64,000 nucleotides of DNA from Vermamoeba vermiformis. Lineage: Eukaryota. The notes below the pieces were generated by a model. The model searched no databases, was not told where the DNA came from, and saw only the letters and a list, made by a program, of their open reading frames with translations. This document shows, piece by piece, positions 1-64,000 of this stretch. The position numbers and the translations under genes are program-made. The stretch covers positions 124,001-188,000 of the forward strand of contig JBEWZL010000270.1 of the NCBI GenBank assembly GCA_045837725.1. The letters are read 5' to 3'. How positions within the stretch are numbered: the first letter of the stretch is position 1; each line of letters begins with the position of its first letter.

Positions 1-1013
1 GTTTTAAATGTCATACGCACCAAATCGAGGAATAGGAAAATCGGCTTTATGAGAGTGATGCTTCGCTCGTTTCCAAGTCTTACGGCCTAATAAAAATTGA
101 TTAGCAATGTTTCAGCTAACTTCAACTGGGCTATTACAGCCTCTTATTTACGTATAACGCATTAATTTATGTATTGACTATTAAAATAAACGTGCTCGGT
201 ATTTGCGGAAGAAGGGAATTGGACTCAGCTTACTTGTATTCAGGACGTGGAAATCACCAAAACACGGTTGTTGCTCGATAGGCTCTGCGTGACCTCCGAA
301 AATATACACTTTGTGTCCAATGACCGCTGAAGCGTGCGCTGAGCGAGGCTTGGGTACGTGGCCGTTTGGCGCACCTTTGTTCTTCAAATTGAAATGACGA
401 AAGACTGGATATAGAGAAAATTAGTGTCTAAAATAATGATAAAGCCATACAAAATATTAGAAAAATTCTTTATGCTGTCCCACAGGAGTTCCACTCAGCT
501 TTTTCGGACTTTTTTTACTGAAATTTCGATCGTTATTTTTGAAACTCTTGGTTTAGTCCTTATTAAGACCAATACACGACAACATGTGCGACATTATTGC
601 TTAATATGTCTAATCAAGTTGATTTGGATATAAAAAAGCGCACATAATAGGAGGATCCTCCGAAAATTATTTATAAATTTTGATTTACCTGCATTAAATA
701 CTTCGCTTTGGCCCGCAGTACTACCAGTAGAGGCACCAAGATCTTCTGCTTCGGTCAGTGCTTCTCCTTCAGACTCTGAATCCGAAGAATGCTTCTTGTC
801 TTTGCTTTTTGTTCTACGTGGTGTAGAAGGACTCTTCGATTTGGGAGAGGTTGATTTGCGTGCTGAGTCTTTTTTATGTAATTTTTTGGGGCTGTCAGGC
901 TCTTCGTTTGGTTTAACCGTCTGATCCCCGGCAGCAGGAGGCTCATCTGCCTTTCTATTATGTTCTTCGGTCGGAAGCTTTTCTACAACAACGTCTCCTA
1001 AGTTATCGCTCAT
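1..1013 (-). CDS. Kelch-repeat protein with a low-complexity S/K/E-rich N-terminus; spliced, runs off the window start
   Basis: ATG at 1013 (MSDNLGD...). A downstream exon encodes the kelch motif PKPRSAHASAVIGHKVYIFGG...FGDFHVLN. GT-AG introns lie between the exons. Confidence 0.8.
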
Positions 1014-1432
1014 GCTGATTGTTACAAAAAGATACGTAAATAGCTAATCCAAATAGTATAACTGTTTGTCACAACAGTTCAAAATTAACAATGAGACGAT
1101 GTGGTGCTCAAAGTGATCGTTAGGAAAAATGGAACGAAAATCAGAACCGATTAATTTTTGCGCACCCCCAAAAATGTGCTCGTTCTGTGAATAAGAAAAC
1201 AGATTTTTTTCGTTTGAGCGACGAGATCTCCGTAGTTCTTACTGACCAACAACTCCGAAGAGCATTCTCGAAACATTATACGTAATATTAATATTCCTAC
1301 TTCCAGGGAAGCTTCCAGTCAATTTCCGTAGTAACATTACTCCGAGGATCGCGGGTCTGCTTGTTCATTTCTCGTCTTAGCTTAATTACTTTAATATTTA
1401 TTATCGTATTTTACAGTATTTTTTGCCAATTT

Positions 1433-2384
1433 TTAATATCCGAACGAGCTCTTGAGCAAAATGACGTGCACTCTGCCAGGAGTAGCCCAAGGGCCAGCAT
1501 TGCGCAATGCGACTATAAATAACTCATATTAATATATTTCCATGTTATTGACGCGTTATCATCACTTACAGAAATAGTTGATGGCAGATCCAGGAACTCC
1601 GTAAGCTTTTCTGGCACGGGCGGATTCCAAGGGCAAAGCAAACTCATACGAGCGTCTACATACATAGAGTTAATAAAGATGATCTAACTGCACGTGCAAA
1701 AAGATATTTTGATCACTTACGCGACAGCATCCTCGTAGGTTGGGACGATCTTGTTCGATCCAGCTACAACGACAACATTCTTGGCAGAGTAAGCAAAGCC
1801 ACCAACACGAGTACCAGATGCATCAACAACGACCTGCGTAAACAATTCCGCATTAGATTTGATTCACTAAAGTGAGTTTCGCCGTGGATCCGTACCAGAT
1901 CACCCTCTTCACTGATCGCGGGCACACTCGACAAGAAATAATCAGCTGACATGCCCTCTCGTCGCTTATCAGCGGCCTTGATAGGGTCAGTCTCAGCCAA
2001 GAACTCAGCATGCAAGTTGCGCCATTTGTTCGTAGTTTTCAAGTAGTCAAGAAAGCCGATCTCACGCTGAAAAATTGGCGTAAATTAGTAAATTAATTTG
2101 CAATAGCATTGGTAATATTTATAAATATTATGATTAGTTATTGTACTTACCAAAGTAGTTGATCCGGCATTGTAGACTGACGCGCCTTCAGGGATCGACT
2201 CCTTGATCAAGTTTACGGCTTCTTCAGGAGTAGAAACAACGGTGACTTTGTGTCCCTTGCTCTCGAGCGCGGCTTTAGTCTTGGCAATAACTTCGTCAGA
2301 GGCAGGTCGCGAGTACTTCTGCGGTAATTCTTTGAGTTGAGGCTCGATCTGTTCGAGTTCAGACACGGAGTATAATTGCGACAT
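1433..2384 (-). CDS. LUD-domain (LutB/LutC/YkgG-like, lactate-utilisation family) protein
   Basis: Spliced exons give ...IPEGASVYNAGSTTL..EIGFLDYL...ADYFLSSVPAISEEGDL.VVDASGTRVGGFAYSAKNVVVVAGSNKIVPT...ESARARKAYG...GRVHVILLKSSFGY*, which matches the LUD motifs. Confidence 0.85.
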
Positions 2385-3334
2385 TTGACTATTGACTTGC
2401 TTTGTAGAGTATTAGGTGAATAATGAACATGTTGCCAATTTCGGCTTTTGTACCGTGTCGCGCACTCTTCAAGAACCTCCATCTCGCTTCTAGAACTTGT
2501 GAACTTTGTGCATCGTTTTAATAACGCCGTAATATTCGCAGTCCGGCACACCGCATGCACACGTGTTACGCAAATATTTGTCGCGCGACCACAATCACAA
2601 AATGATAATTTAGCAAGAGGAGCATCTGGCGCGTGTAACGGTCAAAAAAAATTAAATACGAGCTTCAAAAATTACTAAAAATTTGCCAATGACAAGAGTA
2701 TGATAATAGTCTATGTAATATATTACCACTTAACGGTTTTCTCAATTGGTTCTGATCGACCGGTCGGTGCTCTGAGTTGCATCAAGTCTTGCCAGATACT
2801 TGAACGGAGCTAGCACAACCATCGTTATACGGAAGACAATCTACGAACTAGGATGCAAACAGCTTATAAGCCAGTACTGCTGTGGTTGCAGTAATTAGCG
2901 TGAGAATTAAATGTTGTTGAACTCGATCAAAACAATAACACCTCGACTCCACCAAGATTGAGCTCTTCGTGCAAACAACGCACAATGGATATTATACTTT
3001 ATCCGCGCAATATTGTATGTAGTTGCAGCAGAAAGTGGCCCGATGAGGGATTGCACGGTATTTGATTTTAATTTCTATTTTTTAGCCAATTTTCTCATCT
3101 TTTATTTCTAAAATAATTTATTATAATATTTCGCGATCAGTAGCATTATTCTAAAGGGGTGTATTTTTAAATTAATTTTTGGAGGCAAAATTGTTGAGCT
3201 GACTCCGTTACACTGCGGTCAAACAGTAAGCAAAATTAGATCGATTCGTATAAATACATGATGTAGTGGTGCCTAATAGTATACATATTGTAGTGTTCGA
3301 ACAATTTACAAATAATTTACTATGGAGGTAATAA

Positions 3335-5613
3335 TTAACAAGAAATGGAGCTGGTATTATAGGGACTTGTTTCGATAGGACTGGTTTCAATAGGGCTTGT
3401 TTGGTAAGGGCTGTAGTAATCGACTGGATCCACTTCAGTTTTAAACCGCGGATGTTGTTGGAGAATTTTGAACGATGAGCCTTTAAAGTATAATCCACGA
3501 CTTTCGACTGTCAATATGATGGTCTAAATCCAAAAATCCGTTAGATTCGGTTATTAAAGCCAGATAAGGCAAATTTGAAAGTCTATCGGCACGTGCAATT
3601 TAAGTTTAAATTTGAGTTAATTAATGACCCGACCGAAGAGTTTTGTGCGGATGCGACTTTAACTAAGGATTGGATTGGTGCAAGCAATTTAAAATTTCTG
3701 ATATTGATTGGGTTCATGAATAGGTCTCGGCTACTGTCAAATACTTACGTCAAATAAATTTACTAAGCGTAGTCTAATGCGCGGTGATGTAATTAAGTTG
3801 TAGTGTTCAATTGCTTGTTGTTTTTTGGCTTCGTAACGCTCCATGTCGTCCATGTTGCACGCGAATTCGGCGTCAGCAGCGCACACCCAGCACTTTAAGA
3901 AGTTATAGTACTTGCTATCCTTGATGGTCTCTAGGCTTTCGTCAATCTCTCGAACAGAAGCAATCATTGTCCTATGAGAAAAAATTGTCAGAAGATCCGA
4001 TCTAAAAATGACATGCGAAGTCAGTTTCGCTTAGGTACGCAACTAAGAAAAATTATTACGGTCAAATCGACTTGCACCGTCTTATTTAGATCGATGTTGC
4101 TGTCAAGTTAAATTGCGCGATTCAATTTCGATTTCCTATGTAGTTGTCTTACCTCATACTCTGCTTCGAGTAAATCTCCGATAATAGCAGTGCCGATAGA
4201 CTAGTAGACAATTGGAATTTGACGAACTCGATCAAATGTGGATTGACGGGCTGGGAATGGTACTTAATCAACCAGCTTTCTCGGCGCGGTCGATCTGTTG
4301 AAGTAACCATCAAAGTAGAATAGGTTCTATAATAGCAATGAATATTTAGTAACTATTTGAATTTCAAGAGCGGGCTTGCGTCAATTGTAAGACTGGATGT
4401 ACTTACGAAAAAACTAAATCTGGTTCCATAATGTTCTCATAGACTTGAACTAACTGCAATATGAAACCAATTGTAGTAACATACGCGGCCATTCTATGGC
4501 TAATTTGCAAATAGGATCCAAGCATGACTAAGTTGCTTATCACTCGTTGCGCTTGGATGTGGTCAAACTGGATGCCTCGTTGAAAGAACAGAGTCGTTAC
4601 TATATTAATTGCAACTGATATCATATCATTATGCACGACTTCGCCACCATTGAAGAGTTCGCCTACAATTGCAATGTTAGGTAAAATTGTTCTTACGGAT
4701 CTTTATTAGGTAAAATTTCGGTTATTAAGATTGCTAGCGTTATTCGAGATATATTAACCATAATAAGGATTTATAATTAAGAGAACGTATAATAATAAAA
4801 ATCAATCAAAAAGTGTCAGATTTCGGATGGTCAAGTTTCTTACCAACTAAAAAGACGTTGAACCATGATAAGACGTCAATTAGAGTTTCGGTAGGCAATT
4901 GACTAATTTGAGCATCGATATGGTTCTTATTAAATGTGTTCGCTAGCTGCCATGTCAATTCTTTAGTTCCGTTTTCTTGCTTGCGAATCTGGTCGAACAG
5001 GTTATCGAAGTGATTGCAAATCCATCTGCCCGCGTCATAATATACATCGACTAATTCATTTGCAAAGCTAATTGGTGGTAGCTCGATCGTTGAAAAGGTT
5101 TCGGATGGGACCTAAAAATCAAAAGTGTCAAAAAGTGATGTGTGGCTGTTGCAAAATTAGACAACTAGAGTATTAAAAACCTTTAGGTATATATTAGAAT
5201 TAATTTTAAATAATTCGGAGTTGGAAAGTTGAATTTCAGGTTAAGGAAAGATCAGAAAATTGCAATAAAATCTGTTGATTTAGTATTTTAATTACCGGAG
5301 ATAAATATTGCAATAAACTCTTCTCTAATGAGAATATTTTCTTCTTATAAACTTGTAATTGTTCTTCCAACACTTTAATTGTATTTTCAGCATCCGCCGC
5401 TCTTTGTTCTGCGGTCGCTTGAACGACTGCGTATCGCTTTCTTCGATAAGGGGTGTTATAGGTACACGTGGCATTGTGCGACATGCATTGATTGCATGGA
5501 ACTGCGTTATTGCATCTGATCTTTTTCTCTTTACATCTGTCGCACGACCGAACAGTACCATAAACAATATCGCCGCTTTTGCTGGCCGATTTGGCCTTGG
5601 TTGACTTAGACAT
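3335..5613 (-). CDS. Zn(2)-Cys(6) binuclear cluster transcription factor, paralog 1
   Basis: SCDRCKEKKIRCNNAVPCNQCMSHNATC followed by a coiled coil. Later exons are homologous to paralogs 2 and 3 (LFFQRGIQF; ESRGLYFKGSSF). Stop at 3335-3337. Confidence 0.9.
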
Positions 5614-5771
5614 GTTCGCACAATAGTTCAAACTGATTTTCGGCCCGACAAAGCGTCTTTTTTTTGCGGCCACGTGTCTTTGTGATCTGGATGCGGTTTG
5701 GAAATTTCTATCGACGGTCCGTTAAATGTTAAATGACACAGTTTATTATACAAGGTATTCAATTTTCCTAT

Positions 5772-8026
5772 TTACATTTGTTTCGCGGAGTAGTTACTGT
5801 AGTTATTCTCACTGTACGGAAATTTTTCGTGAAGCGATCTCGGACTATCTTCAATAACCGGACTATGAAGCGATTGGGCACTACTAGTGGCACCACTATA
5901 CTCTTCTCGGCTATGCGGACTATCGCTAGAGTATTCGGTGTTATTGTTGTTCGCTGCGTAGAGATCCGGATCTTGTAGCGGCGCTGACTGCAGGCAAGAG
6001 AAAGAAGCGCCTTTGAAATAGAACCCACGGCTTTGACATATCAATCCTATAGCCTATTGAATATACATGTTAATATTGTGAGTCTCGTTGTACGTCACAA
6101 CTCTCCGTGGCGCCTCCGTGCGAGGTAATGGACTTTCCATAAAAGGAATAGTTTTCACAACAGGTTTCTCTAACTTACGGTAATGATCTTTGCCAAGCGG
6201 TTTTTGAGTAATTGCGACGGTAGTTGCGCGAAATGAAGCTGGATATGCTTCATTAAATATTCGTAGCGGTCGAAGTCGTTCAAACGGATCGTAAATTCAG
6301 CTTTGATGACCAGCAACCACGTCTTATAGAAAAAGTACCATTGACTTCGTCCTAGCGGCCGTAAAAGGTCTTCGTCCATTTGCTTCAACGCGAATATCAT
6401 TGACCTACGATGATCTAGCGTTAATTAAGACGGATGTGAACTGGATCTGGACCAAAATAAATTAATTTTTGTATACCTTAAATCTTGATCCGAAATGGCG
6501 GGGCTGGATATAAGGTACGTCAACATGCTATACAGTTGAAACCTAACGACGTCTGTTAAAGGCGGTTGTACTGGCTGAGAATGAAATTTCGAGCGCCACT
6601 TCTCCTGCGTGGCATTGTCAGGCGAGCAAACCAAAAGAGCGCCATAGACACTACGATAATATGTGTTAGAGTATACCAGGTCCACAATTTAATTAAGCTA
6701 AATAATCCCGCAACAATTTCCTTAAAAGGAAGCCTGCATCTTGTAGATGGATGTGGCCCAAACAAGTAATGTGCGGCATTAGTACCAATATAGGCAATAG
6801 TACTGGTACGTTTGTTTTGTGGCTAGAGGTTTTTAAACTTACACGTTAAGTAGGCCCGAATCCATTGAGTTCTCGTACAGCTGGGCCAATTGATTCAAAA
6901 AGCCCATTGTTGCCATGTACGCGGGCATTTTCAGCACTAGCTTCATGTAGTTCGTAAGCGAGACTAATATCGCCATAGTTCGGTAGGCCAATGTGGGATT
7001 GAACTGGATCCCGCGTTGGAAGAACAAGGCCGTTATTATGCTTATAGCAAGGTTTATCATATCTTCTTTAATTAACGCGCGATCGACCATAGACTCGCCT
7101 AAAAAGGAAAAAATTAATTATTTTTCTGTTTTTTGACATAAATTTACGCCCCGATGACTAATTTCAATATATAACGTCAAAGCGGATATTATGGCAATGC
7201 TATTTTAAGCAATTTATATTCCGTCATCGCGGATGGAGCTTCGTAAACTTACCATACAAAAGCACGGTCATCCAGGACAGTATGTCTAGTAGTCCTTCAG
7301 TGCTGCATTGCTTGAAATATTGCTCTGCGTAGCTCTTCTTATACGCTGAGACAAGCTGCCAGGTCGTTTCCTTTGATCCGCTTTGCAATTTCAAGTTTTC
7401 GTAAATTAAATCAAAGTGGCTATCGACTGCGCAACCAGAGGCCTCATACGCGAATATTAATTGAGATGCGTAGCCCAAGGGAATTGGTTTCTTTGTAAAC
7501 GCTTCTGTCGGAATCTAGAAGTACCATCAGTCAATTTACCAAAATAAGTATACTATCGGTAATTTAACGAATGTAAAATTGAACGAGACTCGTTCGAAAT
7601 TATTTAAATATTATATCGTTAGAATTATTTTCATCATCTGGACTTCCGGTCCCGAGCGGATTGTATTCCAAAAAATTCTTTAATGTTAAATTAATGCAAA
7701 ATCATTAATTTACTTACTGGTGATAAATATTGGGATAATGACTTCTCTAAATCTTGTACTCGTTTTTTATAGGCGCCCAATTGTTCTTCCAATTTTTTAA
7801 TTTTGATCTCCGCCTCTTGGTTAATTTGATTAGCTAGATCCGAAGAATTAACCGCATATCGTTTGCGCCTGCATGGTGCGTTGTATGTGCACGTTGAATT
7901 ATGGAGAACGCATTGATTGCACGGGACTCCATTGTTACATCTGATTTTTTTCTCTTTACATCTGTCGCAGGATCTAACCGTTCCCACGACAGGCAAATCG
8001 TCTTTAGTCTTTCGTGTGGCACTCAT
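5772..8026 (-). CDS. Zn(2)-Cys(6) binuclear cluster transcription factor, paralog 2
   Basis: SCDRCKEKKIRCNNGVPCNQCVLHNSTC; LFFQRGIQF; last exon QSRGFYFKGASF. Same exon order as paralogs 1 and 3. Confidence 0.9.
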
Positions 8027-8042
8027 ATTATTACATAATATT

Positions 8043-8139
8043 TGAATAAAAAATGTCAACACGGATTCGTGCGGAGGCCCGCGGGGCGGGCCACCGCGAC
8101 GGAGTCGGGCACATAAATGAATAAAAAATGTCAACACGG
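8043..8139. repeat. 22-bp perfect direct repeat (TGAATAAAAAATGTCAACACGG) flanking a GC-rich hairpin
   Basis: Copies at 8043-8064 and 8118-8139. The spacer contains GGCCCGC-GGG-GCGGGCC (8076-8092). It lies just upstream of the paralog 2 ATG. Confidence 0.9.
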
Positions 8140-8301
8140 TAAATTTTCTCTTGTGCGGCGAGTTTTTGAACTTTCAGACCTTTCCTTTTCGGGCAAGTCG
8201 TTTAAAGATTTTGATTTTCGTGCCCTGACAACGTTCATGAAGATGCATAGCGTAACGGTATGATATTAGACTATTTACATTCGCTTATTACAATTTTCTA
8301 A

Positions 8302-10508
8302 TTACAAAACTTCTTCAAACCTCGTCTCTTCCGTTGGAAAAACTCCTGCGGCTTCGAAAAAGGCTTGAAACTCTTCATCGCTATGCGCACTAATCGGTGC
8401 ACTATTATTCGGGCTTTCGTGAGAACCAGCACTATCGCTGGCACTTTGAACGTGAGATCCAGGACTCGGACTAGAACTTGAACTCGGTGAACTAACGTCT
8501 CCAGATGACGCCGCAGATGTTACTGGCTGTGGTGTAACGATCATAAACGAGGTTCCAATGAAATAGAAGCCTCTGCTCTTACAAACCATGTTCACCGCCT
8601 AAGATCCAAAAAAAGTTCGTTAACACTAGCATATTCAAAGTTAAATATTAAGAAGTTCGCGAACATTCTGATCGTAATATATAATATAGAAATTTCCAGC
8701 ATCAGTCAAAAAATTCTAAAGTATATTCCAGCTGTGATCCGACCAACGAGACACAAATCAATTGCAGCTGTGCAACTTAACGAACTTGTCATAATAACTT
8801 ATATATAGAAACTTTCTATAGCACTACTTACCCTAAATATTTTCGCAGCGCGGTTTCGATGTGCTTGAGTAGGCAGAGCTCTAAAATTGGTGATAATCTC
8901 TCCTTTCAAAAATTCATATCGATCATTGTCGTTGACTCGTATCGCTAGTTCAGCTTCAATGGCGTAAATCCAAATCTTGAAAGTATTGAACCACGTGTTG
9001 TATTGGAGTGGTTGTAAAGCTGCGTCAAGTTGTCTCAGATTTGCAATCATGCTACTATAAGAGCTAACTGCGTTAGTTCCGTATTTAAATAGGTAAGTGC
9101 ATCGTAATTTGCAAAAGAAGGTTCAATCGATGATTTTTCAGTGCGGATGCCGCATAATTAGATCTAATCCCGTAAAAGAACTTTCAACCAATAGTTGAAC
9201 CAAAATCTTACTTGAAATGTTGGACCGTGGCATATTCTTCAAATAGTAATAACGATAGAATGTCGAAAATTTGGAATCTAATGTAGTCTATCAGATGTGG
9301 CTGGGTCGGTTGCGAATAATATTTGTTTTGCCATTTTATCCTACTTTCTTGGTCTCTTGCACTGACCATAAGCGATCCATAGGTACTATAAATGGTTATA
9401 AATTAATATTCGTGGATTAAACTACGCTAGATCAACTTACGAAAAAATTAAAGCTGGATCGAGCTTTGCATCGTGTAATTGGACGATTTGTTGCAAGAAT
9501 CCCATGGCAGTAGTATATGCAGCCAATTTATCACTCATTTTTAAGTAAGTGCTAAAGACCACTAAATTACTAATCATTTTCGGGGCAAGCACGCTGTTGA
9601 ATTGAACTCCTCGTTGAAAGAATAGCGCCATAATGATATTAAGTGCAAATTCCGTCATGTCAATAGGCACGATCGTCTTATCTTGAACGAGCTCGCCTAG
9701 TAAATTGCTAAAATTAGCCACATCTGTCAAAAATTCTTGTGTGGATCGTAATCTGCTTACCAACTAAGAATACATTAATCCAAGATAATATTTCAACAAG
9801 ACCCTCTGTATTGCATTGTTTGATGTATTGCTCCGAATATTGTTTGCTGAATGAACTGAGCATCTGCCAGGTAGTTTCTTTCGATCCAATCTGTTGCTTT
9901 AATTGTTCGTAATTTGCATCAAAATAACTGCACATCCATCGACCAGCATCTTCATATGCGTCTATTAACTCTGACGCGTGGCTCAATGGCAGTGGGGATC
10001 GTGAAAGTTCGCTTGAGGGCACCTGCTCCTTATTTAGTAAAATGGACGAAAGGCATTACATTGCATGATAATTAAAGTCATATTATAAGGTAATTTAATA
10101 TTTAATATTATTATAAATTATTAGCGCAACAGAATCATGTTCAGCAAAGCTCAAATAATGGATTTGTTTTTTTAAATTCATGCATTAAATTATGCTTACC
10201 GGAGATAAATATTGTATTAAGCTTTTTTCTAGTGCTTGTATTTGAAGCTTATAATTTGTTAATTGTTGCTCTAAACTTTGAATTTTTAGCTGGGCGGGAT
10301 CCGCGTTGCTGTTTTGTTGAATTATTGGTGCTGCTGCAGCATTTAGCGTGTATCTTTTTCGTCTATTTGGTAAATTATATGTGCATGGAGTATTATGCAC
10401 GAGGCATTGATCGCAAGGAATTGCGTTGTTACATCTGATCTTTTTCAATTTACATCGATCACAGGATCTAACCGTCCGCAGAACAGGAACTATCGCCTGT
10501 TGCGACAT
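8302..10508 (-). CDS. Zn(2)-Cys(6) binuclear cluster transcription factor, paralog 3
   Basis: SCDRCKLKKIRCNNAIPCDQCLVHNTPC; LFFQRGVQF; last exon KSRGFYFIGTSF followed by a Ser-rich/acidic tail. Confidence 0.9.
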
Positions 10509-11052
10509 ACGTGTCTTGCTTGTTTCACACCTATAAAATAAAGACAGAATAGTTTTTTTACTCCAAACGGGATTGTTGTCACGAGGCGGCCTTTTTTCGA
10601 GTTTTTTTGACTTTGTCAGCGACTTCCGCAACGCAGCAAAGAAGCAATGATATGTTAATAGTGAGATAAGCCTTCACCGCGCAACGCCGGTCCGCTTTCT
10701 TGCTACTTTAGATCTTCGAGAAAAGCCTCCCTAAACGGAAAGGCAGCGGAACAGTTTTTCGGAAGTAACTTCATTCTGCTGTTAAAGCAGTAATTCACGA
10801 ATATCCGGCATGCCGTTTTTTAAATGATTACTTCAGACAAAAAGCGATTGAATTCGAAAACAGATCCGTTCGTCACTGGTGTTTGAGAAGCATGTTGCTA
10901 TTTTCCCTCCGTAATCGAATTTAACATTCATTTTTAGACTTATTGCATGAGGGTTGCCGCTTTAAGTATTGACCTCCATTAAAAAATATGCTTTTTTTTT
11001 GTCACACTTGTTCTTGAGTCCACCGGTGCTGTGTAAATATTTGTAATATATT

Positions 11053-14000
11053 ATGGGTAATCAAGCATTAAAAAATCATACGTTGGAGCGACAAACGTAT
11101 TCAACAGGAGGTCCTGGATCTGCCTGGTAAGAATTACCATTCAACCAACTGCTTTATTTCGATTACCATAAATTTATTTTTGCTGCAATAGTACGGAATA
11201 TTACATGACTCGTATTATTATGGTTGGCGAATTGACACAATAAATTAATTTTTGATAGGAAAATTTATCCTGCCAAAACTAAGGTCAATAACGAAGAGGT
11301 CTCGTTATGGGTAATATTTAATGACATTACAGAATATGTAAAAATTAAAATAAGCTAATTTCCTATTTTTCGTAGATCTATGATAAAAAATCAGTATCAA
11401 CCGACAAGACAGGAGAAGGAGAAACATTTTTAGAAGTACTTAGAAGAGATGTACGTTTTTTATTAATGCTATTGGTGAGGTAGCATGCTCATAATCAATT
11501 TAGGCTCAAAGTCTCTCAAAACTTCGACATCCGTTCATTATTCGCGTTAATAAGCCCATAGAAGAGTCAAAAACATCAATAGTAAGAGTATATTAATTAA
11601 TCAAGATATGAAAATGCTTATCAAATTAAAATAGATGATGGAAACAGAACCAATTATTACCTCCCTATCCAACATATTGAACAAACAAACAGCGCATAAG
11701 CACACCGCTTTTTTCGGTTCATTTGGACGAGCAGCTACAACGCCTAATGAATGGCACTTAGAAGATCAAGAGGTATGATAAGCTATGCGTAAAATATTAT
11801 CGCTAACACGCGCCTTCAAACGACAGATCAAAGTTGGATTGATGAATATTTGCGAAGCTGTAACGTTCATTCATCAGAACTTGAATATAGTGCACTTGAA
11901 TATCGGACCTGAAAACATTTTTATCGCCAAAGACGTACGTGCCAAAAAAATTTCAAACTTTAGTTCGAAGTCGGATCTCATACCTTGTTGCACAATAGGG
12001 CTCGTGGAAATTAGGTGGATTTAACTTCTCAACGGTCATGGGCGGCGATGTTGTTCGAGTGGCATATGATTTTAACGGAACACAAGCATATCCTATTAGA
12101 CCGAACTTGGACTATACTGGTGCGTAACACTCATGCTAAAATTTCGAGTAAAATATTAACTTTGCATTCTATAGCACCTGAAGTGGCTTATACTCAAGTT
12201 GCAAACCGTGGCAGTGATGTATTCTCGTTAGGCTGTTTGATCTATGAATGTTACAATCGACATATGCCGCTGCTGAACACTGGTGGTAACATCAGCACGT
12301 ACCGTCAGAAAATGACTTCAATGTTTCCAATGAAGCACGATCAAGTGCCATTTGCCATGCAAGGTAAGGCAAATATCTCATATATGATTAAATACTAACG
12401 TGGTTGCAGCGACTTTGGAGAAAATGTTGGCAGCGGATCCGAAGACGAGATTGCCGTTGTCGTCGTTTGTTGAGTCTGAAATATTCAACGACGTCGCTAC
12501 AAAATCGTTAGTCTTCTTGCAACATATTTTAGACAAAGATGATCAAACCAAGGCTATTTTTTTCAAGGGTCTCACTACAATCATCGGTCAATTTTCACCG
12601 CGCATAATGGAGTTCAAGGTACGTCGCTAATAAGGCGTAATATCACGTAGTATCTAATCTATGGTTTAGGTTGTCCCGCAATTATTGGGTGAATTGAGGA
12701 ATTTGGTCCTTGCACCGTTTATTTTGCCGAATGTTTTTACCGCTGCAACACTGTTGGACTCAGGCAATCAGAAGACATTCGGATTAAAGATTTTACCGCA
12801 ATTAGCACCGTTATTTGCTGTCAAAGATCCCTATCAAATCCCCCTGCTATTACTGCAACATTTGGAATTCATTTATTCACGAGCCACCCCGCAACAAGCC
12901 AAAGAAGGTAACTCGAAACCTTTGCAAAAATTTTATCAAATTTATTAATGGTCGTGTAATTGCAGTGGTTTTACCAATGATTTTATCTGCGTTTGATCAC
13001 CCGACAGTTGACATTCAAGTCGCGGTGTTGAAAATGTTGCCAGTGATTGTCAATTTGATCGAATACGATACTTTGAAGAACGCTATTTTGCCGAAGATAC
13101 AGGTACGTACAAAACAATCTTCTCGATAAATTACGATGCTAATTGTTGTTACAAGGCCGCCTGTGTCTCTGTAACAGCCCAAGCCGTACGAATTAACGCG
13201 TTGTTGTGCATGTCTAAGATCGTCAACTTGTTCACGAAGAACGTTGTTGAAGAGGTGTTTGTTCCGACACTGATCAGGTTGCAAACTTTGGAGACTAACG
13301 GAGCTATCATGGTACGCATAAAGACATATGTACTTATTTAGTAGTGGCACTAATGTACTGATGTTGTTAGATGGGTGTTGTTGGGGTGTGCGATGCGATT
13401 TCGAAGAAATTTGGCGAGCAAATTACGGCCACGAAACTTCTGCCAATCATCATTCCGTTCACTTTTGCCGAACAACTGAACCACAAACAGGTATATAGAC
13501 TTGTTCTATCACGTTAGTTCGGAAATTCTGATTTTTTTTTCAGTTTGAAACCTTGATCCACATCATTCATGGAATGCTTGCTAAGATTGAAGAGACTCGC
13601 GGCAAACAGTTGGAGATTCAAAAGAAGATTGAAGATGAAAACGCAAAGATTGACAGTTTGCGTAAGTAACTTTTACATATTTGCTAGTATGTTGGTCTTG
13701 CTAACTCTTTTTTTACTTTTTTTTCAGCCGACCACCAAAAGTTCAACAAACTTAATGAACTCGTGTCGAACCAATCAAACGCTCCCAAAACACCAACGGC
13801 AACTAATAATTTTAACGCTGCGAATCAATTCAGTGATCTATCGTTTGCTGTAAGTTCCAGAATTCTTTTTCTTCGTCGCTTGAGAGCTAACTTTTTTGAC
13901 GCAGACTGAAGCACCCTCCGCGTTGAACTTTGAAAATTTGATCAAGAGACAAGAGTCCGTCAAAGAGCCAGCGCCTGTCAAGACATCAGACCAGCCCAGG

Positions 14001-15079
14001 CCTGTGTTCGGCTACGAATTTTCATCATCTTCAACGCCTAATTCGGGCTCGCAAATTTCACCAGTGATGCCCAAGAATAACACTAGCAACAATACTTTTG
14101 ACGCCTTCACGAATATTTTCGCTACTTCAAGCAAGGCTAATAATAGCAGTAGCAGCAACACTTCTCCTGCACTCGTGCAAAAATCTGAGCCGACAAAACC
14201 AACCTCGCAAGACGATGACTTTTTCTCGCTGAATTTCAGTGCAGCGCCAAGTACGCAACCGAGTGCTGTTAAGACTACAGAGACCTCGAGTCCTTTAAGC
14301 ACGAACAACTCTGCAAATATCAAAATATCGTTCCCTGCGCCTGTCGCGATGCCTAAAAAGGTCGAGCCCGTGAACGGTGGAATTGCTAGTTCGGACAAAG
14401 AAACCGTAAGAAACACATAATAACACCAAAATATACTTATAATAATATATTTTTATGTTAGGACTCGTTCTTTACGAACCCACCGTCAGCTGTAAAGAGT
14501 TCAAGTGCCAGCAAGGACATCGATTCATTTTCAAGTTTTTCGATCGCACCGCCGCCTTCAAGCAAATCACCGACCTCAACGAACAATACTGCAAAGGTTA
14601 ATACAGCACCTAATGCAGCACTTCATTTTGATTTTACAGCGGCACCGATGACCCAAGCAGCACCTAGTGTCAGTTACGTGGACTCGAATCCTAAGCCCGT
14701 ACAGAATGATTTTTCATCGCTGTCATTTGACGCGTTTTCAGCTGCGCCTATTAATAGCGCCAATACTATTAATAGCACACCTGCACCATTGCAAATGACT
14801 CCGGTCACTAACACTAGCAATGCCGCTAACAATGCTGACGATGATTTCTTTGGAGGATTTCAAGCTGCAAATACAACAACTAGTCCTATGAACACTAATA
14901 ATAACAATATGAATAATATGACCGCTAATAATAATATGAATGCTAATAATAATATGTCTTCGCAACAATGGTTTGATTCGTTCAGCAGTGGATTTGATGC
15001 TGCACCACTGAACACTATGCAAAATAATACGGCTAAACCAAGTACTAATGCCAATGATTTGAGCATGTTTTTCTCGTAA
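11053..15079 (+). CDS. SCYL2: SCY1-like (SCYL2/CVAK104-type) pseudokinase with HEAT repeats and a low-complexity tail
   Basis: MGNQ...GGPGSAW/KIY; LSKLRHPFIIRV; degenerate catalytic loop IVHLNIGPENIFI; WKLGGF; APE...SDVFSLGCL; helical repeat exons; S/N-rich tail with DDDFF motifs. Confidence 0.85.
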
Positions 15080-15300
15080 CAAATAAATACGGTGGATGTG
15101 TTTGTAGAAAGTGATGTTCGCCAGATCCGAAGAGAAAATCAGCTCTTAAGTGTAGAAAATCAAGCAATCTGTTTATGACAAATCATTATTCATCAAAAGA
15201 TCAAAACAAGAGAATAATGTAAGAAATTGATGACGTGTGGATTTTGCCTTTGGCATAAAAATCTTTTGCCATCAAATTTTCAAGCACAACAACACGAAAG

Positions 15301-18290
15301 ATGGCGTCGCTACCAAAGGATATTCAAGATGCGTTTCATACGTTGTATAACGATGTTCAAGCGTTTAAAGTGAACAGCGCTTTGGAAATGGGGGAGAAAA
15401 TGCAAGAAAATCCGGATGGGCTCGTCGAAATATTAGAATATGCATCAAATATAGAAGATAGTACACTATTAACACATATTTTGGTGGAGATGCTTCGCGT
15501 TTTTGATTTAGGTAATTTTAATTAATTTTTCAATTGTGATCTAAATTATTTCCTAGAAAACGTTGACGTTTTCATGCTGCCTCGTCTTGCATTATACTGC
15601 GGTAGTATCATAGAAATGGGAGCGAACCCTGAAGCAGGTAAGATTGAATCACGATGAGATCTACTGGCAAATCCACGTTTATTGATGATTTTTGTTTAAA
15701 CAGGCTTAGAAAAGATTTTTAATAACGTTAAGGCACTTTTACCACGTGCCTTAAAAGTGGTCTCCTTACTTAAGCAGTATTCAGTCGATTATCAAGAAGC
15801 TTTGGCCGTACCAATCGAGATCCTCGACAAATTATTGAAAATTACGCAAGTAATTACGCTCGACGACGTCAAGGCTTGGAAATTATTCAAATTTGCAGTA
15901 TTGCCTTTTATGGCAATTCTTGCTCGCAGCAAAACATGCCGGTACGTCGAAACTAAATTTCAATACCAAAAAAACCCCTCTATTAACGGCCGTAATTATG
16001 CGATTATAGCGATATTGTGCGTCAAGACTCGTTGTTTAAAACAGCGATTGATACAATGGTCAAAATTGAAGGACAGGTACAAAACAGAACTATTTTTGCC
16101 GATCCAGATCCTTACATTATAAACAATTATACTAAAATAACTCCAATAATAACAATTTATAGTTATTTATAGTACTAGTATTCTAATTTTTATATTGTGC
16201 TTAGAAAACTAGTTTGAAGAGTTCCACGTACTACGTCAAATCCATTCTCGAAGTCGCAGAAGGCTTTGAAGTCACGGTGCTGCATCCCAAACTGAAACAA
16301 GGTTGTGTTGTTGAGCCTGTGGGCATTCAAAACTGCTTTCAATTCTTCACTTTGTTGCAGGTACGTTATCCAACCTCGACCTTTTGATTTTTTCAAACGA
16401 AGTGGATCTAATTATTTTTTTGTTAACATGTTCTGCGAAGGCAATTTAATTTGAAATATTACTGAATTTTTTAATGCATTTTAAAATTATTATAAATTAA
16501 TTATTCTATACTTAAAACTAATTTCTTTTCAGAATGCGTTGTCAGTTAAATCCTGGGACCAAAAGATAACAGTGCCAAGAGAAAGTATTGATAAGACGGT
16601 TGAAATTGCGAAGGGCGAGGCGGAGATTACAAACGAAGGATTTTACGACGCCAATCAGTGGGAATATTATCACTGGACTATTTTGCATCCGAATAACAAA
16701 CGTAGGTTACAAGAATATTAATTAATTTCAATTTTAATTAATTCTATTATTTATATAGCTGTTTCTATTGACGGATATCTGCAACTTCAAGATCTGATGA
16801 AAATTTCGTTTGGCGCTGGTACACCTGAAGTACCTGTAGTCGTATTAGAAGAAGTTCAAACTGTGGCCCGATGGAACGCAAACCTGTTTTGTCCGATTCA
16901 TCCTGCTCTAAAGTATGTCACTTGAATTTAAATTGACACTACTTGTGACACGTGTCAAAAAATTGATGACGTGCACTTGTTAATTAATTAGCACGAAACA
17001 AATGACACGTGTCATGCAATATTTTTTCACGTGTCAAAAAAAGTTTTTTCATGAACGAAGTTTTAACGGTGTATTTTGTCAGGTCTTCGGTGAAAGTGAA
17101 GAAGATTTTGAGCGCTAATGAAGTCCAAGAGATTGTCGCTCAGATCAAGACCTACAATGGCACACCTGTCGAGCCCAAACCAGCAATGACCGAAGAACAA
17201 AAATTGAAAGAGGCTCGTACTGAATTAGCTAGAAAAGGCTCGTTATTGATGGTCGATTTGATGAAAGAAAAATACCCTGAATGCGAGATCGAGTACGATG
17301 AAGAATCTGAAAGGTAATTTCCAAATTAGGAAATAACTTCATCGCGCTGTATTATTAACAAAATTGTTATAGAATTATCACAGGCATGAAAGATATTACT
17401 GTCGGTCTTAATGTCATTAGCATTACTGCTGCACCAAAGGTACGATCGTGAATTTTCATGAAAAAGCCTAATCTCACAATATATGCGCAGGGAACGTTTA
17501 TTTTCCATAAATGGGAAATTTTCTTGACGCCTGAAGACGAAGAAGGCATACAAATGTTCAGCATGTGCATGGGTCAAACGCCTGAAAAAGCTTTGTTAAG
17601 TGGCGGACGTGAATGGCTCGACGGAACATTTCACACTGTAGTTAAAGGCTTGGTCTTGCCCAATGCAAAATCTGAAGCCCAATTGGCCACCACAAGGTAA
17701 CGTAACAATATTTCCATTTTAGGAAGACTCGTTGTTAATACTTTTATAGAACCAACGGTCAATTGATTAAGTCTTGGGAGATGTACGGCGGAGATTTTCA
17801 GATTACAGCACTCGACGAGGAGTTTGAGACAGTAAAACTGAGTGCCGAACACGAGAAGATATTTTTGGACGCGTAAGAATTCATTTGTGCTAACATAGCA
17901 TACTCGAAATTCTCAGAATTTTAACGTTATTATTTTGTTCAGACTCGCTGCCAGTACGCCAGTAGCGATATTTTTGCAGCCCTTATTGGACTTTTTGAAC
18001 GAAGCCGACGACGACTTAGGTAGGCTTTTTTGAGAATAGGCGTGAATTCTTTATAATACTAATATATGTGCTATTTCTCAATTGTAGACTTAGCGTGGGT
18101 CAAAATTTATTTGGCGAAAACGAAAGACGGAGAATTCAACGGCGAGATTGTGATTAACAACGGACACGTGCCTGAAGGCTTGGAGATATTGAAGAGCAAG
18201 TTTAAGTGGCCCGAAGAGATTCCTATTGGCGGCATATTATCGTTCAGAAAGTTTTACGTCTTGAAAGTCGTTGGTACTACGAAAAAATAG
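15301..18290 (+). CDS. Multi-exon hypothetical protein: helical N-terminus, C-terminal region resembling DUF6348
   Basis: Continuous spliced frame from MASLPKD to ...KVVGTTKK*. The C-terminal segments MGQTPEKALLSGGREWLDGTFHTV and WVKIYLAK...GEIVINN...KWP recall bacterial DUF6348 (from memory, unverified). Confidence 0.6.
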
Positions 18291-18688
18291 ACTGAGGTTG
18301 ACCTGTACATAGATCCTTTTTTTAAAGTAAATTTTAACTGCTGTTGTTGTTTCATCGGAATTGAAGCCGTATTGTAGCCATAGATTCATCTTCGTTCGGG
18401 AAAAAGTACCATGGTACTTCAACCAGGGAGTTAATGGGACGAAGTCATTGCTTTCATTTTTTGGCAGATCGTGAAATTTTTAATGTTAATCGACAACCTT
18501 TTAACTCTCATCTTAATTATGATCGTAAACTAGATGTGCCCTCCAAAATTACATCGTTTCTTGATCGTTTGTGAACCGATGAAGTGCTTCACAAAAAATT
18601 TACTGGGTGAAATCAGTAAGTTAATTTTAAGTCCAAGTCCGAGATGCAACAAACAAGAGGATAAATAAATGTACGGTGGAAAATAATA

Positions 18689-21038
18689 ATGTTGCGACCT
18701 ACGATACTTCAAGCTAGCAAGCGGATGCTGTCACATCTGACCGGAAAACCAGAACAACCCACAACTAATTGTTTATATTTTTCTTCGAGCAAACAAAATA
18801 TTAGTAAGGTACTAAGCGCAAAACTGCAGCATTCTAGATTTATTAAATATAAAATATTAATGAAAATTATTTTTCATTCGCTCGTTATACTAGATGATTC
18901 TAATTATTATGAAAATTAATAACAATTTTTATTATTAAGAATCGAAGTAAATTCACTCGGATCCAGCACAAGTATACTGGAAAAAATTCATCTGGCCAGA
19001 TCAAGCGCTCGTACACGACCTACAATGAAGATAAAGTGAAGAAAAGCGAAGAACCAATTCCAATAAAGACAATGCTGAAGACGTTTTTCAGATTAGTCCA
19101 TCCTGACTTCTTCAGTGATTATCCCGCCGAAAAAGTAAGCTACAGATCCGCCTGAAAAAACAAATTAAGCTAAATTAGACCAAACTAATATTCCACCAAT
19201 ATTTTAAAGACATACCGACAAAATTAATTTGTATTTTTTGTTGTGCGAGTAAGATCGAATCTGATCGATTTTATGCAGGAAGAAAATGAGAAGTCCTTTC
19301 AAGCTTTGCAAAGTTTCTTGAATTCTTTTCAAGAAATGAGACCCACGCTCGAAGTATACGACATGCATTTCTATTTACGGTCATTAAAAGAGGAAAAAAC
19401 TCCGCAGCAACAAGCGACACCAGCATCTGCTTCAAAAGATGAAAAATCCGATTCAAAAGTTGATAAAAATATCGACAATAATAATAGCCCGAAAGAGCAA
19501 ACGGAGAAAAAAGCAGCAGAACAACAGAAGCCGAAATTTCGTCAAGTGGCGATCAAATTTATGTCTCCAGGTACTTATTTCGTTTCTCCTTTTATCTATG
19601 CTTATTATATGGACTATTGTAGTGTTATTTTATTTACTAAAGTATTAATTACGATAATTTTTTGGGCAGATCCGGCTTCATCTACTGAAGCCAAGGACAA
19701 ATACCTCGAACGGTGTTTAGCACGATTGTTCACAATGTGTGGCATGAACAATCCTGTCACAGCGCAAGGATATTCATCTGGGGTGACTATGACTGATATC
19801 AATCAGCAAGCTACAAAGCAAGCGGATCCGGTCGGTCTCGTAAACTTCTTAAACAAGACATGCCAATTCGCCAAACAAAGAGTAAGCATTGATTTAAATA
19901 TAATAGTATATACATATATTAATATACATATAGACGCAAGAAAGATTGAATTTTGAACGACAAGTCGACTTCGCCAGATCCGCATTGTACATCCAGTTCA
20001 AAGTTAAAATCGTCTTTGAAATTCCTGAGGTAATATTTCAATTGTAATATATGCTTAGTATTTATATATTATATAGGAGGAGCTGCCTAATAACGTCATT
20101 ACACAACTGAAAAATCAATACGATTTGTTGTTGAAGCTAGAACGAGCGTTAAAAACTTACCAAAAAGCTGATCGTAAGCAAAAATAGCCTTATATAGTAA
20201 AAATCACTACTAATGTTCTTAATTTAGCTAAGGGAATCGAAAATTTGGCCAAAGTCGCTGTTGTTTTCGGAAAATCAACGGGTGTTGATAAAATGGCCCG
20301 AGCGAATATTGTTTACACTGACAGCGAAGAGCAGTGGATTGACACGTTGAAAAAAGTTAGTGGCGAAACAATTGCAAAGATTAGAGAAAACGCAAAGACA
20401 CGGTCGGAGAAAGAAAAACAAGTCGGACAATTACTTGGCGTGGCTTATTTTTACTCCGATTATCACGTGTCAAGTACCGACGAGTACACGGAGTTTTTGG
20501 ACAGAGTAGCGGAACAATTCAAAGCCACAAAAGCTCAGTACAAATTCCCGACAGTAAAAGATGGCCTCAGATCCCTCAAGATCCGAGTTGTCAATCCAGT
20601 CGACACGCCTTCAGTTCGTCCATATTCAGTCGATTACTATACTTGTGTTATAGTCATTCCTATGGGCTGTCAACCGGCACAATTGTTTGAATTTATCGAT
20701 GAACGAGGATTCGAGACAGGTGAGTTTAGCGATACTTTCCTAATATAGTAATGTTAATGATCGTTTGTTTAGTGAATAAGTACAACGAAGGTCTCAAGGA
20801 GAGTGGATTGCTGCATAGTCATATCAACAAAGTGAAGACCTCGTTGAGATTAAGGGCCTTGACTTACGAGTCGGACATTCGTAGCAAAGATCTGATCAGT
20901 TGTTTGGCTCGATTGACCATTCACTTCTCGAAGATTGATTTGCAGTTAGATGGAGTTAGGTTGCATATAGGACATCAATATGATCTTAGAAAAGAGGATG
21001 GTACCATTACAATCAAATGGAATTACGCGTTAGAATAA
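18689..21038 (+). CDS. TCAIM: TCAIM-like mitochondrial protein (DUF4460/DUF4461)
   Basis: Basic presequence-like start MLRPTILQASKRML; LKTFFRLVHPDFFSDYPAEK/EENEKSFQALQSFL, the J-like DUF4460 motif; C-terminus DGTITIKWNY. Confidence 0.75.
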
Positions 21039-21400
21039 AACCTAAAATTTCATCTCACAAGCACTCCTTGCTCTCAATTTATATTTATTCGATAAGCGAT
21101 GACCGGCAATACATTTCGAAATGTTGCAACTTGGTTACAAGACTCCACAACCTTTGATCGGACATTGTGTGATTCCAAGGAATGAAACGAGAAAGTGTAC
21201 GAACAGCTATACATAACCGCTGCCAGAAGCGTCTGTCCCATTATGCACACGTGCGTACATTGGGACGAAGTGGTTACGGACCTCGAAGTCCATTTCGAAA
21301 GGATTTAAAGGTCGATGGATCTCAGTTTCATTCATCAGTTCAATCGAACGAACAACAACAACAAAAACGCAACAATTTGGTTACCTATCATAATTTCATC

Positions 21401-22043
21401 ATGGCACTTGCAATGAAAAGAGCTGTCGCTGAATTCGAGACCGGCAAAGGCCTCACCAACTTGAACGAAGAATTGGCCAAGATCAGTCCCAACTTGAAGG
21501 CTTCCGTCGACGTTGAGTCCATTAAGGCTTTACAGGTACATATTTATTGATTATATCGTATCAATTACTGCTCCGAACCACATTTCACTTAACGTCTAAA
21601 ATTCCGTTACAAGATTAAGTTTTAACGAAAATAATTTGTTATTATTCCTGGATTAGTAGACATGTCGTATTATTATTGACAATATAATTTTGTAGGGCAA
21701 GTACCAATGGAGCAGCAATGAAGAAGTTGACGCTCCTGTCGCTGTGTTGAAACACTTCACCCGCGAGTATAACGTGCTCAAGACCATCGTCGACGCCTTT
21801 AAGAAGATCACTAAGGACGCTATTGGCAAAGAAGCAATTCAATCTGAGGTCGAGAAGGTCCTCATTAGCGTCGTTCAAGATCCGTCTCAAGTTGGCACAT
21901 ACGCTGTGTCCTGGAAGGTTGAGAAGAAGGACAAAGAGTTCCATATTACCGTTATCGGTGATTGGCCCTCCAAGGCTAAAGACTCCAACAACGGCTACCC
22001 TGCTGAAGACGATTTGGCCAAACTCATTGAAGCCGCTTTGTAA
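21401..22043 (+). CDS. Small two-exon hypothetical protein (about 160 aa), probably highly expressed
   Basis: MALAMKRAVAEFE...ALQ / intron ~21536-21695 / GKYQW...KITKDAIGKEAIQSEVEKVLI...LIEAAL*. Strong C-ending and AAG codon bias. Confidence 0.8.
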
Positions 22044-22735
22044 ACTCGTCGCTCAAACCACCGGATCCAAACTTTTCGGAATTACAAAATTTGTCGTTTA
22101 TTCGGCAATACTTACTAATAAAAGTTAAAGCTTTGCTTATTTCGTATATTTATATAAACAAGGGTTGTATCTAAGGTCAACTAAATGACTCGGAAAATGT
22201 GATTTGAAATTCTGCTGCCCATTCCTTTTGCACCCGAAACATTACCACCAACGACTACATTAGTCATGGAAGATATCTTGACTCGTACGTTTTAAAGATG
22301 TTTCATGGTATTGAAGTTCACCTACGCAATATCATTTTTTGGAACCTATTACAGCCAGGAACCTCGCACTCCAGAGCGTACGGAAGACTCACACTTCGAC
22401 AATGATTACTTTGCATTTGAATAGTTCCGTACTTTGCTGAACTTTTTAGTTGTCTATTCTAGAATAAAATTATGAGTTTCTTCTTCGCAGCTTACTTACT
22501 TTTTTATTCAAATTACTTACATGATTTACGCAACGGGGCTTGTGTACGCAACTTGCTGATTTGCAAGCTGCTCAAGAAATTAGCACAAAGATAAAGATAG
22601 CTTGCAACTGCGTTCGCGTCGTCGCACTTCGACAGCGAAAGAGACAATAAATTTTTGGCCGTTTTTCTTTCAGTTTACTAAATAGTCTTTCTTAGACGCA
22701 ACTACTATCATCAATATTATTTCCAAAGTATAGTA

Positions 22736-24467
22736 ATGACTAAACAGGCTTTGGTTTTAGTATTGGCACTGGTTTCGGCAGTTGCTGCTATAAGCGTTGA
22801 ACCGATCTGGGTATCTCCAAAAAATTCATCTCAGTTGGATAAACGTAAGTCATAATATTTGTATGTATAATATTATAATTGCTTGGGAGGCGTAGGAAAA
22901 AACAAATTTAATTTTGAATTTTAATTTTAACAAGACACCTTGCGTTCTTTACTACCGATCTTCGGAAAATAATTATTAACTCGAGCTATAATTATAGCTA
23001 GCATTTTGGAGAGTTTTGTGGCAGAAAAAGGAGTATGGGCGGATGTACCCAATGGAATTGGCGCACGCGGTGGTCCTAGCGTCCATTTCGATTCAAAAGG
23101 TATAATATGGATTGTGGGTGGATCTTACGGTGAAGGTACATTCCTAAATGCTGGTTGGAACTACAATCTGGACTCGGATCAGTACAGATGGGTTGCTGGT
23201 CAGGCTCAATCTACTAGCCGCTATCAGAACTTAGGTACAAAGGGCATAGAAGGTCCCGATGTATTTCCTGGTTATTTAGGCGATGCAAGCACATCCGTTA
23301 TAGATTCAAAAGATCAAATCTGGATTTACGCCGAAAACAGTTTGTTTCGTTGGAACACTTCAAATGGATATTTTACTTTTCTAGGAGGAGACCCTTCATC
23401 TGCGCTTGGACCTTCTGTTCCAGGCACTCCTGGCGAGCCTTCACCGGATGTGTGGCCCGGCGGGATCGACAGCGCTTGTATGGTACTGGATTCGCACGAC
23501 AATTTTTGGCTTATTGGTGGTATGGTTGCTATCAACGGAAAGAATTTCGTTTCTAATACAGTATGGCATTATAATACGACTTCTGGGTACTGGACATTTG
23601 TGTACGGCAACACGACTGGATCCGTCGACAATAATTTCGCGGAAAATATTTTTGGCGGCAGAACTCAATTCGCGTGCGAAATTGACGAAAGTGATCGAAT
23701 TTGGGTTTTTGGCGGATTTAAGTTCGATGATCTTGGATATTTTTATGCTATGGGAGATCTGTGGGCATTTAATACTTCAACTTGGACTTGGACTGCAATT
23801 ATGCCAGAAGACTTAAATACTAAACCAATCATCGATATACGTAACGAATTTTCTCCGAATAATCGACCCGGATCCCGGTACAACCATCGAATGATCAACA
23901 GATTAGACAGAACTTGTCGTAGGAGGATATCAATCAGCTGATACGTATATACTTTACTATGATGACGTGTGGTTATTCAATTTAACAACGTACGAATGGA
24001 AAATAGTTTTCGGTGCGGAAAATTTGACCGTCGCTACAAACCTGGAGCACACTAATTACAGAACACCTGGATCTGTTCTTGGCTACCGAGGACTCTACGG
24101 TGTGGCTCGTGGAAAAACTAATAAGGGTCAATTTTTGATTGTTGGTGGTGTCACCGCTGAAACGAGAGTAAAAGACATGTGGATTATTCCGCGTGATCTT
24201 TGCAGCCTTGGCCAGGGCGGTTGTTTGCAAGAGGCCACGTGCTTGATTGAAAACGAATGGCGCAACGCTTGCATGTGTCCTGATGGCCTTGTTGGCGACG
24301 GAAAAACTTTCTGCGACACTCCGGCCCCAGTGGCAACTCCCATGAGCGACGCACCTGTTGCAAGTCCTGTTTTGACACCTGTCAAACCTCCAACGCAAAA
24401 AACATCTGACGCGATGAAACTAACTTGCATTTTGAGTCTCATTTCTATAACCGTCAGTTTGTTGTAA
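22736..24467 (+). CDS. Secreted kelch-repeat plus EGF-like surface protein with a hydrophobic (GPI-like) tail; contains an apparent frameshift near 23911
   Basis: Signal peptide MTKQALVLVLALVSAVAA; repeated WxxGG...VWxYN kelch blades; C-x5-C-x4-C...CMCPDGLVGDGKTFC EGF-like domain; P/T-rich stalk; hydrophobic end. Confidence 0.8.
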
Positions 24468-24528
24468 TGCTATTAGATAAATAAATAGATTTTATAGATT
24501 TACCGTAGTTTTGTCTTATTTCCCTTTT

Positions 24529-27500
24529 TTATTCTCGTAGCAGCGCGTTTCGTACTTCGGCTGCAAAATTTACAGGCGCAATTTGATCTATTCTGTACAA
24601 ACTTGTATCGTACTATAGGAATCGACATTAGAAAGGTTAATTAGGTGCTCCATAGTATTATTTTTGCAATATTTACCAAGGATAGTGACACTCGATACCA
24701 CGCTAAAGCGGGTAAAACAGTCGATTTTTTCGCGTCAGGCATGTTTGTGAATTCTTTTGCGGAAATTCTCAGCAATTCCTAAGCAAGGTTAGTTCATGAA
24801 AACACTATACCCGGCACCTGCATCAACTTACATTGTCCACTCGCGGTGCTGCAAATACGTCAAGCTCAGTTATTCCGTCAGAAATGGTCCACTTGACATT
24901 GTACGCAATTCCAATCTCCGATGAAGTTTCTTCAATAAGATTCATCAGCGGAACATTAGGCGGCCTATTCATGTGACTACTAGGCGTCGCTTTGATCGGA
25001 CTTTGTGACGCAAATGGTAACATGTGTGCTGACTTTAATTCGACAATATTTCTCTCGTCGAAATCAATTGATTTTTTGCACATGTCGCAATTGTATATTC
25101 CAGGGCCTGTTTGTGTTAGGTTGCCGTAACACGTCGAATGTAAAATATTATAGTCAAGGTCAAACATCATACTATAAATGACATAATGATATGATAGAGC
25201 TAGTGTTGTTAAGGATATGAATAAAATGTGTTGGCGGATCCAAGAATTCAAAGTCGATAAAATCTGCTTTGACGATAAAACTTTGCAGTCGTTTTTCTAC
25301 GGAGTCTTTTAACGGCCGTGCTGGGACCAGCGCTAACGAATTAACTAGACCAGGTAATTCACTAACTATAATAATAAAGCATTAGTATTTCATAATTTTA
25401 TTAATATTTCATAATATTATCATAAATGCGTGTCAAACATTCTTCTTACCATTTAAAATATCGCCTTTTGATTTTTTGCTGCAATTCGCGGTCAACATTT
25501 TGTTACCATTTGGCGCCATTTTTTCAACATCAATATCAACGCCCATTATAAATACGATGGACCCCGGCAAGCACTGTGCTGCTTTTAATCCAACAGAGTC
25601 GTATATAGTCACACAAATTTGTTTTCCGTCGGTCAGATCCTGCACGAAAAAAAAATGGTAAATTTCCTTTTGTAATTTCTTGCACTTACCTCGCATAAAA
25701 AAACATATCGAGTAACTGTTCGGCCGGCATTATTATTAGGGCTCTAAATGAATGTTAGTTTCATTAACGGCGTCCACATTTTGACACGTGTCATGTAATG
25801 TAAGCGAGGCGGGTAGTACGTACAAATAATTTCCCAGAAAGTTTTAGCAGCAATGAATTTCCACATGTCTGTGGTTTCCAATCACGGGACGTAATTCGCT
25901 CTGGAAAATATTTCATATCTTTCACGCCCTAACGTAACAACATTAGAATCATTAGACCATCCATCGACATACTTACTTCTTCATTGATTTGCGTTAAAAA
26001 GTGCGACTGAGAGGATGGTTTGCTCGGACTGCAGTAAGACATAACTTCCTAATTAGGAAAAAGGGATCCGTTAGCCCGATTAACCTTGACAAGCATTATT
26101 TTACGTACTTGTTTGTATGACTGTGGCAGTACGTATAATACAGTATCGTAGCTAATATAGGCACATCCGTCTTGGCCCCATTCAGGATTTTCAACGAAAA
26201 TTGTATCGTGCTAGAACGCATGTTCAGTGAACATTTTCTTATTTGGTAATAGTCGCTTACCTTCTTAACCATCTTCTGGTACCTTGTAAAGGCATCTCCG
26301 TGCAATATTAATGTAAAAAATGTATTGAGGTTGTTTTTGTCGGGATATAAAAAGAGCTTTTTCCGCTGTCTCGCAGGCTCGTGTAATGTCTTCATGAGCT
26401 GGATCCAAAAAAGATTAGTCCTCATATTCAATACCCGCATCATAATTTAATGTTACTTACAACTCCTTTTATCATATTTGAAGGCTGGTTGTGCAGTTGA
26501 TCCGCTGTGCTAAATTGTGAAAATTTGTGCAGATCCTCTTGTGCGAGAGTAAATATTATGAATTCTGTTGGTAATAAACAAACATTGACGTTCTTTTCTG
26601 AATAAAGGTAATAGCATATTAGTAACTTAACGGTTTCAGATCAGATCCGCAAAAGATCTTACCTAAAGCAGCAGGAACATCATAAAGCATTTGTGCGCCG
26701 GATAATTTTAGTTTACGGCCCTAGAAAAATTATTTATATTATTTGTATGTTAGAAAAATAATTTAGATCTTCGTCGCAAACGCTAGGTTCTCGGAAACGA
26801 CAACGTCCTAAAAAGGCAAGTGGCCCGAGAAACTGAGCTGTACTTACAGGAACTAATAGATTGTACCGAGTATAGACTGATTTAAATATACTCGATTGTC
26901 GGTGCAAAATTAAATCGATATTCTTGGAACTGACATTATCGGACAACGACAAAATCACTACAGTACGATTAGTAGTGCTAAATAAATATTACGATTAATC
27001 TTACTATTCCCAACTTTATCTTCTTTCACTGAATCAATCTCTAATTGATAAATTTCATCCGCAGAAATCGCGTTCGATTCGTAGATTGTATTGATTTGGT
27101 CCTTGGCTGCAAATACAAAATAACTTAGATCGACGATATTAATATTTAATCATAAAATGTATATATACTTTCAGATTATGTATATACAAATTATTTTCGT
27201 GCATTAAGAAAATAATTAATTTTTACCGTTTGCAAAGCCGGACTTCCATTGCACGCTGTAATCCTCCCACTACATAAGCAACATTAGTATTACGATATAT
27301 GAGTATAATACATACCATTTGATGCAAATCTGTTAATAAGGCGACATCTGTAACACCTTTTGGGAATCGTTGAAGCAACGAAATGAGGTTGTGACATAAC
27401 CAATTCCTATTCGTCCAAAAAAATTAAAATAATTTTCAATCGTTTGCTTTACGTATAATATATTAGAATTTTGATATTTATCGTGCCTTGTGAGGGAAAA

Positions 27501-27667
27501 AAATTATTTAAATTTTTAGATCACGCTTACCAAGGAATTATTATCGGCGAATCGTCTCCATTTGCATTAATATTATTTCCATTATTTATATTTTTTCTTT
27601 GCTCTTCGGCTGTGACCACCTTCGTGAGCGCCTCGCGAATCCGATCAACGAAAGCAATAAAATCCAT
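24529..27667 (-). CDS. Multi-OB-fold nucleic-acid-binding protein resembling the Cdc24 OB-domain family
   Basis: Many short exons: MDFIAFVDRI..., WLCHNLISLLQRFPKGV, LLPTEFIIF, FFVQDLTDGKQICVTIYD, HSTC...YNCDMC (Zn ribbon), WTISDG, YRIDQIAPVN. Confidence 0.6.
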
Positions 27668-27888
27668 TTTAATTCGTACTATCGCCTGTTGTCTTTCGTA
27701 TAGTGTATCATTGTAGCTAAGGGCTTCTAATCTATTGCAAATAGTTCAAAAAAAAAATTGAGCGCACTTTTTGAACGTCACTTTTCTCGCCTTCTCAAGC
27801 AAATTTCAAAGCCAAAAGACTAACCAATAATCAACCACAATTGCATTAATAAACTTACGACATACTACAAATACTATAGCATTGCGCA

Positions 27889-29456
27889 ATGTCCCAACTG
27901 GTAATAATTCAATTTGAGAAACTCCCGTGCTTTGTGGCACAAAATCTTCTCCAATTAATTATGACCTGTTCCGTAATAATTAATAATCATAATTTTCAAA
28001 GGTATCAAATGAATTTTTTCGTGGATTGAAACGAAAAGCATCCGATTCCAAAGAAATTAACATTTTTGAACCAACACACAAACGTCAAAAATTAATTGAA
28101 GAAGATAACGTGGAACCAACAGAAGAAGTCGGCACATCCGAAATCGAAGAGACCGTTCAAACCACCGATCTGTCGGCTTTCGGCAACCTGCTGAGCGATA
28201 TAATAGATCACCATATTGTCGTATTTATTCCCATAGAGTGGTTGAACGTTTCCAAACATTATCACAAGATTGCGATGATGCACTTAGATGGAGATCCAAG
28301 AATTAAATGGGATGAAAACTCTTTTCTACGAGCATTAGAAGCAAACAACTTGGCAATAGTAATAAGACATTTAGAAAAATGCAAGTTTGACGAATTTTTC
28401 CTGCAAGATCAATTCACGTTCGCAGTTCAATTAGGACATGTCAAAATAGTTCAATACCTCCTAAATAATTACAGCTTATCACCAGTCGAAAAATCAGAGC
28501 TACATTCATCTTGTTTATGCCACGCCATATCATCGGGCCACGAAGAAATAATTGCCCTCTTATTGTGTAGCGGACGAGTTATTCAAGAAGATAATGTATA
28601 TTTAAGGACCGCTATTCATGCAAAAAGAAAAGATATTGCAGAAACTTTGATAGCCAACGGATTTTTTGCAAGAGATAGTATCTTTACAGTTATCCTTGAT
28701 TACGTACAGCTTAACAACCCAGATGCGTTGCAGATTCTGTTTCAAACCGTCAACTTCACGTTTTCTCATGATGAAAGTCTTGCTCTACTAAACAAAGCGA
28801 TAGTGAGTTCTGCTAATCACGTCGTAGATTATTTACTAAGCGGAATTTTGGCCCCACTAACAGCGTTTGACACTCGCTTTATTTTGACCACAATATCGCT
28901 CCGCAATATTCAATTATTAGAACGATTATTATTGGACAAACGATTTGCTGTTACAACCGAAATACTGGATAGAGTGATAGTTATGGACTCAAAAAAAATT
29001 TTGCGAGTTTTGTTGGCTGATCCACGAATGCAAAGCTTAGCAAGCCCAAGCTACTTAGTACGGAAAGCTATTATAGACAACTCACGAAAGATACTTCGAT
29101 GGCTCTTAGATGATCCCAATCTTGACGTGGCGAGTTGTGTGGATGCAGAACTACTGAAACACACTCTTAAGCAGAACCCAGATAATCCATCGCACGTTGT
29201 ACTCATGCTACTAGACGACCCAAGAATCAATTTTCACTATTATGCCAGTTTCACGCTATGCACTGCCCTACAAAACAATTGCTGTTACATCGCGGAATCA
29301 GTTTTGAACCACAACCGATTCGTAGTCATGGACGAGGCTCATTATCAAACTGCGATGGACTGTGCAACAAAAAGCTTTAGAACGTTTATGATTCAACGAT
29401 TAGAAAAAATACCGCATGTAGCTAAACTAAGTCCCTCGGAGTTTTGGACCATGTAA
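27889..29456 (+). CDS. Ankyrin-repeat protein with a putative N-terminal F-box-like segment
   Basis: 4-codon first exon MSQL, intron 27901-28001, then one long exon. LLSDIIDHHIVVFIPIEWLNVSKHYHKIA is F-box-like. AVQLGHVKIVQYLL, AISSGHEEIIALLL and LLxDPR repeats are ankyrin-like. Confidence 0.8.
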
Positions 29457-29766
29457 ATAAACTGACTCAACCGCCTCAACTTAATGCTTCTTATGCGACG
29501 CTCGTGGAGTGAAAATGGCAAATCGCCAGTCAACCAGGGCTAGCGTTGATTAGCTTGTTGCCTAATGCACGCAAAATAGCTTCGTTTGTCAAATCACTCA
29601 TTTATTCAGCACTTCCATTCGTGAAAATAACTGATCGCTTCGTGTTGGTCTTCGTCGCAGGCATTATGCCAGACTGCTGCTGCTATCTACTTCGTCAACG
29701 TTAGCCAAGATCCAGAGACGACAAACAACTTACCACCAAGATGACTATAATTCGCTCCTTCTAATG

Positions 29767-31165
29767 TTAAGCAATCTTTTGCGAGCCTAAAATAGTCGCC
29801 ATAAATGCTAGAAGTGGAAAATCGATTTTGTCGGGGGTGAAAGTGACATTGAAAAATGCGATGAACATTTTCTTTCTTTTATCGAAATTGAAGCGAGCAA
29901 TAACTTCATTATCCCTACGAATACATTAGCTCCTCTTAAGATGATTATCATATATCAAGCTCACCTTGTGGCTGTAACTTCGCGGGTGTAAACCTCGCCC
30001 GCAGTCTGATGAACTTCGCCTTGCAGGGCAACTGGCAAATCACCGTTATAAAACTCGATCAGGCCATTAGCGTTCATTTTCTGGAACTTTGCCCGACAAA
30101 TTCGTTCGCCGTGGTAAAAGAAGGTGAAGGCGCGGTGGTACAAAACACCCGGGACGAACTTTTCTTTGATTGTAACGTGCCCTATATTTTGTTTGTGGTG
30201 CATAATATCGAGGGATACTCCTATACGAAGCGTTAGAATATTTTTCGAAATTAGATCGAGTTAACGTACCGTGCCACTTCGCCCACATAAGCTTTTCTCC
30301 CTTATCATTCTTCAGGCTTACCCACTCTAGTAACAATAAGTCATTTAATTGACCATTTGGCTTATTTCAAGAGCACTTACCTTTTGAAAAAGTGTTATTG
30401 CTAATTTTGAGTCGCAGTCTTTCGTCAGGTGTTAGAAAAACCTATAGTCATATTTAGGCAATGTATGGTATTTGTAATATAAATGGCACGTACCGGATCA
30501 TATAACAGTACGGGTAGAGCTCCAACCATGGAAACTAAGTTAACAAACGAGTCGCAGATCTGGTCCTTCACACGCACTCGTACCTGGGTTAAAGCTTTCT
30601 AAGGTCACGATTACATGGCCCAAATGAGATTCTTCGTTAATATTATCGCTCAATAACGCATATGTTTTCTCGAAAGGATGCTCTGATTTCTTGCAACAGT
30701 CGTAAAGATCTTGATGCGGGATGTACACCGACGCTTTATCTTCAGTTTTCTGGCCCTTATTTGCAACAAACTCTATTTTAATAGTATCGCACAGCCGAAC
30801 GTTCCTTATATCGATGTTGTTAGCAAGCGCCTATGTTTGCAACAAGTAAAAGAAATATCAATCCGCTTACACTAATTTTTTATTGGCAATCCAATCTTCC
30901 TAGAATATCAAACAATATTAATGGTGAATAAATGTGAATTTGGGTATTTTTGGCTGCGTACGTACTTCAGGGGAGTGACTTTCGTTCTCAACTTCTGTTG
31001 CTTCTTTTCCCTTATGCGACCCGTGCTTTATTTTAACGATTATATTGCGCTCTTTTATTTTAGTCCGTGGGATTCGAACTACATTGATTGAGCTAGTGCC
31101 TTTTTTGAAAGTAACCGTTACTTACGTGTTAGATTCAACCCAAAATGTAAGTCGTTGTGCTCCAT
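29767..31165 (-). CDS. Multi-exon hypothetical protein, possibly a C2-like N-terminus plus a Tubby/LURP/scramblase-like C-terminal barrel
   Basis: Spliced exons from MEQRLTFW to ...VIARFNFDKRKKMFIAFFNVTFTPDKIDFPLLAFMATILGSQKIA*. The beta-rich pattern ending in a hydrophobic helix is LURP-like. The domain call is tentative. Confidence 0.5.
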
Positions 31166-31421
31166 TGTTATATTTTATGCGACTATACAATGCTCGTATC
31201 TTGTTAACCTGCTTTCTTCAACTACGAAATCTGCTCGTGAGTTTGCTTCCCCAACGCGGTTCAGCAATTCCTCGTATTTAATGGTATTGTAATATCCGCA
31301 TAAATCAATCAAAAAACCGGTTTCTAATCGATTGTTGTGTTGCTGGCACGCAAAAGATTTTTGATCTGAACTTTCCATTCAGTCTCAACTTTTTCATTGG
31401 CACACACGCTAGCGGTCTAAA

Positions 31422-32423
31422 ATGATCCAAGCCATCTTAGTAATTAATAATTATGGAAATCCGCGATTGATGCGGTTCTACGAAGTCAAGGTACGGGTAT
31501 TTAGATCGCATGCGAGCAAGAAAATTTCAAATATTCGTTGTATAATTTTTAATAATATGTATTAACGTATTGCACGATACAGGATACTTCTATGCAACAA
31601 AAGCTATTAAATGAGACATTTAAAATGGTTTCTAAGCGTCAAAGCTATATGTGCAATTTTATTGAGGGCACCGGAACCTCTTGGGGCAAAAACACCAAGT
31701 TGATTTACAGACACTATGCTACACTATATTTTATATTTGTTGTTGACGATACTGAAAGCGAACTTGGTATTTTGGACTTGATTCAAACTTTTGTCGAATC
31801 TCTGGACAGATTATTCAGAAACGTTTGTGAATTAGATCTTATCCTTCATGTAGATAGAGTAAGTACGAAATATTCATATAATATTGTATTTTTACGAAGA
31901 TTTTTCATTTTTTCGAACGGATTGGATCTCCATTAGCACTTACTCCTCATTTAATTGCCGACTCTATTTTATTCCATTACGCCATAATTTATTTAATGGT
32001 CATCTAATCGCTAATTTCCTTTCCTAGGTGAGTTTTCTTTTGGATGAGGTCGTTCAGGGTGGCATGGTAAGCCTTCTCAACATCATTTTTAGTTAATTAA
32101 CAAGTTCGCACGTGCGAAAAAATTAAATAATGCAAGAAATTCTAATATAAGATAATATTGGAGCCGGATTTACGACGCTGCGAAATCTGGATTTGTCTTC
32201 GTGTTGTATTGTGACCACGATTACTTATAGCTATCCTATAGGTCCTCGAAACAAGAACAGAAGAGATTATGAAAGCTGTGCAAGAACAGAAGAAAATTGA
32301 GCGCCAAGAAAACCCAATTAAGAGCACGTTCCAGGACGTTGCCGAGTCTAAAATTTTCAAGTAAGTAGCATATGCATGGTATTAAATGAACTGGATACTG
32401 ACAATAGGTGTAGGACTAAATAA
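31422..32423 (+). CDS. AP3S1: AP-3 adaptor complex sigma subunit
   Basis: MIQAILVINNYGNPRLMRFY; KLIYRHYATLYFIFVVDDTESELGILDLIQTFVESLDRLFRNVCELDLI; LDEVVQGGM/VLET. The stop is either at 32363 or, after a final intron, at 32423. Confidence 0.92.
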
Positions 32424-33054
32424 GAAGTGATATGTGTTGGATTAATAAATGATTATTTGTACAACACCGAGTCGCCAAAAGGTGGTTTGACAGCGGATGT
32501 AGCGGCAACTTTTTATGAATTCCTCGCAGTTGAACCGGATAATAATTAGGAGAACCGATGTTGTTGTCAGGTAGATTATGGACCAGAAATCGTCAAGCTA
32601 TTGTTACTTTTTTGCTGTCCATTGGAAAGGTAACTTCAGATCACCGTAGTAAGTTCTAACAAAAATTAGTTTAACCTAACAAAGTACGAACGAGATCTCT
32701 CGTTGCAACACTTTATTTCATGATCAACGTGTTTCAGCAACGTAGGTATACAAGCTTCGGGGACTCGGACGGAGTGGCATAAAAATTATAATTTTTCCAC
32801 CAGCGCCAGGCAAGTTAGTGTTTGTTACAATTGATTCATTCCCACTAAGCTAAATCAGATGCATTTAATCATATTGCTGTGCCTTGCAATGTAATCGCTC
32901 CTGGTACGCTCCGAGGAGCTGGCTCCGGATGGCGGGATTTCTCCGATCTGTGTGCACAATAGCCCAGGTATTTGCAACGCAAAAGTTGAAACATGACAAC
33001 TCGTGGATTTATTTTCGCGATTATTTCATTGCATAACACCACGACAAAAAGTAG

Positions 33055-36000
33055 ATGCGTGAAATCATCTTATTTCTTGCCTTGTGCACAGGTAAATGTC
33101 AAATAATACGACAATAATTACTGGAATAATATAACAAAAAATATTAAATTTAGGCTTCATTGTTTTGTCCTGCGCAAGTGCAGATGCGTTTCAAACTTTG
33201 AACGCAGCAACTGTTGTGAACACAAATGAAGATACATTTATCGATAGTGCAGTTCAAGACGAAGACTTCCTTTACTACGTCACTTTATTTAGTCCTGTCA
33301 AGGTTGGCAAGCTCAACAAAACGCAACTCGCGACGCCTGGATGGAATGGAGCTTCTGTCTCCCAACTAAATGTTTCCAGTGCAGATACAGTAGCATTTAG
33401 TTTGTTGTATAAGGATAGCAATTCGATCTTTTTGCAAGGACAATCAACAACGTATCTACTCTCTTCCACGAATCTAGCTCTTTTGAACACCCGCGTTGGC
33501 GAGGAGATAAACTCATTGACTGGATTTATTAGCGAAGATAGCAATGGTATCTCGGTTGTTAACTTATTTGGCTATGCAGTGCAAAGGGCCCTTCAGATTC
33601 GGCTTGACGATCCATCAATGAACGACACCGCCGTTTTCGACATCCCTTTCACTGACACCCAGGCGTCATCATATTATCACCCGAATGACATTGCTATATT
33701 GGCCGATTTCTCCTCGACATATGCCGTTTACAAGTGGAGCACAAAAGATTTGCTTTTAACTTTCAAGATTCGAGATCAGTCCACTGGATTTATTGTGTAT
33801 GATGGCGCAACAAACGTTCTTTATACATGCGGAGATCGCCCGTCCGGCGAATTTGCCGTATTGACGCGAGTAAACCTATCCAACATCCAAAACAACACCG
33901 AGATCTCCGTTTCCATCAGCGTAAGCACGTGCGAAAGAATGTAAATTGTAATTAACCATTTATAACATAGCTCGACAGTCCTTATTATTCTTCTGAAGCG
34001 GTTATTGCGCAAGCGATTGGTGAAGAATTCTTCGCGTCAACTTGCAGAGGATTGGCTTTACATCCAAGCGGACAACTCCTGTACGCCCTCTATGACCCTC
34101 CTTCATCATCTGGACAAATAGGACGGTACGTTTTACTGCATTGTATGATTGTTTTGGAAGCTTATAACTTTGTCTCAGAGCTATCGCATCCACACTAGAC
34201 ACTGTCGAAACAACGTCCGTGGACGCAAACGTCTCTCAAAAAACTATGAGCCTTCTACTTGAGGCTGATCAGCCCCTGATTTATGTATTCACCGAGACTG
34301 ATGTTGCAGTCGTCAAATTTCCGAGTAAGAACTCCTCGAAAGAATAATCCCTCAAACTAACCATCATGTTTAGCCACCTATGATTGCCCACGTGACTGTT
34401 CAAACCACGGATATTGTAATTCAACGACGAAATATCTTTGTGTTTGCGATGATCCCTATTTTGGTCACAACTGCGGTACGTACTAGATTTGGATCCTGCA
34501 TTCGGCTGACAATTTTTTATTCATCAGAGAAACCTACTCCAATTGGACCAATTCCTCCAGTAGCGCAGCCGCTATATGAGCCTATAAGACTACTAGGACA
34601 ATCAGATATCAATCCAAATATCGGATCTGTTGCCGACGACGAATATATTTACTACTTTACCAACTGCTCGATAAGAATAGGCAAAGTCCGAAAAGCGGAT
34701 ATAATCTCAAGTACGAAAACTCCGTCAGTTTTCACTGAAACTGTCGTCGAAGATTTTGGCGTTGCTATTTCGCTGATTGACACGCAACTTGGATTGATTT
34801 ACTTCATTGGTGAAACTAACTGCCAAAGTAATTGGGACCCGAATCATCAAGCTAAGCTAATTAGAGTTTCAACGAGCAACTTTACGGATCACACCGTCAT
34901 GGATCTGTCAAAGGGCATCACCACAGCGTTCGTTAGCAATGATACACAAGGCTCAACCTACCTTAATATGTTTGGATGGCCAAATTATTTGCGCTTAAAG
35001 TCATCTAAGAGCGATAACCCGTTACAATCATTTCCAACCTTGCGGGCAGATGCAGCGCCGATCGCATCCACATTTTTGCCCCAAAAAAACACCGCCATTA
35101 TCGTTACCGAATATCCTACTTTGCACTACAACTTCAACACTGGCAATATTACTCATTCGTATACCCTTCCTAGTGACTTTACAGCAAAGTCTTTGGCGGC
35201 TGACGAAGAGCGCGGCAAACTGTATATCGTCGGAACAACTTCTACGGTAAAATTTTAACCATGAAATGTAACTACGAGCCGGTTACTAATAATTTTGCGT
35301 TATTATAGGATAATTGGTACTTGTTAGTTTTGACGCCCGAATTGCTTCCATATGGCACAAAGCTTACTATGGTAATGAAATATTACTTACGACTAACGTA
35401 CTAGTACGTTAGAAAGTTTTTTTAACTTGTTTTCATAGAACGGATCTGATTACTTAGAAGCGATTTTTATAAGCACTGGTTATTGGATCTCGCCTGTTGG
35501 GCTATTTTTGGACCTTGAAGCAGGTCAAGCTATAATAGGGCTAAACCAAAAGATTATTAGGTAATATTTATTTTTCGCGGATCGCGATGCTCGATCTGTT
35601 CCACATCGTTGTCTTTCATTTAATATTAACGTTTATTACAGATTAAATCTTTTGACGCACGAAGTATTTGATACTGCCGATTTGTACTATCAGTATGGCT
35701 TATCTCTTTGGGGTGCTCACTATCATTATGAAGTTGACACCAGAACACTGTTCATCACTGGATCTAACGGTACTCAAGCAGTTGCAGTTGCTTTTTACAT
35801 CCCAAGTAAGAACCTCTCAATTAATCATATCTAATATTATTGACACGAAATAACGTTGTTTAGTGCCGTGTCCTCGAAACTGCAGTAGCAATGGTCAATG
35901 TATGTATGGTGCTTGTCAATGCGACGACGGGTTCACTGGCGAGCAGTGCGATGAAAGTACGTCAAGCGCAAATTTTTAACCTATTATTAGAATAAGAATA

Positions 36001-36273
36001 TACGGGATATTATATATTTTGCGTTAATACTAATGAGTACTTCGTAGTTGTTGTTCCGCCCGTTGCTGAAGAACCAGTCGAAGGTATTTTTTATTCTTTT
36101 TATCAATTTTATTCGAGTTATTCGCTTACATTTTCGTCTACAAAACAGAGCCTGTTGTTGCTCCCAATGCTGCAATCCCTATTGCAAACATAGCCAGTAT
36201 GGCAAGCTTAATGACTCCCTTGCTTGGCTCGATTGCTATTATACTCGTCATTGTCAGTGTTACTGTCGCTTAA
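33055..36273 (+). CDS. Secreted/GPI-like surface protein with two beta-propeller-like plus EGF-like modules
   Basis: Signal peptide MREIILFLALCT/GFIVLSCASA; two beta-rich regions, each followed by CPR(D/N)CSxxGxC...CxC..GxxC; hydrophobic end LLGSIAIILVIVSVTVA*. Confidence 0.75.
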
Positions 36274-36371
36274 ACGTTACATAGGCACGAATTTTTCGTG
36301 CGCCTTTTCTGCTGCAAAAAAATAAAATTTTCGTTTTTCCCTCGTTCAGTAATAATGCATACAATATTGTA

Positions 36372-37701
36372 ATGGAAGACACATATGACTGCGTTATACT
36401 CGGCACCGGTCTTACTGAATGCGTGCTGTCAGGTTTATTATCCGTTGAAGGCAAGAAAGTTTTAGTTCTCGATCGGAACAATTACCAAGGAGAAGATTGC
36501 GCTTCATTAAGTTTAGAATCGTTATGGAGCCATATGAGTGAAGATGAAAAATTGGATGAAGCAAAACTCGGGCGTAACAGAGACTATAATATCGATTTAA
36601 TTCCTAAATTTTTGATGGCGAAGGGTAAGATCCAATTACAAGCGATTTAATTGATAATTTGATTTTATTTATACTTAATACGCAATATAATACTGATAAT
36701 CAATTGAATATTCGATTTTACGATTTTTCGTAATTTTTTTAACGACAGGAAACCTCGTCAAACTTTTGCTTCATACACAAGTCACGCGCTATCTCGAATT
36801 CAAGTCCATTAATGGCAGCTACGTGCTTAAAGATAAGAAGATCCATAAAGTACCCGCAACAGAGACTGAGGCTTTGACTTCGGGGCTGTTGGGTCTTTTC
36901 GAAAAGAAGCGATTCAAAGATTTTCTTCAGTATTGCTCGGAGTGGAATGACGACAATCCGAAAACCCATGCAGGTATGTTTATTTTTGTGGATAACCCTA
37001 GATCCTGAAAAAAAAATTCTCGATCGGATCAAGTCACTGTTGTTTTGCAAGAACCAACCTTTTAATGACATAATTTTTACAGGAATTGATATGGAAGTGT
37101 TACTATTCCTAATAGACGAGTGGACCGTATTCTATATGACGAGAAAGGACGCGTCTGTGGCGTTGAAAGTCAAGGTGAAGTAGTCAAGTGTCAAAATGTC
37201 ATTGCACATCCGCACTACGTACCATCAGAAAAAGTTCAACCAGCTGGCAAAGTCGTTCGCGCAATTTGCATATTAGACCACCCGATACCAAATACTAAAG
37301 ACGCCGAGTCATGCCAGATAATTATTCCGCAGAATCAAGTCGGCAGAAAATCTGACATTTACATCTTATGCGTGTCATATGAAAACCAAGTCGCGCCACA
37401 AGGAAAATATATCGCAATGGTGTCAACTACTGTCGAGACCAACAACCCAAATAAGGAATTAGAACCTGGCTTGCAATTGTTAGGACCGATTCTCAAACAG
37501 TTCGTGTCGGTCAGTGACATGTGGGTGCCAGTCAATGATTGGCAGCGAGAACATCTCTTCATTTCCAAGTCGTACGATGCCACGTCACACTTTGAGACCG
37601 TTTGCGATGACATTCTGCGCATCTACAAGCAATACACGGGTCACGACTTTGACTTCTCGAAGTCGCACCGTACAACGTTAGAAAGCAATACTAATGAGTA
37701 G
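36372..37701 (+). CDS. GDI1: Rab GDP-dissociation inhibitor, disrupted as assembled by an internal deletion and frameshift at ~37090
   Basis: YDCVILGTGLTECVLSGLLS, RDYNIDLIPKFLMA, VTRYLEFK, SCQIIIPQNQVGRKSDIY and SKSYDATSHFET are all present. The conserved central segment is absent. Confidence 0.93.
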
Positions 37702-37964
37702 ACCAGCCCTCACCTACCTGCTTTTGTAAATAAATAAACCACACTGCTGTATATTAATCGCCCAGCGTCTTACGGATGCTCGAACTATGATTCCGCTTTT
37801 GCAATGCGTCCGAACGAACCTAAATATAGTATATGCGTAGACCATCTTCGGAGTGAAAGAGGCAGCAGTAACTACGCAGTTAGAACCACGCGGTGAAAAA
37901 TGCAAATTTCAGAAAATTTTTTGAATTAGTTTTTTTGAACAGAACGAACACACCAAAGCAAATT

Positions 37965-40879
37965 ATGGAGGAAAATTCTAAAAATACCAACAACGTGACT
38001 GCTATTGACGGTAATTACTGGATGTTTCTCCTCAACGGTTCAAATTATTCGGTTTGATTTATTATTTTTATTTACGATTAAATTTTCAAGCCATTATTTA
38101 ATTCGTTTATCATTCAATATGCACTCGATATGAATTGAAAATTGGAATTATTTAATAAATCGTTAACTGCAGATAAAGATGCACTTGATTGGACGATTGA
38201 CGAAGTTGCTAATTGGGCACGAGAAGTCTTAAAATTGTCAGAAACAAGTGTCCAATATTTAGTAGACCAACAGTTCACCGGAGGAGCACTTTTAGCGATC
38301 CCAAGCCTTCACGCGCTAATTCACGTTTATGGATTTCCAGCAGATCCCGCAGGAATTTTGTGGCCTGCAGTCGAAACACTAAAGATGGCGCACTTGCAGT
38401 CAGGTACATTGCCTCATGCTTGCTTCAAAACATCTCACTCACTTCTACCAAAAGCTCGAAAGCGAACTGTAAGCGAAACAGATTTTGACCAAGATCATCC
38501 TTCAAAACAAGGTATGTTCGTTCAAGTACTTTCATGTACACTAATTTTTTTGTAGGAAGAGTACCACAAAGTAAGAATCAGCTTCTTGTTGGTAAAACAT
38601 ACTTACAGCTTTAGTTTTTATTTTTGTGGATAAATGCATCATCAATGAGGAAGACTTTGAGTTTGAAAACAGAGAAAAAGAGTTAAAGGAACTGGTTGAA
38701 GTATGTGTGTTCAACCAAAAAATTGTAAGAGCATGTTCTGGTACCCACACAAACAAGCTGAAGTTGGCAATTGCATCACAGATGATGGGATCAGGCAAAA
38801 CATGGTTTGGCAGACATGCACTTAAATCTTTGGAGCAACACAAAATGGTGATCAAATCAAACTATTTGGATGAACTTGATAAAACAATCATAGAAGATTT
38901 ATCTATGGCACACTATGTCTTTGTGAACATGAAAGATGCAAATGCAAAGCCATACAACAAGCATGAGTTCTGCAGATTTCTGCTACAGAGTCTTATTTTG
39001 TCATGTTCTGGCGACACCAAAACAAAGGCTGTTAATGAATGGCACATGAAGGACATTTCCATGCACAGTATTTCAAGTATAGCCCAATGGTTCCAAAATG
39101 AATTGAACTCTCATCTCTTCTTTCATTTTGATGAAGTTGACGCAATTGCAGAAGCATGCAATGTAAGTAAAAAGTTAACCATACAAATTACAGTAACACT
39201 GTTGCAGATGAGTCTAAAACCAGAATCAAGCCAATTAGCATGCTATTACAAATTTTGGAATGATATCAACCCACTTCATCAATTTGGTTTTATCTACTGT
39301 TCAGGACGATCACCTCAGCTTTTTTTAATTGGTCAGCACAACTTTGGGGTAGGAGACTCCAGAGTTGTTCCTCCTGGTCAATCAAAGCACATGTTTTTTG
39401 ACAGGTTGCTGTTGACAAATATTAATAACATGGTTTCAAAATGCATTCAAAAGGGCAAATTGGACTTGGAGCCTAGTTTGAGTGCAGCAGAGGTGTCAGA
39501 TGTCATATTCAATTGCACTGCAGGAGTACCACGTTTTGTCATATATACCTTGAATTACTTGGCTGAACTGTCAGCAAAACAACCACTAAGCAAAAAAACA
39601 CTGACAAAAGAAAGTTTCTTTCAAAGCCTATTTAGTTATGCGAAACAAAATGGAGGGGAAGCAGAACTTTATTCATGGCAGACAGATTACAAAGACATCT
39701 ACTTTCAACTTGTACTAGATGCCATACTAGCTGTCCCATACTCCATTGCAGATGTGATATCAACTGATTTGCTTCCAGTTAAGAATGTGCAATTGCTGCA
39801 AATGATTTGGCTAGCTGGAGTGTTTACTGCAAAGACCCCTCAGTATCTGGTATGTCAAGTTCCATCATGAAGCATTACTAACAGAATGTTTGAAGCCCAC
39901 TGGAATATCTGGAGAGTCAGTCCTTAAAGATCAACTCTACATCATTGTGCCACCTCTTGTTGCCAATGCTATGCTTGGCTCCCTAGAAGCTGCATCTGTG
40001 CTAACCATAGCTGGGTTAGGTGAAAATTACACCCCTGTGCCTGAGTCAGAACTCTTAGAATACATTTGCAAGCAGTGCTTTACGAATCAGCTTTGCACAA
40101 AGATAGCCAATCGCAGAAGAAATCAAATGTTGCACGGTTTGTTTCCATTTTTGAAACAAACTATCTTACCAGACATTGCTGCTCAGTTTGAAAAACCTTA
40201 CTACTTGCCAAAATTTGTGAATACCCAGTAAGATCTGGCCCAATATTTTTATTGTCTAATAGTTTTGCACAGAGCAACAAGTTGGAAAGCTGAGAATGAT
40301 GAGAAGGTGACAGAACTACTTAAAACACAATACTCAGAAGCCAAATCACAATCACTTGAGGTGCCATATGAATACTGGCAGCAAATTGTACCACAGTTAC
40401 AACAGGGACTGTACATCCCTGCACAGAAATCTTTTAGTGGCAACTTTTATGTTGTGTTGCCTGATGCTTCAAATGGCAACAAACTTTGGCTTTTAATTTT
40501 CCAATACAAAGCTGGGACCAAGCAAGAGCTCACAATCTCATCAATTTGTGAAGATATTTACAAATCATTTGACCACAACATGATAACAACACAACCAGAG
40601 TCCCCAAACACAAAGTTTGTTGCTGGAGTTGTGCTAGTTTTTGTTGGTGGCAATTATCCTGCAGAATTGCAAACAGCATGTGAAGTTTTCAATGACCATG
40701 CATTAAGACTATCTATTGCTAAATTGATTGAACTACAGAAAGCAAAAGATTTAAAGAAAGAATCTAAAACTGATGCCAATGAGAGAAAATTTGGGTGGAA
40801 AGACAATGCAAATTTGGAAGTACTCCTGCTTAACAACCGAGGAAAGAAACACTTACTTAGTGCCTTTCATGTTAGATGA
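37965..40879 (+). CDS. Crinkler/RHS-type protein: SAM header, P-loop NTPase and a degenerate restriction-endonuclease-like C-terminus
   Basis: DWTIDEVANWA...LVDQQFTGGALL (SAM); FENREKEL; SQMMGSGKT (Walker A, ~38790); FFHFDEVD (Walker B, ~39125); TAGVPR; YIPAQKSFSGNFYVV...LLIFQYKAG (REase-like QxK). Confidence 0.7.
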
Positions 40880-40925
40880 AATCCAATACTTGAAGCAATC
40901 TTATGGCTCTTGGCATATTGTCCAT

Positions 40926-42637
40926 TTAAAGTTTTATATTTGCTTTTTGCAAGATAATATAAGCCCAACGAACCTAAATAAATACACGAGTTAGACTCGG
41001 ATCCAGAACGGACGAACACGAACGAAGTTAGAACTTTGCAAAAGCACAATAAAACCAGTATACATCGATAGTTATATTGTTTATAGTTGCTTACCATTGG
41101 CATATCGATCATTTTTCCATCAACTTCGAAGGCACCTTTGCCGGACTGTTGATGCAAGACATTAGCTTCGACTATCTTCTTAGCAAATGCAATGCTCTCT
41201 TCTGGGGGTCTAAAACACTCGTAGATGACCGAGACTTGATTCGGATGAATGGCTTGTTTGCCGTCGTAGCCTAAATTGTAACCCTAACAAGATCCGATTA
41301 AAAATTTTGGCTCAACGATTTTAATTCCAATAATATTATATTATATCAATATATGGCATAAACGTAATATTGTTAATTATAAGGCCTTACTTGTTTGCAT
41401 TCGAGTCGCAACTGATCTTCGTCTTTGTAATGGATGCAGACCATGTCAATTGCACTCAAGCTGAAGCATGGCAATATTAATACGAATAATGTACGTATAT
41501 GTAATGTATTTGTAATGCCGTACCGATAAGCTTTGGCGTGCGTTACTATGGCAGATCTTATGTACAATAATTCTTCTCCAGTTTTAGTTCGTGTAACGCC
41601 CAAGTCTGCGCTATAATCTTCGCTTCCAAACTAACGTAATATTATTATAACGTTATAATTCTACGAAATTTGCTGGCAAAGAGCGAAAGTGACTTACGAT
41701 CAGTCCATCCACTCGTGGAGCTCGACAGATCTCTTTCAAATTCATAACAGCCTTTGCTGACTCGATGCACGCGAGGATTTTTATACGTTTGTTGGTATCA
41801 CTGCCTTTAGTGCTCAAATAATTATCGACAAAGGCCACATCCTCGGCAGTATCAACTTTAGGCAAGACAATCGTGTCTATTTTATCAAAAACTGGTGCCA
41901 TAGCGTCTAAATCGGCTCTGTGTTATAAAATACATTAAATATCAAATTAACGATTCTACAAAGCGAACAAAAAGTCTGAAAATATTAGATCGAGGAGATC
42001 TGAACCGGTTAATTTGCGGTGTCCTCACTGAAAGATAGAACAATACTATAACGTATATTTTATATGCTTATCGACTTACTTTTCGAATCCCGATCGAACT
42101 GAGTTCATTCGCAAGCACCGTTCGGTTGAGCCAAAATTTAATTTGGTAAATGAGTCGCGGATCATCTGTCTAGCTTTATCTTTTTGGTTTATAGCAATAC
42201 CGTCCTATGAATATTATCGTAACGATTAATTTAGTTTGTTTCTAAGGAAATATTTTTTCCGTACCTCGAGATCGAGAACTATGCAATCAAGTGGAAGGCC
42301 AGCAGCTGGTTGAATATTTTTAAGTTAATTATTTTAACACTACAAGAAGATAAATAAGCATATTTCAGCTCAATAATGATATTGCAAATAAATTAAAAAT
42401 TTGTTTTTGCGAATCTGCTCGTATATTCATACCTTTGGTAATCTTTCTCTCATCACTGCCTGGTACGTTAAATAATACTCGTCGTGGTTTTCTGTTTTGA
42501 ATCTTTTTGATGTCATTATCAACGAACGAAGTGACGGTTGAATAGCCGCATTTGTTCCCACGCGCCAAATTCTTATTTGCTCTATTTAGAGCTGTATTAA
42601 TGCCTCTATTGAGGAGTGTGCGCGTGTTGGTCAGCAT
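40926..42637 (-). CDS. CLYBL: Citrate lyase beta-like / citramalyl-CoA lyase (HpcH/HpaI aldolase family), with a mitochondrial presequence
   Basis: PRRVLFNVPGSDERKI, DCIVLDLE/D, IVLPKVD, LACIESAKAVMNLKEI, FGSEDYSADLG, AIDMVCIHYKD, GKQAIHPNQV, GAFEVDGKMIDMPM. Confidence 0.92.
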
Positions 42638-43181
42638 TGTTGGGCGAAACGAACGAAGATTTTTTTGGATCCCTAACTATTTTCGTTTGTTGCTCATCAC
42701 TCAACGACAAAGAAGCACAATTTCAGTAGAATATGTAATAATCGTATTGCTTGAATGTTAACTTCCAGTTTAAATTCCGAGGTAATTAAGTACGAGTATT
42801 AATTGAAGAATTATTTCTGCACCCAGATCTGATCGTGCGTTTTCAGTTTGTATGTTACAAAATTAATTATCGAAAAAAACATGTTCCATTATTTAATATA
42901 TTACTCTAATTTTTGCGCGTCGATATTAATTTAATTACCCGGATTTCCAACCAGATCTCGCCGCTTGATGCCAGGCCTGCAACTATAAATACGAACAAAT
43001 AGCCAGCCCTCGTTGCAAATTATTGGCGCTTCATGAAACTCGGCACGTGCACAAGACGAACGAACCTGGACTGTATCTCCAATTCGCTTTTTAACGCGGG
43101 AAATGCCCGAATACTGTTTATCGCCGCTATGCCCCAATTTAACGTGCAAAATACAATACAACACCACATATTCCATCAGTA

Positions 43182-44264
43182 ATGCAAAACCAGCTATTAG
43201 CAATTCTCGTTTCTCTTCTCCTCGTAGAACAAGGTACTACAATTTATACTTGATGAATCAATAATGATCCGAGACTAAATTCAATTATGACTACTATAGT
43301 GGCCTTACAATCGTGCACCACAAACGACTTTCTGGTGTCAAATGGAGTCAAAGAATACATCCGGATCAACAACGATGGTGTTTTTGCTTGCGACAAGAAG
43401 AACCTGTGTGATGCTTTTCAATCACTCTCGCTTTCTTCTGAAGGCGATACATTAAGTCTATCACAAGGAAATTCAATTCGCCTCCCCGATCCGAGTTCAA
43501 CAAACGAATTGCAATCATTGACAATTTCGGGATCTACGCTAACGATTTCAAATGGCAATTCAGTCACTCTTCCCGATCAACAAACTCTTTCTGTATCGAG
43601 CGATAATCGTACGATCTCGATTAGTGGTGGAAACTCCGTTTCTGTTCCAGATCAAAGTCCAACGAACGAACTGCAGACTTTGTCGCTCTCCGACACGACG
43701 TTGTCCATCTCGGACAGCAACAGTATTGACTTGAACGACAAAAAGTTTTACATGTTCGTTCTGACCGCTATAGGCACGACAAAAGCTGCCAGTAATAGCC
43801 CTCTGCCAGTACAATTTAACGGAGTTGCTTATAACAACTTTCCCGCCAGTTCTCTGAGCGGATTCGGTAAGATTAGTCAAAACGAAGAAAATTGCAATTT
43901 ATAATACTCTACTGAACACTAATCTGATGATCTTATTATAGATTCAACGTTTACAGCTCCGTGGACAGGTGTTTATCGATTTACCCTTGGCGGAGGATTG
44001 GTGTACGTTACTTCAGTTACGAACTCAGATTACCGTATAAGCGTCGCATTGAATGCAACGAGTGATTACCCAACCAATTACTATCATATGGGCTGGCAGG
44101 GACAAGGAGGAGTTTTCGTGGTGAGCGGATCCGCACTTCGCGTGCTGAGCGCAGGAGAAGTTGTTAACGTATTAATGTACTCCACTAACACTCTGACGCT
44201 TGGACCGAACTCTAATCCTGGAATACGATTTTTTTGGCAAGGAGAATACTTGGGAAAATATTAA
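43182..44264 (+). CDS. Secreted protein with TNELQ repeats and a C-terminal C1q/TNF-like domain, paralog A
   Basis: Signal peptide MQNQLLAILVSLLLV; repeats DxSxTNELQxLxxSxxTLxISxxNS; FTAPWTGVYRFT; L.AGEVV; FFWQGEYLG. Confidence 0.75.
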
Positions 44265-44472
44265 ATACTGTTTAACATAAACAATGTTCGATAATGAATA
44301 CGAACTCTATTGGTCGATCAACCAGGTCAGTATTTGTTTTCAGATCGCTCGAAGCAATATTAATTATCGACACCTGTCAAAGGTTGTGCTAAAAATCCTG
44401 AAACAATCTCCAATTCGCTTTTTGCAAACTCGGTAGTAATTAAATGCTCAAACAAGCCAACACCACAATAGC

Positions 44473-45872
44473 ATGCAACTATTAAAGCATAACCAATTAG
44501 TAGCCATTTTACTGGCTCTGTTGTTAGTGGATCAAGGTACCCACCGGCTTAGCGTTATTCACCAATATCAATTTAATTAATTTATTTATGATTACTATAG
44601 TGACTTTACAATCATGCACAGCAAATGACTTCCTGGTGTCAAATGGAGTCAAAGAATACATCCGGATCAACAACGATGGTGTCTTTGCTTGCAGTCAAAA
44701 GAACCTGTGTGATGCTTTTCAATCACTGTCGATATCCTCTGAAGGCGATACATTAAGTCTATCACAAGGGAACTCAATTCGCCTTCCAGATCCGAGTTCA
44801 ACGAATGAATTGCAATCATTGACAATTTCGGGCTCAACACTAACGATTTCAAATGGCAACTCCGTGACACTTCCCGATCAACAAACTCTTTCTGTATCGA
44901 GCGATAATCGTACGATCTCGATTAGTGGTGGAAATTCCATTTCTCTTCCAGATGAAAGTCCAACGAACGAAATTCAGACTTTGACGCTGAGTGGCTCGAC
45001 ACTTTCAATCTCAAAAGGCAACTCGGTGACACTCCCTCAATCAACTGATCAACAAACACTCTCCGTGTCAACAGATCGCACGACTTTGTCGATCTCTGGT
45101 GGCAACAGCGTCGCTTTTCCCGACAGCAGCGACACGAATGAACTGCAGACTCTCGTACTAACTGATGCCTCGTTGTCAATCTCCGGAAAGAATACAGTCA
45201 CGTTGCCTGATAGTAGCGACACCAATGAGATTCAGTATTTACAATTGAACGGAACATCGTTGTCTCTCAGCGCAGCCAACACAATTCAGTTGCCCGATGC
45301 TAGTAGTACAAATGAACTTCAAACATTATCCGTAACAAGGGTAAATGAAAGTCAAACACTCTCGATTAGCAGCGGCAATACTGTTGATATTACAAACACG
45401 TACCGTGGCTTTGAAGTGTCTGCATCTAATGTAGACTCTCCGGGCTCCAGTGTTTGGCGAGTTATTAATTTTCCTTCGGTTTCTTACAATTCTTGGCTGA
45501 GCTCCTATTCCACCGTCACGGGTAAGAATTAATGCTACTCAAATTCAAATTGTAATTGGATGTTCAGGTGCATTCACAGTACCACTTACCGGCGTCTACC
45601 GATTTAGCATTAATGGTTGGTTTAAGTCCGCTGCAGTATCCTCGTCGCCTGACCAACGATATGCAATCGCCTTCAAAGTAGACGGAGTGACTGCTACAAG
45701 ATACGGCGGAGGTCAACTAAGCGCATCTAGTACTCCACTTGCGACTTACACTGAAGTGCGCGTGCTGAATAAAGGTCAGTTGGTACAAGTAGACCTGTAC
45801 GCTCTGGATCTAATTACGTTTGGCTTGGTTTGGTGGCAAGGAACATATTTGGGACCTTTTGAGCAGAGTTAA
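44473..45872 (+). CDS. Secreted protein with expanded TNELQ repeats and a C-terminal C1q/TNF-like domain, paralog B
   Basis: 5' region is nearly identical to paralog A; more repeat units; FTVPLTGVYRFS; LNKGQLVQV; WWQGTYLG. Confidence 0.75.
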
Positions 45873-46080
45873 GTCCTTCAAAAATAATAAAATTAATTCC
45901 GTAGCAAATCGTTGGCGTACCTGTTCGGTTGTTGCTTTATTACCAAGAAATTCTTGCTTTAATTTTGTGTTGCGTCGGCGGTGTTTCTCCGGTGACAGCT
46001 CATGTCCCACTGACAGCGGGTAGACTTTGGAATTACCTAGAATTGTTTTGATTATTTATCAGCCGATCCAACAACTGATC

Positions 46081-47187
46081 ATGTCCACAAACTTTTCCTT
46101 TGGTGGATTCAACGTTTCGTTCGGCACTCCTGTTTCTGGACAAGTAGCCGTGCCTATTCCAACGCAACCTACCTCTTCACTATATGAAGTATGTACTTAA
46201 TATCGGTATTAAAAGCGAAGGATTTCTTCTAATTTTGTTCGTTGCAGATCTTGGTCGAAGGTCAAGTGCCCTCAAACCCTCATGTATTCAATCAAGGCAT
46301 CACCGGAGTTCCTTCAGACTACACTATCGATCGTAGGAATATATTTTCCACGAAAGTCTGTGGCGCTGTTTGCATTCTAGGCTTTTTTGTGCCTGGTGAG
46401 TCTGATCGAATCTGCAACAAGACTAAAAGCGATTACCTTCTTACTAATGGTATTATAGTTGTAATCATCGTGCCTTTATTGATGTTCGCAGGCGTGAACG
46501 CCTTCACAACGAACTTCCCGGGCGATCCACACGTTGAACCAGCTGAATCTAGCGTGAATACTGGCCTAATCCTATTCATCACGTTTATGGCCACAGCGTT
46601 CGCTGGAGTTGGTGTTTGGCTCATCGTTAGTGCCGTCAGACGTCCCCGAAAGATTGTTTTCAGCGTTGAACAACGAGCTGTTTTGTTGGAATACGGATGC
46701 AAGGCTCCTGAGGTAAGAAAACCATTAATCTACGCTATTAAAGCATAAAATCGTATTAAATATTTCGAGGTATATTTAAAAATTCCTCTTCCTTGCGCGG
46801 CTCAGTCCGTTTGTGATTTTAAAAAAAGGTGTGGACGGATTCGCTTCTTGAACGCAGCATTAATTAGTTATTTTCAAGGTCGCTTACTTTGATGACCTTG
46901 ATACTCCGTATATTTGCGTCGGTAATGACCACAAAGAGAAGCACAAGCTCCACTTCGACTTGCGCATCCCTCGTTTGAACGGCGGCTCTGACATTGCCAT
47001 TGAACTGACGGGCATTGAAGCCAGATTTAAGTGTGCTAATGGTGTATCGCCCAAGGCTGAAAAGAGTACTCGCGAATTGATTGAAATAGCCGCTAACGTG
47101 TGCCACATCCTTCGCTTTGTAAAAGAGTCACCAGAGCCAGCCGCGATCCCGTTGCGCTTACAGTTTGATTTATCGGACCTCGATTAA
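46081..47187 (+). CDS. Hypothetical membrane protein (about 3 hydrophobic segments), copy 1 of an inverted pair
   Basis: MSTNFSFGG...; ILVEGQVPSNPH; hydrophobic exons; RRPRKIVFSVEQRAVLLEYGCKAPE; ends PLRLQFDLSDLD*. Confidence 0.75.
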
Positions 47188-48057
47188 GAACCATTGAAAT
47201 ACGAGCTAAATAAAATATCATTATTAGTTAGCGCTTTATTACACCGAAGAATCTTTCGCCCACCAAAATAAATTTCAAAACGGTCAAATAAAAATGCATT
47301 TCACCATATATTTAACTTCTGAAACGATTAATACAGCGCTAATATAGGTCAACTTACTATTTTACATACGAGGCTTGTTATAGAAAAATATCAGACGTTG
47401 GTTGAGGATCAATTTTCCACGCGTGCCATCCAACCTCTACACAGTGTCCATGAGCCTTCATAACATTCACTCATCGTGCAGTCGGTACTCGGTATGCCAG
47501 TAAATTAATTGAGCATGATTTTGAATCGATACTGAAGTGCGTTGTGGTTGTGCTAATTTTTTTGCAATTTGAACACCAGACGTCATCCTACACAACAATT
47601 TTTAATATCTTCCATTGTATATTCACAAGTGTACGCGGCACGAGGAAATATCTTAAATTGGAGACTTAGCTAAGCAAACAAAGGTCACGAGGTGAGGATT
47701 TCAAATGCAGGCTGGATGGACCCACACGAGCTATTAAATGAATGGTTCGCGACAAATATTAGCGTAAGTATTTTTATTAATGCTACCCTTAAATATACGC
47801 ACTGTTTTAACTGCGGTGAGTCGCTATAGCCAAAATCTAGCCGTTTTTTGTTTCACAATAATATTTTACGAGGTATTTATTTCGCTTTATCAATTGATAA
47901 TCCTTGATGATATGACTCATTCAACCAAAAGCCTACAATAATTATTAAAAAAAACAAATTTATTCGATGTTGTTAAAAGTTTAAAAGATACAAAAAAAGC
48001 TGATCTAAATGGTTATTCATTCTCAGCGCTGAAAGCAAACTTGAACTACGTGTTATT

Positions 48058-49190
48058 TTAGTCAAGGTCAGCGAGGTTGAATTGCAGGCGTAACGGGATC
48101 GAGATCGGCACCTCAGCTCGTTTGGCGTAGCGGAAAATATGGCACACCTTGGCTGCAATCTCGATGAGGTCTCGTGTGCTCTTTTCAGTTTGCAACGATA
48201 CACCATTAGCGCACTTAAATCTGGCTTCAATGCTCGCCAGTTCAATGGCAATGTCAGATTCGCCACTCAAACGAGGGATGCGCAAGTCGAAATGGAGCTT
48301 GTGCTTCTGCTTGTGGTTGTTGAGAACGTTGATATAAGGATTGCCGAGCTCTTCGAAATCAACGACCTATACAATAACGGATCAATAGGTAATTGCAATG
48401 TTAATACTTGGAAAACGAATCCGTGCACTTTTGAAATCACAATCGGACAAAGCCGCGCGAATAATTTGAATACTTTTGCATAAATGTAGGTACTAAAAGT
48501 CATTATAACGAGAAGCTAATAGGATTTCTTACCTCAGGAGCCTTGCATCCGTATTCCAACAAAACAGCTCGTTGTTCGACGCTGAAAACAATCTTTCGGG
48601 GACGTCTGACTGCACTAACGATGAGACAAGTGGCCACGGCAGCGAACATGAGTGCACCAACGACGACAAAGGCAATCAGACCTGCGTTAATGCCAGATTC
48701 AGCGGATTTAATGTGAGGATCGCCAGGGAAGTTCGTTGTGATCGAGTTCGTAGCTGAAAACATTAACAAAGGCACGACAATGACCACTATAATACGATGG
48801 TGAGTAAGTTTTGGTTCCAGTATTTGTTGCAACAGATTTTAGTCTCGTTGCAGATTCGATCAACTTACGAGGCACAAACACAGATAAAATGCAAGCCGCG
48901 GCGACGATTTTGAATACAAATACACCCTTGCGATCGATGGTGTAGTCTGAAGGCACTCCAGTGATGCCTTCATTGAAGGCGTGAGGGTTTGAGGGAACTT
49001 GACCTTCGACCAAGATCTGCAACGAACAAAATTTAGAAGAAATCCTTCGCATCCTTTAATATTAATATCAAGTACATACTTCATAGAGCTTGGAGGTGGG
49101 TTGCGTCGGGACAGCAATGGCTACTTGGTACCCAGGAACGGGAGTGCCGAACGAAACGTTGACTCCACCGAAGGAAATATTGGCGGACAT
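48058..49190 (-). CDS. Hypothetical membrane protein, copy 2 of an inverted pair
   Basis: MSANISFGG...; same exon/intron layout and peptides as copy 1; ends PLRLQFNLADLD*. Confidence 0.75.
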
Positions 49191-49812
49191 GATCAGGGGT
49201 AAGTGGTGTTGGATCTAGTTAGTGTAGGTGAGATAAAATAAATAATTCACGGTTTATATGGTGTCGCTGTCAAATATCAGTGTGCTCTCGGAGAAACGCC
49301 GCCGCTGATTCAACCAATCAAATAATTGCGCTGAGAATTTCTTGGTAATAGCATCCGTGGCGGGTTGGGTTTGTTCTTGCTCGCTGCCTATGAAATGAAG
49401 ATAAGTAATGCAAGGGATGAAGAAGAAATGAATTGCGACTTCGTCCTGGATCTTTTTGTATACTTTTTTTTCCTGGAATACTTAGCTGACGCAAAGCAGA
49501 ACGAGGCCAAGTTCATCGTTCGTACAATGCGAACAACGCTCATGTCGATCACAATACAAAAGGCAATGCACTTGAGGGATCTGTTGCGATCAACTAAGTT
49601 CAACAAAGTTCGAGTTATTTCTTTTAATTAAGAAGATATCGCATGAATTTAAGAAATGGATAAAACTGAATTGTTGCGAACGTTTCCTGCCTTAAATATC
49701 GGCGGCTGGTTGAAGATCAATCTATCTTTAAATTATCGAAGAGGAGTAACACAACTCCTTGATTCAATTTGCCGTATTATTGTATCCTATAATAACATAG
49801 TATCTATATATC

Positions 49813-50584
49813 ATGGCTCAAAAGGCAACTTTCATCGTGGCTGTCGTGGTTGTTCGAGACAATAAGATCTTGTTGATCCAAGAGGCCAAAGAATCTTGCA
49901 AAGGTCTTTGGTATTTACCTGGTAAGCATATCACGTAATATAATTATTTAAGGAATTATTCGAATTTTTGGGACACGTCTTTAATTGTTCAATTTGCAAA
50001 TCCGTTCTAACTTTAATTCTTTTGCAAAATTCCAGCTGGAAGAATGGAAAGTGGCGAGACTATAATAGCAGCAGCCAAAAGAGAAATGAAAGAAGAGGCT
50101 GGCTACGAAATTGACGTAAGAAAATTTCGCTATTATTCAGGTCTTTGATCCGCTGAAATTTCTAACCAATTTTTTAGGTCGCTGGTGTATTCCATGTCGA
50201 ACATATAAGCTACGGAGGAGTAAGATCGAAGAATACACAATTTTTCGAATTTTTAGCTAAATTTCTTTTTTTCAGCCTTCGTGGATTCGCTTTGGCATTG
50301 CCGCAAACATTACTGGCGGAGAATTAAAGACAGTTCCTGATAAGGAAAGTCTACGCGCTGATTGGTTCCCGTTGGAGGACCTCAAGAACGGCAAGATCCC
50401 GCTTCGTACAAACGACTTTGTGCCTCTCGTCTTCAACATCTTCTTAAAGAACAAGTATATTATCCCTATCAACTTCTTCGTAGACAAAACTGACGCATTT
50501 GCACAACAAAACAATTACTTCCAGCTCGAGAACGGTGGATCGAATAAGACTACCGACGAAAAGTTATTGGACAATGTAAATTAA
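49813..50584 (+). CDS. Nudix hydrolase (NUDT18-like / ADP-ribose pyrophosphatase-like)
   Basis: ILLIQEAKESCKGLWYLP/AGRMESGETIIAAAKREMKEEAGY is a complete Nudix box (GX5EX7REUXEEXGU); WIRF...GGELK..PDKESL.A.WF. Confidence 0.9.
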
Positions 50585-50743
50585 TGTTAATATGTTATTA
50601 TGTTATAGTAGTATTATAAACGAATGTTTAATAAGGCTTCAATCGCTCATTACGTATCATTAATAAGACCGAAAATTAGTACTTTGTTCTAGATCCGCTT
50701 ATTGGTGTTAAACTTTGCATTTAATTCCGAGAACAGAATAAAA

Positions 50744-53700
50744 TTAATACTCTTCACCATAATAATCATCGTGTTCCTCATCATAGCCATCGTATCCTTC
50801 ATAAACTTCAGCGCCTCCACCCGCATCTTTGTTGTAAATCAAGGTCATTTTTGGCGGTGCTGCTTTTCCTGGGCCTTTGCCACCAAAATGCACGATATAC
50901 GTAGGCAAGATTTGATCCATATTAAATATAACCTGTTACACAAAGATAAATTAGCACCACATCCAAAACGCGATCCGCTCGAGCGAAGTTGATCCTGATT
51001 TTGATATAGGTAAACTTACAATCTCGGAGCCATCAGGTGACGAATGACTATGATATCCTGGTTTTAATTTGCAGCCGAGTTGAACTTTTGGCATTTTGAA
51101 TGTGTTTCCAACCAACACTTGGCACAACAAAAACCGAGCACCACCAGCATAACTCATTGAAACGGCCGGTAATTCTGAGAAGTCTAGGCAAGCATTAGAC
51201 ACCCATTGCACTATCATAGTGATCTTACATATTCCTGCGCCGTAGTAGCCTTGGTCAGTGCGAGATCCAACGTGATCCAAACTGAAATTGTTTTCAATAA
51301 TATTCGATATATTTTCCGGGCTCGTGCCATGAAAGCATAATATAGGTTTAGTTTCTATCGATAATAATATTAATAAGAGTAGTTATGCAGCAGGTTTTTC
51401 AGATCTGGTACTTACGTTCCCAATCGATTTCTTGTGCCATTTCCAGCCTTCTCTTTTGAAATTTCGCTATTAACTTCGGATTGACAACGTATTCGACTTT
51501 AGTAACTTTAGAATGACTGCCTTCCATCAGGCGATAGAATTGACTTTCGGCCATCCTACGAACGCAAGTCATTTTAGCCAAGTCATTTCATAGCGGCATT
51601 TACGTGAATTTATATAATACTATAATAAACCTTTGTTTAAAGATGTAACAGAAAGTGAAATAAAACGATAAAAAAAAAATAATCAAGTCGGATCCGATCC
51701 GCAGATCAACGAAATAATTCGATAAGCACATTATTGCTATATTATGTATATGATTGTTTTTGTTTACCTGAAGTGGATCGTGGATGCGTCGTTTTCGAAC
51801 CGAGTTGAAGGATACAAGGAGAATATTTTGGTCTTATTGCCCTTCAACGCTTCTTTCTCGCCCGGCAAATACAATTTGGCCTCTTCTTCCGCATCAAGGT
51901 GTTTCTTATTTGAGCCTACTAGTCGCTCCGCTTCTTCTTTTTCTTTCATCAGAATTTTAATGATTTCTTGTTGCGCTTTTGTGTCTTCTTCCGCCCTAAT
52001 TAGCAAGCATTAATGATCATTTTCAATGAGTATTCGTAAGTGTGCTGATGACACGTGTCACGTCAATGACGGTTCCACTGAATTTTTTTTACGTTCGAAG
52101 TTTCGATGTGACACGTGTCATCAAAAGTGTCATTATTGTAAAGGTGATTGAAACGTACCTTTGTTTGTCTCGTTTGTACCGTTCCAATTCTTCGTATAAT
52201 TTTACAATGTCTTCATCTTTCTTCTCGAGAGGTTTGTCAGCTCCGTTCAAGTTGTTGTTCGCATTCGAGTCTTCTTTCACGTCAATATTTACAATGGTTT
52301 TATCGCCCGACTTGCTAATAGCCTTCTTATTGTCATTCTTATCCACCTTATCACTATTTACATTACTATTGTTATCGCTGTCATTCACTTTTTCTTTCGC
52401 GGCGTCGTCGTTTTGTTCTTGTTGATGACTGGCTGGCCAAAAAATCGTTAAATCACGTGACTATAATTCATGAAATAACATACCAGTCAAAAGATATTCA
52501 AGTGCTTGTTCAATATTATTGGCTGCTTTAGTCAAAGCAATTTTGATTTGCCGTTCAGTCACGTCAGGTAAAATTCCTTTGATCGTCGAAATCTGTTACC
52601 AAATTTAGTCAAAATATTTCCTTATTTGGCAATGAATGCATGATACGTACGTGATTGGCCTCTTCATTGTCCAATTTCATTTTCTTGGCTTTTTGTTCTG
52701 ACTCGGCTTCTTCCAATTTTCGTTTTTTGCTTTGCGGAGAATTAGAATCCGATTCTTTAATCTCCGCTGTATTTTTATCTTCTTGATTAATTTTTGCCTT
52801 TTCATTTTCATCTTGAAGAACTGTTGGCTGGCGTTTAGCTTTGGCCGCGTTATTATTTTTGAGTTCAATTTCGGGTTCGCTGTGTTCGGGTGTTTTGGGC
52901 TCTTCAATTTCACTCACGTCCATTTTACCGGTCTCAACGAGCATGTATCCGTGAAGACCTTGAGACCTACGTTAATAACCATAATAGTTGGAAGGCTATA
53001 ACATACCTGGTAAGAATTGAATCGTGTCGTCAAGTAGCAGCGGAACAATTTTTCCTTTAGTCAATTTAAATTCTTCACCGGTCTCTTTACGAATAATTTT
53101 CGAAGCATTACTGCCGATCTAAAAGAGTTTTTGTTAGTATTTCCTTTTTAGGCAATGACCAAACTTCAGACTTACGAGCTTCACATTGACTCGATTCTTT
53201 TCGTTTGTCTTATGGATCTCTAAATGCTGTCTGCTTAATCGATTGTCTTCAATGCCTGTCAGTCCTCCTCGGCCCAGAATAATCGGCAAATTGTTCATGA
53301 AATTCAACGGGATCGGTGCTCCTTCTCCAACTGGAATCAGTCCGAAGTATTGTTCGTTTGACATCTCCGTTTTCTTATCGCTATTTTTAGCATCGTTTTT
53401 AGCGCTTGAAGGCTTGTTACTATTGGCATTCGCGTCTGATTTTTTGTCGTCGGGCTGTTCTTCCAGATCCGGATCTCCGTTTTTTGCTTTGACGAGTTTA
53501 GTAGGCGCGTTTTGCAATAGTTTTTCTTTCAAATCGAGCATAATCATTGGATGTAAAAATCCAGGTCGTTTTCTATTGCCTTTAGTCTCGCAGTCCATTA
53601 GCATCTGAACGAACTGCCCTGGAATACTTTTGAATCCACAAGCTGCACCAATCATTCCGCCGACAATACATGCATTCGTATCTGTATCACCACCTGCTGC

Positions 53701-55214
53701 TATTGTTTCTTTTATAGCTACCTCGTACTTCGTTCCATGGTACAAATGTCTGAGAAAAATAATCACGTTAACCAAGCGCATTACAAACTCAAAGAAAAAA
53801 TTGCATAAATTTGACAATAATAATTTCAAAGCGGTTCAATTTCGATGAAATATCATCTGTGCTGAAAATAAGTATGCCAAAGTGTCATACCTGAATGCGT
53901 GACTAAAGCCAATCTTGACCCAGCCGTGCTTGTCTTTGGGCATGGAAGAACATTCTCTTCCTTCTTTAGCCTCCTCAAGCCAATCAACGACATCACTCGC
54001 CGCGTGTTCTTTGGCCCAATTATACGCCACTTCAAATGCGCCTTTTCGGTCATTTGGTTTGTTCATCAAGTGTGCTATAGCGAGCACGTAACATGCGCAG
54101 CAGTGAGTACAAATTGGGTGTGGATGACTCAGCGCACTTTCTTGTTGCGCGATCATTGCCAAGTCGTCAACCGACAACTGTGAAAAAATGAAGATATTTT
54201 TAGATACGCAGCAGAAAAAACGAGTAAATTATTATTGATAATAGAGCGTACCTTATGACCCCAAACAGCCAATGGCGTCATGCGCATCAAACTGCCGTTC
54301 GATTGTGATTTTGTGCAGGCACGACTGGCTCTCAGCGTCATTCCCGCTCCCAACCTTCGGACAAAATAAAGTTAATTCTCCGATCAATCGCAATTTTTGG
54401 CACTATATTGAACAGATACTAGATTTCAATTGGTTGCAAAAGATGCTCGGAGCGGATCCGAAAGAAAAAGTTCTCTTCCGTAGCTTGTCTTACCCTTTTT
54501 CTTCGATCACAACTTGCAATGCGGGGTCCTCAAAGCACGAAAAAGCAGCAATTGTAGTCTCGCCGCAATCAAATGGCTTTGAAGCCAGCCACCTGATGTA
54601 CGATTTGGCTATCTTGTCCGTGTCAAAATCTGTGCTCTCGGCCAACGCACTCGCCAGTGACTAAATATGGTAATTAATTAATTAATATTATTAATGGTAT
54701 TCATATATGATATTAACGTACTATTGTAAGCTCGCCGTCATCGGTAATTTGACCCGCAGATAATTTCCAATAGCCGCCGCCTTTCATCTGTGACAATAAT
54801 ATGATTAATTTTATTATGATTAGTTTTCGTTAAATATAAATATGTTATTAATACGCACTTCAAGGGCTCTTTCGACTTCATCTTTCTTTGGCTTGTGGCC
54901 TGCAAAAAAAAAATCGTTTCAGCGCCAAACTCAGAATGAACATCACTTAAAATACGTGGACCACGATCGCAAAATTAAAGTAAAAAGGGTAATCCATATT
55001 ACTTAGTAACAGACAGCTGATTTAATTAAATTAAATCGTCTTGCAGGAAATTTTAAAACGTTGAAAATGAAAATTATGGATCAATATTTAGCCAAAAATT
55101 ATAATACATTAATGGAGTATTTTTACCTAAAAATTCCAGGTAAGATCCGATCGAATCTCCAATTAGCGCGCCAAAAATTGCTCCAAGAGCCACATCATCT
55201 TTTTTGTCACTCAT
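50744..55214 (-). CDS. ADP-ribosylglycohydrolase - FHA - UBA-like - PARP-like ADP-ribosyltransferase fusion protein
   Basis: ARH motifs GALIGDSIG, GQITDD, SNGSLMR, SHP and GGDTDT; FHA IILGRG...IEDNRLSRQH; UBA-like IKIALTKAANNIEQALEYLL; ART motifs CFHGT, YYGAGIYFSE, SMSY, LLCQVLVG, DGSEI/VIFNMDQILPTYIV. Traced through canonical introns without finding a stop. Confidence 0.8.
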
Positions 55215-55782
55215 TGGCTCAACTCCTCGTGAAAATCACGAAAAGTATCGAGTTGTGGTTCTTCTTCGAAATTTAGATGCGAAATGGATCTTGCGCGTGC
55301 CACAAGCTCGATTATTTTTGACGCGCAGTATCCAGCTACACAACACACCTTATATTTCAGACTATAATAAGGCGCATGATAAATTTAGGGTTGATAGTCG
55401 ACTAAAGTCGTAAAGACCACGAGATCCTACACCGTTTTGCAAGTATGTAACTATAAGCCTTAAAAAAATCGGATTAATGCTGTCAATTTATTTATCGTTC
55501 ATATCGAGCTTATTGGAACGAAAACTCTTCGTGGAGACGAATTAAAATTAATTCTCAACGTTTTGTTTCGCAAGCTTAATAATAACATTTTAATGTGCTG
55601 CCTGTTAATTAATGCAGTAAATTTGGTAAATTATTTATCTAGCTGTCTCGTAAAAACATTTTTGCAATGTGAATCTTTACGGAGCACTCGTTACCGCGCG
55701 TAACAATGTAATTGCGATATCTTATAACTAACGATTTTTTCTATCGAATATTCTAGAAAATTGAATTAATAAGAAGCAACAA

Positions 55783-56728
55783 ATGGAAGGAGCTGGGCCG
55801 TTACCAATTATACGGATCATTGCCTTATTGACCTTTCCTATCTCTCGCTTGATCTGCTTTATACTACTGCGAGTGAAAACTAAAAATAAGAAGGCATTTT
55901 CTGCACGAGCACCAAAGTAAGTGGTTAATCATGCTTCTAGAAGGCTCATCTGGATCGAAGCTAATTTTTTTTTGCTTCATAAATTATCAAATAATTAAAT
56001 AATAATATTTAGGGATATAATTTTAATGGTGCTACGAATATTATTCGTTGCCGCTGCAATTACCGTCGCTATTCTTTCATTTGCAATTGCGGACCAGATG
56101 TTATGGACTCAAATCATTGTAGATCAGGTACTTTTGATGCTCTTAGGCATTAATGGCGAGTACTAATATTATTTCATGTTTTCAGACCAGTACTATTGTT
56201 ATGCTTTCAATTGGTTTTGCAATTATCGTGTTGGCTGATATTTTAATTCTCGTGTCCGGCTTCAAACTGGCAAAATCAGCTAAAAACAAAGAAATGACCG
56301 TAAGTACTAATATATTTTATACAATATTCTAATAAAACGCCAGTTTTAAGCCAAATTTCTGTATCGGATCTAACATTTTTTTGTAGTTGGTCACCAAGGG
56401 TCCATATCGCTTAATGCGCCATCCAATGCACGGTGCATTTTTTGTATTTATTGTTGGAGCATTCATCGTGCGATTGAATTGGTTTTTCGACCTGTTAATG
56501 CTCGTCAGCTGGGCGATCGGTTTGCTCGAATTGCCTAAAGAAGAAGAGTCGCTTGTTTCATGGTACGGCGAGGCATATATTCAATATAAAAAGAAAACTG
56601 GAGCACTTTTGCCGTGCCCTGTCCTCGATTGCGGAGTTTCAAAGGAAAATGCAGAGTGGATCGCAGAAAATCGTGTTGATACTCAAGTTGGATTACTTCC
56701 CTCGATGACAGAGCTTGAGGATGATTAA
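55783..56728 (+). CDS. Isoprenylcysteine carboxyl methyltransferase / PEMT-family membrane protein
   Basis: Hydrophobic N-terminal exons; LVTKGPYRLMRHPMH; EEESLVSWYGEAYIQYKKKT. Confidence 0.85.
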
Positions 56729-57627
56729 TATAATTGTATATTATAGCGTATTGGTACGAAAGTCGTTTATTTCAGCCAGAGATGGATCTCGTAGGTTAGA
56801 AAATCGACCGCATAAAAACCATTTTATCCGCAGCACCTTTATCAGTGTCTCTTGACTAAATAACGAGCAAGCACACAACGTTAGCATCGGCTTCAAAAGC
56901 CAAAGATCAACTAACTTTCAAATTCCATTTGATCCGAAAAATATTTCTGAACTCGATCTGCCTTACGCGCCACGTTGTTAGCTAGAAATTCGATAAATCT
57001 GGATACTATTCAATGTAAATATGCTAATATAGGTGCATAATAGGATGCTGCTAAGGCATAAGCTCGTCGCACGTGGATATCTCACTTTGAACGTTTGCAG
57101 TTGAAGAACAACAACGGACGATCACGGTTACCTCATTGGTAGCGATGTAAGTATAATATCATTACGCTCTAATAAAGAACGGATTCTAATTTGTGGCTCT
57201 TTCAGATTACTTTCGCCATTTCTGGAAGTTTGAATCAATGTTTTCTAAGAAAGCTTGAAGGTATTATGTTTCAGGATGCTACTGAACGGTGTTGTAACAT
57301 ATTTGCTTTATTCATCTTCGCTATTGGATTGCGTCTACTAATGTAGAAATAAGCTTTGACGTCATTTTATTAATCGACCTCACTCGTCCTACGCTTGGCT
57401 GATTGAATACTCGTATATTGACTCACGACTTCCTTTTCCAAGTATGTAAAACCTCCTTCATTGGCTATATCAATACTGCGATTTACTGCACGCTTCTTCT
57501 TAGAATTCACGTGCTCCGTTTAGCGATCCAAAAGTAGCAAGTGCACTTGCTATTTTGTACTAAAGGTTTTTTCGTTTCATTTTAATTTTTTTGTGTATTA
57601 GTAACTACCACGTCACTACAATTAATT

Positions 57628-57807
57628 ATGGAAGGAGACGACTCCCTATCATTTGTCCCCTCTGACTTTACTTGGCCTCGCCGTCGCCCTAATCCTTGCT
57701 TCCCTGGACCTGACGACTTTCCTCGACCATGGCCAATGCCCACCGAACCTACTTGGCCTACCTTCCCCAGAAACCCAATTGAGCCTCAGTTCCCAGAGGA
57801 CAATTAG
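57628..57807 (+). CDS. Small 59-aa proline-rich ORF (below the ORF-track cutoff)
   Basis: ATG..TAG encodes MEGDDSLSFVPSDFTWPRRRPNPCFPGPDDFPRPWPMPTEPTWPTFPRNPIEPQFPEDN. It is a GC-rich block in AT-rich flanks, with AATAAA about 60 nt downstream. Confidence 0.5.
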   Translation: MEGDDSLSFVPSDFTWPRRRPNPCFPGPDDFPRPWPMPTEPTWPTFPRNPIEPQFPEDN

Positions 57808-58361
57808 AGCGGTCGCAGTTTAATCCTTCGGTTTAATTCAATTCCAATTGTACCATCGTACTCACAAATAAACTAATAGCAACTGTTATTGGGAAATATT
57901 ACTGCACTTAAACTATTTGGCTTAGCAGCGCGTTTGAATTCAAAAACATTTTTGTAAGAAATTTCCTACAGCTCGATCGACGACAAAAATTGCAATACAT
58001 TCGGTGCAAAAAGCACAAATGTGGTGGAATTGGCGAGCTTTTTATTTTGACAGTATGGTTGACTGGTTCCTGTCAATGGCCAAACCAAATGAGGGATCGG
58101 ATCACCGCTTTGATCCAGATTTCGGAAGTATAATTGTAAAAGCAATATTAAGTAGATAAAAATCCTTCCCTTGTGTAATTTACAAATAGCGGTCTTCTTT
58201 TGAACCATGCTAAATCAATTTGAGGTACTCCGATGTACCGAAAATAAGTTAAGTTCCTTCCGTAGTCCGAAGGGCTTTATTTTATTCAAGTAGAACACCA
58301 AGGTGAAAATTTCGTTATTAGAAATCCTCTTGTTGCGGATATAAGCAATTACAAACAGCAT

Positions 58362-58574
58362 TTAATCGTCCTCGTCATTAACATTGGTAGCGGTTTGAGT
58401 TCCACCAACTGCGCCAGGGGTTTCAGATCCAACAGGCGTACCATCAGCGTAATACGCTCCTGAGCCAAAGAAGTCGCTGTCTAATCCATCGTCTGGTGAA
58501 GCACCGCTTACAGCTCTATTTAAGGCTGTAGTACTTTTCGGGCCAGGTTGCCCCCCTTTTAACAGGTTACCCAT
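58362..58574 (-). CDS. Small 70-aa Gly-rich protein with a possible N-myristoylation site
   Basis: MGNLLKGG...NDEDD*. GC-richer than its flanks, with an AATAAA downstream on the minus strand. Confidence 0.55.
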   Translation of the reverse strand: MGNLLKGGQPGPKSTTALNRAVSGASPDDGLDSDFFGSGAYYADGTPVGSETPGAVGGTQTATNVNDEDD

Positions 58575-58691
58575 GCTGGACGTGTTATCGTATCAAGAAA
58601 TATTTAGATTTATTGCGGGACTTATTTTGCATTATTTTTTCATTTGTGCCAAATCGGGGTTCGGTTTCGAATAAAATTTTATCAACTTTAG

Positions 58692-59245
58692 TACTGTAAA
58701 CTGCCAAATAACTGGCAAAAAATCGGCAGCCAGCGATCAGCGCGCGAACAAACAAAAAATTCAATTTAGCAATTTCAAATAATTATTATTTATATATACA
58801 TATATATTCAAATAGTTTTGATGCTAGCCGACAAATTAAAGCAAAATTTGTTACCAAATCCGCATCGGGGATCCGTGTTTTCTCATTTGTACACACAATG
58901 GTTGCGGTGCTTTTGCTACATATAAATATATATAAAGATATATCCCACTTTAATTGCAAAATTGAGCAAAAGTTGCACAAAAATTGCAAGATGCATCCGT
59001 TCGTCATTGCAAGTTTTAGCACAGTCTCGCACAAATTTACACGCGATATTCACGATTCTCTGTACTAAATAGATACATACATCAAATCGTGTGGTCTTCA
59101 TGCAAAACGATGCAGCTTCTGTGCAGAAAAATGCAGAATAAGCACACTTGCCGTTCTTGCTCCGCAAAATAATTTTTTGTCGCCAGCTGGAATCGAACCC
59201 TGGCGCAACCTGCACTTTGTGCCACTTATTCAGCAGTTTACAGTA
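58692..59245. mobile_element. Non-autonomous TIR element (MITE) of Tc1/mariner-pogo type with TA flanks
   Basis: Left end TA|CTGTAAACTGCCAAATAACTGGCAAAAA; right end (reverse complement) TA|CTGTAAACTGCTGAATAAGTGGCACAAA; 24/28 identical. About 550 bp, with no transposase. Confidence 0.7.
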
Positions 59246-60124
59246 TCGGATCCAAAACGAATTCCGCTTGATTTTGATTTGTATAATACGACCAAGAGCA
59301 TATTACTCGTAAATTAGTTATCAAGAAAACTGGTAAGCGTTTTCCAGCCGGAACGAAGATGAAGCGCAAATTATTCATTACGGCAGTTTAATGACGTAAG
59401 TAATATTAAATTATATTAAGAAATGATTTACTTCCTCAATCTATCTAAATCAAACGTTGTGGCGGTAGTAATAATTTTTGGTGTTACTAATTTAATTCAC
59501 GCAAAATTCGATGTATGGCTCGATCGAGCAAATAAAACTCTGACACAATCGGCCCATATTAAATTGTAATATTTGGATTAATTATCAATCCTCGTTGCGT
59601 GTATCGTAATTAAGAATAGAATAATATTTGAAATTATTAACGAAATAACGATTTTGTGATCTTGATAGGAAATTGCTCGTGCCTATTCTACACGCGGGTG
59701 GAGCTGAGCGATGGGACACATTAAGAGGAATGCAAATTAAGCTCGCAGATTTAATCCTAAGCAGCCTATTCTTCCAGGCTTTCAGCGAAGAACGCTTATT
59801 AGCAAATCATTTATTGAAGGACCTGAAGAACCTTTTCAGGCACAGCTAGAGAAGGTGCGCCACTTATCCGTTCAGTCGCCTCCTTGCAATTTATGTTTGG
59901 ATGTGAGGTACGCGATTGAAAATACTCCACTAGCCTCTTCAAACAATCTAATTTAGTGGGCATAGGACGATAAACCAGTTAACCAGTACTTTATCCCTAT
60001 GGCTTGCGTTTTTGGATCGTTATCCTGTGTTGTTGGGCTACAGCGATTTCGCGTTACTGGAACATAAATTTGATTTGAAGATTTTATTTACATTATGTAC
60101 AAAGTAATGGTTGCTCATATACGA

Positions 60125-61364
60125 TTAGGATTGAATATACCACGTAGGGTCATTAACATTAGGGTCGTACCTCGGGTCGTAAGTGCTGTTAGAATTCAAC
60201 GAGGTCAACTGATCGCTGATCGTTCCTGCAGCGCTTCGGAATACAGGCACGAGCGAGAACTTGGTAAAATTTGACGGTAAGCTACCACCACTAGTCATTG
60301 GCTTGCCAGCCGCATCCGTGCCGATAAAACCAAGGTAGATCTGTTCGTCTAAAAGTTAGACCCAAAATGTATTTAATCAACGTGGAGCGTAAGTATTATC
60401 GAATTAAAATAAAAGTATTATTAAGGTCGAAAATGTATGTTTGAATTACCAGGAAATATAGAATTATTTGTAGCGGATCTGATTTCGTACCTTAATATTG
60501 CAAGCCTGCCAAACGCTGGTATTGGTAACGCACGAGTCGCATACCAAGCACTCTAAGAGAGTAATACCACATGAATTATCGATGCATTGGTCTGGATCTG
60601 TCTCGTTTGAAGACTTCATGCAATCACTGCATCCGTCGTCCCAGGACATCGCTGTAGGAACCTATACGTCACAGGTCAGTATTGGGTACTATAACTTAAT
60701 CATAAAGAGGTAATATTGATGCTTTTTATAACAATATGGGAATCGTTATTCGATCTGTAAGGTTACAGGCGAAAATTTTGTAGCGGATCTCCTGGTAAAA
60801 TAAAAAATATTTTGTTACTTACGCCCTTAGTCAGTTGTACTACAACAGAATACGAGGCCAAAATATATTCTCCTTTCGCGTAACGCTTCGGCACGGTCGT
60901 CAAGTTGAGAGTTTTTCCGCCGAACTCAGCCCAGACGTATGTAGTGTCGGAGGAGGTCCGATAAATATATTTTTGTGCGACACTAGTACTGCTAGAGCTA
61001 TTACTCGAACTGTCTGAAGCGTTCACTCGGATCAAGTTCGAAAAATTAAGAAAACCTAAAAAAATACTGTGTGAGCAATCCGTAATATTAATATGACTAA
61101 AAAAATAAAATAGTGCTTATTAGATGGTTACTCACTGTTCTGGATCTCGAGTCTGCTGAACGAATCTATGTGAGGGAAAAAGATCGCTTTTTTGGCGTTC
61201 TCCAACTTAGTAGTATCGGCGATATATACATATAACACCGATTGATCCCCTTTATAGTATCCATCCGTCTTTTCAGTTAAAGTAAGCTCGTTGGCGTAAA
61301 GCGTTGAACATCCGCATCCGCAGACAAAAATTAATAGGAAGGCTCCTAAAATTTGCTTTGCCAT
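60125..61364 (-). CDS. Secreted hypothetical protein with a Cys-rich segment
   Basis: Signal peptide MAKQILGAFLLIFVCGCGCS; four exons with canonical introns; CSDC...QCIDNSCGITLLECLVC; ends DPTWYIQS*. Confidence 0.7.
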
Positions 61365-61784
61365 GGTTCTTCGTTTTTAAATAATGAATAATAAACATAA
61401 AGCTCGTATTATATACGTGGTATGTCCTGTCGTCATACAAACACGGCAAATTTCCAAAATAGGCAATTTCATTTGAAAATTAAACTCGTTTTCTTTCAAA
61501 ATTGCGTAATAAATACCCGAGCATGTATTTCAATTAAATGAATATAAATTAACCGCAAGCGGTTATACCTTACTTTATCTGGTTCTTTTCGGATCGCGAT
61601 TTTTTTCGTGGTTGGCTGTTTCCTACGGTCCAGATTAAAAGAAAAAATCCGTTAATATTATAATATAATTACTCTGCAGATATAGTTACCGAGCCATAGC
61701 TGAAACGGAGCTGTCACATCCGGAGTTCAATTTGGCCGTCCGTGTAAACCATCACGTCTATTTGCTAGTCATACAAAAATGGTT

Positions 61785-64000
61785 CTACAAGCTATCAATA
61801 TCGAACATATCCTTCATCGATGTCCATTTCTTGACTCGTTCATTGAGTGATTTGATTTTGGTGTCGAACTTGTCGTTCTTGATTGCACTCAAAAACATCT
61901 TCGAGTCGAACAAGACTGAGTTGTACACGCACAAATGTTTCAGTTCTTCGTTAATAGAGCACGCTGATAATAGCACAATGAATTTTTCAACCTCCGCAAT
62001 TTGTTCTTGCGTCTTTTTTCTTCGGCTCTTGTTCCACTTGAAAAGAGCTTCGTTTAAATCTGTGCCAAAGAGTAACATACGATTATTACCAAATAAGGAA
62101 ACGCAAAATACGTTTTGGACGTACCTGTCAAGTCCACTTTTATCGATAGGCGCCAAGATCCGCCTAAATGTTCCACGAAGTCTACGCCAAAATGATATCC
62201 AAGTGCGGCTATTGCACACAAGTATTCAGGCTCAGCGTCATATTTATCGAGAATTTTACGGACAGCCGAGTGTGTCACAGCTTGAAAAGTCTTGCGCGGA
62301 CTGTACTTCAAAAACCGCTTGATAAGATTGTAGACCTAGTTAAGTTCGCATAAGTCATATTTAGAGCTTGCGTAATATCAATAGTGATATTAACTTACCA
62401 TTTGCAAGTTTTTCATTTTAGCGAATTCCGTCGTTGAAAAATTAAAGGCAAAGTCCAACGAGTGTTCCATTAGATTCGTGAGCGTTTCTTTAGAGCACTC
62501 GATAAAACCAACAACCTATTTATAATATAATATTAATATCAATGATGTGGAAATAATGATTTGTACGTACCAGTGAATGAAATTTGTACAACATTGCGTG
62601 AAATTTTTCATTCTTAAGGCGAAAAACCTGCTGTTCCGACGCTCGCAAACAAATAATGCTTATTACTTCAATGTAACGTTCTTTGTCTTCTTCAGACAAC
62701 AACGGCGCTAACTTCTCGTACAAGTCAGCGACTGCTTGGTACAACGACAGGTCGATACATTTGCAGCGAAGGAAGCCAAACAACACACGTAACGCTTGTT
62801 GCGTGTGCCTGATGGAAAAATTTTCGTTGTCTTGGTTGAAGATCTCAATCAATCTCTTTGCAGCCTGCAAATTTGTCTCTTCATGCGCAAGCTATAATAA
62901 AAAAATAACGAATAAATAACAATTATTTAACGGATCTTATTCTTAATTCGGTAATGTCAAATTATTATTATTAATGTTACCTGCATCAATTCTTCATAAC
63001 TATATTCCCATTCGGTATCGCTCGTGGGATTGAATTGCACAATGTCCGGATGATACTGCGTATATTTTACAGCCGTCTTCTTCATGCCTCGATATCCCGA
63101 TCCTATATTCTTTTCAGGATCGTACTCGACTTTTCTTGGCTCTGGATTTTTGAACGTGAAAATTTCGTCCGTTTGATTTTTGGTCGGTTTTTCAAGCTTA
63201 TTGTACGCTGCAACTGCGTTTTTGTATTCTTCTAAAGTCAGCGGAATGTATTTAGGCCAGCGGGAAGTATACCATGCGTAAGTCATGTCGTATTGTTGTT
63301 GCTCCATAATTTCGCTCTGGCCGAACGAATGAATGTCGGCTGGAATGACTTTCAACAAATCATCGATCATTTGTTCAAGCTTTTTCGGGTCTTTTTTCAT
63401 CACTTTGTAGCACGCCTCGCCAAACAGTGCTTGGAACTCAGGCATGTCTACGTCAAACCCAATCGATTTGTCCATCACTTTCTCGACCAGTCGTTCAATT
63501 GTAGGCTCAAATTCTTCACCGATAGCATATTTACCTATCAATACGGATTAATAATTACATATTACATTTAGGATAAAATTCTTACCGAGAAGGGCGTACT
63601 GGTACAAAATTTGAGGCTTCGTTATCAACGGAATTTTCTTCTCGTTAGTGTATGGTCTGTAACGCTTAACTTTTGACGCAGCAAGTTTCACAATAGCGTC
63701 TTCGTAGAGTGGCAGATACTAAGCGCATATTAGATAAGGTATTAAAAATAACTAATAGACTTCGCTTACTTTCTTCATTCGAGTGCCAAATGTTGCTCCG
63801 AGCTGGCCAAATTCTTCCCATAATTTCCAACCACGAGGTTGATGAGTATATTTGTTGAAAATTTTACGGTGTTGTGATAATAGATCCAAAATATTCTTGT
63901 TCACTTGATCAAATCGTTCGTCATCGATAAACTCGGCAACGTTGACCCCTTTCAATAGCTCAACAATAGCTTCGATAAAATATAATCTACGAACGTACGT
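61785..64000 (-). CDS. 3' part of a large, mostly helical hypothetical protein (5' end lies beyond the window)
   Basis: Chain of exons 63955-63770, 63715-63590, 63530-62985, 62890-62575, 62515-62400, 62335-62125 and 62060-61785 (approximate), joined by GT-AG introns. No family recognised. Confidence 0.7.

Follow-up and report, generated by a model that had tools for sequence, protein, structure and literature searches.

What could strip a single gene of almost all its CG dinucleotides in DNA that is otherwise replete with them? The window analysed here, a stretch of 64 kb from Vermamoeba vermiformis, has an observed/expected (o/e) CpG ratio of 1.22, or 1.26 when the depleted island is set aside. 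Between 38540 and 40960, just 9 CG remain (o/e 0.105), with o/e values of 1.57 for TG, 1.53 for CA and 0.57 for TA; an earlier note on this DNA, which had estimated by eye about 10 CG in about 2.4 kb of TG- and CA-rich sequence, was close to the mark.

A sharply bounded CpG-depleted island

The island is delimited by the last and the first normally spaced CGs, at 38519 and 40969.

38520..40968, no strand: CpG-depleted island, 2449 nt, 9 CG (o/e 0.10; TG 1.56, CA 1.54, TA 0.57)

All remaining windows of 2449 nt in the 64 kb carry 90–142 CG each (median 118, sd 10.1), which puts the island approximately 10.7 sd below DNA of equal length, and its o/e of 0.10 against 1.26 outside bears out the predicted contrast with the flanks. 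The five longest CG-free gaps in the window (703, 493, 442, 225 and 166 nt) all lie inside the island, the longest elsewhere in the 64 kb being 148 nt, and no 1-kb window has a CpG o/e below 1.0 beyond the island and its edges. Neighbouring genes and the exons immediately upstream are CpG-normal, as the earlier note had it: exon 2 of the gene model below has 14 CG against 16.1 expected.

The left edge is a step, at which the count per 100-nt bin drops from 4–5 CG to 0 at 38520, after the CG at 38519 and 8 nt into an intron. The count is back to 6 at 40920–41019, and the right edge is placed only to within 40839–40968, because 40880–40968 would carry just ~2.5 CG at host density. A DNA unitig of 759 nt (X1) bridges the left edge (37879–38637) with no differences, and none of the eight unitig pieces listed, from a total of 73, covers the right edge. 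Read depth is 461–980 across all 30 of 30 bins, the same in the island as in the flanks, and does not suggest a collapsed repeat; the DNA run is perhaps the assembly's own source, so that the independence of this continuity check is limited.

Gene structure of the island

The island spans a complete module, an AAA+ NTPase followed by a restriction-endonuclease (REase)-like region and interrupted by three short introns of host type, which lies 3′ of exons encoding a sterile-alpha-motif (SAM)-like domain. Three abutting ORFs (38596–39870, 39815–40231 and 40232–40879) joined by canonical introns make up its coding part, in keeping with the earlier remark that the reading frame stays open.

37965..38010, forward: putative exon 1, ATG start, SAM-like frame, from the splice-phase model; CpG normal (2 CG)
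38173..38511, forward: putative exon 2, SAM-like domain, CpG normal; weak Pfam SAM_PNT match and Atlas SAM lead
38512..38608, forward: putative intron 2, 97 nt, GTATGT...CAG, containing the left edge of the island
38534..38570, forward: candidate alternative first exon internal to the island, ATG at 38534, donor AAA/GTAAGA, 38-nt intron to 38609
38609..39162, forward: exon 3, where the conserved module begins (FENRE; Walker A GSGKT, 38788–38802; Walker B HFDE, 39124–39135), AAA+ fold
39163..39207, forward: intron 3, 45 nt, GTAAGT...CAG, 0 CG
39208..39849, forward: exon 4, remaining NTPase and helical/winged region; conserved Arg as CGA in CSGRSP (39307–39309) and as CGT in GVPR (39532–39534)
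39850..39895, forward: intron 4, 46 nt, GTATGT...AAG with TACTAAC inside, 0 CG
39896..40227, forward: exon 5, linker and N-terminal nuclease-like region, with conserved E582
40228..40272, forward: intron 5, 45 nt, GTAAGA...CAG, 0 CG
40273..40879, forward: exon 6, REase-like core (strand–strand–helix–strand); QxK at 40502–40510, stop codon at 40877–40879
40880..40968, no strand: 3′ flank devoid of CG, where an o/e of 1 would give 2.0
40926..40973, reverse: candidate terminal exon of a convergent neighbour resembling the HpcH/citrate-lyase-beta family, reading VRWAYIILQKANIKL-stop after a GTAAGC intron

Exons 3–6 contain 2, 3, 3 and 1 CG against 18.4, 24.1, 14.3 and 21.4 expected. The candidate exon of the neighbour, whose translation we take to resemble the C-terminus of the HpcH/citrate-lyase-beta family, overlaps the final 43 nt of the island, and the 3′ flank is probably common to the 3′ end of that gene.

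Splice phase makes it plausible that the SAM exons and the module form one gene. Equally, the module could stand alone, starting from the island-internal ATG and its 38-nt intron. The upstream exons match Pfam SAM_PNT at E=0.027 (14.9 bits, under the cut-off of 24), and their top Atlas clusters are SAM at 0.85, rated as a lead only. Two RNA runs labelled with the same species yielded only 29 and 14 reads, all on exons of the Rab GDI gene or other neighbours and 95–99% identical, which points to a diverged strain; none of these reads falls on the SAM exons or the island, and no splice joints are among the results listed. A DNA run from 2017 with this label gave no matching reads, which does not prove absence.

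Family and fold of the encoded protein

No family in Pfam, NCBIfam or PADLOC matches the module protein. At E≤0.1, Pfam gives nothing besides the weak SAM_PNT match in the upstream exons and AAA_22 (E=0.049), both sub-threshold; none of 20 longer relatives has any Pfam family at E≤0.001, and PADLOC and NCBIfam return 0 families for two window proteins and seven relatives. The 'Crinkler/RHS-type' label that the earlier note had given this gene is thus unsupported, the NTPase plus REase-like layout being the only resemblance to the toxin modules of CR proteins; by Pfam, an N-terminal Crinkler header (Ubl or LxLFLAK type) is absent from the protein and from all 20 of the longer relatives.

Relatives are scarce, with 77 matches among 1.84 billion representatives and the best of them 52–55% identical; further homologue searches gave two near relatives, and none in 'longer' mode, and contributed nothing on taxonomy. 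No close donor of the module was found in the protein libraries. The relatives have no SAM part, and their N-termini begin to align at model residues 139–157. Since the island starts 90–140 nt before that alignment start, it matches the homologous unit. Of 78 columns conserved in the family, 59 are intact in the module protein. The Atlas hint for the module family is Mucoromycota. For the neighbouring Rab GDI, the best named matches are animals, Balamuthia, a Physarum transcript and a chytrid, at 54–60% identity, and so do not mirror that hint.

When modelled with AlphaFold (pLDDT 79), the NTPase part matched chains of 2v1u, 2qby, 2qen, 2fna and TnsC in Foldseek at E-values of 6e-6 to 3e-4, and its Atlas neighbours carry ATPase_2, AAA_22 or nSTAND1; an AAA+ fold is clearly predicted. 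For the C-terminal core, the best Foldseek matches were McrC, BamHI, EcoO109I, OkrAI and Cap4, at E 0.05–1, and a wide VIA-align search with the C-terminal model gave unspecific Z-scores no higher than 5.2, FokI and AspBHI scoring 4.1. The A2 profile found nothing under E=0.17 among PDB sequences. A nuclease-like motif, S-x-S-x-[D/N]...Q-x-K...E-x-x-K, is present in the C-terminal region. Its putative catalytic Asp, found in 24 of 26 relatives at this column, is replaced in exon 6 by Asn (AAC after GGC, 40442–40444), and this copy may consequently not be fully functional.

A CpG-to-TpG/CpA signature in host-like DNA

Deamination of 5-methylcytosine (5mC) turns CpG into TpG or CpA. Against a deficit of ~100 CG, the island has an excess of 72 TG and 74 CA, a strand-symmetric gain that agrees with the TpG and CpA excess expected from the earlier note. 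All eight NCG/CGN trinucleotide contexts are depleted. The non-coding DNA of the island (part of intron 2, introns 3–5 and the 3′ flank) has 0 CG in 314 nt, where ~8.1 would be expected at o/e 1 (Poisson P ~3e-4); as introns and flank are depleted too, the cause is mutational rather than a matter of codon choice. TpA is low, not raised, at an o/e of 0.57 against 0.81 in flanks and background.

When 92% of the CpGs in 20 host ORFs were decayed in silico, the resulting ratios (CA 1.54, TG 1.62, CG 0.11, TA 0.61) resembled those of the island coding sequence (CA 1.53, TG 1.63, CG 0.11, TA 0.52); the mean absolute difference over the 16 dinucleotides was 0.068 between island and decayed ORFs and 0.222 between island and undecayed ORFs. 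The same holds for codons, for the share of NCA in the island equals that of NCA plus NCG in the host (Ser.44/.41, Pro.54/.56, Thr.53/.52, Ala.54/.52). Arg makes up 2.1% of residues, about half the 4.0% of host ORFs, and the AGR counts are as expected if CGN codons alone were lost. In comparisons with relatives, Arg in the relative faces Gln, His or Cys in the model nine times and the reverse twice, although these pairs are non-independent and the relatives, compared as protein only, are at most 55% identical.

The remaining composition of the island matches that of the host. None of 13 tests on codons that CpG cannot affect is significant after Bonferroni correction (lowest p 0.011, Tyr). Tyr, His, Asn and Asp are shifted towards C-ending codons, which may point to another origin. 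The GC content of the island coding sequence is 38.4%, or ~43% once lost CpGs are restored, against 41.5% in host ORFs. Its three introns have donors like those of 18 candidate host introns (GTAAGT, GTAAGA, GTGAGT, GTATGA; 46–195 nt), and their lengths put them at the short end of that range. Foreign-DNA marks were not found in codon usage, GC or intron structure, tests that could easily miss a donor resembling the host in GC and codon usage.

Traces of an insertion or duplication were also sought. No terminal repeats or target-site duplication link 38520 on the left to the zone of the right edge (40839–40968) among the 20 of 45 direct-repeat families and 25 of 94 inverted pairs listed; the left arm of the nearest listed inverted pair (I6) falls within exon 2, where CpG is normal. 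An 8-nt near-palindrome over the two flanking CGs was dismissed, as those CGs define the edges, and tandem repeats revealed nothing relevant. The 64-kb window holds no second copy or paralogue of the module, and two metagenome pattern scans (with the window ORF and P0078) and two viral ones (with the window ORF and alignment A3) found no relatives.

Weak signs of selection during CpG decay

Three weak signs suggest that purifying selection acted on the protein while its CpGs decayed. Residual CGs at codon positions 1–2, 2–3 and 3–1 number 4, 2 and 3, against 17.7, 41.7 and 52.6 expected (Fisher p=0.036), and two of the four CGN codons kept encode the family-conserved Arg residues of CSGRSP and GVPR. 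Neutral decay left the frame free of stops in only 5.6% of 5000 simulations (p 0.056), a neutral burst introducing, per 710 codons, a mean of 3.4 stops and 58 amino-acid replacements. Lastly, CpG-type changes affect 2 of the 78 conserved columns, against ~6.4 expected (P ~0.05).

Apart from CG in Arg codons, the island retains five CG among 445 TG and CA sites, which limits transition divergence since any hypermutability ended to at most ~1–2%.

What made the island?

Our data are best accounted for by a model in which CpG methylation in the host lineage was aimed at the module and followed by deamination, a reading that we hold to be probable, with real room for doubt. The starting state would be host-type DNA encoding a self-contained NTPase and REase-like module. 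Dense CpG methylation would then have been directed at this module alone, either here or at a paralogous source locus, and prolonged spontaneous deamination of 5mC would have converted ~92% of the CpGs to TpG or CpA while the protein was under purifying selection. Because hardly any CpG has been regenerated, the hypermutable state would either still be on or have ended very recently. Genome defence targets selfish or repeated genes in this way, and we infer from the protein type alone that the module may be such a gene. The earlier note had already proposed targeted cytosine methylation; its footprint stands, in the signature itself, in the affected introns and flank and in the confinement to one gene of a CpG-replete window, whereas 5mC enters as the presumed cause. 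Silencing would be expected of a module methylated for so long, and this is hard to square with purifying selection.

The edges might instead be those of an insertion, had a CpG-poor module from another organism or a virus recently arrived 3′ of a SAM gene. Such an arrival would explain why the left boundary falls abruptly within an intron, why the island coincides with a homologous unit whose rare relatives (at best 52–55% identical) have no SAM part, and why almost no CpG has been regenerated; a further hint is the smaller number of listed minor-allele variants in the island (at least 5) than in the left (at least ~20) and right (at least ~13) flanks. However, codon usage and dinucleotides are those of the host plus CpG decay, restored GC is near that of host ORFs, the three introns have host-type signals and sizes, the listed repeats give no terminal repeats or target duplication at the edges, and neither pattern scans nor protein libraries produced a viral, metagenomic or otherwise close donor. 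Since the rest of its composition matches the host, methylation within the lineage is favoured over a distant CpG-poor donor, and we regard horizontal arrival, which the earlier note had raised as an alternative, as unlikely, if the most serious competitor.

An enzymatic burst of CpG hypermutation, triggered by homology in the manner of RIP or MIP but specific to CpG, might have struck a duplicated copy and left the edges of the duplicated segment. It would fit the sharp edge coincident with the module, an o/e below what is usual for gradually decaying coding DNA, the halving of Arg with AGR counts that fit CGN loss only, and substitutions of the CpG type at two conserved positions, where Asp has become Asn (40442) and Arg has become Gln (CAG, 40088–40090 in exon 5, a column with Arg in 23 of 32 relatives). 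We consider it improbable, as a neutral burst seldom leaves the frame free of stops, conserved Arg CGN codons and most conserved columns are intact, the window has no second copy, and classical RIP is excluded by the depletion of TpA. Selection might also have removed CpG with no methylation involved, say as an escape from CpG-directed silencing or sensing, which would suit a depletion limited to one conflict-type gene whose function has seemingly been kept; we give this still less credence, for non-coding parts are as depleted as exons and symmetric TG and CA gains that roughly match the loss argue for mutation pressure. We know of no CpG-directed silencing or sensing system in this host. Least credible is an assembly chimera or contaminant join, an alternative already envisaged in the earlier note: the compositional break is abrupt, but the unitig over the left edge, the even depth, a splice phase compatible over the edge and host-like codon usage disfavour it strongly.

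If the main reading, targeted methylation within the lineage, is right, sequence alone betrays a present or recent cytosine-methylation system, aimed at a single NTPase–nuclease conflict gene, in a genome otherwise without a methylation footprint. Local steps in CpG o/e would then be a cheap marker for genome-defence targets in unsampled eukaryotes, and this locus would be a place to measure methylation, silencing, splicing over the border of a methylated segment and how selection acts when CpG is hypermutable.

A more far-reaching version of the methylation model supposes a system of CpG methylation (or of CpG-specific hypermutation), guided by homology or by sequence, that labels individual conflict-gene modules with base-pair sharpness while they are still spliced into, and selected within, a host gene. 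We think this doubtful. If true, unmethylated SAM exons would be joined to permanently methylated NTPase–nuclease exons that mutate under a tenfold different regime.

Comparison with known systems

Precedent exists for sparse CpG methylation of transposons and of captured viral genes in protists whose genomes are otherwise little methylated, in the available parts of two reports: Acanthamoeba has 1.3% mCG, on repeats and heterochromatic regions (PMC12344493), and viral insertions are hypermethylated in a protist genome (PMC11244446). Like these cases, the island is one discrete segment picked out, with conflict-type cargo and CpG changed to TpG or CpA. Unlike them, it is a 2.4-kb, apparently single-copy and intron-bearing module with host-like codons and signs of selection, perhaps spliced to unmethylated upstream exons, and its methylation is deduced from sequence; the available parts of the two reports describe no CpG-decay islands for their protists.

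In protein architecture, an NTPase + HTH + REase layout accounts for more than a quarter of CR C-termini, according to the available part of PMC5289972. The module resembles these in layout only, with a P-loop NTPase, a restriction-endonuclease-like region after it and a separate header at the N-terminus. Its header is SAM-like, with no Ubl or LxLFLAK, and its nuclease motif carries Asn in place of the conserved Asp. As far as their available parts go, two further reports, on a teleost CRN-like ADP-ribosyltransferase (PMC12957317) and on prokaryotic systems (PMC7159879), have no bearing on the locus. The NTPase model shares its fold, by Foldseek, with Orc1/Cdc6, archaeal ATPase_2 and TnsC-type AAA+ ATPases; it differs from them in its low identity (11–15%; TM 0.3–0.44), in a Pfam match that stays sub-threshold, and in having a nuclease-like partner domain rather than an initiator winged helix alone.

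Fungal RIP also produces C-to-T hypermutation in a defined segment with sharp edges. It raises TpA through CpA to TpA changes, unlike the process seen here, which left TpA below the flanks, targeted CpG in all contexts and spared the reading frame. Lastly, the mosaic gene-body methylation of invertebrates likewise depletes a transcription unit, introns included, and stops near its ends. In the bimodal CpG o/e distribution of invertebrates, housekeeping genes form the depleted class, whereas the housekeeping neighbour here, Rab GDI, is CpG-rich.

CpG depletion and its boundaries

The window has a GC content of 38.9% and a CpG observed/expected ratio (o/e) of 1.22, and CpG o/e is at least 1.01 in every 1-kb window outside 38001-41500. 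An earlier note had placed a CpG-depleted island at 38540-40960, and our counts confirm it: the stretch contains nine CG dinucleotides, with an o/e of 0.105 for CpG, 1.57 for TG, 1.53 for CA and 0.57 for TA. We took the flanking CGs, at 38519 and 40969, as limits, which gives an island of 38520-40968 (2449 nt). Its nine CGs (39012, 39141, 39307, 39532, 39641, 40083, 40112, 40135 and 40838) compare with 90-142 in all other 2449-nt windows (median 118, sd 10.1), and the island contains each of the five longest stretches without CG in the 64 kb. The left edge, 8 nt into the 97-nt intron after putative exon 2 of the gene described below, is a sharp step placed to within a few tens of bases, because the CG count in 100-nt bins steps from 4-5 to 0 at 38520. 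The count is back to 6 at 40920-41019. Since only approximately 2.5 CGs would be expected in the final 89 nt at host density, the right edge can be placed no more precisely than 40839-40968. The check for TpG and CpA excess that had been proposed gave a surplus of 72 TG and 74 CA against a deficit of about 100 CG. The depletion affects each of the eight NCG and CGN trinucleotides; TpA lies below background, not above it.

Gene structure

Gene features in and around the island
37965-38010 and 38173-38511, + strand: putative upstream exons 1 and 2 (SAM exons), which can be joined in phase to the module through a 97-nt intron
Three module introns of 45, 46 and 45 nt, + strand: canonical; can join the three open frames
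Upstream neighbour: Rab GDI gene (Pfam E=3e-79)
Downstream neighbour, convergent: HpcH/citrate-lyase-beta-like gene (weak C-C_Bond_Lyase match)
40926-40973, - strand: candidate last exon of the lyase-like neighbour, which would overlap the final 43 nt of the island

The open reading frame claimed previously is borne out as three abutting + strand frames (38596-39870, 39815-40231 and 40232-40879) that canonical introns can join into a module, the AAA+ NTPase and REase-like part of the gene (exons 3-6). Intron 3 (39163-39207, 45 nt) keeps the frame and has no stop codon, which is why the ORF list gives exons 3 and 4 as a single 424-residue frame; intron 5 (45 nt) likewise preserves the frame, its sole stop being the TAA of its GTAAGA donor. 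With the SAM exons the model reaches 839 residues. The upstream exon is weakly SAM-like (Pfam SAM_PNT E=0.027, under the cut-off; SAM clusters of the protein cluster resource Atlas at 0.85, a lead only) and, as the earlier note held, is normal in CpG, with 14 CG against 16.1 expected. An alternative model, with an ATG at 38534 within the island and a 38-nt intron, is equally open; the SAM frame would then stop 14 codons beyond exon 2.

The candidate last exon (40926-40973) is small and apparently closes the convergent lyase-like gene; its stop lies 46 nt from that of the island gene (40877-40879, +), so that the 3′ ends of the two genes must overlap. Antisense transcription from this neighbour into the island is conceivable.

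Explanations for the depletion

Our data are consistent with a model, which we rate at somewhat better than even, in which CpG methylation within this lineage would target the module alone, deamination over a long period would strip CpGs from the methylated module while purifying selection acted on it, and the methylation regime would continue or have ended only just now. For protists, sparse methylation directed at transposons and acquired genes is on record (PMC12344493; PMC11244446). The 314 non-coding bases of the island contain no CG where approximately 8.1 are expected at an o/e of 1 (P about 3e-4, by arithmetic), and the cause of depletion is therefore mutational; as these bases too lack CG, selection against CpG is distinctly improbable. 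A CpG-specific, RIP- or MIP-like mutational burst on a duplicated copy is improbable to a slightly lesser degree. Least probable is an artefact, including the chimeric join raised in the earlier note: in the best DNA run, which may be the assembly's own source, a 759-nt unitig crosses the left edge (37879-38637) with no differences, and depth is 461-980 in 30 of 30 bins, the same in island and flanks. Among the 8 of 73 pieces listed, none crosses the right edge.

Recent import from a CpG-poor genome is unlikely, although it ranks ahead of the other alternatives. The island resembles host DNA minus CpG. When 92% of CpGs were converted in silico to TpG or CpA in 20 long ORFs of the host taken from the window, the mean absolute difference from the island coding dinucleotides was 0.068, against 0.222 for undecayed ORFs, and decayed ORFs matched the island coding sequence in CA (1.54 vs 1.53), TG (1.62 vs 1.63) and GC (36.7% vs 38.4%). 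The island NCA share equals the host NCA+NCG share within 0.03 for each of the four NCN codon families. None of 13 tests of codon usage beyond CpG decay was significant after Bonferroni correction (lowest p 0.011, Tyr), with a mild shift to C-ending codons in Tyr, His, Asn and Asp. Arginine is encoded by 11 AGR and 4 CGN codons; at the host AGR share of 37%, 11 AGR imply some 30 ancestral Arg, the host's 4% (arithmetic). Island intron donors are GTAAGT, GTATGT or GTAAGA, and the intron lengths lie at the lower end of the range seen in 18 candidate host introns (46-195 nt). No repeat among those listed pairs the two edges, and scans of viral and metagenomic sequences found no relative. All these comparisons have low power if the donor resembled the host in composition.

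In Atlas the module family is mostly from Mucoromycota (15 members with known phylum), which does not match the host. The best named relatives of the GDI fragment (echinoderm, hemichordate, sponges, corals, Balamuthia, a Physarum transcript and a chytrid) are just 54-60% identical, so the host is a poorly sampled eukaryote; two other GDI relatives reach 69-70%.

Three signs, each weak, suggest that the gene was under selection during decay. At codon positions 1-2, 4 residual CGs remain where ~18 would be expected, an enrichment over the 5 of ~94 at the other positions (Fisher p=0.036); two of the four code for the conserved Arg in CSGRSP and in GVPR. Neutral 92% decay simulated on host-like coding sequence gave a mean of 3.4 stops, and zero stops in 5.6% of 5000 runs. 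CpG-type changes occur at 2 of 78 conserved columns against ~6.4 expected (arithmetic): at 40088 Gln (CAG) replaces Arg, and at 40442 Asn replaces the Asp of the nuclease motif. Five non-Arg CGs are present among 445 TG+CA sites in the island, and by arithmetic transition divergence since CpG hypermutability ended is at most about 1-2%. Methylation of the module either persists or was lifted very recently, or else the module is a very recent arrival. The island is notable for its sharpness and for affecting one intact, intron-bearing gene, which it possibly divides into unmethylated and methylated parts.

The encoded protein

No family in Pfam, PADLOC or NCBIfam matches the module protein, and relatives are rare: 1.84 billion representatives yielded 77 matches at E<=0.001, of which the closest are fragments with 52-55% identity. 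A word-index search added two relatives under the 'near' length setting and none under 'longer', and none of 20 longer relatives matched a Pfam family. Alignments to the relatives begin at model residue ~139-157 and in many cases at residues 2-40 of the relative itself. The SAM part is thus missing from them, and the island coincides with the conserved unit.

The first 424 residues have the predicted fold of an AAA+ ATPase (pLDDT 79.4), with best Foldseek matches to Orc1/Cdc6, archaeal ATPase_2-type proteins and TnsC (E 6e-6 to 3e-4) and with Walker A (GSGKT) and Walker B (HFDE) both intact. For the last exon a strand-strand-helix-strand arrangement is predicted (pLDDT 70.4), with weak Foldseek matches mostly to nucleases (McrC, BamHI, EcoO109I, OkrAI and Cap4; E 0.05-1) and VIA matches reaching Z 5.2 at most. 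The family motif S-x-S-x-D ... Q-x-K ... E-x-x-K is present in this exon, with Asn at the Asp position: codon 40442-40444 (AAC after GGC) replaces the Asp of 24 of 26 aligned relatives by a change of CpG-transition type, and so the nuclease of this copy may be impaired. The layout is similar to the NTPase, HTH and REase toxin modules of Crinkler-RHS-type proteins, as summarised in a review (PMC5289972). This resemblance is all that speaks for the 'Crinkler/RHS-type' label of the earlier note, and membership is unsupported because neither a Crinkler header nor Crinkler homology was found among the Pfam, PADLOC and NCBIfam families.

Sequence variation and other observations

The DNA reads of run X1 show variants at approximately one quarter of depth that group by 3-6 within 40-80 nt at places across 36000-42500 (for example 37098-37152, 40511-40586 and 41890-41955); the DNA sample therefore includes a second haplotype, strain or type of nucleus. 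Among the rows listed, the island has fewer X1 variants (5) than the flanks (about 20 and 13). Reads of X10 and X12, RNA runs under the same species label, match the GDI exons (37090-37700) at 95-99% with fixed differences, and their sequences suggest a diverged strain or sister species.

Elsewhere in the window, GpC o/e (~1.25 overall) reaches 1.6-1.8 in 1-kb windows of 9501-11000, 55001-56500 and 58501-59500; no tandem repeats explaining these were found. On the - strand, the ORF at 53134-53835 encodes the end of an ADP-ribosylglycohydrolase domain and an FHA domain.

Follow-up and report, generated by a model that had tools for sequence, protein, structure and literature searches.

Writing and erasing of ADP-ribosylation within one chain is already known from PARP14, in which, according to the available part of the report (PMC10499325), a transferase, a reader and a hydrolase are joined with the hydrolase N-terminal and the ART C-terminal, and the protein reverses its own mark. 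PARP14 erases through a macrodomain, whose targets are Glu-ADP-ribose and nucleic-acid ends, its readers are RRM, KH and WWE domains, and its ART is not known to have the catalytic Glu. Four hydrolases of the unrelated, all-helical and binuclear-metal ARH fold that serve here for comparison are stand-alone proteins. Human ARH3, which takes off the serine marks made by PARP1 during DNA repair, and human ARH1 both have TDD and DxDT metal ligands. DraG (Rhodospirillum, Azospirillum) and Tri1 (Serratia), two DraG-like enzymes of bacteria that have been tested, cleave arginine-ADP-ribose and are paired with separately encoded R-S-E transferases. A third group of relevant proteins, PNKP, APLF, aprataxin and Dictyostelium APL, shares an FHA subtype, placed N-terminally, and none of them has an ART or ARH domain; in APL, as far as the available portion of that study goes (PMC5087659), the FHA domain is joined to ADP-ribose-binding domains, and the protein is linked to DNA damage and enriched on chromatin after cisplatin.

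Here we describe a Vermamoeba vermiformis locus, single-copy in the genome, whose product runs from ARH through FHA, a basic NLS-like motif, CUE/UBA and a coiled coil to PARP along 991 amino acids, almost certainly as one polypeptide. The earlier note on this DNA had proposed a self-contained write/erase switch; both domains do lie in one frame, but the idea of such a chain is not itself new, given PARP14; the version with an ARH-fold eraser is the one for which the papers searched gave no description. The gene model has 15 introns of 45-227 nt, all GT-AG, with AAG acceptors at introns 4 and 8, and it is 84% identical to the transcript-type homologue P0001, colinear and gap-free at every exon junction. 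Positions below refer to the window, that is, the whole 64,000-nucleotide stretch analysed.

50744..55214, minus strand: whole gene, 16 coding exons, 991 aa, single terminal stop
Exons 1-8, minus strand: 55214-55127, 54899-54859, 54787-54722, 54660-54494, 54354-54252, 54177-53891, 53749-53176, 53118-53007
Exons 9-16, minus strand: 52958-52651, 52592-52484, 52432-52159, 51995-51768, 51555-51416, 51354-51229, 51183-51020, 50932-50744
53497..55214, minus strand: ARH (ADP-ribosylglycohydrolase) domain, aa 1-335, DraG-like (Pfam PF03747, PDB matches, residue conservation)
ARH key residues, minus strand: D20, E27, T58-D59-D60, D96 (54570-54568), N140, H173, D272-T-D274-T275 (model and homologue alignment)
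52933..53349, minus strand: FHA domain of PNKP/APLF/aprataxin type, aa 385-488, with GR, SR and GxN residues (Pfam FHA_2, PDB matches)
52714..52728, minus strand: basic motif KKRKL, aa 557-561, candidate nuclear localisation signal (read from the sequence)
52484..52662, minus strand: three-helix bundle of CUE/UBA type, aa about 579-619 (Pfam CUE; 100% identical in P0001)
51875..52217, minus strand: coiled-coil region, aa about 691-750 (long helix 690-754 in a poor full-length model; 92% identical in P0001)
50882..51871, minus strand: PARP/ARTD catalytic domain, aa about 752-946, with N-terminal subfamily motif HFRxAESQFYRL (Pfam PF00644, model, Foldseek)
Catalytic triad, minus strand: H841 (51331-51329), Y875 (codon split by intron 14), E928 (51025-51023) (gene model)
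50744..50881, minus strand: low-complexity Gly/Tyr/acidic tail (read from the sequence; 46% identical in P0001)

The full-length AlphaFold2 model, built on a 4-row alignment (pLDDT 44, pTM 0.30), was dropped for claims on fold or domain contacts. The motifs named in the earlier note, GDSIG (55160-55146), TDD (54745-54737), DTDT (53688-53677), LGRG/SRQH (53277-53224, sharing an exon with DTDT), HGT (51331-51323) and the Glu (51025-51023), all lie where it had placed them, and its view that both catalytic domains keep intact active-site residues is upheld by the motifs in the model together with the Pfam matches; in a run of the profiles on 14 pieces of window DNA, ADP_ribosyl_GH, FHA_2 and CUE exceeded their cut-offs, and PARP did so in P0001. 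Our preferred reading, which we put forward tentatively, is that the protein may be a nuclear, DNA-damage-targeted and self-limiting ADP-ribosylation enzyme that would also reverse its own mark; a DNA-damage context taken by itself is fairly probable.

The ADP_ribosyl_GH profile was matched by six window pieces in profile order, of which two passed the threshold with 35.9 and 41.9 bits, and by P0001 with 168.7 bits over profile positions 1-285 of 287. The top PDB matches of the domain belonged to DraG (3g9d and 2woc, E 6e-20 and 2e-19) and Tri1, with E27, D59-D60 and D96 corresponding to E28, D60 and D97 of DraG. The binuclear metal ligands and the flap glutamate are kept: E27, T58, D59, D60, D272, D274 and T275 are all present, and in an alignment of 130 homologues any one of them is shared by 117-126. 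D96 aligns with Asp97 of DraG, the residue replaced in structure 2WOE, the D97N variant; Asp occupies this position in 127 of the 130 homologues. This DraG-specific catalytic Asp is absent from ARH1 and ARH3 (PMC7050489), which share the fold and the metal ligands with the Vermamoeba domain, and the ARH3-type structure 6g1p was a weak match only (E 4e-4). Judged by these residues, the domain is of the DraG-like kind, not ARH3 or ARH1. Unlike DraG and Tri1, however, it is a eukaryotic domain sharing its chain with an H-Y-E PARP, and in a eukaryote the regulation of nitrogenase by DraG with DraT is inapplicable. Moreover, the ExxA adenine-binding motif of DraG (Glu121) is not kept, the aligned stretch before SNG reading T-K-S-Q (TxxQ), so that the specificity of DraG cannot simply be transferred to this ARH. 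PARP targets as described are Glu/Asp, Ser, Cys or nucleic-acid ends; since the characterised DraG-type enzymes cut Arg-ADP-ribose, which is no known main PARP product, erasure of the protein's own mark is putative.

These properties bear on an alternative that we consider unlikely, in which the two domains edit the same site through different linkages, the ARH removing ADP-ribose that a different writer had attached, whether to arginine or as the final unit remaining from a second PARP, and the PARP writing a mark of its own. It is favoured by the DraG-type Asp96, by the arginine specificity of the closest solved relatives, DraG and Tri1, and by the many other PARP loci in the genome; against it stands the loss of the ExxA motif in favour of TxxQ. 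The genome holds about ten ARH and more than fifteen PARP loci, so that either domain could serve other partners, which tells against the preferred, self-reversing reading. Nine other ARH loci had no PARP or FHA match nearby, and genome profile searches for the arginine-specific writer ARTC (PF01129) and for HPF1 (PF10228), both run without a positive control, gave no match and carry no weight either way.

At the other end of the chain, the window PARP piece, which contains a 15-codon intron, scored 24.0 bits and P0001 55.8 bits against a cut-off of 26.7; the motifs YYGAGIYFS and EIVIF are each interrupted by an intron. An AlphaFold2 model of the P0001 PARP domain (pLDDT 90.3) retrieved tankyrase in Foldseek (E 2e-14, TM 0.73), and the nearest solved structures were tankyrase and PARP10/12/13 at 20-26% identity. 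The domain belongs with a HFRxAESQFYRL subfamily (42-67% catalytic-domain identity, 21 rows aligned) in which the triad His is invariant and Tyr and Glu are kept in at least 90%; unlike PARP14, the Vermamoeba ART retains the catalytic Glu. Members were found in Cavostelium, Phalansterium, Pelomyxa, Polysphondylium, Cantina, Ploeotia, Mytilus and Candidula, with no human member and no characterised one among the matches. Pfam matches of P0001 included none of the PARP1/2/3 or tankyrase features (WGR, regulatory domain, ankyrin, SAM), and neither P0001 nor P0019 had a Macro match, which sets the protein apart from the macro-PARPs PARP9/14/15. The ESM Atlas gave no usable match for the whole protein and generic PARP clusters only for the PARP part. 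The members from the taxa just named have no ARH and bear PBZ, BRCT, WWE, SAP or macrodomains instead, some with RRM/KH or a ZNFX1 helicase.

Between the two enzymes, in place of the RRM, KH and WWE readers of PARP14, stand FHA and CUE domains. FHA_2 (PF17913) scored 34.2 bits in the window against a cut-off of 23.1, and all eight PDB matches of the FHA piece were PNKP, APLF or aprataxin (E 0.02-0.6), as the earlier note had judged the domain's type; unlike in these proteins and APL, it is internal, behind the ARH. Its residues G409-R410, S422-R423 and N445 (alignment numbering) are invariant in all four rows, and the domain is kept in P0019, P0172 and P0003. The GR, SR and N residues of FHA domains bind phosphothreonine. 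A basic cluster between FHA and CUE recurs in P0001, P0019, P0175, P0172 and P0003. The helical bundle that had been called UBA-like is present, but its best score was for CUE, not UBA; against a cut-off of 21.1 bits, the window gave 21.7, P0001 17.2, P0003 22.0, P0019 22.0 and P0175 14.1, so the CUE assignment is marginal, with scores straddling the cut-off, and ubiquitin binding is a prediction.

With these domains, the preferred, self-reversing enzyme could work as follows. The basic motif would carry the protein to the nucleus, where the FHA domain may recognise a phosphothreonine that CK2 has placed on a repair scaffold of XRCC1/XRCC4 type and the CUE domain may bind ubiquitin on nearby chromatin or partners. 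The H-Y-E PARP, lacking both a WGR domain and the helical regulatory one, would ADP-ribosylate itself and co-recruited proteins, probably with mono or short marks, and the tethered binuclear-metal ARH would strip that same modification, giving a short local pulse of ADP-ribose as with macrodomain 1 in PARP14. The protein could be a conserved ARH-fold counterpart of PARP14 in protists, a DraG-like hydrolase undoing the mark of its own H-Y-E PARP at DNA damage, a possibility that we regard as falling short of probable. The earlier suggestion of DNA-repair targeting gains indirect support from the sister PARPs with PBZ, BRCT, WWE or SAP domains and from the presence of XRCC1 and XRCC4 in the genome. 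A scan of the three plus frames of XRCC1 and two XRCC4 loci for an FHA-binding motif (Y/F-x-x-S/T-T-D/E or acidic STDE-type) gave no match; acidic S/T clusters are present in these loci.

A role in counter-defence, akin to the anti-pathogen defence that the earlier note also raised, appears quite unlikely. In such a role the ARH would clear arginine ADP-ribosylation that transferases of bacteria or viruses impose on host proteins, and the PARP would write for immune purposes, as the antiviral PARPs of clade 3 do. This agrees with a profile search placing the domain closest to PARP13, PARP12, tankyrase and PARP10, with the subfamily members carrying macrodomains, RRM/KH or ZNFX1 helicase, and with bacterial stand-alone ARH systems proposed, in the available part of one report (PMC9503650), to act against foreign ADP-ribosylation. 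However, the PNKP-type FHA, the basic motif and the PBZ, BRCT or SAP domains of most sister proteins point to DNA repair, and a single copy with highly conserved catalytic domains is unlike fast-evolving defence genes. It is more doubtful still that the ARH serves mainly as a binder of ADP-ribose or as a clearer of O-acetyl-ADP-ribose, replacing the PBZ, WWE and macro readers with which the subfamily repeatedly pairs. The ARH-bearing proteins do lack all three readers, and ARH enzymes can act on O-acetyl-ADP-ribose, but every metal ligand is retained, as are E27 and D96, the two acidic residues of catalysis, and a pure reader would not need them.

Self-reversal, the reading that we prefer, can also be viewed against the distribution of the fusion. 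In P0001 Pfam gave, besides the ARH, PARP and CUE scores above, 47.0 bits for FHA_2, and identity with the window was 91% for ARH and 87% for PARP, 81% for linker 2 and 45-59% for two variable linkers and the tail; the better conservation of ARH and PARP than of the variable linkers and tail fits selection on both enzymes. Two distant proteins, P0019 and P0175, carry ARH to PARP in one frame and the same order at 33-38% identity to P0001 (P0019: ARH 150.7, FHA 18.9, CUE 22.0, PARP 44.1 bits); as their gene calls stop upstream of the catalytic Glu position, their triad was covered without the Glu. The ARH-PARP fusion is rare: both domains occurred together in one of the best 150 matches from a search of 1.84 billion representatives. 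Orthologues without ARH exist, namely Cavostelium P0003, which has the same FHA-CUE-coiled coil-PARP core, and L021, so the PARP can do without the ARH, which may be an add-on to that core. In a JGI metagenome scan none of 16 PARP-subfamily loci, a set excluding the contigs of P0019 and P0106, had an ARH match, most loci being short (1-9 kb), and 58 pattern matches in viral contigs included no relatives; a PARP downstream of P0106/P0172 is putative. The fused ARHs did not group together with support, nor did the fused PARPs (such a group appeared in 0 of 200 bootstrap replicates for the PARP tree and for the second ARH tree), and a single origin of the fused ARHs was not rejected (p-AU 0.42, second ARH tree); the first ARH tree left out four near-identical rows, the PARP tree seven redundant ones, and the second ARH tree used 37 of 128 rows picked from the first. 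Gain and loss of the ARH may both be compatible with the trees. The earlier note did not know the architecture from characterised proteins, and this holds to the extent that the architecture is not widespread and that the literature searched yielded no description of an ARH-fold writer plus eraser in one chain.

If self-reversal is true, either a DraG-like ARH acts on something other than arginine (ADP-ribose on Glu/Asp, Ser or DNA phosphate) or arginine ADP-ribose is written by a PARP. The pairing of writer and eraser known from PARP14 would then have evolved twice, here with a hydrolase of unrelated fold, and a PARP subfamily spread across eukaryotes would become open to study for the first time. 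Each outcome would be informative, whether the ARH proves to have a new specificity, the PARP to write on arginine or the protein to be a mark editor. The fusion bears on the substrates of many microbial-eukaryote DraG-like ARHs and on the source of intracellular arginine ADP-ribosylation. As a natural, conserved fusion it is a candidate writer-eraser pair within one construct, for which the ARH-less Cavostelium orthologue is a built-in comparison.

The single spliced minus-strand frame described in the earlier note agrees with RNA joints and homologue frames. RNA joints from four runs back 12 of the 15 introns (1-3 and 7-15), the raw reads deriving from a diverged relative with no record across the entire gene and no listed joint for introns 4-6, and four 999-aa open frames with all domains, colinear with the model at 84% identity, lie on contigs of 3101-4529 nt. 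That two or more adjacent genes were merged by the gene model, as the gaps in this RNA record might suggest, is scarcely credible, given the full-length frames, the single frames of P0019 and P0175, the end of the ARH and the FHA in one exon and the sole AATAAA of 50500-55300 inside intron 2. The break between the FHA/UBA and PARP parts that had been feared was not seen: all nine introns from the ARH/FHA exon to the end of the PARP have RNA joints.

The fusion of an ADP-ribosylglycohydrolase (ARH) to a PARP domain is real, expressed, and rare but conserved, as the anatomy, transcript and conservation of the protein demonstrate. It is encoded in the 43.3-Mb genome of an intron-rich eukaryote, assembled in 309 contigs (the window being G000:C270:124001-188000), by the following gene:

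55214-50744, minus strand: ARH-FHA-CUE-PARP gene; 16 exons, 15 GT-AG introns of 45-227 nt, 991 aa, single terminal stop

This 16-exon model contains every motif that an earlier note had read from the sequence, each in its place, and the profile check proposed there, run with Pfam on 14 exon-sized pieces of the window, returned matches to ARH, FHA and PARP: ADP_ribosyl_GH matched six pieces in profile order, FHA_2 shared an exon with the ARH end, CUE fell in exon 10, and PARP extended across exons 14-15. In four sequencing runs aligned to the gene, splice joints were found in 12 of the 15 introns (1-3 and 7-15), with boundaries identical to those of the model either directly or allowing for listed substitutions; introns 4-6, where depth was low, were not among the joints listed, and no single record spanned the whole gene. 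Runs X1 and X2 consist of contigs, mostly 95-99% alike to the gene, that skip introns and whose RNA status is a guess, and the raw reads of X5 and X7 were mostly <90% alike, thus deriving from a relative. Since the ARH ends and the FHA begins within exon 7, and joints were seen for all nine introns between it and the PARP end, the ARH is linked to the PARP, which bears out the claim of one transcript and polypeptide and leaves the reading as two genes hardly credible.

Searching with the PARP piece yielded P0001, a 999-aa protein carrying ARH, FHA_2 and PARP, whose cluster (n=15) comprises four full-length members on contigs of 3101-4529 nt, which we infer to be spliced transcripts, along with 11 fragments of 33-207 aa, six of them on contigs >400 kb. 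The full-length members are 84% identical to the gene model with a gap at no exon junction; identity is 91% in the ARH, 90% in the FHA, 100% in the CUE, 92% in the coiled coil and 87% in the PARP, whereas outside the domains the three linkers reach 45%, 81% and 59%, and the tail 46%. More distantly, a single frame of P0019 (835 aa, contigs up to 58.7 kb) combines ARH, FHA, CUE and PARP; P0175 (845 aa), which comes from a 33-kb contig and has 53% identity to P0019, covers ARH through the HGT motif. Against P0001 each shows 33-38% identity; in both, the gene call misses the first ARH helix and stops ahead of the catalytic Glu, its truncated ends presumably lying at introns. Two further proteins, P0106 and P0172 (contigs of 253 and 146 kb), contain ARH and FHA and end at an apparent CUE start, with no PARP within the gene calls. 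An unfiltered phmmer search of 1.84 billion representatives gave 7865 matches, the best 150 of which included 135 with ARH, 16 with PARP and one, P0019, with both. As a two-domain protein scores additively, close fusions should rank among these best 150 of 7865; P0001 and P0175 are absent from them, so the list of fusions is not exhaustive. Cavostelium apophysatum P0003, labelled complete by its source, is an FHA-CUE-coiled coil-PARP protein without ARH, and 16 PARP-subfamily loci, most of them short, gave no ARH match; among them are L021 and L024, where the FHA comes after a likely start. Cavostelium, Phalansterium and Pelomyxa, the nearest relatives with names, are all amoebozoans, which makes the host probably one too. 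The fused proteins did not group together in trees, and the hypothesis that the fused ARHs arose once was not rejected (p-AU 0.42). In the host genome the fusion gene is single-copy, and none of nine other ARH loci has a PARP or FHA nearby; two of the host's ARH loci (L002/L003, on C77 and C81) are a near-identical intronless pair, from recent duplication or unmerged haplotypes. Elsewhere the same ARH subfamily is joined to a dual-specificity phosphatase (P0039), inositol monophosphatase (P0139), a rhodanese domain (P0099) and PF09409, which we take to be PUB (P0123).

Both the PARP and the ARH subfamilies of the fusion protein are uncharacterised. In the mechanism that we propose, the protein would be imported into the nucleus and dock at DNA damage guided by phospho and ubiquitin signals, where its PARP would transfer ADP-ribose and the tethered ARH would take off the mark so made; the chain as a whole is put forward tentatively. 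The PARP subfamily, recognised by HFRxAESQFYRL, whose named members come from amoebozoans, a euglenid, a stramenopile and molluscs, has a nearly invariant H-Y-E. In P0001 this domain has a predicted fold of pLDDT 90.3 and shows 20-26% identity to its matches, tankyrase and PARP10/12/13; Pfam found no WGR, regulatory, ankyrin or SAM domain in the protein. Sister proteins bear PBZ, BRCT, WWE, SAP, macrodomains or a ZNFX1 helicase, indicating that this PARP type pairs repeatedly with ADP-ribose-recognising and DNA-repair modules. Macrodomains joined to the same subfamily in P0173, P0107 and P0142 are a possible second writer-eraser pairing; the one from Mytilus bears the annotation PARP14-like but retains the catalytic Glu. 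P0171, a ZNFX1-type helicase of 2070 aa, has a tandem pair of PARP domains of which the second belongs to this subfamily.

Among solved structures, the ARH comes closest to DraG (E 6e-20, 2e-19), followed by archaeal and bacterial ARHs and Tri1; an ARH3-type chain matches weakly (E 4e-4). Conserved residues are E27, T58-D59-D60, N140, H173 and D272-T-D274-T275; D96, an Asp in 127/130 homologues, aligns with DraG Asp97, described as crucial in DraG and missing from ARH1 and ARH3 (excerpts of PMC7050489). Whereas DraG has an ExxA adenine motif, TxxQ stands here in its place. With DraG as best relative, D96 and the metal and catalytic residues kept and ExxA replaced, the domain falls in a DraG-related subfamily and, judged from its residues, is probably active. 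The tested bacterial DraG-like enzymes cleave arginine-ADP-ribose (PMC8120803, in part), and this specificity is the main caution against the self-contained switch that the earlier note envisaged. That the ARH edits a linkage made by another writer is unlikely, though worth weighing. Neither an arginine-specific writer nor HPF1 gave a match in the host genome, in searches that had no positive control and so carry no weight. Counter-defence against foreign arginine ADP-ribosylation we consider improbable, and a little more doubtful still, given the retained catalytic residues, is an ARH that serves as a reader or clears metabolites.

That phospho and ubiquitin signals guide docking at sites of DNA damage, a step more likely than the proposed write-and-erase chain as a whole, is fairly probable. 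The FHA belongs to the PNKP/APLF/aprataxin type: all eight of its PDB matches are to that type, at weak E-values, and Pfam FHA_2 is above cut-off; such domains bind XRCC1 and XRCC4 (PMC5087659, in part). Both scaffolds are present in the host genome, and a strict FHA-binding motif scan of three XRCC1/XRCC4 loci gave no match. The predicted UBA-like bundle held up as a helical bundle, its profile match being to CUE and marginal (14.1-22.0 bits in five proteins, cut-off 21.1). Between FHA and CUE, a basic cluster kept in 5/5 proteins compared may be read as a candidate nuclear signal. The host also has a near-identical XRCC4 pair (L050/L051, on C221 and C200; recent duplication or unmerged haplotypes) and a PNKP-type FHA followed, by eye, by apparently two tandem protein kinase domains (L049; G000:C209, about 146000-148700, minus).

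A single PARP14 chain already holds a writer, a reader and an eraser, the last being a macrodomain (PMC10499325, in part); the fusion protein shares the writer-eraser design, but its eraser fold, ARH, is different and unrelated. Among the papers listed by full-text searches, no title or abstract described an ARH-PARP fusion, nor did the excerpts of PMC2964712, PMC8120803, PMC9503650, PMC12412787 and PMC10789625. PMC4245714, whose architecture figures and supplement may bear on the point, lists zf-RanBP, zf-UBP, WD40 and macro as ARH partners, gives most other eukaryotic ARHs no extra domain, and in the excerpts mentions neither 'FHA' nor 'CUE'.

Around the gene, a NUDT18-like Nudix hydrolase gene (49813-50584, plus strand; PDB 3gg6, E 7e-6 and 3e-4) lies tail-to-tail with it, probably by coincidence, its last exon having the deepest coverage in the raw-read runs. 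A PEMT/ICMT-family methyltransferase gene (about 55360-56728, plus strand) lies head-to-head; a loose end of X1 at 55442 corresponds to sequence near 55755, which would point to a spliced leader and to a short promoter common to both genes. Domain-architecture surveys of ADP-ribosylation were reportedly made by de Souza and Aravind in 2012 and Aravind et al. in 2015. Elsewhere in the assembly, one contig carries two oppositely oriented copies of small-subunit rRNA, each 1.5 kb long (G000:C309:33071-34564 and 55063-56556), an arrangement that would fit either an organelle genome containing an inverted repeat or a bacterial associate.
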